From contig NC_043007.1 of assembly GCF_006345805.1 (NCBI RefSeq), forward strand, positions 73,098,001-73,162,000: a stretch of DNA of 64,000 bases. Direction: 5' to 3'. Shown piece after piece: positions 1-64,000 of this stretch (the first letter of the stretch is position 1; the number at the start of each line of letters is the position of its first letter). The stretch comes from Octopus sinensis. Lineage: Eukaryota. Both the position numbers and the translations under genes were made by a program. The notes beneath the pieces are model-generated. The model saw only the letters and a list, made by a program, of their open reading frames with translations. It had not been told where the DNA came from and ran no database searches.

Positions 1-14
1 GTAATTTTCAAAAA
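1..14 (-). CDS. CCDC134: Probable start of the last CCDC134 coding exon (FLKIT...), truncated by the window edge
   Basis: Acceptor-like AATCATTTTCAG ends at 15 and the phase-0 frame is open. Only 14 nt are visible, so this is tentative. Confidence 0.45.
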
Positions 15-154
15 CTGAAAATGATTTAAATTAAAGTGTGAAAATTACCCATTATGCAAGCTGATAACAGCTATCAGAAGTAGGTACATAAAATCCCTTA
101 GAGATAAGCAATTGTTCAGAACTAAATACATACTTTCAAAAATATTATTATTTA

Positions 155-187
155 GATGAGTTGTAGTGCACCTGAGCACTGTACACA

Positions 188-222
<35 letters not shown>

Positions 223-230
223 CATTATTA
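155..230 (+). mobile_element. CR1-type LINE extreme 3' end with (TTA)n tail
   Basis: GTGCACCTGAGCACTGTA followed by (TTA)n, the same as the 3' end of the CR1 copy at 26.74-26.80 kb. Confidence 0.65.
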
Positions 231-239
231 CAGTGATGT

Positions 240-700
240 GATGAAATGTCATAAGACAATGACAAGTGACTGAGACCTTCGAACGTTGGGCAATATACTG
301 TGGTTGAGAAGACCTATGAAGCCAAGTGAAATTGTAGTCATGGCCAATTCCAGTGTCATGTAAATGGCACCCATGCCAGTGGCACATAAAAAGCATACTT
401 CAAACTTTGAGCCTGACAGAGGCAGTGACAAGTGACTGAGACTTCTGGCAATATACCGTACATGTCAAGCCAAGTGAGATCATAGTCATGGCTGACGCTG
501 GTGTTTCGTAACTGGCACCCATGCTGGTGGCACGTAAAAAGCACTCACTAGTCTTGGAGTGGTTGGCATCAGGAAGGGCATCCAGATGTTGAAATCATGC
601 CAAATCAGATTGAAACCTTGTGCAGCTCCCCAGCTTATCAGTTTTCAGTCAAACTGTCCGACCCATGCCAGCATGGAAAACAGATGTTAAATGATGAGGA
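240..700 (+). mobile_element. RTE LINE 3' fragment (two ORF-end remnants plus 3' UTR)
   Basis: ATGACAAGTGAC...GAGAAGAC...GCCAAGTGA matches the RTE ORF end at 55.49-55.55 kb. It is followed by GGAAGGGCATCCAG and CCCATGCCAGCATGGAAAA. Confidence 0.7.
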
Positions 701-776
701 ATGTTTTAAACTTTAAGGCACTTGACAAATTAGATAAAGTTTTAAGACAAATGGTAAAAATTAAAGAAGAATTTAC

Positions 777-845
777 CTCAACTGTTTTACGGAAAGGGTT
801 TGAATATGCTGGATCTTTGGGAACAAATTCTAATTCTTGGCTCAG
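777..845 (-). CDS. CCDC134: CCDC134 coding exon 5 (LSQELEFVPKDPAYSNPFRKTVE)
   Basis: 69 nt, TTTCAG acceptor, GAG|GTAAAT donor, phase 0 to 0. Matches MAQELGISEKDSNFQNPFK. Confidence 0.92.
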
Positions 846-1294
846 CTGAAATAAATTCATTTAGAAAAACAAACTATTTTAAACAGTAACAGAATAGTAA
901 TTTCATTACAATGAAGCGCAAATTCCAAATATTCAACCACTTAAATTAATGATTACCACCCTTCCACCATCACCACCTGCAAATTTGGACCCATGTCAAT
1001 GAAATAATTCATATTCCTGTATTATCTTTTGTTTTCTATTTTCCTTCATATTTATCATTTTTAAATATGTAGTTGTAACGTATCATCACTGCCTCAATAT
1101 ATCCAGGACCTTGAGGTAGAGATGATAGACTGAGAAGTGTGGCGGGTGGACTTTCTTGCTGTAGCTTGGGTTGGACATTGGCCTTAATAAATAATTGTAA
1201 CATATAATTAATTGTAAAAATACTTTCATTTTTGAAACCCAAATCTCAATATAATTTCAAATCACATTTCTTTTGTGAATTATTATTACTTAAT

Positions 1295-1490
1295 ATCATA
1301 ACTCAATGCTGGGTAAAATGCTTAAGTAGTATTACGTCCATCTTAATGTTCTGAGTTCAAATTCCATCAAGGTCGACTTTACTTCTCATTCTTTCAGGTT
1401 TGATAAAATAAGTACTAGTTGAGCATTGGAGTTGATGTAATTAACTTAGCCTCTTCCCTAAAACTGCTGACCATGTGCCAAAATTTGAAT
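1295..1490 (+). mobile_element. tRNA-derived SINE, family B (GAGTTCAAAT...TTTCATCCTTTCGGGGTCGAT body)
   Basis: B-box-like GAGTTCAAATTCC and the shared body motif. Further copies at about 1805-2010, 12440-12610 (-), 32900-33330, 34770-35130 and 63546-63775. Confidence 0.75.
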
Positions 1491-1501
1491 GGCCTAGTGG
1501 T

Positions 1502-1770
1502 GTGGAGGCACATGGCCTAGTGGTTAGAACAGCAGACTCGCAGTCGAGGGATCGCGGGTTCGTATCTCAGACTGGGTGATGTGTGTTTATGAGCAAAACA
1601 CCTAAGCTCCACGCCTCTCCGGAAGAAGGTAATGGCAAACTTCTGCTAACTCTTTCGCCACAACTTTCTCTCACTCTTTTCTCCTGCATCTTGCAGCTCA
1701 CCTATATGCCAAGGAAACCGGGAAACTGGCCCTTATGAGCTAGGTGTGGCTCGAGAAGGAACAAACAACT
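1502..1770 (+). mobile_element. tRNA-derived SINE, family C
   Basis: A box TGGCCTAGTGG, B-box-like GGTTCGTATCT, tail GAGAAGGAACAAACAAC. A related minus-strand copy lies at about 30625-30860. Confidence 0.7.
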
Positions 1771-2461
1771 GTTCCTTTTAAAGGATGAAAAAATTTGAAT
1801 CCAATATCATAACTCAGGTGGCAAACTGGCAGAATTGTCAATACACTCGACAAAACGCTTCGTGGCATTTCATTTGTCTTTATGTTCTGAGTTCAAACTC
1901 CGCTGAGGTCAACTTTGCCTTTCATCCTTTTGGGGTCAATAAAATAAGATGGGGTTATAATCCCCTTCCCACAAAGTTTCAGGCCTTGTACCTATGATAG
2001 AAAGGATTATTGTCAGTCAATTATTATTACTCAATATAACACCAATCAAAACCCTGAAGGATCAAAGGTCTATACCTGGTCACTGGCACAGTGCACATGA
2101 TATTTAACTGGCTCTATCTACTAAACCATAAATAGGTACCATGAAGAGGTTCAACTAATTATTTAACTAGTGCTTCTACTGTAAGTAATAGTATCACTGT
2201 ATAATTATGAAGCTGTCATGAGTTTTTAGTGTTGAAGATCAAGTCCTCCAATGGATCTATACGTTAGGAGAAGCATTTGCATTGTGGTTCTGTAGATTCA
2301 GGATGAGCAATAATCTGTGAGTGGAATTTGGGAGATGGAAACTGTGCAGATGCCCACCATAAACACACAGACACTCATATAACAGACATATACAATAAAG
2401 AAGTTACAGGAACTGAGTGGCCAATTTGAAATTAGAAGTAAACAAAGAAAGAAATACATAC

Positions 2462-2640
2462 TACTGCTAACATTTTCTGATGTACATCATCATAAATTTT
2501 ACTTTTTTGACAAAATACTATACACCAAGCTATGCATATTCTCCATGGATCATTTTTGTCAAAAAGATCATGAGCAACATCTGGTAACTTGAGCATCAAA
2601 TCACTAAATAATGCAGTTTTTTCAAGAATTTGGGAGAGAG
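2462..2640 (-). CDS. CCDC134: CCDC134 coding exon 4 ((S)LSQILEKTALFSDLMLKLPDVAHDLFDKNDPWRICIAWCIVFCQKSKIYDDVHQKMLAV)
   Basis: 179 nt, strong acceptor TTTGTTCTTTCAG, GTATGT donor, phase 1 to 0. Matches the conserved core FSHVVENTAFFGDVVLRFP...W...W...FC. Confidence 0.93.
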
Positions 2641-2782
2641 CTGAAAGAACAAAAAAAAATAAATAAAATGTAAGTCAGACAATATTTTCTTTTTTTTTTT
2701 CTGTCTGGTGTAAAAACACTTTGAAAATATTTTGAGTTATTTACAGAAAGAGACCAATGTTTTCAAAATTTTCTATATTTGG

Positions 2783-3145
2783 TACAAGCACAGTCGAGGG
2801 GGGTAAGAAGCTTGCTTTGCAAATACGAGGTTTCAGGTTCAGTCTCACTGCATGGCACCTTGAGCAAGTGTCTTCTGCAGTAGCCCTGACTGACCAATGC
2901 CTTGTGAAAGAATTTGGTAGATGGAACAGAAACTGTGAAAGCCTGTTGTGTGTGTGTGTAATAATCAGTGTTAGTTTGTTTATGCCCCCATAACTTAGCA
3001 GTTCAGCAAAAGAGACTGATCGAATAAGTACCAGACTTCAAAAAAGAAAAAAGTACTGTAGTCATGTTATTTGACTAAACACTTCAAAGTAGTGCCCCAG
3101 CATGGCCACAGTCCAATGACTAAAACAAGTAGGAGGTAAAAGATT
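2783..3145 (+). mobile_element. CORE-type tRNA SINE, family A
   Basis: tRNA-like head, CACCTTGAGCAAGTGTCTTCT CORE-like block, TG tract, and ATGACTAAAACAAGTA tail. Confidence 0.75.
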
Positions 3146-3399
3146 TCTTTCATGTTATATAAGTATTTAAAATTATATTTGGAAGAAACAGCATACTTCT
3201 CACACTAGACTAAAGCTCTTTAACAAGGAAACTATTCAAGGCCTTTGTATCTTATATATTCAACAAGCTAGCTATTGTCAGCTAAGGTGAAAAATAGGCG
3301 GGAAGGACAGTAGAGAGAGAGAAAGCTGGCTGTATGGTGGGGTGGAGAGCCAAGCATAGTGCATGATGAAAAGCAGTTTGGTTTTATATAGGGTGGGGA

Positions 3400-4290
3400 A
3401 TTAAAGCAATGTGTATGTGTGTGGAAAGCGCATAATACACAGTGCTTCCAGAACTCAGTTTCACTGAGATGGGCAGGTCTTTTAGCTAGATTCTTCTTCT
3501 GCAACTGTCTTATTAAGATGATGGCATCCACAGTACTCCTTTTTTGTACAAAACCAAACTGCATTTCATCTAGTCTAATTCTGTTCCTAATCAACTGAGC
3601 TATAACTTTCTCTCCCTCAGTAATTTTCATGATCTGGTCCAGCAGTTTGATACCTCTGTAATAGTTTCTATCTAAGGTATAGCATTTGACTAAAATACTG
3701 CTACACCAGTCATTGGGTGCATCACTTTCCTGTATCACCCGATTGACTATATTGGTGACAAGTCCATATCCTACTCCACCAGATATTTTAAGCATCTCAG
3801 TGGTGATTCCTGATGGTCCAGGGGCTTTCCTTGTCTTCATATCCTTAATTGCCTCAATTATCATACTGGTGTTAACTCTGGTGGCTAGTCCCTCAGTTGG
3901 GTCAATAGTAGGAAAATTCTCTTCCCATGCATTCTCCACATTTAGCAATCTTTCATAGCGGAACTTCCATGCATCTTTCTTCTCTGAATCACTAAGTGCA
4001 AGCATACCATTATCCAATCACATACATTCGTCACCCACAGTATTTTCTCTCTGATACACTGCAATCCAGAACACATCATACCGCTGACCCTCACACTGTA
4101 AAACATTAAAAAATCTCCTATTTTCTGCTTCACCCTTCACTATGTTAACTTGTTGCCTAGTTTCCCTTCTCAGCTGATAGATATTCTCTGCGATCACCAT
4201 TTTCCCAGTCTTTCTTGGCCTGTCTCTTTGCTTTTATAGCACTGTCTACCTCCTTGTTTTTTAGCCTGGCCAGAACTTTGCACCAGGCTT
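3400..4290 (-). pseudogene. RTE LINE ORF fragment (linker and RT N-terminal motifs)
   Basis: KAPGPSGIT.EMLK, YRGIKLL, QFGFVQKRST.DAI in ORF 3268-4017; stops and frameshifts. Confidence 0.85.
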
Positions 4291-4299
4291 CTAGTTCAG

Positions 4300-5289
4300 T
4301 TCTATATTCAAGAGATGAGAAATTATGAACATTATTTACATTTGACAGATATTTGTCCTCATCTTGTTTGTTGTTAACAGAATGTTTCGGCTGATATACC
4401 CACCAGCTTTCATCAGGTGTCTTGGGGAAATTTTGAACCTGGGTTCTCATTCCTAAGGTATTTTTCGATGTTTAATATTGGTTCCCATATGCTACCCATA
4501 TCTGCACTCAGTTTGCTTAGGAGGTTGTTGTGTCCGAGCATATGTGCTGCTTCTTTTAGTCTTTGTATTTTCCAGTGGTGTTCGCTATTATTTTAACTTC
4601 ATCCCACAGGGGGAGGTGGTCTCCATTTATCCATACATGATCAGCTATACCTGATTTATCAATATCTCCTCATGTCACAGCTTTGTGATGTTCATCCACT
4701 CTTATTTTGAGGGGGTTGCATGTTTCGCCTTTGTATAACCTACCACAGCTGCATAGGATAGAGTACATGCAGTCTTTGGTCATAGGCTCTTCTGTTGGTG
4801 GTTTTACTCAAAAGAGATATTTGTGAAGTATATTACTCTTGAATACTGTCCTGATGTCATATGGGCCGCATATCTTTTGTGTCTTTTCGGAGAGGCCTTC
4901 CACAGGGTAGACAGACTGTGAACAGTTTATTGGTTTCATCCTCTCTTTTCTTCATAATTGGAGTGGATAGTATGTTTTTGGGGTAGTTTTTGCTTAGTAG
5001 ATTGTTATTGAGCTTGATCATTTCTTTGTGGTGTGTATCATGATCCCTACTTGTACTCTTTGTTCGATGTTTTAGGCACTAAGCAATCCCTCTCTTTACA
5101 CTGTATCGATGGTGGGAATTGAAGTTGAGGTATCATCCAGTGAAGGTCGGCTTGCGATATATGGATGTCCTGAATCCATACTTGGTGCATGTTATTAATA
5201 CGTCCAGAAATGTTAGCTGATTGTCTGTTTCCTTTTTCCATTGTGAACTGTATGAATGGCTTTAATGAGTTCACATGGTCTAACAGCAC
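4300..5289 (-). mobile_element. Penelope-like element, 5'-truncated (RT C-terminus, GIY-YIG, terminal repeat)
   Basis: LNSLKPFIQFTME-type RT end; GIY-YIG region C(M/I)YSI.CSCGRLY.GET...IADHVW; terminal sequence with a CTGATGA...GAAAC core. Confidence 0.85.
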
Positions 5290-5920
5290 TTGGACAATAA
5301 ACTGTTCACAGTCTGTCTACCCTATGTGAAAAGTCTCTCTGAAAAGATACAAAAGATATGCAGCCCATATGATATCACGACAGTATTCAAGAGTAATACA
5401 ACACTTTGCAAATATCTCCTTCAAGTAAAACCACCAACAGAGGAGAATATGACCAAAGATTGCATATACTCCATCCCATGCAGCTGTGGTAGGTTATACA
5501 ATGGAGAAACATGTCACCCCAACAAAATAAGGGTAGACAAACATCACAAAGCTGTAACATGAGGAGATATTGATAAATCAGGTATAGCTGATCATGTATG
5601 GAAAAATGGAGACCACATCTCCCTGTGGGATGAAGTTAAAATAATAGCGAACACCACTGAAAAATACAAAAACTAAAAGAAGCAGCACATATGCTAGGAC
5701 ACAACAACCTCCTAAGCAGACAAAGTGCAGATATGGGAACCAGTATTAAGGAAGGGTAGGAAAATATTAGATTTATAAGTCCTAAAATTCATTCCATAAT
5801 TGCCCATGAGCATATGGCGGAGTGGTTAAGTGTACTAACCCCAAGATTCCGAGTTCAATTCCAGTCAGTGACCTGAATAAAAATAATAACCCAAGACACC
5901 TGATGAGGTAAATAATGTAA
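5290..5920 (+). mobile_element. Penelope-like GIY-YIG segment, inverted partner of 4300-5289
   Basis: ORF 5290-5562 with LPYVKSLSEKI...CIYSIPCSCGRLYNGET; roughly 90% identical by eye to the reverse complement of 4470-4930. Confidence 0.85.
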
Positions 5921-5924
5921 ATAA

Positions 5925-6340
5925 GGCTTTTAGTTGTCTATGTTTCAATTAGAATTTCTGCTGGTTTGCTAGATCTTTGAGTTCCTTCTAGCTCTAATTC
6001 TGAAGCCACTAACTGCTAAACTTTGCTGGGTTGTACATGCTTCATTTAGAAGCATCTCTCTATCTCATTATGTGCTTATGTGCCCACCAGACTGCTAGGT
6101 GATCAGGTGGTTGGCTGGTTTCCTAAGGTTAGTGTTGCAGATCATCAAATTATTTGAATCACAGAACTTCAGCAGACTTGTTGTAACCTCCATGGAATTC
6201 ATGAGGGTTCTGCCAACATGTCCATTGCAGTCACCAGCAACGATGACCAAGTCTCTGTCATTTTTTGTTGAGGTAGTCTCACTGGTCCTTCCTTTCATTG
6301 TGCTAACTATTGATTGTGGCAGGCCTGAAATTGTAGACTA
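5925..6340 (-). pseudogene. RTE LINE apurinic endonuclease fragment
   Basis: VIVAGDCNGHVG and LLKFCDSNNLMICNT..RKPANHLIT. Colinear with 3400-4290 across the Penelope insertion. Confidence 0.75.
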
Positions 6341-7383
6341 GGAACAAAGAGTGAGAAGACAGTCATGGAACTGTTGTCACCTGAAAAGAAGACTTGTGCA
6401 AGCAATTGCTAGTTGGCAGAGGGCTCTGCTACATAGTTAACATACTCAATTAATTACAATTTCCTCAATCCCACGCACCATCTAGAGTAAACACTGAAAA
6501 CGGGAAGGGGAAGGGACTAGGGCTTCAGGTTAATCAGAAGAGAGAACAGGGTGGGTGCACAGTAAGGCTTAAATATCTATATACATATCCAAACCCACGT
6601 CCATACATTCCAGAAAGGTTTAACTATCTATATACATAACCAAACTGACATATATACATCCCACATAAATAAGTATACACATGTATATGCAATAGATGTG
6701 TGCTGCTCTCATACCTACATATGCATGGAAATATATATATATCCTTGTAAAAAGCAAAGTTTGTTTGTTTGTACGTTGATTGCTGAAAACACTAAGTAAA
6801 ATTGATAATATTTCAGGTTTTTCATGTCATTTAAATTAATTTCACAATTCCGCAGATAACTGTGCACTTATTTTCTGAAATGGATTGGGTGGGGTGGAAG
6901 TGTACTGGCTCCTATTTCTAGCAGTCCACATACTGTCTACTTCACCATAATGCTTTTTACAGAGTGAAAAACTACTCCACCCATTACTCATTCCACCTCC
7001 AGCTTTCTCTAAGTTACATTTATTCCTTTGAAGTTGACACTAGACCTCTACTTTCTCTCTCTTTATATGTTCCTCTCTATGTCTCTATCTCTCTCACTAT
7101 CTCCCTCTCTCTCACTATCTCCCTCTCTCTCTCTGGTTGTATATATGTCTCTTTCTCATTACATCTACCACTACCGCTTTTTCTCTCTAGAGAAAAAACA
7201 TGAGACAAAAAGAGAAAGGGGAAAACAAGTGAAACACCAGACCTCTGATTTCTCCCTGTCTATATATCCCTCTCTATGTCTCTATCTCTTTTGCTTTCTG
7301 GTTGTAAATGTGTGTGTGTGTCTCTCTCTCTTGCTCTCTGGTTGTATATGTGTCTCTCTCTCACTACCTCTACCTCTTTTTTC

Positions 7384-7655
7384 GGATCTTTTCGGTTTGA
7401 ACGGCAGTTTTTTCTAGCGGTGTCATATGAAATTGTCACCCATAATTATGACCCTAGTATTGATCTATTGCATTTCAATCTATTTTAGGGTTAGGGTTAG
7501 GGGTGGGAGGAAGGGTATCTTTTTTTTTTCTTCACAAATGTAAATAAACCCAATCTCTTTCTTAAACGAGGGACATATTCATATGGCACAGAATGTTTTT
7601 TACCTCAATAGACGCCATTGATTGGTTGAAATTGCAGAAATTGAATACATTTCAA
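7384..7655. mobile_element. Truncated copy of the GGATC-ended MITE with (TTAGGG)n
   Basis: GGATCTTTTCGGTTTGAACGGCAG end and TTAGGGTTAGGGTTAGGGG, homologous to 35168-35567 and 45848-46267. Confidence 0.8.
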
Positions 7656-7691
7656 TACTGTACAGACTGGGCTGAAGGCCAGGAGGCCCAC

Positions 7692-7740
<49 letters not shown>

Positions 7741-7743
<3 letters not shown>

Positions 7744-8203
7744 GTCATCCCATAAATAATGTGGTTTTTTCACTTACATGAACTAAAAGTCGGAGGGGGA
7801 CAGGATAAACAACCTGCATCAACTTGCTATAAAAGCAGGTAGTAATTTTACCCTGTACTTATTCTTAGTGCAAGTTTTGAAAAGTGCAGTTTGATTTTAA
7901 GTTATTTTTTCAAAGTTATAATGGCAGTGACAAAGGAGCTTATTTGGCATATTTTGCTTTATGAGTTCAATAAAGGCAACAATGCAACGGAAAGTGCAAG
8001 GAATATTAATGCAGTATATGGGGATCGGACAATAAGTGCAAGCCAGTGTCAACGGTGGTTCCAGAAATTCCGAGCCAGAAACTACAGACTAGAAGATGGA
8101 CCTCATTCTGGAAGACCCATAAAGCTCGATGAGGACATCCTGCAAACCCTGGTGGAAAAAAATTCCATCATAACTGTTCAGGAACTAGCAGAGAAGCTCA
8201 GTG
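7741..8203 (+). mobile_element. mariner transposon 5' part (TIR and transposase HTH), inserted in (TA)n
   Basis: ATG at 7921: MAVTKELIWHILLYEFNKG.NATE.ARNI..VYG...CQRWFQKFR...LED.P.SGRP; truncated at about 8203. Confidence 0.9.
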
Positions 8204-8965
8204 TTAAGAACAATTATTATCTACACAGCTAATTTAGATCAACAAAGACAAGGGAGACAAATATGGAATGCCACGTGTTTGAGGTTTAGTAATAAAGAGA
8301 CAATTTTAGATATATTTCAGTATTCTTAGATTTCATCAGAGAAATGTAGTCTAATGCTGACTACAAGATCATAGAATGATGAGAAAGATGTTTTTGTGAA
8401 TGAACAGTGAGAGCTATAAGAACTTAAGAATGACACAAGAATGCATGTTGCATAGAAACTTAACAGTAAAATGGGTGCAAGAATACTTGATATTTTAAAT
8501 CAAGACATTTTTCCATAATTGAAATTATTCCCTGAAATTACGTCTGCTGAGAAGGTCTAATAAGCATGAAACATGTCAGGACTAATTATCATGCTAATGA
8601 AAAGACTCATAGCCTGTTGCATTCCACAATTGAAATTTGGGAGTTGTTTCTCCTATTTGCTTTTTTTTAAAAATAGAATAAGTGTAACGCTTGTTTTCAT
8701 CCACTAATGGTGTTATTTTAATTATTTAAAATTCATTAGTTTACTACAAATATGTTCGTTGACTAACTTGATCCCAGTATATAACTGATATTTCTTTTAT
8801 TGACTCAAAAAAAAAGAAGCAGAAGTAAATAGGATAAAGTACCTACTTTAACTCAATCAGCTCGAATGATGCTTTATTACAATCCTGTAACCATATATCT
8901 AGGAGACAGATGCTACTTAAAAACAGAAGTGTTTACCAAGTTTTAGAAAAATATGACACAAGTCC

Positions 8966-9000
<35 letters not shown>

Positions 9001-10793
9001 CATAATAATAATGAGGAGGACGACGACAACGATGACGACAATTGTAATAGGATCATCTGAACTATTTGTCAAAAGTTGGAATAATTTAACATTGAAATAT
9101 AGGAGAATTATGTTATAGGATTTACCTAACTAGTTCAAGTAAAGAGTACAGTTATTATAAAATATTCAGATTAAAGTGAGAGGGAAAAAAATTAGACAGA
9201 ACAAGTGTGTAACTGCTAGGTTTAACTCTGTTATACATGTTGAGGAATATTTTATGATATTTATGTGATTCTTTCATTTAATTTTAGAATAGAGAAAAAG
9301 CATATAAACACGGTTCAATTCCTCCATCAAACACCAAATGCTACATTGACACTGTTTACATCTGTTTCTTATCTGTTAATGCCACAGAAACAGGAGTTAA
9401 ACACTCCATATTCCATAAAATAAACAGGCAGATAAGGAATAAATATTTAACTCCATGGCAATAGTTTTATTAGGCAACTAGGTTGCACTTATGGTGATCA
9501 TCTTGGCCAAGATCAGCCATCAATGCATGACAACGGTTTGGCATATATTTACGTTAACTGCTTTAACGCATGCACTGTTTATTTATGTAAACTGTCACCA
9601 CTGAGCAGAATACTCCTGAGATATTACTACAGTTCACTCAACAGCGTAAAAAGAATTTGCTGCATGTTTACGAATTTGCTGAATGTGCAGTCATGGTGGA
9701 AATGGCAGTGTCACTGCCAAAACTGCTGCTTTTATACTGTTATGGTGACGAAGTCTCAAACTGAGTTGGAAATATTTACATGAAGAGTCTAACAAACCTA
9801 TCAGATTCCTTGAAATTTTGCACAGTGGCCTCTATTATCGATTCTGTGAGTGATAGCAGATATATCAACCGGTATGCAAACAGATACAAAACCGCAGCAA
9901 GTAGGGCCGCGTATATTTTCATCATCTGATTCAAAGCGAGTACACACTGCACGTAAATTTATGTCAACCAATGTTATGAGGTTAAGGAAGGTGTGCTTGT
10001 TTGAGTGACATTTTAAGGGAGCACCAACCTGCTCTGGTAGGGTCAAGGCTCATAGTGGAATTGATGTAAAATATAAATACCTCCAGGTTTAGGAGTGGTC
10101 ATTATAGCATTGTGCAGATATGGCTTAACTGTATCTTTGGATAGGATGCATTTTATAGCATTCCCATATAGAAGATCTATTTTCTGAAAAGCTAGGAATT
10201 TTGTCAAAATACACAACAAAACATCATCTGCTGGTCTAATTAGCTACTTGGTCAGTTCATTATTTCATAAAGTTGAGAGGGTTAAAACGAGTTTCAATTA
10301 GCTTTCAAACAAATTAAACAACATATAATATAAATAATAAAGATCACTACAGGTTTATAGCTTTAAGTTTATAGTAAGTATGTGCGTGCATATACACACA
10401 CATACATACACACAGGTGTATGTACGTACATACATACATGCGTGTATGCATACATGCGTGTATACATACATACACACATACATACATACATATATATGAC
10501 GAACTAACTGTTACTTTCTCAGATGCAGCACGGATTTTTGTCAGTGAACAAGTCGCGGTCTTATAGCAATGAAAATATTTTGACAAATTAAACTTAAATG
10601 TTGAAGTGAATCGAACGGCTTTTGTGTGTTTCTTAAATGGCTTACAAACACCTTCCACGCTGCAATTGTTTTCGTTCCAGCACACGATCTGAGATCAAAT
10701 CACTTGCTATGCAAGTCCATCTCCGTAAATAATAAAGAATTCTACAAATAAAGATTGGGTTAAACAGAAAAGAATGCTACAGTACATTATATA

Positions 10794-11461
10794 TGAGGGG
10801 ATGTCAAAAATTATTCGCACTTTCATCATAACATATTTTTATTATTGTCACACTGCTTTCTGCGCATGCATGCTTATAGTTGGTACTATTGTGGTTATGT
10901 GATTAAGGTGTGAACCTGATCATGCCATTTCTCTTTCTGGTTTTACAACGTAAGCATGGCCACTCCACAAGCAATATACACCAGAGAAGAACAAAGAGCA
11001 GTGATCCGAAAGATGGTAATGGTCAACTGATTCACCACTACCATCTCTCAAGCTTGCTGAATCTTTTCATCAGTGGTGGAGATTGACAGGCATCCTGCTC
11101 CCTCTTCGTGTGTGATGCTAGACCAGCCACTTTTAAACTTCTCGATCCACTCATAAACACTTCTACACAGTAATGCACAGTCCCAGTATTGTACTAAAAG
11201 CCTCCAATGAATTTCAGCACCTGACATACCTTCTGACCAAAGAAATCAAATCTCTGATCTTTGTTCTTCTTTGTTGGACATTGCTAGAGGAACAGCCATG
11301 CTTACACTGTAAAGCCAGAAAGAAAAATGGCAGAATCAGGCTCAAACTTTGATCATGTAACCACAATAGTACCAACTATAAGCACACATGCGCAGAAGGC
11401 AATGTGACAAAAATAAAGATATGTTATGGCGAAAGTGTGGATAATTTTTAACTTCCCCTTG
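10794..11461. mobile_element. mariner-derived foldback element flanked by TA
   Basis: TA|TGAGGGG...CCCCTTG|TA with long inverted arms. The minus strand reads EEQRSEI*FLWSEGMSGAEIH...SVYEWIEKFKSG. Confidence 0.85.
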
Positions 11462-13162
11462 TATTTAATATCAACACTCCTTATTATATTTGAACAAATA
11501 TTCTTTACTAATTAAGAGATAGAGAAAATTATTTTTTATCTGATAATTTAGGGAATTTATCAAAGCATCCTGTATTATTGGAATAATTATGGTTGCATCA
11601 TGACATTATGTTAACAAAGGAATTCTGAGAATTTTACAAATTTACAAAATTTTATAAAGAGAGAGAGAGAGAGAAAAAAAAGACATTTTATTAGCAGTGC
11701 TCCATTATGAGAATCTATCAAAGTTATTTATTCCAAAGTTCAGAAGGTGTTGCATGCCATAGATTTCCTTGTTCTGATAGTTGCCCTTCCTATTTCTGTG
11801 GAGCAAGTATGAAAGATGTAACTGGTCAGGTGAACATAGGCAAACAAATAATGTAACTTGATTAGGATCAATTGTCGGGACAAAGCGATCACACATCACC
11901 ACCACCACCATCGTTTCACATCCACTTTCTATGCTGGTATGGGTTGGATGGTTTGACAGGATCCAGTGAGCTGCAAGGCCATGTCAAGCTCCAATGTCTG
12001 CTTCGGCATGATTTCTAGGGTTGGATGCCCTTCCTGACATCAATCACTTTACAGAATGTACTGGGTGATTTGTTTTTTTCTTGTGCCACTAGCACCAGTG
12101 AGGTTGCCAGGTAACTTGCAAGAGAGAAGGAAATGGAGCTTTTATGCTGGATGTTGAAAAGGTAAAGTAAGATATAAGAACAAGTATGAGTATCTTGCTA
12201 TAGAGGAGATACCTAGCTAACTCCTATTATATATAGAGGTAGGTGGGAGTAGTTGAGGAGATAAAGGAAAATACTGATGGAGTGCCAGAGCTAACTCCTA
12301 AGGTATAAGAAGGTAAGCATAAGAGCGGTATAGGTAGTAGATCATGGGAGGGGAAGGGAGAGTAGATATTTTTATAGATTGTGAAGGGAGGGAGTAACAG
12401 ATGGTAAAAGAGGGACTTCTATTATAATCCCATTCAGATCTAGGATCCTTTATAGGAGTATAAAACAAACCCCAGTATTTGACTGGTACTTTATCTAACA
12501 CAGAAGGACAAACGGCAAAGTTAACCTTGGTGGGATTTGAACATAGAATGTAAAGGTCAGTAACTAAATACTACAAGGTATTTGGTCTTACATTCTACCT
12601 TGTCTGCCAACCCACTATCCCAATATCAAAACAGTTCAGACGACTACATCACAACTCAAAATGCCAGTCAGAGAGGGTATGTAATTTAATGACAGTACTT
12701 TGTTGTTGAAGTAAAATCATTCTGTTGGCCTAATTGACACAAAATAAATAACATAAGTACATGTGAATATAACATCAAAATAAAGCTGCTATATGTAAAC
12801 AATGCTGAAGGGTTGTGATTCATATCTTTTTCATATACATAACACTGACATGATTATTGTGATAAAGGGTTTGAATATTTCTCAAGTATGTAATGGATAC
12901 ATGTTATACTGTTTCAAGTGTGAACAAATACTAAGTAGAGGATGCCAATCAAACCTTTTAGAAAAGTGATATTTTCTCATGACAAAACCTGACATTTGTC
13001 TTTCATGGGTATCAAATGACAATGGATCACAAATACTGAAATCTTTTTAGCTCATGGCTGCATGGAAAAACATGTAAATCGTGAAAATAGATTTATGCTA
13101 CTAAATCCAGGATGCCAAGGATAAATTGAAATAAAATTATGATGGAGATCCATAGTATTTAA

Positions 13163-13382
13163 CCCTTTAGCATTCGGATTACTCTATCAAATGTAATGCT
13201 TATTTATTCACACTGCTTTCAATTAATTATGCTTTATCTCATAGATTTAAGATTTCAATGATTTAATTGTTTATTTTTAGAGTAACATTGTAAGGGAGGT
13301 GTGAGAGGCAGGATCTGGTTGGTTTCAACATAAAACAAGTAGAAGATTTGGGCCAGTATGGTCAGTTTAAATACTAAATGAG
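13163..13382. mobile_element. piggyBac-type MITE (TTAA-flanked, CCCTTTAGCA end)
   Basis: TTAA|CCCTTTAGCATT ... CTAAATGAG|TTAA. Homologous copies at about 27330-27547 and 57330-57512; a shorter relative at about 24198-24337. Confidence 0.65.
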
Positions 13383-13424
13383 TTAAAGCAGTTGTTCTCT
13401 AACATAGAATTTGTTTGAAATATT

Positions 13425-13840
13425 CATCATCATCATCATCATCATCGTTTAACGTCCGCTTTCCATGCTAGCATAGGTTGGACGATTTTGACTGAGGCCT
13501 GGCAAACCAAATGGCTGCACCAGGCTCCAATCTTAATTTGGCAGAGTTTCTACCGCTAGATGCCCTTCCTAACGCCAACCACTCTGAGAGTGTAGTGGGT
13601 GCTTTTTACGTGCCACCAGCACGGGGCCCAGTCAGGCGGTACTGGTAACGAACTCGCTCGAATCCTTTTACACATGCCACCAGCACAGGTGCCAGTAAGG
13701 CGACTTTGGTAACAATCACGCTTGAATGGTGCCCTTTTACATGCCACTGGCACGGAAGCCAGTTGGCTACTCTGGCAACGATCATGCTCAGATGGTGCTC
13801 TTTGCACCCTACTAGCACGGGCACAAGTGCCAGTAAGGCG
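13425..13840 (-). mobile_element. RTE 3' UTR copy with (GAT)n tail
   Basis: (CAT)n-CGTTTAACGTCCGCTTTCCATGCTAGC...GATGCCCTTCCTAACGCCAACCAC. Confidence 0.8.
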
Positions 13841-14289
13841 ACGTATTATTCAATTATGTGTTTCAGCCAAAGGCCGAGGTCAAGCTGGTGCACCATATAA
13901 TTTACTACCTTCTTATGGTTAAACAGTGTGGTTCTTTAAAAGTTTATAGATCTAAAGAACCTGCAACACCAAAATGGAAATTATGTTTAAAATCTTTCAA
14001 ATATTACTGACATCCAATATAAGAAACACTGATTAGATGTCCACCACATCTTATACTGGCAACATTTAGTTAGTGTCAAAGATGTAACCCTCTCACCTTC
14101 AGCATTGTTGTGTTGTAATATACTGGGTTGCAGCATGTGATTCTTAATTTGCTTAGTTCAGCAAAAGAAACTGATAGAATAAGTACCAGGCTTTAAAAAC
14201 GTACTGGGGTCAATTCATTTGACTAAAAGGTAGTGCCCCAGCATGACTGCAGTCTAATGACTGAAACAAGTAAAAGATAAAAGATAAAA

Positions 14290-14914
14290 GATTAATTGCA
14301 CTGGCCCCTGTGCCAGTGGCACATAAAAAGCACCATCCGATCGTAGCCATTTGCCAGCCTCGTCTGGCACCTGTGCAGGTGGCACGTAAAAAGCACCCAC
14401 TACACTCACGGAGTGGTTGGCGTTAGGAAGGGCATCCAGCTGTAGAAACACTGCCAGATCAGACTGGGCCTGGTGCAGCATTCTGGCTTCCCAGACCCCA
14501 GTTGAACCGTCCAACCCATGCTAGCATGGAAAACGGACGTTAAATGATGATGATTAACTGTATTCATTAATTACAGATTGGATGCGAAATCTTTCAGATG
14601 AGATGACAAAGGACCAAGATACCTGGTGCTTTGCTGTACTCAAGAAGACTCATACTCCACAGCAGAAGTGTTAAGGCTGGTTTCGCCGATGAAGAGGATT
14701 GGGCTGCAAGAGTCCAGTGCCAGTGCCATGTAAGAAGCACTTGTGCTGCTGCCGCATAAAAACGCTTGTGTGGTGCCACGTAAAGTGGTTGGTGTTAGGA
14801 AGGGCATCCAGCCAGAGAAACCATGTCAAATTAGACTGGAGCCTGTGCAGTTCTCCAATTTCCCAGCGCTAATCAAACCATCCAACTTATGCCAGTATAG
14901 AAAACAGATATTAA

Positions 14915-14955
<41 letters not shown>
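14290..14955 (+). mobile_element. Two tandem RTE 3' UTR copies with (GAT)n tails
   Basis: GGCACGTAAAAAGCACC and GTTAGGAAGGGCATCCAG motifs; tails at about 14545 and 14916-14955. Confidence 0.8.
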
Positions 14956-14956
<1 letters not shown>

Positions 14957-15455
14957 AATGAGAAACATGGGTGAAACTCCAATGTTTTTTGACAGGTACT
15001 GCAGCTGGTACTCAATATGGTACTACAAGGTGTTATTAAAAGGTGTTAATATTATGTGGTAGTACGAAAAGTGGACTTGTCAGGGTACAGCACAGTTAGC
15101 CTAAAAACACTTGCACATGAAAAGCAACATTTTATGATAGTTTTAGTGTTGTTTATATGATTTTGTTTCAAACAAAGCTTGACTTATTACTAATGGCTAA
15201 CAGGAAGCTCAACAAAGAAACGATGTGCCTGAGATGAGAAGTAGGTGACATGTTTAATAGAGATGACGTCTTAATAGAGGGTGTTACAGACCGGAAAGTT
15301 CATCAGAGCAATGACTATGGAAATACTTATAGAAGAGACACTATAAAGATATATCTATGCCCACTTGAATGTGGATGTTCTGATAGAACAAACTATGTTT
15401 TTACCCAGCTCACTGGCTAATTATGACACTGGCTAATCCTGACAGTATTTTTCTG

Positions 15456-15950
15456 TACATCACTGGCAGGGAGATGAGTCACTGCTATTTCTAGCAGTAG
15501 TGAGTCCATCATTGAAAAGACCAGAGTAGGTCGAAATTACGTGATCTGGTGGTCTCAGCAGTGGTCATGGGATTTATCTCCCCACTAGCAATATAAATAA
15601 GAGTGCAATTTGCACCAAAAGCCAACATTAGAGTTTCTCTCATGATATCTACTTCAGTATAGTTTGTTCTAACAGAACATGCACATTTAAGTGGGCATAA
15701 ATATTACCTCTTGGTATTAATACTGCCTCTTTCACTAATAAATACTTTTTTAATTAGCTCACTGGCTAATCTTGATACCAATGCTTGTTCTAGCACAGTT
15801 TCTCTGTATATCGCTGGTGGGGAGATGAGTTGCTGCTATCTCTAGCAGTTGAGCACCCATCATTAACAAGACCAAAGAAGGTTGAAATTACGTGATCTGG
15901 TAGACTTAGCACTGGAGATAGCAGGTATTCATCTCACCACTAGCGATATA
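15456..15950. repeat. Two direct copies of a ~140-bp hairpin unit (15456-15595, 15807-15950)
   Basis: Arms TATATCGCTGGTGGGGAGATGAG..CTGCTATCTCTAG and CTGGAGATAGCAG..TTCATCTCACCACTAGCGATATA; the flanks are duplicated as well. Confidence 0.75.
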
Positions 15951-16059
15951 AACAAGAGTGTATTTTGCACCAAAAGCTAGTATGAATGTTATTGAATTTT
16001 GCAAACATTTAATATGTTTTCTGCTTCATAATTTTAAATTGTTCAAATTCCATTGTTTT

Positions 16060-16345
16060 CATCATCATCATCGTCGTTTAACGTTCGCTTTCCATGCTAG
16101 CATGGGTTGGATGATTCGACTGAGGTCTGACGAACCAGATCGCTGCACCAGACTCCAATCAGATCTGGCAGAGTTTCTACAGCTGGATGCCCTTCCTAAT
16201 GCCAACCACTCCGAGAGTGTAATGGTTGCTTTTACATGCCACCGGCATGAGGGCCAGTCAGGCGGTACTGGCAATGGTCACGCTCAAATGGTGCTTTTTA
16301 TGTGCCACCTGCACAGGAGCCAGTCTGTCGGCACTGGCAACAACA
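16060..16345 (-). mobile_element. RTE 3' UTR copy
   Basis: Same motifs as 13425-13840. Confidence 0.8.
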
Positions 16346-16398
16346 TGTTTATACCATTGATAAACAAAAAAATTGTTTAAACTAGTTTGGTGTGTGTA

Positions 16399-16776
16399 CT
16401 CTCTTTTACTCTTTTATTTGTTTCAGTCATTTGACTACGGTCATGCTGGAGCACTGCCTTTAGTCAATCAAATCAATCCCTAGGACTTATTCTTTGTAAG
16501 CCTAGTACTTATTCTATCGGTCTCTTTTGCAGAACCGCTAAGTTACGGGGACGTAAACACACCAGCATCGGTTGTCAAGCGATGCTGGGGGGACAAACAC
16601 ACACACATATATATACGACGGGCTTCTTTCAGTTTCCGTCTACCAAATCCACTCACAAGGTTTTAGTCAGCCCAAGGCTATAGTAGAAGACACCTGCCCA
16701 AGGTGCCACCCAGTGGGACTGAACCCAGAACTATGTGGTTTGTAAGCAAGCTACTTACCACACAGTCACTCCTGCA
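16399..16776 (-). mobile_element. Full-length CORE-type SINE (family A)
   Basis: Reverse complement reads tRNA head (GGAGTGACTGTGTGGTAAG...GGGTTCAGTCCC), CORE block CACCTTGGGCAGGTGTC, and GACTGAAACAAATAAAAGAG tail. Confidence 0.85.
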
Positions 16777-17689
16777 TCCAATAATTACAAGTTCTTCAAA
16801 TTCAGGTGCATTTTCAAAAACACACACAAATGTGTGTGTGTGGTATGTGTGTGAGCGTGCATGCACAATCAGCTGGAAGATTTAAGATGCTGCATACATT
16901 ACAAGTTGGTCAATTAAATGCAAGTCTTTAATTTGTTCATTCTGAACATAATGTACAGAAATTCATAGCTGTAACTATGGTTCTGGGATTTTGCAGGAAT
17001 GTATTGACAATGATTCAGTTAAATGTGTTTATTTAAACACAACTGAAAATTGCAAACAACATTCATGTCAAGTAGCTTATGGCTTGCATATAGGCCAAAG
17101 GCTGAGCTCAATGTGAAGAAGGTGCAATTCAACAACCACTACACTTCATATATGAAACTGTTACTGACATACGACACCCAACAAGAGTATTTGCAACTTG
17201 TTTACAAGTAACATTTACTAGTTGGGGGAGATACAGCACACTTGTTCTACTGGTCATCTTACATTCTTTATAATACACGACTTAATTAGTAGAAAAGAGG
17301 CCACAAGTTAGCAGGAGTGGTAGAATTATATAGGAATAAATACCTGACACTATTTAGTTTTATCTCAGTACATCAGGTATAAGTAAAATACATAGCATAT
17401 AACTTAAGCATAATCTGAACTAAAATTCAGCAGTAATTTCATTTTCTCTTTCATTGTCATATAAAATTTATATGAATTTTCTTTTGAAATAATTTCCTGA
17501 TTTATTCAGTGTCATATACTGTACTCTTTGTACTACATATAGTGTTTCAGAATGATAATTATTGTTTCAATCACGTAGTCTACTTTATGATGAGTGAGCT
17601 TCCAGAGAAATTACCATAAAAATTAAATTGCGTTATCTTCAATTCTAATAATTAGTCTATCCTTTTCTATGATTCAGAGACAAGGAGAA

Positions 17690-18085
17690 GGACTAAGAAG
17701 AAATTGCAGAAGATACAGACTTGTCTGAGGAGTATTCTTCAAATTAGATAGCCAGATAAAGATAACAAATGAAGAGCTGTGGCAGAAGAGGGGGCAAGTG
17801 CCAGTGGGAGAACAAATCCTGAAGTGCAAGAGAGGATGGATAGGTCACTTATTAAGGAAACCAACATCCTACATTACACGTCAGGCCCTGACCTGGAAGC
17901 CACAAAAGGAGTTAGCAGCAGCAGAAGAGAGGGCATCTTAAAAATAGATGAAGGCAGGATACTGAGGCAGTGCTAAAAAAAGAAGGGATCCAACTGGGAA
18001 GAAGTAGGAAAGACGGCCCAGAGTCAAGAACAGTAGAGAAAAGTCATCAATAGCCAACGGTCGACAGGGAGAGAAGGGCTTAAAT
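17690..18085 (+). pseudogene. RTE LINE C-terminal fragment
   Basis: CLRSILQIR*PDKITNEELW...WIGHLLRKP...TRQALTWKP, typical of the RTE C-terminus. Confidence 0.75.
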
Positions 18086-18096
18086 AACATTTTTTC

Positions 18097-18422
18097 TTTT
18101 ATCTTTCACTTCTTTTGGTCATCAAACTGCAGCCATGCTGGGGTATCAGCTTGAAGAATTTTTAGGTGACTGAATTGACCCAAGTGCTTTTTTTTTAAGC
18201 CTAATACTTATTCTATCAGTCTCTTTTGCTACACTGCTAGATTACAGGGATATAAACACACCAACACTGGTTGTCAAGTGGTGTTTGGGGGGACACACAC
18301 AAAGACACACTTACTCTTAGAAGACTTAGAAGACACTTACTCAAGGTACCATACAGTGGGACTGAACCTGGAATCATGTGGTTTAGAAGTAAATTTCTTA
18401 CCATGCAACCGTTCTTGTGCCT
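18097..18422 (-). mobile_element. CORE-type SINE (family A), older copy
   Basis: Homologous to 16399-16776 with CpG decay. Confidence 0.75.
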
Positions 18423-18924
18423 AGTAATAAATAATATCATATAATGCCTGCTACAAGAAAGCGTTTGTCCATGCTCTACATTCTGATATCAGAGTTTCAT
18501 TTTATCTGTTTTTCCAGATTTGATAATTATTGGCAAGTATCGGAAACAATTCAGTTGAGTATATCCTTCTCCAACTAATCTCATTGTAGGAGACATCAAA
18601 CTGAAGTGCTGAGTTCCGGTTCTTTCATTTTCCAATAAATACACATCACATACAAAAACAATCTGTTTTTGTTGTTGATCTCTCTTAAATCATAAATTTT
18701 AATGTAATGTTTTCATTTGAAATTTCCAGATGGTTCCTTTTCTTCTCAACAAGCATAAATATGATATACTTTGGCTATGATGATTAGTTTAGCCATTTAG
18801 TTATTTAATCATTGCAAAAAATTTTGAATTAAGGTTAATATTTTTTTTCTATTCAAGCAAAGTAGCTAGTTAGAAAATCTCTGTAAGAGATGGAAGTAGT
18901 AATTATACTGAGAATTAATGTTAT

Positions 18925-19435
18925 TTATTGCCACATCAATAGGAATCAACATTACTACTGTTTTGAACTCCAGGAGGAGTCTCCTCCAGCTGGTTACTGA
19001 TGTAATTACATCCGATATCTGCTGCAAACAAGGAAGCAAACCCCTACATCTTCCAGCAGACAACAGGATCACCAGACCATACAGTTTTGGGCTATTTGTG
19101 CCCATCCTCAGTGGTGAACACTCATCTGTTAGAGATAGCAGTAATTTACTCCAGCTAGCAATATATAGAAAAATAAGCAACAATCAGTCTAAGTAAGAAA
19201 ACCTCTAAAAGTGCAAATTACTGCTATCTCTAGCGGATGAGTGTTCACCACTGAGAATGGACACAAGTAGTGCGAAACCATATGGTCTGGTGATCCCATC
19301 AGGGATTCACTTCCCTGTTTGCAAAATATATCAGGTGCAGATTGCATTGATAACCAGCTGGAGGAGGCTCATCTCAGGGTTAAAAACTGTAATAGTGTTG
19401 ATTTCTACGGGACAGCAATATTGATGTGGCAATAA
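18925..19435. mobile_element. ~510-bp foldback (MITE-like)
   Basis: Perfect 16-bp terminal IR TTATTGCCACATCAAT; an inner 41-nt arm pair matches at 39 positions. Confidence 0.8.
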
Positions 19436-19494
19436 TCATTATTTTTTTCTATTCATTTTTGTAATATCACAGACAGAGCTAAGATTAAACTTAC

Positions 19495-19579
19495 AATTTC
19501 TAACAGTCATATTCGATGGAAAGGCATCTTCAGCAAGATATCCCCATTTTGTTAGATCATTTCTGGCTTCTGTTAAAAT
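19495..19579 (-). CDS. CCDC134: CCDC134 coding exon 3 (ILTEARNDLTKWGYLAEDAFPSNMTVRN + 1 nt)
   Basis: 85 nt, pyrimidine-rich acceptor ending TTTAAG, GTAAGT donor, phase 0 to 1. Resembles [28 protein letters not shown]. Confidence 0.9.
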
Positions 19580-19739
19580 CTTAAATGATAAAAATACAGA
19601 AATACTGTTAATGCACAACTCAAATGTTACCAAATTATATAAAATTACCTGACACTTCTCTTATCATCATCATTATCACCATAATTTTTTAACATTCACT
19701 TAGTCTATGCTAACATGGATTGGATGGAATATAAATATC

Positions 19740-20480
19740 TGTCACCGGCAACAATTTTAACTGGACAATCAGTACAAAAGAGACCAAAGTTGTGCATCAG
19801 CCAGTTCCAGGATGCACTGAACCCAACATCTTCATCAACAGACAACACCTGAATGCAGTAGACAAGATCACTTACCCAGGAAGTAAAGACTCCTGAACTG
19901 TCATCATTGATGAAGAGAACCCCAGACTCAGCAAGAATGTGTGAAACAAGAGAGGTATCAATCCTAAGAGTGTACTGAACCATGATTCTCACCAACAGCT
20001 CAATGGTTGCAAAGACAATCTTCCAATGACTTGAAGTTAAAATACATCCATGCCACAGGCCTCAAAAAAGGAGGATAGTATTCTTGACATAGATGTACTC
20101 TCTCATTCTTGATTACCCAGCATTCACAAAATCCTGAAACAATCACAGCTGCATTGAGCAGGTAACATAGTCCTTATGTCATGTCAGCTAAAAAACTGTT
20201 CAAGGGTAATCTCTAGAATGATAAATGCTCCCAAGGAGTCCAGAAAAGATACTACTAAGACACACTGAAAGCCTCACTGAAGGCCTTCAACATCAACATA
20301 TAAAGAATGGGAGCAAACAGTACTGGATAGAAGTGAATGGTGTGCAACAGTCAGTAAACGCTTTGAGACTTGTAAGGCTAATTAAAGAACTATTGCCAAG
20401 CAACACAGACAGGCCACAAAGAAAAACCCCATTAGTCTGTGCATTCACAAGTCTGTATCCCTTGGTTGCAGAAGTGTCTC
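19740..20480 (+). pseudogene. Degenerate RTE (BovB-like) RT C-terminus
   Basis: ISTKETKVVHQP...NAVDKITYPGS and KRYY*DTLKASLK...DRSEW motifs across frameshifts. Confidence 0.65.
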
Positions 20481-20779
20481 ATTGGTGAGATTAAAAGTGA
20501 TATCTTGCAAGATAAATCCTGTTTTGCTCAGGTTTTAATACAGCATGTTGCTAGTGACCATAGGTTTTGGCCCTTAAGCAGGAATTGCAAATGGCAGATT
20601 TCATTGCAAGGTTAGAAACAGTTGTCTACATATATTTAATACCTGATGAGACTCTTCTGCACCAACTGATGCACCACAACCAGTTGTGCAGTATCTCATC
20701 CATGTGGGTCACTGTGAGATTAGTTGAAACAATTGTTATGAGCAATAAAGTTTCTTGTATATTTCATTTTCCATCGCTA

Positions 20780-21027
20780 TCATTTGTTGTACATAAAAAA
20801 AGCACCAACCGATCGTGGCCAATGCCAGACCCCTCTGGCACCTGTGCAGGTGGCACGTAAAAAGCACCCACTACACTCGCGGAGTGGTTGGCGTTAGGAA
20901 GGGCATCCAGCTGTAGAAACACTGCCAGATCAGACTGGAGCCTAGGGCAGCCCCTGGCTCCCCAGACCCCGGTCGAACCGTCCAACCCGTGCTAGCGCGG
21001 AAAACGGACGTTAAACGATGATGATGA
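20780..21027 (+). mobile_element. RTE 3' UTR copy, young
   Basis: Intact CpGs, GGCGTTAGGAAGGGCATCCAGCTGTAG, (GAT)n tail. Confidence 0.85.
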
Positions 21028-23890
21028 TATATAGTCAATCCAAACATGAACGAGCAAGAAAAAAACAACAACGTGGAATAAGTACAGTGTTATTCGACAC
21101 TCAGTAAAGGAGAGAAAAGAAAGAAGATTTCACGTTTCGAGCAGCGCTCTTCATTAGAAATATAGAAAAAGTCCAAAGAAGGGAAGACGGAGAAAGAAAA
21201 TCGCCAACGATACACACGTGGTCACATATTGAAATGATTGGAAGGGAATGGGTGAAAAAAAGTTCTAAGATAGGAAAGTGCAAGAGAAAGAAGTATGTGT
21301 AGGTATGTGTGTGCATGCAGGTCTGTATGTGTGTGTGTGTGTGTAATGATAACACGTGTGTGTGCGTGTGTGTGTGGCTGTTTATGTATGTGTGTGGTTG
21401 GACTTAGTGTCACTTAAGGTCATAGGAAGAATTTATAGTAAGAATTTTGGTAGGAGTGGCTGTCTGTTGTGTGTCGCCCTACATATGTGCATAGGAGAAT
21501 AGACAGTAGTAAGGTGTTTAACTGGTAGTTTGAAGTATGTGTGTGCGTGTATGTATATGTAGTGTGTATGTGTTTTGTTTGCAGTGTGTGTATGTGCGTG
21601 AAGTTGTGTGTGGGGTTGTGTCTGTGAAGTAAATGTACGTTACTCTGTGTGTGTGTGTACTTGTATGTGCGTGTGTGTGTATCTATGTTTGTATAATTGT
21701 GTGCGTGTATGTATGAGTGTGCTTTGTGTGTATGGGAGGTATGTGTAGGTTGATTTGCGTGTACATGTGTGAATGTGTGTGCATGTGTATATATGTGTGT
21801 GCGTGTGAGTGTATGTGTGTGTGTATGAACGTGCATGTGTGTATGCGGGTGTGCATATGTGTATGCATGGAGTTATGAGTGTTAGATGTGTGTGCATTCA
21901 TGTGTTTGTGTGCGCATTATGTGTGCGTGTGTGTATGTGCATCTATGTGTATGCATATGTGTGTGTATGTATATGTATGTGTGTATGTGAGTTTGTGTAT
22001 GCATGTGTGCATGTATGTGCATGTGTTTATACTCATGTGTGTGTAATTGTGTGTGGGTCTGTTTGAGTGTGTGTTGTGTGTTGAAGGTATGTGTGCATAC
22101 ATGTGCGAGTGTATGTATGTGTGTATATGTGTGCATGTGTATGTGCGTGTGTGTGTTCAAACGTAGCCAAACATCCCTTAGATATTTGGTGAACCAGTCG
22201 GCCAGTTGGCAGCCCATCTGACCTACATATAGTTTACCACAGAGGTTGCATCTAATACAGTATATGAGGCTAGAAGAGGTGCAAGGGAAGGAATTTGGTG
22301 ATGCAAAGAGTGTGGTGATTGGAACCAGGAAGAGAAGCAGTGTTGGTTATGAAGGGGCAGGTCTGACAGTGGGATCTGGAGCACAGGAAGGATCCAGGTG
22401 AGGCTGGGGAGGGAAGAGGAGAAGGTGCTATGGACCAGAAGATTGCATAGGTTCTGGGTGCGTTTAAAGGACAAGAGCGAGCTGGAGACGACAGAAGGCT
22501 CGTAGGATCCTCTGACGAAGAGGTAGGGTGGAAAAGGAGGTGCGATCAGGGGGTTGGTGTGGAGAAGGAGAGAGGGTGGTGGTACAATCAATTCGATGAG
22601 TGCAGGCAAAGATGGTTTGGACAAGGGTTGAGGGGTATCCTCAATGCATGAACAGATGGGCAAGGTAGTGGGACTGGGTCTCAAAATCCTGGTCCTGGCT
22701 GCACAAGCATCGGAGGCAGAGGAACTGGAAGTAGGGAATGGCTCATTTGGTGTGGAAGGGATGGGAGGAGGAGAAGCTGAGGTAGTGGTGGGAATCTGTG
22801 GGTTTGAAGAAGGCAGAGGTGGTGAGAGAGTGGGAGGGGTAGTCAATGGTAAGAGAGATATCAAGGAAGTTAACCAAGGTGTTAGAGATAGTAGAAGTGA
22901 ATTGGAGAGAAGGGTGGAAGTTAGAGAGGAAAGAGATGAAGAAGCAGAGTTGTTGTTGGGTGAAGAGTGGGGGCCAGAGGGAGGAGAGGAGGTAAGCTTG
23001 GGGAAGTAGGTGGTCAAGAGAGTGAAGGAGGGGGCAGGTGGAATGGATGGTGGCACGGATGAGGAGGCGGGAAGTGCAGGTGAGGGTGGGCTCAATGATG
23101 GGGAGGAATAGGGGTTGCATGGAACTTGAAGAGGAAGCCATGGGGTGTGATGTGATGGCGGAGGCAACGGCTAAGAAAAGAGAGATGACTAGAGTGGCGA
23201 GTTTTTCTAAAAAGCAAGTGAGAGAGTTTCTTTGCAAGCATGGGGGGGGGGTGCACGAAAATGGAAAAGAAGAGATTCAAGGTCCTGGAGAAAGGAGTGG
23301 TAGTCAGGCATGGTGAGAGGATGTGAATGTCGGTGTAGGTGTTATTGGTGGTGACAAAAAGAGAAAAGTGGAAGTAGAACAGGAGATAGGTAGAAGGAGG
23401 ATGAGATAAAGTGGAAGAGTCACAGACAAACTGTAATGATTTCCAATCAAGATTAGAGTGGCATAATCTGAATGAATAGGAACAGTAATCCGGAGGTACA
23501 AGAATTCCAGGAATTAGTTACTCCAAAGTGAATCAGAAGGCTTGGGTCCGTGTGAGCATGCGGTATATAGTCAATCTAAACAGGAACAAGCAAGAAAAAA
23601 CAACAATGCGAGGACGTGGAATAAGTACTGTGTTATTGGACGCTCAGGAAAGGAAAGAAAAGAAAGAAGATTTCATGTTTCGAGTGGAGCTCTTCATCAG
23701 AAATATAGAAAAAGTTCAAAGAAGGGAAGACAGAGAAAGAAAATCTCCAACAATACACACAAGGTCACATATTGAAATGACCGGAAGGGAATGGATGAAG
23801 AAAAAGTTCTTTCTAAGACAGGAGAGTGCAAGAGAAGGAGGTATGTGTGTGTATGTGTGTAATGATAGCACAATTATGTGTGTGTGTGTG
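21028..23890 (-). mobile_element. Penelope-like element (Neptune-type) bounded by two direct terminal repeats
   Basis: Direct repeats at about 21028-21360 and 23564-23890. RT C-terminus VNFLDISL...FKPTDSHHYLSFSSSHPFHTK, Cys-rich linker and GIY-YIG remnant at 22160-23237. Confidence 0.85.
21300..22160. repeat. Cryptic (TG/CA)-rich low-complexity tract
   Basis: About 860 bp of degenerate TG dinucleotide repeat; source of the many His/Thr and Val/Cys ORFs. Confidence 0.9.
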
Positions 23891-24542
23891 TATTATTTTT
23901 CTGATTTCACTGGACTATGGCCATGTTAGGGCATCACTTCCAAAGCTTCAGTAAATTATATCGATTCCAGTACTGATTTCCGTCTGGTAGTTATTTTATC
24001 AATTTCTCTTTGGTGAACTGCTGGGGTAAAAGACACAAATACACATACATACATGTACACACACATACATACATGTACACACACATGCACACACATACAC
24101 TATACACATAGATTTCCATACAGTCTCCTTTGGTCGACTCAAGCACAAAGTGCATAGCAATGATACTTTGGGAAAGTGTCTGGTCTAAAGTTCCCTTTTT
24201 TAATCTTTAGCACACGTAAAGCACATTATGTTGCCATAGAATTTTCTCCCTTGTAGTTGCAGGCACATTGTGTCACACTGAGAGGGGAGAATACTCATAC
24301 AATGACATAATGCTGCTCCAATGTGCTAAAGGTTAAAATGCAGATGAGAGAAATAGAGATAATCATCTGCATCGGAAAGATTCTGGAACATAAATCACTA
24401 AATCTCACTACACACTACACGTTTTCAGTATTTACCATTAAATAAATAACAAAACCAGTGGATAGATAGACATCAGTCAACAATCAAGTAAAACCTACGT
24501 ATTATTAGTGTTATTTTTGTGGTCACAATATAAGAGCAGGTG

Positions 24543-24775
24543 TAAGGTGGCGAGCTGGCAGAAACGTTAGCATGGCGGGCGAAATGCGTAACCGTATTTC
24601 GTCTGCCACTACGTTCTGAGTTCAAATTCCGCCAAGGTCAACTTTGCCTTTCATCCTTTCAGGGTTGATTAAATAAGTACCAGTTGCGCACTGGGGTCGA
24701 CATAATCAACTTAATGCATTTGTCTGTCCTTGTTTGTCCTCTGTGTTTAGCCCCTTGTGGGTAGTAAAGATATAG
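24543..24775 (+). mobile_element. Young family-B SINE monomer
   Basis: AAGGTGGCGAGCTGGCAGAAACG head through GTGGGTAGTAAAGATATAGG end; same subfamily as the 61.8-kb array. Another copy at 31872-32080. Confidence 0.85.
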
Positions 24776-26329
24776 GAATGTGAGCATGCCGGGCAAAATG
24801 CTTAGCAGCATTTTGTCTGTCCTAACATTTCGAATTTAAACTCCACTGAGGTCAACTTTGTCATTGCCACCACCGCTATCATCATCATCATCATCATTTA
24901 CACTCCTCCATGTTGGCATGGACTGGATGGTTCAACTGGAGCTGGCAAGCCAGAGGACTGCACTAAACTCCTGTGTCCGCTTTGGCATGTTTTTTACAAC
25001 TGGATGCCTTTTCTAATGCCAACCATCCTACAGAGTGTACTCGGTGCCTTTTATGTGGTACTAGCACTGGTGAGGTTACCAAGTAAATTGCAACTAAAAT
25101 GGTATAGTATTAAAGGAGATGATTTATGCAAGGGGATAAAAGGTTAAAGAATGACAGAAGAATGCAAAGTTGACACCACTGACATCAGCAGACATTTGCA
25201 GTTGAACATGACAGATGAAGCAAACTAATCATTTTCACAGACTGACACCTCTTTCCATGACAGAACTTTTTTCTATTCCTTTTTCTATTCATCTCGGTAA
25301 CAGTTAGCCTTCTCTCTCTTCCAAGCATACACATATCATGTGCTCTTTCCTCACTTTTCATATAAAAGTTTAAAACACAGATGCTGTTATCTTCAATCTT
25401 CATTTGTTAAATTTTATTTTGAGTCACCTTCTGTGTTAGCTTTCTATTTCTTCTTCATCATTTTAGAGTCCACTTTTGCATTTTCCATATTTGCACAGGT
25501 CAATTACAAAGGTAGAGCCCTTCCTGTCACCAACATTCACCAATTTCCAAGCAAGGTAATATTTTCCCATGACCAGAAATTAGAAATGAATGCAGAATAT
25601 TGAAAATGAATGACACTGTTGGTGCAACAAGGACACTCAAATTTCAATTATTGTGTAGTATGAAGACAAGCAAACACAGACACATGCATGCACACACACA
25701 CATACACATTCACTCACTCACACACATGTACACACATACACACACACATGCACATGCACACACACCACACACACACACACACACATGCTCACGCGCACAC
25801 ATACACATCACAGTCTTCTTTAATCTTCCATCAACCAAACCCACTCGCAAGGCTTTGTTCAACACTTCCTGCAATAGCTCTATATCCATTTCCCAACCGT
25901 GACTGCTGCATTTCTTCTATTTATAAAAAATACACAGTTCAAAACATCATCTTAACACTCAAATTCTAATAATAATCCTTCATCCACTTTGGAACAGCCA
26001 TTTCTTTAAAGAGCCAAAATTCAACTTGGAGACTGAATTTCCTCTTCACTTAAAAAAACATATCAGCTCTAAACAGCTGCCAACACTTCAAATAAGTCCA
26101 CTTCACACTGGAGTACTGCTTCCATAAGACACCAAGACATTCTAAATTCCTTTAAACATTGTACATAGTTATTGTTTAAAGGAATTTAGTGACACATTAA
26201 AGAGTACTCGGTACACTCTAAGGAGTGGTTGGCATTAGGAAAAGCATCTAGTTGCAGGGATCAAGCAAAAACAGACTGGAGCCTGGTGCAGCTCTCTGGT
26301 TTACCAGTTCCAGTCAAACAGTTTAACCC

Positions 26330-26769
26330 ATACCATGATCTTTGGAGAAAGTCAGAAGTAGACGAAACTCTGATGTCTGGCAACTGACTTGGCAGACACC
26401 CATAAAATTATTAACCATCTTACAAACAATAACTCTGAGCACCTTTTCAAAATCCATCTGTCTAACACCCGTGGACATGTTTACAAAGTCAGAAAACAGC
26501 ACAGCTCCCATGACTTTCGGAAACATTTTTTCCACGCATGGAACAAACTGCCAGCATCAGTTGTTAGTTGTTGGAGCACTGCATCCTTCAAAACTTCCAT
26601 GCTTTCTGAGATTCGTCAACACTACACCTGATTTTCTCCCCTCCATACACATGCAAGCATGTATCTGTCTGATACACTGTTCACTTTCCAGACATTTGTA
26701 CATTATTGCATATGCTTTATATGCACTTTTGACAAGTTGTGGTGCACCTGAGCACTGTATACAATAATT

Positions 26770-26800
<31 letters not shown>
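26330..26800 (+). mobile_element. CR1 LINE 3' end with (TTA)n tail
   Basis: TRGHVYKVRKQHSSHDFRKHFF..WNKLPASVV...FK, the CR1 C-terminal motif. Confidence 0.85.
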
Positions 26801-27754
26801 AAGAATTGAAAGCATCTTTAATACAAGTTACTTGGTGACCTCATAAGTGCCAGTGTCAATGTAAAATAAAAAAAACATCCAATATACTCTGTGAAGTGAC
26901 TGGTATTACAAAAACCATAGAAACCATGATAAAGAAGACATCGAACATGATGCAGTCCTCTGGTCCAACAAATCCTGTTGAACTGTCCAGCCCTTGCCAG
27001 CATGGACAGCATACATTATATGGTGATGATGATGATGATTGTGGTGATGCTGCTACAGATGATGATGGTGGGGATGGGGGTGATGATGACAGTGGCGACA
27101 ATGGTGCATGCTGGCGACAAAGTTTCATTTCCATGTGTGTATCATAAGATTATTTGACCAGAATACCTGTCGAATATTTACTTTTTCATAATACTGAATG
27201 AATCAGATTTTTATTTCATTATAGTTTTCTATAATGATCCCATTTGAAGTAAGATCTCTAGTGAATCTAGTTTTCAGACCTTGCTAGTTCCAAAAGTTGT
27301 ACACGATATCTAATAAGTATTTGTCTTATTAAACCCTGACAACTCTGTCAGATGTAATCCTTATTTATTCCTATTGTTTTGAATTAATCATGCATTATCT
27401 CATAGCTACAAGATTTTGATAATGTGATTGTTTATTTTTAGAATGACACTGCAGGGTAGGTATGAAAGAGCAGACCTTGTTGGCTTCAACATAACGCAGA
27501 CAGAATATTTGGGCCAGATATGGCCAGTTTATATGTTAAAGGGTTAAAAGCATAATGAGAATGATAGGTCATAAATGAGCTGATGGAGATGGTTATAAGT
27601 TTCCATAATTCTGTATCTATGCCCATAAACAGGGATAAGTTGAATAACTAACAAGAAAATTTAGCTCAATGACAAAACAGAAATATTTTGAAATATTCAT
27701 TGTGGATCTTCAGTCCAGTCAGTCATAAATCCTAAATCTAAATTGATATTTCTA

Positions 27755-28270
27755 TCTTTTATCTTTTACTTGTTACAGTTACTTGACTGTGGTCATGCTG
27801 GGGCACTGCCTTGAAGAATTTTAGTTTAACATGTTGAATCCCAGTATGTTTTATTTTTATGTCAGGTACTTACTCTATTCCATTTTTTCTTTCTGAACCA
27901 CTAAGTAGGAATATAAACAAACCAACACTAATTGTCAAGTAGTGCATGTGTGTGTGTGTGTGTGTGCATGTGTGTATGTGTGGGGGGAACTTAACAAACA
28001 TACACATCTATCTATATATATATATAAACATTACACACACACACACAGATATATTATCATCATCATCATTTAATGTTTGTTTTCCATGCTGGCATGGGTT
28101 GGACTGTTTAACAGGCACTGGCTAGGTAGAAGACCATCACAATCTGTTTTGGCATGGTTTTTACAGCTGATTGCCCTTCCTGACACCAACCACCTTACAG
28201 AGCGGACTGGATGCTTTTTACATGGCACCAACACTAGCAGGGTCACCAAGTAACTTATAACACAAAGATC
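27755..28270 (-). mobile_element. CORE-SINE fragment abutting an RTE 3' UTR copy
   Basis: Family A tail at 27755-27950; (CAT)n tail and GCCCTTCCTGACACCAACCAC at 28055-28270. Confidence 0.65.
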
Positions 28271-28799
28271 CTTTGAGAGGGGGTGCATTGAAGGAAGTAG
28301 CCTTGTGCCAGGTGATGACAGGTTAGAGTGTAACAGAGGGAGAGAAACAGGTGTCTTGCTGTAGAGGAGATAACAGTGTTACCTAGTCAGAGGGGGAGAG
28401 AAAGAGAGAGAGAGTGTGTGGAAGAGAACAAGAAGATGAGAGTGCAAGAGAGAGTGAGAGAGATGGTGGTGAAGTGTCAGGGCATACCCTCAAGGTATGG
28501 AAATGAGAATATAAATGGGATGGTAGGGTATTGCCAAGAATACATGAGAAGGGAGTAGGACTTCACATGAATGCAAAGAGCAGGAGTGGGTGGGGTGCAG
28601 TGACTGGTGAAACCTGAATATATAGAGCAGGTCGAGGACATGAGGATAGCAATGGTACAGTGGGCAGGACAGTTAGGACAGGGTTAGAAAGCAAGAGATG
28701 AGCATAAGCGTAGTGCATGAAAAAGAGGAAATGTGAAGAACAGAAGAGGAGACGTAGTTTGGTTTGTTGGGGTAGGGTGTGTGGAAAATTTTATTATTA

Positions 28800-29200
28800 C
28801 ATGTGGGTAGAACACATGGCACTTCCAGTTTCAGGTCTTTTCAAGATCCTCATATTGCCATTGGTCCATTGTCATCTCCACGAAGTCCAACATCCTGAGA
28901 TCGGTCCTCACTATTTCATCCCATGTCTTCCTAGGTCTCCCTCGTCTACTGGTGCCATCCACTTTAAGCAATCGGCACTTCGTTAAACAACTGTCTTCAT
29001 TCATATGATTCACTTGTCCAAACCAATGTATCCTTCCTCCTTGCTGCATTCAGAGCCCATATTTCATTACCATGGAGTATAGCCATTCATGCACAAACGT
29101 CATATAATTTGCCTTTCACTCTGAGAGTCATTTTGTTGCCAAAAGAGGTAATAGCTCTCTGAACTTTCTCCATCTTATTCTTATTCTAGCAACAATATTT
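28800..29200 (-). pseudogene. RTE LINE C-terminal fragment
   Basis: WFGQVNHMNEDSCLTKCRLLKVDGTSRRGRPRKTWDEIVRTDL. Confidence 0.85.
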
Positions 29201-29532
29201 TCAGAACATCCTCCACCACTGCTGGTTGGTTGGCAGGCTGGATAGATGGAAGGTTGAATGGATGGCTGGATGGATTCATTCACAAGACATTAGTTGGCCC
29301 ATGTCTACTGCAGAAGACAACATGCCCAATGCACAGTGGGATTGAACCTGAGAGCACATGACTGCAATAATATAAGCTTTTTAACCATACAGCTATATCT
29401 GTGCTTATTAGGGACGTAAGAAACAAAACAGATATTGTTTTAAATAGCAAATATTTTGGTTTCTACACTAACTAGATTGGTTTAGAAAGTGAGACAATGA
29501 GTCAAGAATTACAAAAGTTTATGATTGATTAC

Positions 29533-29651
29533 CTTGAAAATTTCTTCCAATGTACTTTTGGTAAACTTGTATTGATTAACTGTATTCATCTGTAACAGGT
29601 GGTTTATAGCTTCCTTTTGTAGACTGCGTTGATAACGGAATAACTTTTGAT
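29533..29651 (-). CDS. CCDC134: CCDC134 coding exon 2 ((Y)QKLFRYQRSLQKEAINHLLQMNTVNQYKFTKSTLEEIFK)
   Basis: 119 nt, AG acceptor, AAG|GTAATC donor, phase 1 to 0. Aligns with vertebrate YKKMFEVKRREQLLALKNL...YKILDVMLKGLFK as recalled. Confidence 0.9.
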
Positions 29652-30950
29652 CTATTTAATCATTAAGGAATAATTTTGAAACAATATCACCAAAATGAAA
29701 AAAAAAAGGATTTTCACAATATTTACAATCAAAACTGTGTTGACAAGAATAGAAAATGATCTGTTAGCAAGAATCAGAATAAAAACCTGAAGAATTAATT
29801 CTATGCCCACACATACAGACATATGTATACACATGACAGGTACAGGCATGGCTCCGTGATTGAGAAGTTGCATTGAAACCATGTTGTTTCAGGCACAGTT
29901 CCCACTTATGCATGTTTCATCCACTATATCAGTAGGCCAACCAATGCTTTGCAAGAGGATCGGATAGACAGGAATTGCTTCCCATTCTGACATTTTTCTG
30001 TATGTTGGACAATATACTCTGCTTCATAGACCATAGCTTGTGTGTGGAATCGATAATTCATTGAGCACTTGTGTACTGATTAATCACAGATCCTCTTAAG
30101 AATCAAAAAGAAGTGCAATGTTATAACAATAGACAGCTATACCTGGCAGTTAAAAGAGAAAGTAAAGCGGTACAAAATCAAAAGGAAGTTACTGCAACAG
30201 TCTTGATCATATCTGTATGGAAGTAGACAATGCAAGCTTTCTTTGGCAGAAGGTGAGTCATTCTAAAAAATTCACTCAACCTGAACACTCCCAAAAAGCA
30301 AAATTTTGGATGCTACAATCATGAATGGAAATTTGTTTTGGTAATGTGATCGTGTCCATTTTTGGACTAGAAACCAACATATACACATAAACACAGCTTA
30401 TACACTTCATTCAAAGTGAAAACCAATCCATGAGAAACAACTCTTCTTTTTCACCCAGAAAAATATTTAAAATTCTTTTCACTATGTTCCATTTCTTTTT
30501 ACCAACACTGAGCCACTCAGAAGAAGCTATGTTTGAAGTCATCAAGATTGCTTTAATACAATAATTAGTGCAAAACCAACAGGAAAATTCTGAGCAGTTA
30601 TATATCATATAGATAGCAAAGTAAAAAAGTTAGTTCCTTCTCAAGTCATATAGACTTATAGGGCTGGTTTCCTGGTTTCCATGGCATATATATTCCCCAC
30701 CTGAACAGGATGCAAGCCTGTTGGAGAAATACTCATTTTTGCCAGCTGAATTGTTTGGAGCAATGTGAAATGAAGTGTTTTGCTCAAGAACACAACGCAT
30801 TGCCTGGTCCAGGAATCATAACCACAATCTAACCCCCACTAACTACTAAGCCACCATAGTGCTAGATGATATATTTATATATGCTATAACTGGCCTTTTA
30901 CTCATTCTGAATGCCTTTTTTTTTACTTAAAGTTGATAATAATAATAATA

Positions 30951-31720
30951 GTATAAGTGCTTCTGAAGATAGAGACAGAAGCACTTATATGCACAGCTCA
31001 AGAACAAGCATTAAGGACCAACTATGTGAAGTTCAGAAAAGACAATACTACCAACAGCAACAAATGCGCAATGTGTGGTGAGAGGGGTGAAATGGTATGG
31101 CACATCATTAGCGAATGTTCAAAATTGGTACAACATGAATACAAAAGACGACATGACAATGAGACAAGAATGAACCATTGGGAGCTCTGTGGAAATCATG
31201 GCCTAGAAGGAGCAAAGACATGGTATGAGCAAACCCCAGAAGGAGTCACTGAGAATGAGAATTGCAAAATCCTGTGGGATGCAATGATTCAGTGCAATCA
31301 TCTGACCAGACATCGGAAACTAGACGTTGTTGTGGTGAATAAAAAAGAACGTGCATGATAATCAACATAGCATGTCCTGATGACAACAGGATCAAAGAGA
31401 AAGAAGAAAAAATTTAAAACTACAACAATTTGAAGTGGGGAAATGCGAAGGTTGTGATCAACGAGGAGAGTAGATGTGATACCAATAGTAATTGGCACAC
31501 TTGGAAGTATCAGCACTCAACTACCAACATGGCTCAAAAAGATTGATACAAGTGTGAAGGTAGAACACCTACAAAAATCAGCATTGCTTGGAACTACAAG
31601 AATTCTTTGCAGGGATCTTGAAGCATGACCAGTATACAAATGTCACCTTAGTCTGCTGGCTATGGACAGCTGACACTTTCCATCACACCCAGCAACATAA
31701 GCTATCAGTTTTCATCACAT
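30951..31720 (+). mobile_element. R4/Dong-clade non-LTR element 3' end (CCHC knuckle and restriction-like endonuclease)
   Basis: ETEALICTAQEQALRT, C-x2-C...H-x4-C, YKRRHD, ENENCKILWD, LDVVVVNKK, IPIVIGTLG; flanked by (TAA)n. Confidence 0.85.
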
Positions 31721-32204
31721 AATAATAACAAGCTGGACCTGTGAAAACTTTATGGAAAACAAAACAAATGTAAACATCTGTAAATTGTGTGCTGGTGCTA
31801 TGAGAAATGTTTCTATATTGTGACACTTACGGAATATAGAAAGAAGTGTAAAACTGATAACTATATAACCCGAGCTGGCAGAAGCTTTAGTACGCTGGGC
31901 AAAATGCGCAGCCGTATTTCATCTGCCATTACGTTCTGAGTTCAAATTCCGCCGAGGTCGACTTTGCCTTTCATTCTTTCGGGGTCAATAAATTAAGTAC
32001 CAGTTATGCACTGGGGTTGATATAATCGACTTAATTCGTTTGTCCCATCTATGTTTAGCCCCTTGTGGGTAATAAAGAAACATATATAACCCAACCAAAA
32101 TATCTGTTATGCTAACATCAACAGAATCATTATTTAGCCTTAAAACACATCATACGTATTCAAAGGACTTTCTTAGTTTAGTGGTACAGAATGTTCTTCT
32201 GGTA

Positions 32205-32420
32205 TTCTTTTATTCATTTACTTGTTTCAGTCATTTGACGGTGGCCATATTGGAGCACTGCCCTTTAGTCGAAGAAACCAATCCCTGGACTTATTCCCTG
32301 TAAGCCTGGTGCTTATTCTATCAGTCTCTTCTGCCAAACAGCTAGGTTACGGGGACACAAACACACCAACAGTGGTTGTCAAGTGATGGTGGTGGGGGGA
32401 CAAACACAGGCATAAATATC

Positions 32421-32495
<75 letters not shown>

Positions 32496-32575
32496 GACAG
32501 GCTTCTTTCAGTGTCTGTCTACCAAATTCACTAACGAGGCTTTGGTTAGCCCAAGGCTATAGTAGAAGACACTCT
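32205..32575 (-). mobile_element. CORE-type SINE with expanded (TA)n(TG)n
   Basis: Family A tail and body; head truncated. Confidence 0.8.
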
Positions 32576-34542
32576 TTAAAGTATAGAGTTGAATTTCTTG
32601 TAGCCACCTGTTGGCAACTTTTCTCAACTCACATTCTTGTTGTCATAACCAACAGAGTACCTGTATAAAAGATAATTTCACTATGAACATTTGAAGTTAA
32701 TAGCAATTAATGGAAAGTATTCATAGCAGATGAGGGGGAAAAAAAAATCCAAATAGGGTCAATTTCAGATGCTTGTCTTTTCTTATGAGACGCTGCAACA
32801 AGGCCAACACAAGTGTTATTTCACATAAGACAGTCATCCAACCTTTGATAGAACAAGAGAACAAATGTTCATATATTGATGATAGTAAGGGGGTGAATCA
32901 GCAGATTCATTAACACGCAGGACAAAATGCTTAGAAGCATTTCATCCAGCTTAACGTTCTCAATTCAAAAGTTGCCAAGCTCAACTTGCCTTTCATCTTT
33001 CCGCTGTCGATAAAATAAGTACCAATTGAGTACTGGTGTCGATGTAACTTGACTTATCCCTAACCCCCACATCGCTGGCCAACCAATATATTGATGATAG
33101 TAAGGCAGTGAGCTTTCAGAATTATTACCGCACTGGACAAAACGTTTAGCAGCATTTTGTCCACCTTTACATTCTGAATTCAAATTCTGCCGAGATCTAC
33201 TTTGCCTTTCATCGTTTCAGGGTCGATGAAATAAGTACTAGTGGAGTACTGAGGTCAATATAATCAATTGTATCCTTCTCCCCAAAACTGTTGGCCTTCT
33301 GCCAAAATTTGAAACCAATATATTAATGATAGTCATAATTAAATTAGTAATTAAGGACAATAAGTCAATATATCTAAAATCTAGGTTTAAGATACACTAA
33401 ATATCTTTTACCTGTTTCAATAATTGGACAGCAACCTGGCTGTACTCGAACAAATCGAGACTAATATGTATTTTTTTGTTTGTTTTTTAATGTCTGGTAC
33501 TTATTTTATCGGTCACTTTTGATGAAGTGCTAAGTTACGAGAAAATAAACAAACCGACGTCGGTTTGTGGGAGACACACACATGCACGACGAGATTCCTC
33601 AGTTTCCGTCTGCGAAATTCACTCACAACACATTGATCACCCCAGGGTTATAGGAGACGCTTGCCTACGGTGCAGTCCATTGAGTGGGAGAGAAAGTGTG
33701 TGTGAGAGAGAGTACCACTTACACATACATGCAAAAAATACATCCATGACAACACACCTTCACCCTCTCTTTCTGCCACTTACGTCCATTTCATATACAC
33801 GTACATACATTTTTCACTTTCTCAAAGAGTAAAGAAATAAAATATTTCACGGAAATTAACGAACAACATCATATGTGATTGATAAGTTTGCTGCTAGTAA
33901 CGAAGGAATACCATAAATAATACTAAACGAAATAACTCAAATAATTGCTTAACGCGGTAATGAAACTAAGACAAAATAGAACGGAAGAAGCCTCATACAG
34001 GTCTTTCTAATATTTAGAAATAGCAGCCAATTTCTCTCCAATTATACTTTCCAGTTTCAACGTAGACAAAACTTAAGGATCACCGTCCTTATACACTTAA
34101 AAAGCCGTTATGGTCATAGCAGAAATACATTTACTCATCGGTTGACTCGATCAGGGTTAGTTTGAGGCTAAACAACATCAAAAATAAGAGAAACATTATA
34201 TTTATATATAAACCGGTAAGATAAACGAAGCGAATTAACCGAATAAAGTTAATGATTTCATATTAGATATCATCGGAATTTATCCCATTACGTGTCACTA
34301 ATTTCTAATAAGAACATAAAATCTTGCCGTGCACACTTCAATAACATCCCTGGTGTTTATTTATCTCGTAAAGCAATGTTTTCTTTTTTTCCCAGGCAGC
34401 ATATAAATTGAGTAGGGGGACGTAACTAAACATCACAACATGTTAACCGACACTTAACTATTTCTTCGTGACTGAATACGAAGCATGCTGCTTATAAACA
34501 AAATTCTGTTAAAAATTACACGAATTAAACATTCAAGGATAC

Positions 34543-34672
34543 AAATCGCAATATTTTTGTCTTCATTATTCTTGAGATCATCAGCGGAAGATCCTGAATC
34601 TTTAGCCTGTCCCAGTAAAATCATGTTTAGTAAAAGATACACATTATAAAATATCCAGTTGTGTACCACCAT
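34543..34672 (-). CDS. CCDC134: CCDC134 coding exon 1 (signal peptide; MVVHNWIFYNVYLLLNMILLGQAKDSGSSADDLKNNEDKNIAI + 1 nt)
   Basis: ATG at 34672, hydrophobic signal-peptide-like N-terminus, donor T|GTATCC at 34542. Phase 1 joins exon 2 to form Tyr. An in-frame ATG at 34699 is an alternative start. Confidence 0.85.
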
Positions 34673-34686
34673 TGTCACTGTTTTCA

Positions 34687-34694
34687 CCGGAAGT
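34687..34694. promoter_or_regulatory. ETS-family motif CCGGAAGT at the probable CCDC134 TSS
   Basis: Exact CCGGAAGT 15 nt upstream of the ATG in a CpG-retaining segment. ETS sites are typical of housekeeping core promoters. Confidence 0.5.
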
Positions 34695-35167
34695 GGCATG
34701 GACTTCTATGAAACGTGTGCTTTTAAGAATCTCTCTCTCCCTTTATCTTTCTACCTATCTATCTGCCACATTCTTCCGGCTTTTCGTTCTGAGTTCAATC
34801 TTCACCGAGGTTACAGTTTCCTGTAATCCTTTCAGGTTTGATAAAATAAGTACCAATCAAGTTCTGGAGTCGAGACGGATCGACTAGCTCCTCCCCTAAA
34901 TTTCAAGCATGTGCTTATAGTAGAGTGGATTTTGAAAAAGGCTGCGAGCTAGCAGAATCGTTACTACGTCTAATAAAAATGCTTAGAGACATTTCGTTCG
35001 TCTTTGCCTTCCATCCTTTCGAATTTGATAAAATAAGAACCAGTCGAGCACTGGGGTGGATGTATTCGAGTTACTCCCTCCCCCGAAATAGCTGGCCTTG
35101 TGCCAAAATTTGAAACCATTATTATTATTTCGAGGCCACCAAGAATGGATTTAAAAAAAAAAACTTC

Positions 35168-35567
35168 GGATCTTTTCGGTTTGAACGGCAGTTTTTAACA
35201 TAATTTCTAGGTAACAAAAAAATTTTAAACTTCGTATACTGGTAAAATGTGTTTATAAAACATCTTTTTCTCTCGGCTATATTGAGAAAGTTTGTAAGAT
35301 ATTTGTTGTTGTTTTTTCTGCAATTTCAACAAATCAATGACCGTCTATTGAGGTGAAAAATATTCTGTGCCGTATGAATATGTCCCTCGTTTAAGAAACA
35401 GATTGGGTTTATTTACATTTGTGAAGAAAAAAAGACACCCTTCCCCCACCCCTAACCCTAACCCTAAAATAGATTGAAATGCAATAGATTGATACTAGGG
35501 TCATAATTATGGGTGACAATTTAATATGACACCGCTAGAAAAACTGCCGTTCAAACCGAAAAGATCC
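35168..35567. mobile_element. Complete MITE with 28-bp TIRs and (CCCTAA)n; Merlin-like
   Basis: TIR GGATCTTTTCGGTTTGAACGGCAGTTTT at both ends; flanks AAAACTTC/GAAACTTC (8-bp TSD, 1 mismatch). Confidence 0.8.
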
Positions 35568-35970
35568 GAAACTTCTGACGTTATGTAAACATCTTAATCT
35601 TACAAGAATTAGTCTGTGACGATATGCCCAATGTGTACTCCGTTTGTTTTAGTCAGGCTCAATCCTGCGGAGGAAATTTTTAAAAATGCTAAGTCATCAC
35701 CAGTCAGAACTGTCCCTCAAATTTTATTTACAACTTTTCGCATTCCTTTTCTCCTGTCTTCCGAAGCGAAACGTTTGTTTGGCTTACATCCTGTAGTAAA
35801 TACAGCAACCTTTTTATTGGTTAATACGTAAGAAATTTCTAAACGTCATTTTCCACAACAATACTGCGTTATAAATAAAGACAGTTTCAATTGAATGTAA
35901 CAAGCATGTGTGGGAAAGATCTCCTTTTGTACTCCATCGACCAAAAATATTTTTTTTAGATATTACACGC

Positions 35971-36240
35971 GGTGGGAAATTGATTTTCTACCATGACTTA
36001 TAAATGATAATGATGAGAAAGTCATAAAAGTTAAGAATTTCTATGTAAAAAAAACTTCATTTCTGTATTATGTATATTCATGTCCCAATTTTCCTAAATT
36101 GCCTAACTATGAAATTTGTCGAACCTTGGGACATGAATATACGTAATATAGAAATGAAGTTTTTTAAATAGAAATTCTTAATTTTTATGACTTTCTCGTC
36201 ATTATCATTATAAGACATGGTAGGAAATCACTTTTCCACC
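35971..36240. mobile_element. AT-rich foldback MITE
   Basis: Arms 35971-36088 and 36126-36240 are about 90% reverse-complementary by eye. Confidence 0.8.
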
Positions 36241-37289
36241 ATTCTTTTATTCGTTTCAGTCATTTGACTGAGGCCATGCTGGAGCACCGCCTTTAGTCGA
36301 ACAAATCGACCCCAGGACTTATTCTTTGTAAGCCTAGTACTTATTCTATCGGTATCTTTTGCCGAACCGCTATTCTCTTTCCAATGTTATTTTCATTTTT
36401 TTCATCGTTGTGTTTTTTATTTTATTCATTTTCTTTTCGGTTCTATTCTTCTATAACTTTTGCATATCGTTATAAAATTTGAATAAATTTTATTTCTTTT
36501 CAAACATGTATCCATGTATAATAAGAGTACTTCAACATAAGATAGATATTACAGCATACTCTATTCAATTAATTTCACTAATTGATAGATGCTAGGTGAA
36601 ACAGAAGGGAACTGAGGAAGATTTAAAGAGGAAAGACTTCCTTTTGTAAACCCCACCACCTTATTTTTTAAATTTTTTTACAGAAACCTCAGAAATTGAG
36701 CAAATATCGGCATTTCAAAATTTCACTTCCAAAGTTTCACTTTTAGCGTAAAAGTCAACACATGTGCAATGGCGAAAAGGGTAGATTGCGAGGGGAGGGG
36801 GAGGTTTTTTTTTTCTTTTTTCTAAGTTGAAATTTTACAAACATTTTGGGAGATATTTTTTCAGAATCATAATCTCCGTATTTTTCCATTTCCACATTTT
36901 GCAAAAAAAAAATATTTCTGAAAAAGTAAAAAAAATGAAAAAATTTCTCTCTCTCTCTCTTTCTCTCTGTGAGAGAGAGAGAGAGGTGGGGGTTGTAATG
37001 CCGATTTTTGCCAATTTTTTTTTTTTCAGATTCGTAATCTCCGTACCCGAAAACGGGGATTTCTATTAAAAAAAATTAAAATAAAAAATAAATCGGGTGG
37101 GGGAGTACGAAAGGAAGTCTTGTCTTAAAGAGCAAACCAATGCTTAAGTTAAAATTTAATGACATCCACATCTCCAAGTTGGAAAATTTTAATTACATTC
37201 TTCTTTTCAATCATCGGCGAACACAAGCTACGAAATCGTATCTAATCTCGAATAAGACTGTTTAGAGTTATCTTACTTGAAAACTCATC

Positions 37290-37815
37290 GACGTATATAA
37301 TGGGAGTGACAAAAGAAAAGACCCATGGTGGAAAAAAAGAATACAGGCAGGGTTAGATATGCTATCGAAGGAAATTTCTATGTTAGACCGAGAAAAGAAA
37401 GGGGAGTTTAAAAGCGAAGAAAAATACAGGGAGCTGAAAAGGAAGTATAAAATTGAAAGAAAGGGCCTGAAAGTGGTAATGGAAGAACTGAAACAGCAAG
37501 ATGGTAAAATACGACCAATGAATGAAGGGTTACCACCAGAATAGACTATTCAGAGTAGTTCAGAAGAGATTCTATAAAGAAATAAATGGAGAGTGTACAG
37601 ATGAAAAGTTGATACCAGATAACATTGAAAGTCAAAGGTTTTGGAGTGACATCTGAAGCAAAGACAAGGAGCACAAGAAGGATGCTGAATGGTTGCAAGA
37701 ACTGAAACAAACTAGTCTGTTCAAAACAGGCAGAACTAGTCATTTCAGTTGGGGAAGTGAAGGAAATCAGCAAAAAAATAAGCAACTGGAAGGCTCCGGG
37801 ACCAGATGGAGTTCA
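37290..37815 (+). pseudogene. R4/Dong-clade internal fragment upstream of RT
   Basis: NRLF...KRFYKEI...SQRFWSDI...AEWLQELK...NWKAPGPDGVQ. Confidence 0.75.
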
Positions 37816-37829
37816 ATTGGAAGTCATTA

Positions 37830-38110
37830 GTGATGGGAGTGACGCACTATCGTCAAGGGTTGTATTGCACCATGATTGACTCTGGCCCAGACGAATAGCG
37901 TCATGGAGGAGGATTAGAGTAGAGGCTGAAGTTGAAATTATTAAGGTTCTGAACGAGATATTTTTGGAGAGGAGGGTCCAGTGAATGAAGTGCTGGTGGA
38001 CAAGCAGTACTACATTTTGTCACTGGGAAAGAGAGAGAAATGCTAGAAAAGTGGAAAGTCAAGGGCTTCTTTAGAGCCATAGACAGGTTGAGTAGAAATG
38101 GAATCATAAA
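37830..38110 (-). pseudogene. Very degenerate APE-type LINE ORF2 start (CR1 group)
   Basis: KKPLTFHFSSI resembles the endonuclease N-terminus; otherwise weak. Confidence 0.35.
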
Positions 38111-39406
38111 GAGACCCCATCAAACAATCAAAGCTATAACCAGAAGGAGTATATCCCTGACTGAGGCGATATTTAAATAATCTGCTATCAGTAACATATA
38201 TCTGTTACATTCTGGTACAACATGTCAGTTCGGTCAGGCTATGCGGAGGAGTCGGTGCCCTTGAGAATCGTGTTCGCAACTACTGTACCAGCAGGTATTG
38301 AAGGAGAGGAAGGACTTGCATCTATTCAGGTCTGAGATGAGTCGGGGGAAAAGCCATCCGATGTATGTCCCGGTGGAGCAAAGGCCGGAAAACTGATGTT
38401 AATTTCCAGAATAATATTTGTGTTGATGAGATACCGAATCCATCGAGTGACCACCACATCAGATAATGAAACTAGCGACGAAGAATAAAAAGATTTCGAG
38501 GCTAACTCTGCAATTTTGCGAAGATTGCGGAGGGAGCGGCATCCACCCTGCTGTACGAGCGACAATGAGATGATGTGAGGATAGTGAGGTTAGGCTATCA
38601 CTTGTAGATTATGTACATAGATATGATTAGGGAGAGGGTGTACATTGAAATCTTTTTATTGTTGTTCAGTTGATGTAGATTTTTTTGGTATGTATATGTT
38701 AAGGAGGAGAGACGTACCTTGTGCATGGAATGATCGTGGGACTAGAGGGATGTATGATGTTATGAGATGAGACAGCAGGATGAGATAAGGAAGAAGCAGG
38801 AATCACCAGCGAGTGTCAATGGGATGAGCATTGAACTAGTCGGGATCCGGGGAATGTTCTCAACTTGTAAAGTAGATTTTATTCCTTTTGTGGTGTAACA
38901 TGGTATCTCTATTTCCTGCTGTTAAAGTAAGAATGAATAGTTTTCCCCTCTGATCACTTAATACTCATCACAAAATCTTTGGCGGTAAAGTCGACATAAA
39001 TTCGACCCAAAATAGTAACACAGAAGCGAAATCATTTTCATATCCTGAAGATGATATCAGCGATACCATTTTAGTAACTATTGTTCTCAGTAAATCAAGT
39101 ACGTTTGTGTAGGTGGTTGCTGCGTGTGATTATATGCCTAGCATTCCCTTTCCTCTACTCTCACCGCAACTATATTCCCTCTGATATACATACTTCTCTC
39201 TTTCTCGCTCTATAACACCTCTAAGTTCATTAACGAGAAATGTTTTTGAGTACAGACATAAAAGCTCCTATGTTTTCATATCAGCTATGGCCTAGTGATT
39301 CCAACTTGCAACAACAGTTTTATGGGATCATATCAAACTGTGCCGATATAATGTAGAATAAATATAGTGATAATAATAATAATCCATGGATGGAATTTAT
39401 AAATAT

Positions 39407-39620
39407 ACTAGCTGACCCTGGGCCGTCAAAAATGACAGCTAATTGTAATATTTTATATATGAATAAGGTATAAAATAAGGTACACGATAATCATAGATAC
39501 AAACATTTACATTCTTCCCTTGTACATGTACACACATATATACATATACTCAGAGTTGAAAGCTGTTTGATTTTCTTTTCAGCATTGAACGTTCACCATC
39601 CCATTTCCATTGCACACACA

Positions 39621-39659
<39 letters not shown>

Positions 39660-39954
39660 GCACGCGCATTCACATACCTCTCTTTTACACACACACACAC
39701 ACACACATACTCTGAGTTGAAACGCTGATTTTTTTCACCCCTGCCTTCCTTATTCATCTATCACCCCTTTCTTTCCCCATTGCTATTACTTTCTCTCACT
39801 CTTTCAGTCAGGGTTATTACTCTCACTACTTCTCCTTCACTAAACTACTATTTTCTTCTCTCCCTTCACTGGTACATTTCCCCCATTATACGCCGGTTTG
39901 GCTGTGTAACATTCCAAGCAAACAAGCACGATTGAAGTTCATTTTTAATAGTAT

Positions 39955-39960
<6 letters not shown>
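39407..39960 (+). mobile_element. Non-autonomous Helitron/Helentron-like element with internal (CA)n
   Basis: 5' ACTAGCTGACCC, internal microsatellites and duplicated blocks, 3' TTTTAATAGTATA end. No coding evidence. Confidence 0.45.
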
Positions 39961-40123
<163 letters not shown>

Positions 40124-40724
40124 ATGGAGAAGACTGGTTTATGGGATTAGCCTAGGTTTCCCGCCCATAAAGGGAAACCTAAGGTAATCCCATAAACCGG
40201 CCTTCCAATCTTTAATATATACTGCTCTACATCTTAGAGAATGCTTCTTTCAGATTTATGTTCTTTACAAACAATATATATCTTGATAATACTAAAACTC
40301 TAAAGATGTTTGTGTGTACCCCAAATATCTCAGAAATAGAATATTTCATCTTATTATTATTATTATTTTTTGCATATTTGTTTTCATACTTACCTTCAGT
40401 AGTGCAGTACAAATTTTGTGGTATTTAGGACTCTATTTATTAAGGAAAATGATTAAATACAATTTTTGTTTGTTATTTCTTGGCGGAAAAAAAATCACAT
40501 CCATGACGTCAACACACATACAGAATACACACACACATAATGAACGTCATGGTGTGCCAATAAACACAAACACACGTCCGCTATCTATGACATATGCACA
40601 CAAATAGTCTTCGAGCTCTCTAAGAAAAAAAAAACGACTTTTTGACATACACAATATTTTAATAATTTAAAAATACTTTTAACTGAATGTGATTTTAAAA
40701 ATGTGAGTTGTTTGTACAGTAAGT

Positions 40725-40907
40725 GGCGGAGGTAAAGAATACGTACACCACCAGTTTTCGGCGTAACAAAACTCTAACCCTAACCCTAATCCAAACCCTA
40801 AACCCTAACCCTAACCCTAATTCCTAATCCTAACACTAACCCTAAACCCTAACCCTAACCCTAACCCTAGCCCGAAACACTGAGTGTACATATTCTTTAC
40901 TTTCGCC
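40725..40907. mobile_element. Merlin-like MITE filled with telomeric repeats
   Basis: 24-bp TIR GGCGGAGGTAAAGAATACGTACAC (21/24 match), perfect 8-bp TSD CAGTAAGT, interior of degenerate (CCCTAA)n. Confidence 0.8.
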
Positions 40908-41006
40908 CAGTAAGTATTTATATCTTAGATTTCTTTAAACAGACAATATTTTAATGATTTAAAAATTATTTTCAAGTGAGTGACGATCTTTCGCTTATCA
41001 TCTGGA

Positions 41007-41293
41007 GTTCGTTAATTTCCGTAACAATTTTTTAAAATTTATTTACTTTTGTTTTAAAGTGAAAGAGAGGAGAAAATGAAAGATGTATGTACGTGTATAT
41101 GAAATGGACGTGAGAGAGAGAGTGAGAGAGAAAAAGAGAGGGAAAGAAAGAGAGAGTGCGCGATGGGGTGTGTTGTCATGTATACGTACATACATCAATA
41201 CATATGCGTACATCTTTTTTGTATGTACGTGTGCATGTGTGTATGAGAGAGAATGAGTGAGTGAACGTGTGTGTTCTCATGTATGTGCAAGTG

Positions 41294-41354
<61 letters not shown>

Positions 41355-41462
41355 TGCAGACGTCCGTTTCATATACATGTTCATACATCTTTCACTTTCT
41401 CCTCCTTTTCACTTCAAAGCAAAAGTAAATAGATAAAAAAAAATTTACGGAAATAAACGAAC
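41007..41462. mobile_element. Long-TIR MITE with (GA)/(CT) interior
   Basis: GTTCGTTAATTTCCGTAA ... TTACGGAAATAAACGAAC; arms about 100 bp; a solo right arm at about 33780-33865. Confidence 0.7.
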
Positions 41463-41824
41463 AAAACCAGCTGATTCGGATGACAGTTCTGAGAGTCATA
41501 GATCGCCCCAAAAGAATACCATTACAAAAAATTTTCGAGGGCATTCAACGTATCGCAGCTCCAAAGATTTTGGCTGCTATTTCTAGCACGCTCTGCTACC
41601 ACGTATCAGCTACTTGCGATGAAGGACTCGAAATACCTGTTACGCGGTAGCGGGATATACAAGAAATAACAGCCAAATCTTTCCTTTTCTGGGGAAAGGA
41701 GCCGTTTACGCATGATTTTGATGTTACATTCGTTGAAAGCATGCGAAATAATCCGGTAAAGAAAAAATCCCACGAAATAAAATTCAGACTTTCTAGGTGT
41801 CCCAACGGTTCACAGGTAGTCTAG

Positions 41825-41858
<34 letters not shown>

Positions 41859-42166
41859 AAGATTGCCTTAAGATACATAGCGTATTTTATGAATATGCCT
41901 GTTCAAGTATTATAATAGTATGAAACTATTAGTAGCTCTTTCCGTTGTGTATTGAATTTTAGGTGTGTGTGAGTGTGTGTGTGTGTGTGTTATCCGAAAT
42001 ATATAGTATTATATATCCATCACGGCTGATCTTACCGATTGGTAATCTTACCAATCGAAAATTTCAGAAAAAGAAATTAATCCGCACACTCACACATTGC
42101 AAATACAATCTGTAGGTGAAACAGTAAAATTATTCAAAACTTTACTCAAGTAAAAGAGAACACACA

Positions 42167-42197
<31 letters not shown>

Positions 42198-42984
42198 CAC
42201 GAATGCATACATACATATACATTTGCATATAGTGGTTATTTCCTATAAAGAATAACTAACAACAAATTTCAAGGATACAGATAAACTCAAAAGGTTGATT
42301 TTTATTGGATGTGTTTTGAGTGCAGCTGTCCACTCCTTTGGACAACAAAATTCAAGTTTGGAGGAGCTTTACAAACGACACCCATTTTCCAAGTTAATGA
42401 CGCTCTAGCCGGATATTATATTTGTTTTAAGAGAACTACCAACATCCAAATGACAGTAACCAATGGTGAAACTGAATTCACTAGTGTCTAGGAGACACGC
42501 CAAAGGAAAACGGAAGAGGATGTCAAAGAAGAGTTTTAGGAAAGAATCCATTCATGTATTTGACGCAAAACTTCCATCTTATCATTTAACGAAATAAAAT
42601 TGCACAAGAAAACTATTGAAGTCTTTTTTTAACATTCTCTGAATAACTTCCGTTTCTAACATTTTGTAAAACGTGACGTTTGTCCAGGTTGAAAGTATCT
42701 TCTTTGTCAGTAATATTCCCATCCATATCATAATAAATGTTTCCCTATTGTATTTTAAAAGACCCATCCCAGTTCCCCCATACTGCTATTATCAAGATAT
42801 ATACTCTTGTGTATGCTTCAAATACTTAGACCAAAAGAATATATTCACACCTTCTAATATTGAGCTGCCTGCATAACACGATCTTCTTTGTGTAGGTTCG
42901 AGTTCCGTCGTTAATTTTACACTGTGATGGCGATGGTTGGGAGCAGTAATCTTAACAGCTGTGGACAAATGTCCTACAGAGGGC

Positions 42985-43565
42985 AATCATGATATCCTGT
43001 TCTCTCGTTCTGAATGTTCTAAGGATCCATCCGGCCAACTGTCTGCATTTTATTGCCAACTTTGTAATATGCACCTGGAAAGATAAATCATTACTCATGT
43101 CAATGCCCAGCTCGCGCATTGATTTTGATTCGAGGATTTCAATCCTTCCTGGGGCAATTTATCTTGTCTGCTTCTCATTGAACTTCGTGTGCTGGTAGCG
43201 CAGGGGTTGGAATTTTCCAGCATTAAGCTGCATGATATTTTCCTCAACTTGCCTGTACATTGCGTTCAACTCTTGAGCAGAATTCTGTTTCCTCTGAAAA
43301 ACTTTTGTATCATCTGTATAGCTGACATGGATGGCTATCTGAGCAGCTGAGGCCATGTTTGAGAGAGCCACTGTGAATAGCAGTGGCCCCGAGACAGTGC
43401 CCTGTGGGATAACACTCAATATTTACGTTTCTTTGGAGGTAGCCCCATTGCCCACCACTATCTGACTTCTATCTTTTAGAAAATCATGTAGCCATTCTCC
43501 AAGTTTTCCAACTATACCGAGATTACGCAGCTTGTTACATGTCATACCATGGTCGACTTTATCAA
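42985..43565 (-). pseudogene. CR1/Jockey-group RT fragment
   Basis: KVDHG...LGEWLHDFLKDRSQ, SVIPQGTVSGPLLF, YTDDTK, LNAGKFQ. Confidence 0.8.
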
Positions 43566-44097
43566 TACACACACACACACACATATACTTATATAATTCC
43601 AAGAGAGTTGGAGTTTGTGAATCCAACCAACCTAGGGATAATATCTATCCAATATACTGCTAGTAGAATACCCAATTATTAATACACAAGTGTTTTTTTT
43701 TTCATTGCATGATAATTACTGAATGTAATAAATGGGTGAGGGTAAAGAGTTGTTTTACCCTTTTTTGTTTTTATTTATATATATTTTTGCCTAATTTGTT
43801 GTTCATGCTATCGGTTATCCATTAACCAACCATAACAAAGTCATGGCCTTTCAAAACAATAGATGACCAATTAGAATACGGGACTGACCATAACCCTCTT
43901 CACACTTCCCGCAGGATTTCAGCTACTCGATAAACAAAAAGTAACGGAAAATAATAAAGTATCTTGATTAATACTCGGAAATGTATTACTTGTAGTACCG
44001 ACTAATATCATAAGTATTATTATAAACTCTAATCTACTTATTGTGGACCGTTACCTCAAGCCCTCAATAGAAAACATATCGCATGTTTAAGTGTGTG

Positions 44098-44227
<130 letters not shown>

Positions 44228-44867
44228 TGAATAATTATTATAATTAAATAAAAAGAAAAATACGAACTACTACAGTAATCATCCCTTCTCAACACTTGAA
44301 ATATGTATGTACCTATGGGCATGTTTGTACGTGTGTGTGTGTGTGTGCATTCCTCATTTATATACCTTTTCATTCCTACATAACCTCAATAATAATAATC
44401 TTAATATATATCGATTGTTTAAATTCCACTATTATTTCTCTTTTGATAATTTTTCTTTCCTCTGTTTATACTTTATCTAATAAGAATAATATAATATACC
44501 TAATAATAATAATAATTAACTCCTTTGTATGTTTATACATATACATGTATAGATAAGTATTTATGTATAAGTATGTATTTGTAAAAGTGTGTATATGTGT
44601 ATGTATATTTATAACTTAACCTTATGAACTTTCTAAACTTTCTGACGAAGCCCAGAGGCACATCCAAGTACCTTAATTTTATCTACCAAATACTTCAGTT
44701 CACTGAAGGGATGGAAGTAAAGTGGGGTACTATGCCCTCTTGGCTGAAACAGCTGTAAGATACTATTCTACTTTCTATGCTCTACGTTATATATTTTAAT
44801 AATTACTGGTATTTTTATATTTTATATATTATATACAATGTTATACATATTTTCATTTTTTCATTTT

Positions 44868-45250
44868 CATTTACTTGTTTCAGTCATTTGACTGCGGCGA
44901 GCACCGCCTTTAGTCGAGCAAATCGACCCCAGGACTTATTCTTTGTAAGCCTAGTACTTATTCTATCAGTCTCTTTTGCCGAACCGCTAAGTTACGGGGA
45001 TGTAAACACACCAGCATCGGTTGTCAAGCGATGTTGAGTGAAGGGGGCAAACACAACACACAAACATACACATATATATATACAAATATATACGACGGGA
45101 TTCTTTCAGTTTCCGTCTACCAAATCCATTCACAAGGCTTTGGTCGGCCCGAGACTATAGCAGAAGACACTTGCCCAAGGTGCCACGCAGTGGGACTGAA
45201 CGCGGAACCATGTGGTTGGTAAGCAAGCTACTTACCACACAGCCACTCTT
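44868..45250 (-). mobile_element. Full-length young CORE-type SINE
   Basis: Near-consensus family A copy with CpGs intact. Confidence 0.9.
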
Positions 45251-45847
45251 ATGTAGATTGTTATAATTGTTTTTTTAAATAAATAAATAGACATAATATA
45301 ATGTCTAAAAGTTGATGAATACCACCTCTTGATCCCCTCCATTTTCTTATTGCTGTATGTATGTGTGTGTGTATATATATATATATTGCCTTTCGCTAAG
45401 TCCTTTATGTCAAGCATCGAGAGACGGTTCTGCCCTGGGGATATAAAGGTTATTTGGGAGACGCTCACACACACACGCACTTTTTCTCTCTATCTGTACG
45501 TGTATGTATATTTCTACATGTGCTGCGCGCCTGTTTACCTCGAGCGCAAAAAAGCACTGTCGCTAAAGCAAGCCGAATGCTCTGTCATTCGCGCCAAATC
45601 ATTAGCGCCCAAACAGCTGTCCATAATCAACTTATTCCGATCATCATCAACTACTCCAAAGGCAAGAAACGTCCAAGAGTAACGAAAGTCAAAGGTACAA
45701 AAGGGATGGATCACATAATAAAGTTACTGTAAGAGTCATAAATATAACTAATTAAAAAAAATATAAGCCAAGAGACCTGATTCAAATTTATGCCAGGACA
45801 GGATACCACCACAAATCACCTTTTTTGTGGCACATATACAAAAATAG

Positions 45848-46267
45848 GGATATTTTCGGTTTGAACGGCAGTTTTTTCTAGCGGTGTCATATGAAATTGT
45901 CACCCATAATTCTGACCCTAGTATCGATCTATTGCATTTAAATCTGTTTTAGGGTTAGGGTTAGGGGTGGGGGGAAGAGTAATTTTTTTCTTCACAAATG
46001 TAAATAAACCCAATCTGTTTCTTAAACGAGGGACATATTCATACGGCATGGAATGTTTTTTTTTACCTCAATAGACGTCACTGATTGGTTGAAATTGCAG
46101 AAATTGAAGAGAAAAAAACAACAAATATCTTACAAACCATAGAATTTTCTCAATAAAGCCAAAAGAAAAAGATGTTTTATAAACACATTCTACCAGTAAA
46201 CGAAGTTTAGAATTTTTTAGTTACTTAGAAATTATGTTAAAAACTGCCGTTCAAACCGAAAAGATCC
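45848..46267. mobile_element. Complete GGATC-family MITE, opposite orientation to 35168-35567
   Basis: Same TIRs; perfect 8-bp TSD AAAAATAG at 45840-45847 and 46268-46275. Confidence 0.85.
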
Positions 46268-46284
46268 AAAAATAGTACTAACTA

Positions 46285-46485
46285 CAAGAAAGCCCCTGTG
46301 CCTAGCTTTCACTGACCACTTGGAAAAGGCTTTTGACAGAGTTCCATGTTCTGCAGTGTGGTGGTTGCCAAGAAAATTGATTTTTTAAAAAGTGACTTGT
46401 GAGAGCTGTACAACCAATGTACAAAGGAACTGTCGGCAAGGCGAGAGTTCGGCGAATAATTTACCGAGCAGATTGGTGTATTTCA
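46285..46485 (+). pseudogene. RTE RT fragment
   Basis: LCLAF.D.LEKAFDRVP...WW...LVRAVQPMY. Confidence 0.7.
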
Positions 46486-47725
46486 GATTTTAGTTCTCAA
46501 TCTGTTTGTTTAGAATAGTCGTCATCGCCGCCGCCGCCGTTGTCGTCTTCATTATCATCATCCTCTTCATCATCATTATCATCGTCACCATGATCATCAT
46601 CATCAAGAAGTTTAAGACCGGTTTCCATGGGAATATTTGTACACAGATGCCATGGCTTTGATAACTGAATCTGTAGATGTTGAGAGGAAATTCCGGGGAA
46701 AAAGACAGAGTACAAGTGAACCGAGAAATTTTGATGTAAGAAGAATCAGCAGCAGTGAACTGGAGAGATGAGTATGCAGACAGTCTTCTCTGGTAATCTG
46801 ATGAGGTTGTTTATCGAACAATGCCATCGCATTGGATCCGTCCGTGTTCAAATCCCCTTACAATCACTCTTTCAATATTGCTAACAATTACCGTCACTCT
46901 CATACCATTACCCATTGTCATTGCTATCCATCACTTTATCTCAAATTTCTCTCCGACCATTCACTTTCATTTCCAGTACTCCTATCACTTCTCTCTCTCT
47001 CTTTGCTCTATAACACTACAAAGAACAATATAATCCTCAGGTACTGGAGAAGGAACGAATGGAAACAGCATGAAGCAAACAGGACGCTTTAGTTTTGCTG
47101 GGGATGACAACTTCTTTAGTTTTACACTCTGTAAAATGACTGATAAGGAGAGCATCCTGCTGTAGAAACCTTGTCAAAAATGATATAGTCAACGACTCGT
47201 CTTGGAGGTCAGTAACTCAAAATAAGAACTGACTCGGAGCGTGACGACCTACCCAAATCATGACATCATGGAAAACTGAACGTAAATTGCTGCTGCTGCT
47301 GCTGCTGACGATGATGATGATGGCGACAGCCTGCTGATATACTTCTTACTTCTTGCAAGAAATACCGTACTTTCTTTACAAACACACTTTGTTTACGTTT
47401 AGCTTGATGAAGCAGATCTATAATTAAAAGCTTTCCAGTCATGACCCCACATCCATCTTTTTTAAAGCTTAGTATAACTAGGACTACATTATCTAATGTT
47501 GTCTCCTTAATAACACATCGGTGTGTTGCATTGATGGAGAGCTAACAGCTATTTCTACAAAGCGCGCAACAAGGTAGTCATTTCTCGTTACTTCGTGTCA
47601 CCGCCTCGTTTTCATCGCAGGTCAACTTATACCGATTTCACACTTACATGGCCTAATGCATCTCCTGCATTTTAATTAGTGTTCTGCTTGATATATCGAA
47701 CATCGTTCGAGCTGTGTTTATCACA

Positions 47726-47923
47726 ATGTGCCTGAAAGTCTGTCTGCTGTGTTCCACTGGTTGGTTTTCATTGCTTCCACTATCCTGTTTACCACTTTTG
47801 CTACTTTATGGTCTCGCATGTGGTGCGGATACCATCCTTCGAATGTCACTCCTTTTGTCATTGGTCTGTGTCCTGGGGCATTATATTTCAATTAATTGGA
47901 TTTTTCTTCAACCATTTGGAGAG
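47726..47923 (+). CDS. Exon 1 of an uncharacterised multi-pass membrane protein, Ice2/SERINC-like (66 aa, MCLKVCLLCS...YGLACG...FLQPFGE)
   Basis: ATG with A at -3, two hydrophobic stretches, GAG|GTATGT donor at 47924, phase 0, matching the acceptor at 52535. Confidence 0.8.
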
Positions 47924-48899
47924 GTATGTATTCGATGTTGCCCCGTCCTTACAATCCAGTTCTTAAATTATCACTATCAAATTTAAGAATTTCAAAATTC
48001 CCCGCCAAGTTTATAAACAACACTAACATTTCATAAAATTGTTCTTTCGTTATTATTGAATACTTTCGTTCTTCAAAGCGTAATTAAAATATTGCCGGTT
48101 TCTTTATTAGTTGCAGGTGTGTGATGGAAAAAAAATTAAAAACAATCTTTACCGGAAAGATTAAGTTACGAATGAATGAGTGATTATTTTCGGAGATAAA
48201 TCTCAAGTAGTCGAGTTGGATACCAATAAGAAATTTATAAAAATATTGTCGCTGTAATTGATTATTTTAAAATTTAATATCTGACATTAAATATTCTTTA
48301 ACTTAACTTTAACAGTAATCATTAGTGATTTAAAAATAAGTAACCAGCATGCGAAAGTATTCAGTAATGAAAGTACAATATATGATGAGAATGTGGTGTG
48401 CGATCGTCGCAAAAAAGCTAATTAACTAATAAATAAATTATTTTAGCCAAAGACCACAGTTTAAAAAAAAAATACCGCAGCTCCATTCATGTTTACACAA
48501 AGAAAGGGGATTTTTTTTTCATGTTTTCGATAAAAAGGAATTTGCTGACAAATTTTGGACAATAGAATAATTAGCAGATATCTAGATATTGAAGGATACA
48601 AAACATTTACTCGAAAAACATATTCAAGTATTATTCCCATGCATGGTTGTGTAATTAAGTTCGGTTCCACTGCGTAATAATTCGGAGAAGCTTCTTCTTC
48701 AACTATACATCAAGACTAATATCATGAGTGGAATTTGGTAGATGGAAACTGTGTGAAAACCTATTTTATATATATGTATATGAATAATTGTTTAGTTTAT
48801 GACATGAAATAAACGCACACAACTCTTGACTATCTCTTTCTTTCTCTATTTTAGTTGCCGGTGCTGAAACCGAATCTTTTGCATCCCTCAACTCTGTAT

Positions 48900-49330
48900 C
48901 AATTAGATTCATGCCCTACACATTCTGCTGGCCGACACACATATTCTTCGTATCTTTTTCACTTCCAAACCCAGTCTCCACCAAACCATCAGTCTCTGCA
49001 TCCATCAGGTCGTGTCTTACTACGTCTGTCCACTACACATTTAAGTACTTCGTCACTCCCTCACTCTTGCATCCCATGCCACCTCAAGTCAGTTGACGGA
49101 TTGGCTCTATGTAAATATATACTTGCAGCATATTTTCTTCATCTCTGATCCATCAGAACTGACACACGAGTGAAATCATTTCCCGTAGTCATGTCACTCA
49201 AGATTTCATGCATGAACAATTCTCACCCCAAATCTCATGAGTAGTTCACTCGTAGATTCCACACAACATTTCAAGCAAAAAGCACAGCTTGTATCACTTG
49301 GAGAAAATTACTCCCTCCTGCAAACAAGTT
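48900..49330 (-). pseudogene. Degenerate RTE C-terminal fragment in the intron of the membrane-protein gene
   Basis: EMLCG...WTDVVRHDL remnants. Confidence 0.45.
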
Positions 49331-49369
49331 GGCTTTTACCCAGTACATCAATCCTTTGGAAGACCAACA

Positions 49370-49770
49370 AATTCGATGACTGGCACCTGGTTGTTGCCTG
49401 TGCTGCTGGACTGACTCCTGTGCAGGTGGCAAGTAAAGAAACACCGTTTCGACCCAGTGCTTCAGGAGACCTATTGAGTCAAGTACATCAAAAATCAATG
49501 GAAATTGTTGTGATACCTGTGTCGGTGGCACGTAAAAAGCACCATCCAAACGTGGCCGATGCCAGCGCCACCTCGACCGACTTCTGTGCCGGTGGCACGT
49601 AAAAAGCACCAACCGATTGTGGCCATTGCCAGCCTCGCCTGGCACGTAAAACGCACCCACTACACTCACCGAGTGGTTGGCGTTAGGAAGGGCATCCAGC
49701 TGTAGAAACACTGCCACATTAGAGCCTGGTGCATGGAAAACGGACGTTAAACGATGATGATGATGATCTC
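49370..49770 (+). mobile_element. RTE 3' UTR copy with three internal GGCACGTAAAA modules
   Basis: Direct reading; (GAT)n tail at about 49752-49768. Confidence 0.8.
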
Positions 49771-50511
49771 CTTGCATTGCACATCCCTCAAGCCTTCCCA
49801 CCACCCAAAGTCAGTCAATCTTTTTAACAAAAGAATCTCTCCAAACTTTGTGGAATCTTCTTTCTTTCTATTTGCCAACCCTGGAGGCTCTGTAAGCAGG
49901 ACTCTCATGGAGATAACTTTAACAAGTCAAACCAAACCTGCACTGTCTCCATGAAGAGTGAGACCTCGAAAGCATCTTCCAAAAAAACCATTTCAATCTT
50001 GTCTCCTTCAAAAGCTCAAAATCTCAATCATTATATGTAACGTTGTAAACTTCCCATTAAACAAGAATCAGTGAATTGATATGAAATCCTTCACTAACAT
50101 GCTCAATCCTTTCAGACATAAGTCTACTGTCAACTCATCCTACCTCATCCTACTTTTCCTATGATAGTCACATTGGCCTCTGGTTTCTGCATCTAGCTAG
50201 TTTTATGCTACCTTCTCTCAGGCATTCCTAAATCATTAGTTATCCTCTTGTCACCCGTATAATACATCTTTCATATAGACACCTTGACAGTGAATACTAT
50301 GTCCACTCCTTCTTTGTGCATGTTTCCTTGTAGCTGTCAATTTGCACCTATTTAAAGAGGAACATTAATTGCATTGTTCTGATAGGTCTCAGAGGGTCAG
50401 CAAAGGCCATGGGTACAGTTTTGCTTCAGATCAAACCAAGTAAATAAAAAAAATTAATATACCCCTGGTTAAATTACTTTGCTTTTATTGACCAGAGACA
50501 GAGTTAGTTGG

Positions 50512-50680
50512 CATAGGCATAGTTGTGTGGTTAAGAAGTTTACCTCCCAACCATGTGGTTTGGGGTTCAATCCCATTGCATGACACCTTGGGCAACTGTG
50601 TTCTGCTATAGCCCTTGACTGAATAAAGCGTTGAGTGGATTTGGAAGACTGAAAGAAGTTTGTTGTGTGTGTGTATTTCT

Positions 50681-50730
<50 letters not shown>

Positions 50731-50935
50731 CACACACACATATATACACACACACACACATACATATATATTTGTATATGGTGTGTATATGAGGGGGGGG
50801 GTCTGCATCTTCTTGTTTTGTCATGCAATAGTTGTGAGTGGCTCCAAGGAGAAATTTTTACCTTACTTAGACAGAAGTGAGGTTTGGTGACAGGAAGAGT
50901 TTCAACTATAGAAAATCTGCTTCGAGTTTCTGTTA
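50512..50935 (+). mobile_element. CORE-SINE head joined to an RTE-like tail (alternative-tail subfamily)
   Basis: Family A head and CORE block, microsatellite, then GGTGACAGGAAG..ACTATAGAAAATCTGC. Related tails at 59620-59830 and 25515-25680 (-). Confidence 0.6.
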
Positions 50936-50959
50936 ATCACATTAACTTCAGCTTACTTT

Positions 50960-51560
50960 CTAGTCAGTGAGACCATAACCTTCTCGGCAAGCGCAAGTGA
51001 GACCATAACCTTGTGGCCTATACCAGGGGTGTAACCAGTCCACTTATGCGTGCCTTTCCTTCATTGGACACTAAACTCCGCTTGCGAAGACCTGTTGAGG
51101 CAAGTGAAATTGAAATCGAAATGAAACTCGGTGACTGGCATCTGTTGCTAGTGGAGCACTAAGAGTACCATACGAGTGAGATCGTTGCCAGAGCAACAAG
51201 CTGGCCCTTGTGCCGATGGCATGTTAAACACACAATTTGAGCGTGATCGTTACCTGCGTCGCCTTACTAGCACTTGTGCTGGAGGCACATGAAAAAACAT
51301 TCGAGCAAAGTCGTTGCCAGTGCCGCTGGACTGGCTCCTTTGCAGGTGGCACATAAAAAGCACCATTTGAGCATGGCCCTCGTGCCGGTGGCAAGTAAAA
51401 TCACCCACTACACTTTCTGAGTTGTTGGCGTTAGGAAGGGCATCCAGCTGTGGAAACTCTGCCAGATCAGATTGGAGTCTGGTTCGCCAGACCTCAGTCA
51501 AATTGTCCAACCCATGCTAGCATGGAAAACGGACGTTAAACGATGATGATGATGATGATG
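50960..51560 (+). mobile_element. Complete RTE 3' UTR (from ORF stop to (GAT)n tail)
   Basis: Starts GCAAGTGAGACCATAACCTTGTGGCC, as found directly after the RTE stop at 55551, and ends GGACGTTAAACGATGATGAT. Confidence 0.85.
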
Positions 51561-52535
51561 AATAAATACAATAAACATTTTCATTACTAAGTTGGCATTT
51601 GGAAGATAAATCAACAACAAATTCTTACAGTAAATTATAATGGAATGTTTTAATTTAGACATGCTTTAAAACAAACAGCATTGTATGATAGAATAAGAGA
51701 TAGAATGATAGCAAAATGATGAATCACTGAATACATTTAAACTTGTTTTGTTCTAAAGAATGTTCTTTATTGTCCAGACTTGCCCAAGAATACTTTTCAT
51801 TTATTTCTTTTTGTATTGTGGCTTGCAAGATTCTTGATGTGAACCCATGTGTTGAGATATATTTTGTTGTATCTCAAGAGGGTCATTATGCCAATAATAA
51901 ACACATGCACTGGTTGGATGTATAGTAAGAAGTTTGATTCCGAGCTGCATGGTTCTGGGTTCAATCCTACCTTGGGCAAGTGACTTCTACTGTAGCCTTG
52001 GGTCAATCAAAACTTTATGAGTGTATTTGGTTGACATAAACTGAAAGAGGCCCATTGTATGTGTGTGTGTGTGTATGTTTTGCCTCCAGCATCACTTCTT
52101 CAAGGTGGTGGGCCAGTATGGTCACAGTCCAATGACTGAAACGAGTAAAAGATAAAAGATAATTACCATTTAACTAATTAACTAATTGATTGCTTGATTA
52201 TTAATCATCAATCATTTAGGTTTTGTCAAAGTCCTTTTATTGCCATTTGCAAACCTCATCCATAACATTCTCTCATTACTCCAAGTCAAATTCTCATATC
52301 GAACCTCAAACAGATGTAACATGTTTTTTGAATTAACTCAAATATATATGAGTATATTTTGTGGCTTTACTTTGTGATGAAAGTAAACTGTAACTTGGGT
52401 TCATGAACTACCTTATAACTACTAAAATAATATAGAAAGTAAATCTTAGCTATGTTAATTAAGATATAGTTATTTATTGTTGTAAGATACCTGTTTTCCA
52501 GTTATTTATATATTTATTGTTGTTTTCTTATTTAG

Positions 52536-53471
52536 GTTGGATTATTTATTCTGCTGTGGGCTCTCCCTGTGAAACTCATCCCTTATTCAGTGGTATATGT
52601 CTATGGCTTTGTGCTGCAGTTATTTGAACCTATCATGTTATTCCAAGAAGTTCTCTTTATTCTTCTCCTAGCAACAAAACTTTCCAATTACATAAATGAT
52701 TTGGCTGAAGAGGATGATGAGGATAACCTGTACATATATCAAATTATATTTGCTATATTTTCTATTCTAAACTATGGTTTATCCTGTTATATTGTGTTAA
52801 TAACTTTTAACAGCAACACCTGGCTTCTTTATGTGATATTGTTTCTAACAGTCTTCAACCATGTTCTCATGTGGTCATTAGGAACTGGACAGATGTGGGA
52901 AACTGCTTTTAGCTTCATGTTGACCATGCTTATACTTTTACTCATGAAAACAGAGAACAACTTAAATGAAAATATAGAATTACCTATTTTATCCTGTTTT
53001 GATTCTAAACACACTTTGATAGAATTTGTGAGCAGTGTTTGGCAACTAAACTCTGAGAAACTATCCAACTTTCTAAATTTGATTGGCAGATTTTTAAGTC
53101 CTATTTTTCTTGGCACTATTTTCCTACGGCTCTTTTCTGTCAATTGCTTCAATTATCAGAAAACTGTTTCAATGTTTTTTGAAAACGAAGACAAAGAAGA
53201 TGATGATTTATTAGAAGAAAGTAGTCTGTCCATTTTAAGTTGCTCAGGTTTACAACCAACTCTTGTTTGTAAATTGGGCACAGTTTTTGTTGTTACGCAA
53301 CTTATGATTAGACAATTTTATCTTTTTATCGGAAATGGCTTAATTGCTCAGCAAGAATGGATAAAAAATTGGTTGCCTGATAATATATTAATTGGAAGAG
53401 TAACTCAAATGTTTTTGGTGAATATTTTCTTTCAGCATTCAATTTACAGACGATGGTCAGATAATTCTTAA
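52536..53471 (+). CDS. Exon 2 of the same membrane protein (311 aa + stop; VGLFILLWALPVKLIPY...RRWSDNS); spliced product 377 aa with about 10 TM segments
   Basis: 936-nt open frame after acceptor TTGTTTTCTTATTTAG|G, phase 0. The GTG at 52569 in the ORF track is an internal Val. No repeat character. Confidence 0.9.
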   Translation, partial: VGLFILLWALPVKLIPYSVVYVYGFVLQLFEPIMLFQEVLFILLLATKLSNYINDLAEEDDEDNLYIYQIIFAIFSILNYGLSCYIVLITFNSNTWLLYVILFLTVFNHVLMWSLGTGQMWETAFSFMLTMLILLLMKTENNLNENIELPILSCFDSKHTLIEFVSSVWQLNSEKLSNFLNLIGRFLSPIFLGTIFLRLFSVNCFNYQKTVSMFFENEDKEDDDLLEESSLSILSCSGLQPTLVCKLGTVFVVTQLMIRQFYLFIGNGLIAQQEWIKNWLPDNILIGRVTQMFLVNIFFQHSIYRRWSDNS

Positions 53472-55248
53472 ATAATCATTATTTTGGAGACTATTGCACT
53501 TTTCACATAACAACAAACACCATTTACATTATTGATATATTTCATTATGAAATCCAAAATCAAGTAATGGAATTATTGTTTCTGATTTCTGCTGAGAATG
53601 TTTTAGAAATCATAAGGATTCCAATTCCAAAAGAGAAATAATCCATGTTGACAATATTCACACTTGGCCTTAATTCTTTTCTTTTTTTCATATCCATCTT
53701 TATGAATTCCAACAGTTCCTTTTAAAACAAAGACTTATTCATGTTCTTTGACACAAATACTGGCACATTTAAGATAATTAAATTTCTTATAAGCACTTAC
53801 TTACTCAGAAAACTATTGAAAACTATTGCTCCTACATCAGGAATGGTATTGCTGTTCAATGGAAAACACTCCTAAATATAGAATGATACTGGTATTCTGC
53901 TACTCATATTTTATGTTGTTTCCACATTTAGTTGGTACTACTTGTTAGTGGAATACTTTCCTACTTCTAAGACAGTATTGCTGTTCAATGGAATATTCCT
54001 CTAAATCTAAGACAATACTGCTGTCCAATGGAATACTGCTCTCATGTCAGGGACTGTGCCATTACTTAATGGAATATTTTCCGAAATCTGGCATGCTGCT
54101 GCTACCCAAGAAAGAACACTACTCCTTACTTCTATGATGATGCTGTTATTCACATCATTACCTCTCATTTTGTACAACTTAAAATTTGAAAGAGTTGTTA
54201 GTCTCTGCACTTTTGCTAATCCCAAGATTTCTAAAAATTCTTAAACTGATGCTTCTAACTTGATAGAATACTAATGAAACAGCTGAGAAATCGAAAATCC
54301 ATACAAGATCATCAGTTATAAACAGCGTGAAGAAAAATGTAGAGTTAAGGGGCTGAGATAAAGGAACCCAAAGGGTTTTTTAAAAGATGCAACTTTGCCC
54401 AAAAGCTTCATATTTGAAACCAACAACTCAACATGGTAAAAAACATTTTGCTAAAAATGATTCTGTCCTCTTTTTAGCTATCAAATTCTCTTGATTTAAC
54501 CAAAATATTTCTTTAATTGAAATTTGTGGCCCAGAAAATAATGCCATTAGAAGGTTTAAAAGCAATATGAAGTATGAATTGATAATAAAGATTTGACAAG
54601 ACAGCAGGGAGAGAGGTCAGATTTAAGGTGTTGGGTGTTTGCCTTCTGCCATACTTGATATGTAACTGTAGGACTACTATAAATTGGCTATGAATTGACT
54701 TAGGTAACAGAAACAGTCTATTATGTCTGGCATTTTAAGCAAGACCTGGTACCACTTTTTGGGAACTGGATACTCCTGAAAGATGGAGCTGACTTTGCCA
54801 TCTGGTAAAGAGTAAATGAGCAAAAGGTTGAAACTGTAATAATTGGAACGATGCTGATGATGATAATAAACTTCAGATACATTATTTCTGTGTATATTTG
54901 CTAATTTTTCTGGTCTTAATTATTTGAAAACTAACTAATGAAGTAAAATTATATTAGACATATATCAAAAATCTTAGCAATTAATTCAGAATACTTGAAA
55001 TGTTATTTATATATATATATATGCACATGCATTCAGACACATACTCATATGCATAAAGCCTATGCATTCAGACACATACTCATATGCATAAAGCCTGTAA
55101 AACTAAAACTTGAAATGTGAGAACTGGAAGTTCAGTTGAGCAAAAATTGGTATTAGTCAGAGGAACTGCATAAATAATCAAATCTCAACAGTTTCTACTG
55201 AGATGCAATTTACTGGTACTAATAAGGAGAAAACTGGTTACCCTGACA

Positions 55249-55875
55249 ATGATTACTGGCTTCTCGACAGAGTGTAAGTACCTTGAGAGAAAAGTTGGAC
55301 CTAAGAAGCATCAGATGTGGTGTGCAAGACTGCGCTGGTATGATCATGTGGCGAGAATGGATGAGGATAGCTGTGTGAAAAAGTGCCACACCCTTGCAGT
55401 TGAGGGAACCTGTGGAATAGGTAGACCCAGAAAGACCTGGAATGAAGTGGTGAAGCACGAACTTCGAACATTAGGCCTCACCGAAGCAATGACTAGTAAC
55501 CGAGACTTTTGGAAATATGCTGTGCTTGAGAAGACCCAGCAAGCCAAGTGAGACCATAACCTTGTGGCCTATGTCAGGGGTGTAACTAGCCCACTTATGC
55601 ATACCTTTCCTTCATTAGACACTAAACTCTGCTTGTGAAGACCTGTTGAGGCAAGTGAAATTGAAATCAAAATAAAATTCGATGACTGGCATCCGTGCTA
55701 GTGGAGCGCTAAGAGCACCATCCAAGCATGATCATTGCCAGAGCAACTAACTGGCTTCCATGCTGGTGGCACATAAAAAGCACCATTTGAGCGTGATCAT
55801 TACCAGCGTTGCCTTACTGGCATGTGAAAAAAACTTTTGAGCGAGGTTGTTGCCAGTGCCACTAGACTGGCTCTT
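55249..55875 (+). mobile_element. RTE LINE ORF end plus 5' part of its 3' UTR
   Basis: CARLRWYDHVARMDEDSCVKKC...GRPRKTWNEVVKHELR...EKTQQAK*. Confidence 0.9.
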
Positions 55876-55879
55876 TCCA

Positions 55880-57110
55880 TCAGCATTCACCCGGGGTGGG
55901 TTTAGCTGGCTTCATTCATCCTCAATACTGCATCTCACAAACGCCGACCAGACCTGGCGATTTGAGGCTAACGATCTCCAACCACTCCTTATTCCAGTGG
56001 CAAATGCCGTAGGTATGGGGGCCTAGGTTGGGTTCCAGATCAGCCTTGACTGTCATCAGCCAGGTTTTTCATTGTCCACCACATTGCTTTCGCCAACCCT
56101 GAAGGGGAACCGGGGCAATTGCTTCGTAGATGAATTCTGCTTGACGACGGAGGGCATGACCCAGCCAACGCAGACGTCTTGTTAGGATGACTTGTCGGAG
56201 GGAAGTGATTTTGCACTGGTGTCGCACCAAATTGTTGGAGACAAAATGATGCCATTCGACATGAAGGATGCGGTGTAGACAGGTGATTGAAGGATTCTAG
56301 TCGCTTAATATCTTCCACCCTCATTGGCTATGACTCACTGTCGTAAAGGAGAATCATTCACACTAGCGCTTGGTAGATCCGTACTTTGGTGGTGCGTCAG
56401 ATCTCAGATCTTGACCAGAGTCATGCATTGAATCGGTTGGAGGCTTGGCGAGCGAGGTCGATTCGTGTTTTAATGTCAGCCTCACCTTGACCTGTAGCTG
56501 TAATGATGGCACCGAGGTATTTGAAACTCTCAACCTCTTCAAGAATATCACCATTGAGGACAATGGGTGTTTTGTCTGGTAGGGCGAAGCCAGCTGTGAG
56601 GGTTTTGGTCTTCGAGGCATTGACTTTCATACCAATCTGCGATGCAACATGCCGGAGCTCAATGATAACAAACTGGACATCAGCAAATGTTTCGCCAAGT
56701 ATCGCAATGTCATCTGTGTAATCTAGATCCTTGATGGAAAAGTTGTGACCAACAGTGACACTGGGGAACTCCCTTAATGCATTTGTGGTGATCCAGTCGA
56801 TGGCGTAATTGAAAAGAGTTGGCAAAAGAACATATCCTTGCCGAACGCCAGACTATATTTTGAAGGGTTCCGACACTTCACTGTACATGTGTATGCGGGA
56901 TCTTGTTGAGCAGTTAATAAGCTTTGGTAAGATTGAGAAGTTTAGGTGGGATACCATCTGCCTGCATGATCTACCAGAGGGTGTCACAATCGACGGAGTC
57001 AAATGCAGCAGCAAAATCAACAAAGCAGATGACTGTCTTCCTGTCTTTGCCCGTGTCCGGTTTCATTTTGCCAGCTGGCTATTTCTGAATTTGATGTAGC
57101 CATGGAGCAA
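55880..57110 (-). pseudogene. Second RTE-clade RT fragment (different family)
   Basis: SGVRQG..L.PTLFNYAIDWI, DLDYTDDIAILG, GMKVNASKTK, VESFKYLG. Confidence 0.85.
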
Positions 57111-58491
57111 CCTCAGATGGATCATTTAAGGTTGTTATGCAACCTGCTTGCATGTCTTCAACCTCAAAAGAACACTGAAAAGACCTAGATGAAAATTATA
57201 TGTAGAGAGTTCAGAGAAACTGAAGATAACTATTAATGATGTTGGTAAACATGGTAAGAAATTATCTATGGAAAATTGGTACCATACTAATCCTGTAGTA
57301 TTTAAACATACCATATACAGTCCAAATCTTTAACCTGTTTTATGTTCAAACCAGCCACAACTGGTCTCTTACACCTACTCTATAATGTCATTTTAAAAAC
57401 AAACAATTACATCATCGAAGTCTCAAAGCTATGGAGATAGGCATGATTAATTCAAAATAATATGAATAAATAAGCATTACATTTGACAGATTATTCTAAA
57501 TGCTAAAGGGTGAAGGGAGATAGATTAGAAGGAAACACCCTAAAAACCTCTCTGTCTAAAGTTTACTGGATAATTATAATGATCAATCCACCATGATAAC
57601 TTATTTAACTTCTCTCCAAAGTTCTACTTATAGCAAAATATATTTCTCTAAACAATAATTATATGTTTGAATGAGCAAAGCTAATCAATTATGTAATTAT
57701 AATAGTAACTATAAATTAATAGCATACTAGATGTGTTAAGCCAAGAAATTTTTTTGCTAAACTTAAACCCTGAATGATGACAACAATAATTTTCTAAATG
57801 CCTAGTTCTCAAAAAATACAAGGGGCAGAGAAAACACCCTCTAGATTTTAATTAAATATCCAACCCATGCTAGCATGGAGAACGGACGTTAAACGATGAT
57901 GATGATGATGATGATCAATCACCACAAAAGTATAATTTTAACTATTTCTTGATGTACTACATCAAGTATGTTAGTTCTTATTTCTAGGTTTTCATGCAAC
58001 AGGCATCCCTGGGTAATTTTTCCCAGTCACATATATATACATATTTATAGCATTCACATGTGTTATTAAATTATTCATGACCTGAGCTCTGGTAATTGAG
58101 AACTATTTCAAGTAAATTTGTATCTGCATATCAAATACATTCAGAGATACAAGGTCTGAACGTACATATGCAACATTATAACATTTTCTTTTCTTGAACT
58201 TTTATTACACAATATTGAAGTAAAAAATTACTTTTTATAAGAATTTGTCCTGTTATTTTTTAAATTTGTAACCTCGAGTTTTAAAATATGTTGACATTGA
58301 ACATGTGAATTTGTTAAGTTAGACAAAAATGCCATACAACTTTTCTATTGTTTTCTTATAGAAATCTACTTCCTACTGAAAAGGTTTTTTTTTTTTTATA
58401 TATTACTAACATGTTAACCAACTTTGCCATGTGAGAAAGACATGAATAGCCTCCAAGTATACAGGATCTACCTGTTCATAACCAACTTTAT

Positions 58492-58887
58492 TACTCTTTT
58501 TCCCTTTTACTCTTTTCTTGTTTCAGTCATTTGATTGCTGGAGCACTGCCTTTAGTCGAGCTAATCGACCCTAGGACTTATTCTTTGTAAGCTTAGTACT
58601 CATTCTATTGATCTCTTTTGCCGAACCGCTAAGTTACGGGGACCTAAATACACCAGCATCAGTTGTCAAGCAATGTTGGGAGGACAAACACACACATATA
58701 TATATATATATACACATATATACGATGGGCTTCTTTCAGTTTCCATCAACCAAATCCACTCACAAGGCCTATGGTTGGCCCGAGGCTATAGAAGAAGACA
58801 CTTACCCAAGATGCCACGTAGTGGGACTGAACCCGGAACCATGTGGTTTGTAAGCAAGCTACTTACCACAGAGCCACTCCTGTGCCT
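58492..58887 (-). mobile_element. Full-length CORE-type SINE
   Basis: Homologous to 44868-45250. Confidence 0.85.
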
Positions 58888-59271
58888 ATGCACTTTTTCT
58901 TTAATTTAATTTTCATTACACAATGATAAATAGTAATAGTATGGCATTGAAGTTGATATAATGTTTCTGTGTAGACTACGTTGCAATTCTCTGATCATCT
59001 TCAGCTGATACACACACACAGGCAGATAGGTGCTGGCAATGTTACGAGGTTAAGAAACTTGCTTCCCAACCATGTGGTCTTCATTTCTGTCTCACTGTGT
59101 GGCACCTTAGGTAAGTGTCTTCTATTATAACCTTGGGCCTTGCAAGTTAATTTGGCAGACAAGAACTGGAAGATGTCTATCATATATACATATATATTAT
59201 TTTATTTATTAGGGAATAAAAATTCCGGCATCACAGGGGTTCAAATTATTCTCAATGAGGAAATATATATG

Positions 59272-59583
59272 TTATTTAGAGATAGTAGTCCCCTTACTCA
59301 CCATATAAAAGAATTTTAATTTAATTTAATACTTACTACTCATTTCTCAGCTACACGTGTTTCTTAAGGTTCATTTTACGGTTCCTTAAGCATGCAGTGT
59401 TTTACAGGAACCCTTCTTAAAATCATCAGGCCTGATGATTGGGGTTACATTTTAAGAAAGGTTCCTGTAAAACACTGCATGCTTAAGGAACCTTAAGAAA
59501 CACGTTTAGTTGAGAAATGAGTAGTAAGTATTAAATTGAAATTTTTTTATATGGTGAGTAAGGGAACTACTATCTCTAAATAA
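59272..59583. mobile_element. Near-perfect ~310-bp foldback with a central 20-bp palindrome
   Basis: Arms reverse-complementary over more than 120 nt; AATCATCAGGCCTGATGATT at 59421-59440; flanked by TA repeats. Confidence 0.85.
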
Positions 59584-60121
59584 TATATATATATGTATGT
59601 GTCTGTGTATGTTTGTGTATACCTTTACCTGGACATCACATGATGGCTGTAAATGAGCATCATTGCTATAAATTAGATTGTTCATTTTCAGTCTTCCATG
59701 AGAAAATATTACCTTGCTTAGAAACATGAAAGTTGGTGACAGGAAGGGCATCCAGCTGTAGAAAATATGCCTCAACAAATTCTGTCTGATCCATGCAAGC
59801 ATTGAAAAATGGATGTTAAAGGATGATATACACACATATATTTTTTATCTTCTTTCAGTCATTGGATTGTGGCCATACAGGGGCTCTACCACAGAGTTTC
59901 AGTCAAACAAATTGACCCCAGTTCTTATTTTTAGTCTAGTATTTATTCTATAAGTCTCTTATGCCAAACTTCTAGGTTACAGGTATGTAAAGAAACCAAC
60001 TTCAGTTGTCAAATGATGGTGGGGGAGAAATACAATGTGCACACACAAACACCACACACACACACGAGACAGGCTTCTTTCAGTTTCTATCTACCAAATC
60101 CATTCAAGGTTTTGGTTGGAC

Positions 60122-61201
60122 AGGAAAAGGTAATTAAAATTCGTTAAAATGATAGATCTATTGGACTTTCAAAGAGATCAAATTGTTGGTGCTCGTATGG
60201 CAGGCACTAGCGTAACAAAAATAGCCAAAATGTTTGGTGTATCAAGAACTACTGTCTCAAAAGTAATGACAGCCTTTGAGAAAGAGGGGAAAAAACTCGC
60301 AAGAAAACCAAAACTTTCAGATAGGGACTGTCAGACTCTTATGTGAATTGTAAGAAAGGATCACAAAAGTATACAGCTCCCAAAATTACTGCAGAGCTTA
60401 ATGACCACCTTGAGAACCCAGTTTCCAAAAAAAAACTGTTCATCGGGAGCTGCACAAAGCCAGATTTCACAGGAGGGCTGCAATAAAAAAAACCACTACT
60501 TTCAAAAACAAATGTTGCAAAGCATTTTGGGTGGAGTAAAAACCTACAGTATTGGTCCCTAGAGTAGTGGAAGAATGTTATCTTCTCAGACAAGTCATCC
60601 TTTACGTTATTTCCAACCACCGGCCAAGTATACATGTGGAGACAGATAAAAGAAGCACTTAACCCAGACTGCCTTCTCCCAACTGTTAAACATGGAGGAG
60701 GATCTGTGATGATCTGGGGGGACTATATCTTGGAAATCCGCCGGCCCAATGGTTTCCCTTCATGGCAGAATTAATAGTCAGGACTATTTAAGCATTTTAT
60801 CTGATCAAATTCATCCTATGGTTGCAGAACTGTTTCCGGAGGGAAACACAATCTTTCAGGATGATAATGCACCAATTCCCATAGCTAAAGTTGTTGCTGA
60901 ATGGCACGAGGAACATTCTAGTGAAGTTGAACATCTTATCTGGCGACCACAGTCCCCAGATCTCAGTGCATTTTAGAAAAACAAGTAAGGAATCGATATC
61001 CTCCACCATCATCACTGCAAGAATTGGAGACTGTTTCAGGTGAAGAATGGACAAAAATTCCTTTGGAGACAATTCAAATTTTGTACGAGTCCGTATCTCA
61101 TAGAGTTCAAGCTGTAATTAATCCCAAGGGTAGCCCTACTCCATATTAAAATAAATTTGTTTGAAATTTGAAGGTGTTTACATTATTTTGTCCAACCCCT
61201 G
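60122..61201 (+). mobile_element. Tc1-family transposon, frameshifted, 3' TIR present
   Basis: MIDLLDFQRDQIVGARMAG.S...FGVSR.TVS; IFSDKS; IFQDDNAP; WRPQSPDL; ends PTPY*; terminal ATTATTTTGTCCAACCCCTG. Confidence 0.9.
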
Positions 61202-61837
61202 CATATATATATATATATATATATGGCCACGATTACAATTTCAACTCAAAATGTCTTCTCAAGCACAACAAATTGCCAACAGTCTTGATCACTTGTCATT
61301 GCCTCTGTAAGACAATATCTGAAGATCATATTTCACCACCTTACTCCAAGTCTTCCCGCCAGATAAATTTGGTTTGTTGACTATTTTTTGTGGTAAATAA
61401 CCAACTAGAGCAATTTGAAGATTAACAAGAGTGAAAGAAAGATTCTGTTTTATGAGCTAAAAATATGGCAGAATTGAATTTTTGGCTTCAGTATTTTTAT
61501 TTTTAAGATCTTAAGGGTCCTCATATGGTATTGATAAAACATTGAAGTAATATTAGTTGGCACCATGTCACCACCATCTTTATCTCTTTTCCAGCTACTC
61601 TCAACCACCCTCACATAATGCTGGGTAACCATGTATCTCATTTATAGATACAAGACATCTATACTTGTCCCTCTATCATACTTTAGCCTTTCTACTCTTG
61701 ACATAAAACCACCTCCCCCTCTCTCAAATACACCCTCTCATTTGAGGGGGATTTTTCTTTTTCTTTCTTTTCTTTGTCTTGCAAGTTATTTGATAACCTC
61801 ACCACTGCTCAATAAACAATGTAAAAATAGTTGGCAG

Positions 61838-63545
61838 TAGGAAGGCGGCAAGCTGGCAGAAACATTAGCACGCCGGGCGAAATGCATAGCCGTATTTTGT
61901 CTGCCGTTACGTTCTGAGTTCAAATTCCGCCGAGGTCGACTTTGCTGTTCATCCTTTCGGGGTCAAAAAATTAAGTACCAGTTAAGCACTGGGGTCGATG
62001 TAATCGACTTAATCCGTTTCTCTGTCCTTGTTTGTCCTCTCTGTGTTTAGCCCCTTGTAGGTAGTAAAGAAATAGGTATTTCGTCTGCCATTACGTTCTG
62101 AGTTCAAATTCTACCGAGGTCAACTTTGCCTTTCATCCTTTCGGGGTCGATTAAATAAGTACCAGTTACGCACTGGGGTCGATGTAATCGACTTAATCCG
62201 TTTGTCTGTCCTTGTTTGTCCTCTCTATGTTTAGCCCCTTGTGGGTAGTAAAGAAATAGGTATTTCGTCTGATGCTACGTTCTGAGTTCAAATTCCGCAA
62301 CGGTCGACTTTGCCTTTCATCCTTTCGGAGTCAATTAAATAAGTACCAGTTACGCACTGGGGTCGATGTAATCGACTTAATCCGTTTGTCTGTCCTTGTT
62401 TGTCCCCTCTGTGTTTAGCCCCTTGTAGGTAGTAAAGAAATAGGTATTTCGTCTGTCATTACGTTCTGAGTTCAAATTCTACCGAGGTCGACTTTGCCTT
62501 TCATCCTTTCGGGGTCGATTAAATAAGTACCAGTTACGCACTGGGGTCGATATAATCGACTTAATCCGTTTCTCTGTCCTTGTTTGTCCTCTCTGTGTTT
62601 AGCCCCTTGTGGGTAGTAAAGAAATAGGTATTTCGTCTGCCATACGTTCTGAGTTCAAATTCTACGAGGTCGACTTTGCCTTTCATCGTTTCGGAGTCGA
62701 TTAAATAAGTACCAGTTACGCACTGGGGTCGATGTAATCGACTTAATCCGTTTGTCTGTCCTTGTTTGTCCTCTCTATGTTTAGCCCCTTGTGGGTAGTA
62801 AAGAAATAGGTATTTCGTCTGATGCTACGTTCTGAGTTCAAATTCTACCGAGGTCGACTTTGCCTTTCATCCTTTCGGGGTCGATTAAATAAGTACCAGT
62901 TACGCACTGGGGTCGATATAATCGACTTAATCCGTTTCTCTGTCCTTGTTTGTCCTCTCTGTGTTTAGCCCCTTGTGGGTAGTAAAGAAATAGGTATTTC
63001 GTCTGCCATTACGTTCTGAGTTCAAATTCTACCGAGGTCGACTTTGCCTTTCATCCTTTCGGGGTCGATTAAATAAGTACCAGTTACGCACTGGGGTCGA
63101 TATAATTGACTTAATCCGTTTCTCTGTCCTTGTTTGTCCTCTCTGTGTTTAGCCCCTTGTAGGTAGTAAAGAAATAGGTATTTCGTCTGATGCTACGTTC
63201 TGAGTTCAAATTCCGCAACGGTCGACTTTGCCTTTCATCCTTTCGGAGTCAATTAAATAAGTACCAGTTACGCACTGGAGTCGATGTAATCGACTTAATC
63301 CGTTTGTCTGTCCTTGTTTGTCCTCTCTGTGTTTAGCCCCTTGTGGGTAGTAAAGAAATAGGTATTTCGTCTGACGCTACATTCTGAGTTCAAATTCCGC
63401 CGAGGTCGACTTTGCCTTTCATCCTTTCGGAGTCGATTAAATAAGTACCAGTTACGCACAGGAGTCGATGTAATCGACTTAATCCGTTTGTCTGTCCTTG
63501 TTTGTCCTCTCTGTGTTTAGCCCCTTGGGGGTAGTAAAGAAATAG
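61838..63545 (+). repeat. SINE-derived tandem array: one head plus nine ~184-bp units
   Basis: Unit starts at 61892, 62076, 62260, 62444, 62628, 62810, 62994, 63178 and 63362; junction AAAGAAATAG|GTATTTCGTCTG. Confidence 0.95.
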
Positions 63546-64000
63546 GAAGGCGGTGAGCTGACAGAATCATTAGCAAGCTGGACAAAATGCTTTACACCAT
63601 TTCTTCCAGTTTTACATTCTGAGTTGAAATTCCATTCCACATCCTACTGAGGTTGACTTTGCTTTTCATCCTGTTGGAGTCAATAAAATAAGTACCAGTT
63701 GAGTATTGAGGTTGATGTAATCGACTAGCCCTCCCTCCAAATTTCAGGCCCATGTGGCTATACTAGAAAAGATTAGGAAGAGTATTCAACCATAGAAACC
63801 ATGCCAAAGAAGACAGTGGCGCTCAACACAGCCCTCCACTTTGTTGGGTCCTCTTAAACCATTGAACCCATACCAGCATGAAAAATGGATGATAAATGAT
63901 GGCGACGATGACGATGATGGACATAATAGGCTGAAAGATAGATGTTTGTGTAGTGGTGTACGTGTAAATGGAGAAGTAGGTCACATGGTAGTGTCTGTCC

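What the first reader, a model, noticed from the sequence alone, without database searches (positions are those of the whole stretch)
47726..53471. Candidate animal homologue of fungal Ice2 (SERINC superfamily): hidden two-exon, ~10-TM protein
Seen: a phase-0 GT-AG splice joins 47726-47923 to 52536-53471, giving a clean 377-aa frame with about ten hydrophobic segments, short loops and an acidic loop (ENEDKEDDDLLEESS). Compared with my recollection of fungal Ice2 proteins, motifs appear in the same order. These are G-x-x-C-G after TM1 (YGLACG vs VGGRxCG), P and E in TM4 (LFEPIMLFQEV vs FxTPxFTLLEG), G-x-G-x3-E-[ST]-x3-F before TM7 (LGTGQMWETAFSF vs GRGNPVESSLLF), L[ST]P...R in TM8 (LSPIFLGTIFLR) and V-x-T-x-L in TM9 (VVTQLMIRQF vs VYTxLLxQHF). 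TM4-TM5 also echo SERINC (LNYGLSCYIVL vs LNYLLSLVAIVL). Established: Ice2 is regarded as a fungal ER protein that restrains Nem1-Spo7/Pah1 (lipin) to drive ER expansion, and it is a distant SERINC homologue. Inference: this may belong to an uncharacterised metazoan Ice2-like branch lacking the long fungal loop, possibly an unrecognised ER-lipid regulator or scramblase in molluscs.
Basis: partly seen in the sequence, partly recalled or inferred. Interest (0 to 1): 0.85.

Follow-up and report, generated by a model that had tools for sequence, protein, structure and literature searches.

The report
Octopus Ice2-like SERINC-superfamily membrane protein

Summary
Exons 47726-47923 and 52536-53471 join through a phase-0 GT-AG intron into a 377-aa frame. 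That frame is 100% identical to RefSeq XP_029643170.1 (Octopus sinensis LOC115217570, "uncharacterized protein"). The same intron position is kept in Argonauta, and dN/dS against Argonauta is about 0.10.

A profile of the cephalopod proteins finds only 31 relatives among 1.84 billion representatives. Four of these carry accessions that Alli-Balogun & Levine (2021) list for their "intermediate ICE2-like family": Mizuhopecten XP_021373130.1, Acanthaster XP_022104596.1, Capitella ELT98757.1 and Stylophora XP_022780854.1. The octopus entry in that list, XP_029642825.1, is a 30%-identical paralogue of this gene. The two arose from a cephalopod-specific, fast-evolving duplication.

My own tests of the deeper link agree but are individually weak:
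- AlphaFold model (pLDDT 83.6): SERINC3 and Drosophila SERINC are the only meaningful PDB fold matches (TM 0.35-0.47).
- Family consensus: top Pfam hit is Serinc (E=0.0011, below threshold).
- hhalign: E=0.002 to SERINC and E=0.03 to Ice2.
- The alignments place the family's invariant Glu104 on Ice2 E158 and SERINC Q181.

Function is untested. Most likely it is an endomembrane lipid-handling protein. Verdict: a new member (second cephalopod paralogue) of a published but uncharacterised family. Interest is modest.

The parts
47726..47923 (+). Coding exon 1 (residues 1-66: Met-Cys start, TM1, the G29/G33 loop, TM2, start of TM3)
   Evidence: It ends at a GAG|gtatgt donor. The translation is identical to XP_029643170.1. 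Argonauta has an exon of the same 198 nt.
47924..52535 (+). Phase-0 GT-AG intron (4.6 kb) holding repeats and microsatellites
   Evidence: Donor is gtatgt; acceptor is a polypyrimidine run followed by tttag. Argonauta has an intron at the same position and phase, there only 1.2 kb long. In O. bimaculoides exon 2 has the same acceptor.
52536..53471 (+). Coding exon 2 (residues 67-377 plus the TAA stop): TM3-TM10
   Evidence: tblastn with the scallop and paralogue proteins hits only this place in the window. dN/dS against Argonauta over the whole CDS is 0.10.
52629..52649 (+). TM4 core P98-x5-E104. Glu104 is invariant in the 23-sequence family alignment
   Evidence: One search shows the invariant column. 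hhalign places P98 on Ice2 P152, M100 on Ice2 F154 and DmSERINC F177, and E104 on Ice2 E158 and DmSERINC Q181. The 2021 paper names these same cleft residues.
52887..52913 (+). Start of TM7: G184-Q-M-W-E188-T-A-F-S. This is the cephalopod version of the family motif EGIISDAAF
   Evidence: G184 is at least 90% conserved. It aligns with Ice2 G243...E247-S-S and with SERINC S-G-L-L-Q-S-S.
53097..53129 (+). TM8 motif S254-P255-x8-R264 (R264 nearly invariant)
   Evidence: It is in register with Ice2 (S/T)P-x8-R386 in the full-length hhalign. The C-terminal segment test gives E=0.017, better than all controls.
53181..53225 (+). Acidic loop ENEDKEDDDLLEESS (residues 282-296) between TM8 and TM9, predicted disordered
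   Evidence: The AlphaFold pLDDT is below 50 at residues 294-305, and the 10-residue block means are 61, 46 and 59 over residues 281-310. An acidic ED-rich loop occurs at this place across the family.
53289..53303 (+). TM9 motif V-V-T320-Q321-L322 (family consensus IFVYTQL)
   Evidence: it aligns in register with Ice2 A-V-Y-T431-H432-L433.

Best explanation
Window 47726-53471 (+) is the two-coding-exon gene LOC115217570 of Octopus (sinensis/vulgaris). It encodes a 377-aa, ten-transmembrane-helix protein with a SERINC-type fold. The protein is one of two cephalopod-specific paralogues of the small invertebrate/amoebozoan 'intermediate ICE2-like' family, which Alli-Balogun & Levine (2021) placed on the Ice2 side of the SERINC superfamily.

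Shown here: the gene model, purifying selection, family membership, ten helices with two long helices (TM4 and TM8), and SERINC as the only structural neighbour.

Inferred: like its relatives, it sits in an endomembrane, most likely the ER. It probably handles or senses membrane lipid through a polar cleft lined by the invariant TM4 glutamate (E104, equivalent to Ice2 E158 and SERINC Q181). It could do this either as an ATP-independent lipid scrambler or carrier like SERINCs, or as a lipid-metabolism regulator like Ice2. It has no catalytic motif and no Pfam domain.
For: Gene model and constraint:
- The model is identical to RefSeq.
- The intron position is conserved and dN/dS against Argonauta is 0.10.

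Family membership:
- The cephalopod profile finds only 31 proteins in 1.84e9, nearly all matching full length at 330-395 aa.
- Hits include the accessions printed in the paper's Supplementary Table 4, group 2: Mizuhopecten XP_021373130.1 (E 4.8e-39), Acanthaster XP_022104596.1 (2.4e-16), Capitella ELT98757.1 (3.4e-12), the Stylophora LOC111322078 cluster (2.9e-11) and the cluster of O. sinensis XP_029642825.1 (3.9e-25).
- BLASTP to that paralogue gives 2e-44 at 30% identity.
- In the tree, cephalopods form a clade (100/100) inside molluscs (100/99).

Fold:
- The AlphaFold2 model has pLDDT 83.6 and pTM 0.82, with ten TM helices including long H97-125 and H255-284.
- In Foldseek against 350,542 PDB chains, ranks 1-2 are human SERINC3 7ru6_A (E 0.032, prob 1.00, TM 0.41/0.47) and Drosophila SERINC 6sp2_A (E 0.13, prob 0.92). 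Every other hit has prob of 0.09 or less and TM of 0.18 or less.

Sequence links to SERINC and Ice2:
- The family HMM consensus has Pfam Serinc as its top hit: E 0.0011, residues 85-235 against profile positions 137-300. Mya member P0027 also hits Serinc, at E 0.026.
- hhalign family vs SERINC: E 0.0015-0.0021, score 32-33, 165 columns. Family vs Ice2: E 0.025-0.029, score 25, 117 columns covering TM4-TM7. Reversed-profile controls score 13.
- The two alignments are transitive with the published Ice2-SERINC residue pairs.
- A relaxed full-length alignment to Ice2 is co-linear over all ten helices.
Against: - The octopus protein has no Pfam hit at all and no sequence hit in the PDB.
- Every direct link to SERINC or Ice2 is below conventional significance on its own: Serinc 18.4 bits against a cut-off of 24, hhalign probabilities 2-17%, TM-scores below 0.5.
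- With my thin profiles (30 Saccharomycotina Ice2 sequences, 2 SERINCs), Ice2 and SERINC do not find each other. The superfamily link therefore rests partly on the published deeper searches.
- The cephalopod clade sits on a long branch of 1.32 substitutions per site and has lost the family's EGIISD motif.
- dN/dS between the two Octopus species in exon 2 is 0.58, on only 29 differences.
- There is no localisation, expression or biochemical evidence for any animal member.
Confidence: 0.8

Rival explanations
1. It is the functional metazoan counterpart of Ice2 specifically. It would be an ER protein that binds and restrains the CTDNEP1-NEP1R1 (Nem1-Spo7) phosphatase complex, so keeping lipin phosphorylated and favouring membrane phospholipid synthesis over fat storage.
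For: - The published tree puts the intermediate family on a common branch with Ice2.
- The full-length co-linear alignment to Ice2 shares P-x5-E (TM4), G-x3-E-[ST] (TM7), SP-x8-R (TM8) and VYT[QH]L (TM9).
- Nem1, Spo7 and lipin are conserved in animals, whereas Ice2 is not.
Against: - The sequence signal to Ice2 is the weakest of all (E 0.03) and there is no Pfam ICE2 hit.
- The family is absent from the vertebrate and most model-organism lists in the paper, although CTDNEP1-NEP1R1 works there.
- The Ice2 regions that contact Nem1-Spo7 are not mapped here.
- No experiment exists on any animal member.
Confidence: 0.15
2. It is simply a very divergent SERINC proper (a serine-incorporator/TMS1 orthologue) that acts as a plasma-membrane or secretory-pathway lipid scramblase.
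For: - SERINC3 and DmSERINC are the only fold neighbours.
- Pfam Serinc is the top hit of the family consensus.
- hhalign to SERINC is ten times better than to Ice2.
- The family G-x-[DE]-x-V-L-R-x-S aligns with the SERINC G-Y-x-A-V-Y-R motif.
Against: - It fails the Pfam Serinc gathering score, and the octopus protein itself gives no hit at E up to 10.
- It is about 90-130 residues shorter than SERINCs (377 against 468-513 aa).
- The cysteine-rich N-terminus of SERINCs is missing.
- The profile search retrieved no SERINC among 1.84e9 representatives.
- The paper resolves the family as a separate cluster from 171 SERINCs.
Confidence: 0.07
3. The resemblance to Ice2 and SERINC is convergent or compositional. 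On this view the family is an unrelated, lineage-restricted polytopic membrane protein.
For: All direct statistics are sub-threshold. Hydrophobic helices inflate profile scores. N-terminal segments show no signal.
Against: - Reversed-profile controls score about 13 against 25-33 for the real alignments.
- Segment tests peak only on the co-linear diagonal.
- Alignments made independently to Ice2 and to SERINC land on the same published residue equivalences.
- Foldseek shows a step from prob 0.92-1.00 for the two SERINCs to 0.09 or less for everything else.
- PSI-BLAST and HMMER iterations linking the three families are published.
Confidence: 0.06
4. It is a decaying or non-functional duplicate (a pseudogene in the making) of the other octopus paralogue LOC115217313.
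For: It sits on a long branch and has lost the EGIISD motif. dN/dS between O. sinensis and O. bimaculoides in exon 2 is 0.58.
Against: - The 377-codon frame is intact, with conserved start, stop and splice sites in Octopus sinensis, O. bimaculoides and Argonauta. O. vulgaris has an intact 377-aa protein model that differs by 1 residue.
- A 44%-identical orthologue is assembled on over 100 short contigs from public sequencing runs.
- dN/dS against Argonauta is 0.10.
- The invariant E104 and E206 and the near-invariant G33, S41, P63, P77, P82, G184 and R264 are all retained.
Confidence: 0.03

Closest known systems
'Intermediate ICE2-like family' of Alli-Balogun & Levine 2021 (about 42 proteins without Pfam domain, mostly invertebrates plus some amoebae)
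   Same: It is mutually detectable with listed members at E 1e-11 to 1e-39. Length (about 370-395 aa), ten TM helices, the acidic TM8-TM9 loop and the invariant TM4 Glu all match. The sister paralogue XP_029642825.1 is itself on the published list.
   Different: This paralogue (XP_029643170.1) is not on the list. The cephalopod clade is fast-evolving: the EGIISDAAF motif has become TGQMWETAF and LWLSEP has become LQLFEP.
Fungal Ice2 (Pfam PF08426), an ER membrane protein that inhibits Nem1-Spo7 and so Pah1/lipin
   Same: Both have ten TM helices. A co-linear profile alignment shares P-x5-E in TM4 (E104 = E158), G-x3-E-[ST] before TM7, SP-x8-R in TM8 and VYT[QH]L in TM9.
   Different: There is no PF08426 hit and hhalign gives only E 0.03. 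It is about 110 aa shorter than yeast Ice2, without the budding-yeast inserts. It is animal, not fungal. No link to the lipin phosphatase complex has been tested.
SERINC / TMS1 (Pfam PF03348; structures 6SP2, 7RU6, 7RUG), ten-TM lipid-interacting proteins and HIV restriction factors
   Same: SERINCs are the only structural neighbours of the model. They share the long TM4 and TM8, and the alignment over TM2-TM7 includes G-x-x-x-V-x-R (TM2) and the cleft positions F177 and Q181.
   Different: The match is below the Pfam cut-off and TM-scores are 0.35-0.47. The protein is about 90-130 residues shorter and lacks the Cys-rich N-terminus. At the cleft position it has Glu instead of Gln. It forms a separate cluster in the published analysis.

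Membership tests
Intermediate ICE2-like family (Alli-Balogun & Levine 2021) | Members find each other in sequence/profile searches (the paper's criterion) | tested here: met
   The profile of 3 cephalopod proteins hits published members or their clusters at E 4.8e-39 (Mizuhopecten), 3.9e-25 (octopus paralogue cluster), 2.4e-16 (Acanthaster), 3.4e-12 (Capitella) and 2.9e-11 (Stylophora). BLASTP to XP_029642825.1 gives 2e-44.
Intermediate ICE2-like family (Alli-Balogun & Levine 2021) | No known Pfam domain; ten-TM protein of roughly 350-400 aa | tested here: met
   no significant Pfam family in 23 members; ten TM helices, 377 aa.
Intermediate ICE2-like family (Alli-Balogun & Levine 2021) | Iterated searches from the family reach Ice2 first and then SERINC | not testable with these tools
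   Only one whole-library profile search was allowed, so no iteration was possible. The substitutes were the consensus-vs-Pfam scan and hhalign.
SERINC (PF03348) | Score at or above the Pfam gathering threshold (24 bits) | tested here: not met
   The octopus protein gives no hit at E up to 10. The family consensus scores 18.4 bits, E 0.0011.
SERINC (PF03348) | SERINC fold: ten TM helices, with long TM4 and TM8 | tested here: inconclusive
   The model has long H97-125 and H255-284. SERINC3 and DmSERINC are the unique top Foldseek hits, but TM-scores are 0.35-0.47 and E is 0.03-0.13. I could not examine helix packing directly.
SERINC superfamily (SERINC + Ice2 + intermediate family) | Profile-profile homology over TM2-TM7, with conserved cleft residues in register | tested here: inconclusive
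   hhalign gives E 0.0015-0.0021 to SERINC over 165 columns and E 0.025-0.029 to Ice2 over 117 columns; reversed controls give E about 0.6-0.7. E104 aligns with E158 and Q181, and M100 with F154 and F177, which agrees. hhalign probabilities are only 2-17%.
Ice2 (PF08426) | Match to the Pfam ICE2 model | tested here: not met
   No ICE2 hit for the octopus protein, for the other scanned members or for the family consensus. All 120 listed fungal hits to yeast Ice2 carry PF08426.
Ice2 (PF08426) | ER localisation and inhibition of Nem1-Spo7 / promotion of ER membrane biogenesis | not testable with these tools
   This needs experiments. It is known for yeast Ice2 only (PMC8591542).

The most novel reading that the evidence does not exclude
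The invertebrate Ice2-like family, including this fast-evolving cephalopod duplicate, could be the missing animal counterpart of Ice2. In that case it would be a membrane-embedded brake on the CTDNEP1-NEP1R1/lipin switch, or an ER lipid scramblase. The cephalopod-specific duplication, with its remodelled TM7 motif, would then reflect a new lineage-specific role, for example in lipid-rich neural or secretory tissue.
Probability: 0.15. Interest if true: 0.65.

Novelty: new member of a known kind. Interest (0 to 1): 0.3.

Why it matters
The animal Ice2-like family links two proteins of active interest: the yeast ER-size regulator Ice2 and the antiviral, lipid-scrambling SERINCs. No member of the animal family has been studied experimentally. 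This locus adds three things. It is a second octopus paralogue, it shows a cephalopod-specific duplication with accelerated evolution, and it yields a confident structural model. The model and alignments point to testable residues: the invariant E104 and E206, and the near-invariant G33, G184 and R264. The homology itself and the existence of the metazoan branch were published in 2021, so the value here is incremental, not a discovery.

Tried and rejected
1. A direct Pfam scan of the 377-aa protein at E up to 10 found nothing. PDB sequence searches with the protein and with the family profile found nothing relevant.
2. AlphaFold on a 3-sequence alignment gave pLDDT 36.7 and was unusable. It was superseded by the 35-sequence alignment.
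3. The search for homologous proteins with the 23-sequence alignment returned only 4 proteins because of the candidate cap. That search was wasted.
4. Ice2 has no solved structure in the PDB copy.
5. With my thin profiles, Ice2 vs SERINC hhalign does not reproduce the published link (score 18.6 against 22.0 for the reversed control). These profiles therefore lack power, and my family-vs-Ice2/SERINC E-values are conservative.
6. The N-terminal segment (TM1-TM3) shows no signal to the Ice2 N-terminus.
7. I looked for the paralogue and for the O. bimaculoides isoform-X2 alternative first exon in the window by tblastn and found neither.
8. I rejected the pseudogene reading.
9. I rejected 'hidden gene': the same model is in RefSeq and GenBank.

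Full report
1. OBSERVATION

An ATG at 47726 is the first ATG after an in-frame stop. It opens a 66-codon exon that ends GAG|gtatgt at 47923/47924. A polypyrimidine tract and tttag| precede 52536, from which a 312-codon frame runs to TAA at 53469-53471. The join is phase 0 and gives 377 aa.

This is not a chance frame. The window is about 31-39% GC and holds only five ORFs of 150 aa or more in 64 kb. The spliced product is identical at all 377 residues to XP_029643170.1, 'uncharacterized protein LOC115217570' of Octopus sinensis. It differs by one residue (K286N) from a GenBank O. vulgaris model, is 94% identical to O. bimaculoides LOC106873208 and is 73% identical to an Argonauta hians protein. 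The window is therefore octopus DNA, and the gene is annotated rather than hidden.

In Argonauta, exon 1 is also 198 nt and the intron sits at the same codon boundary (E66|V67) with GT-AG ends, but it is only 1.2 kb long. In O. bimaculoides the exon 2 acceptor is the same. Nei-Gojobori dN/dS for the whole CDS against Argonauta is 0.10 (dN 0.16, dS about 1.7, near saturation). Against O. bimaculoides exon 2 it is 0.58, but on only 9 synonymous and 20 non-synonymous differences. A 44%-identical 379-aa orthologue, presumably from another cephalopod, is assembled as an uninterrupted CDS with UTR-like flanks on short contigs from many public sequencing runs. That fits expression, but I could not verify what type of run these were.

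2. ANATOMY

Hydropathy shows nine to ten hydrophobic segments. AlphaFold2 on a 35-sequence family alignment gives a confident model (mean pLDDT 83.6, pTM 0.82). Its ten membrane helices are:
- TM1: about 2-32
- TM2: 34-57
- TM3: 59-75
- TM4: 83-125, long and kinked at 96
- TM5: 128-156
- TM6: 161-181
- TM7: 186-209
- a 45-residue loop with three short helices
- TM8: 255-284, long
- a disordered acidic loop that includes ENEDKEDDDLLEESS (282-296)
- TM9: 309-331
- TM10: 352-376

In a 23-sequence alignment the invariant columns are M1, E104 (TM4) and E206 (end of TM7). G33, S41, P63, P77, P82, G184 and R264 are at least 90% conserved.

3. WHAT FAMILY IT IS

The protein has no Pfam hit at E up to 10 and no sequence hit in the PDB. 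A profile of the three cephalopod sequences, scored against 1.84 billion representative proteins, finds only 31 proteins at E of 0.001 or better. Most of them match over nearly their full length of 330-395 aa.

Looking up their accessions gives:
- Mizuhopecten yessoensis XP_021373130.1 (E 4.8e-39)
- Acanthaster planci XP_022104596.1 (2.4e-16)
- Capitella teleta ELT98757.1 (3.4e-12)
- the Stylophora pistillata LOC111322078 cluster, which holds XP_022780854.1 (2.9e-11)
- other molluscs, brachiopod, annelid, echinoderm, hemichordate, amphioxus and coral proteins, all named 'uncharacterized'

These four accessions are printed in Supplementary Table 4, group 2, of Alli-Balogun & Levine 2021 (bioRxiv 10.1101/2021.01.08.425964, published in Proteins 89:1240). 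They belong to the 'intermediate ICE2-like family' described there. The paper reports about 42 domain-less proteins, mostly from invertebrates plus a few amoebae and one fungus. PSI-BLAST and HMMER profiles of this family reach Ice2 first and then SERINC. In the paper's tree the family shares a branch with Ice2, while its sequences are more SERINC-like than Ice2 is.

The paper's octopus entry, XP_029642825.1 (LOC115217313, 400 aa), is not this gene. It is a paralogue on the same chromosome-scale contig, 30% identical over the full length (BLASTP 2e-44), and it is not in the window.

A maximum-likelihood tree puts the window protein, its Octopus and Argonauta orthologues, the 44% orthologue and the paralogue in one clade (100/100). 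That clade lies inside a mollusc clade (100/99) on a long stem of 1.32 substitutions per site. This indicates a cephalopod-specific duplication with accelerated evolution. Both paralogues have replaced the family motif EGIISDAAF with x-G-Q/S-M/L-W-E-T/N-A/S-F.

4. INDEPENDENT TESTS OF THE ICE2/SERINC LINK

(a) Fold. Foldseek of the model against 350,542 PDB chains ranks human SERINC3 (7ru6_A; E 0.032, prob 1.00, TM 0.41/0.47) and Drosophila SERINC (6sp2_A; E 0.13, prob 0.92, TM 0.35/0.36) first and second. Everything else has prob of 0.09 or less and TM of 0.18 or less. The step is clear, but the absolute scores are modest.

(b) Pfam. Individual members give nothing significant. The family HMM consensus has Serinc PF03348 as its top hit among 24,736 models: E 0.0011 and 18.4 bits against a cut-off of 24, with residues 85-235 matching profile positions 137-300. 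A Mya arenaria member hits Serinc at E 0.026. Nothing hits ICE2 PF08426.

(c) Profile-profile comparison. I retrieved real Ice2 sequences (all PF08426) and aligned 30 of them. I took the SERINC3 and DmSERINC sequences from the PDB search output.
- Family vs Ice2: score 24.7-25.2, E 0.025-0.029, 117 columns (family 86-202 against Ice2 139-260, that is TM4-TM7).
- Family vs SERINC: score 31.9-32.9, E 0.0015-0.0021, 165 columns (TM2-TM7).
- Reversed-profile controls: score 13-14, E 0.6-0.7.
- hhalign probabilities are low (2-17%). My thin Ice2 and SERINC profiles do not detect each other. These tests are therefore underpowered rather than contradictory.

(d) Consistency. The two alignments put family P98 on Ice2 P152, M100 on Ice2 F154 and DmSERINC F177, and E104 on Ice2 E158 and DmSERINC Q181. 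The paper names exactly these residues as cleft-plugging and cleft-lining equivalents between Ice2 and SERINC. A relaxed full-length alignment to Ice2 is co-linear across all ten helices. It places S254-P255-x8-R264 on Ice2 (S/T)P-x8-R386, and V-V-T320-Q-L on A-V-Y-T431-H-L. In segment-wise tests only the co-linear pairs stand out: core-core E 0.0038 and C-C E 0.017. All off-diagonal and reversed pairs are weaker, and N-N shows no signal.

The N-terminal G-x-x-C-G pairing is not demonstrated. The 'LNYGLSCYIVL' echo reduces to a shared Y-x-L-S in TM5.

5. HOW IT MOST LIKELY WORKS

Shown: a conserved, selected, ten-helix membrane protein with a SERINC-type architecture and an invariant buried glutamate in TM4, at the position that lines the hydrophilic cleft of SERINC and the Ice2 model.

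Inferred: it is an endomembrane (probably ER) protein that binds, moves or senses membrane lipid through that cleft. The mechanism could be ATP-independent scrambling or carrying, as reported for SERINCs (literature summarised in PMC11118262). It could instead be regulatory, as for Ice2, which inhibits Nem1-Spo7 and so keeps Pah1/lipin inactive (PMC8591542).

I put about 0.9 on family membership, about 0.8 on true SERINC-superfamily homology and about 0.4 on a lipid-handling function. I put only about 0.15 on the specific Ice2-like control of the lipin phosphatase. No paper in the searchable library other than the 2021 study mentions the Ice2-like family, so there are no functional data.

6. 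COMPARISON AND NOVELTY

The gene is a member of the published intermediate Ice2-like family (membership feature tested and met). It is not a member of Pfam Serinc or Pfam ICE2 (thresholds tested and not met). It plausibly works like one of them.

New here:
- the second cephalopod paralogue
- the duplication and acceleration in cephalopods
- a confident model
- conserved head-to-head synteny with a PF15002-family gene

Not new: the existence of an animal Ice2-like branch of the SERINC superfamily, and the gene model itself. Interest is therefore modest (0.3). The category is 'new member of a known kind'.

7. LIMITS

- I could not iterate whole-database searches or fold Ice2.
- I could not inspect model coordinates or look at RNA-seq reads.
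- The Ice2 profile contains only Saccharomycotina, and the SERINC profile has only two sequences.
- A consensus sequence, as used against Pfam, tends to score higher than a natural sequence.

Noticed in passing
window 34487-34741 (-): This is the first coding exon of the neighbouring, divergently oriented gene. It is 59% identical over 85 aa (E 1e-26) to the ORF at the annotated end of the neighbouring minus-strand gene in Argonauta. That gene's 227-aa product carries Pfam PF15002 (ERK-JNK_inhib) in both Argonauta and O. bimaculoides. The head-to-head synteny with the Ice2-like gene is therefore conserved across octopods. The spacing is about 13 kb here and about 1.7 kb in Argonauta.
   Followed up: partly
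not in the window; O. sinensis LOC115217313 (P0172), same chromosome-scale contig: A second octopus Ice2-like paralogue (400 aa, 30% identical) exists. This is the one listed in the 2021 paper. Both paralogues share derived changes in the TM7 motif.
   Followed up: yes
L002 3002-3073 (O. bimaculoides), about 10 kb upstream of exon 2: O. bimaculoides has an annotated isoform X2 (335 aa) that uses an alternative first exon (MQKFATSS...FVL) in place of exon 1. That isoform would lack TM1 and TM2. tblastn found no counterpart of this exon in the window.
   Followed up: partly
window 61892-63546: A 184-bp satellite is present in 9.0 tandem copies with 93% matches.
   Followed up: no
window 3268-4017 (-), 55249-55551 (+), 56421-56825 (-): Several ORF fragments have reverse-transcriptase-like or retrotransposon-like translations. 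The likely explanation is decayed non-LTR retroelement copies flanking the gene.
   Followed up: no
window 20000-24000: This block is strongly G-over-C skewed (GC skew up to 0.51, GC 46%). It holds an imperfect 18-bp GT-rich repeat at 21759-22030. A 314-aa Pro/Ser-rich ORF on the minus strand (22223-23167) looks like a composition artefact rather than a gene.
   Followed up: no
window 52536-53471 vs L002 13005-13940: Exon 2 differs from O. bimaculoides at 29 sites, 20 non-synonymous and 9 synonymous (dN/dS 0.58). Against Argonauta the value is 0.10. Constraint may have relaxed recently within Octopus, or the difference may be small-number noise.
   Followed up: partly
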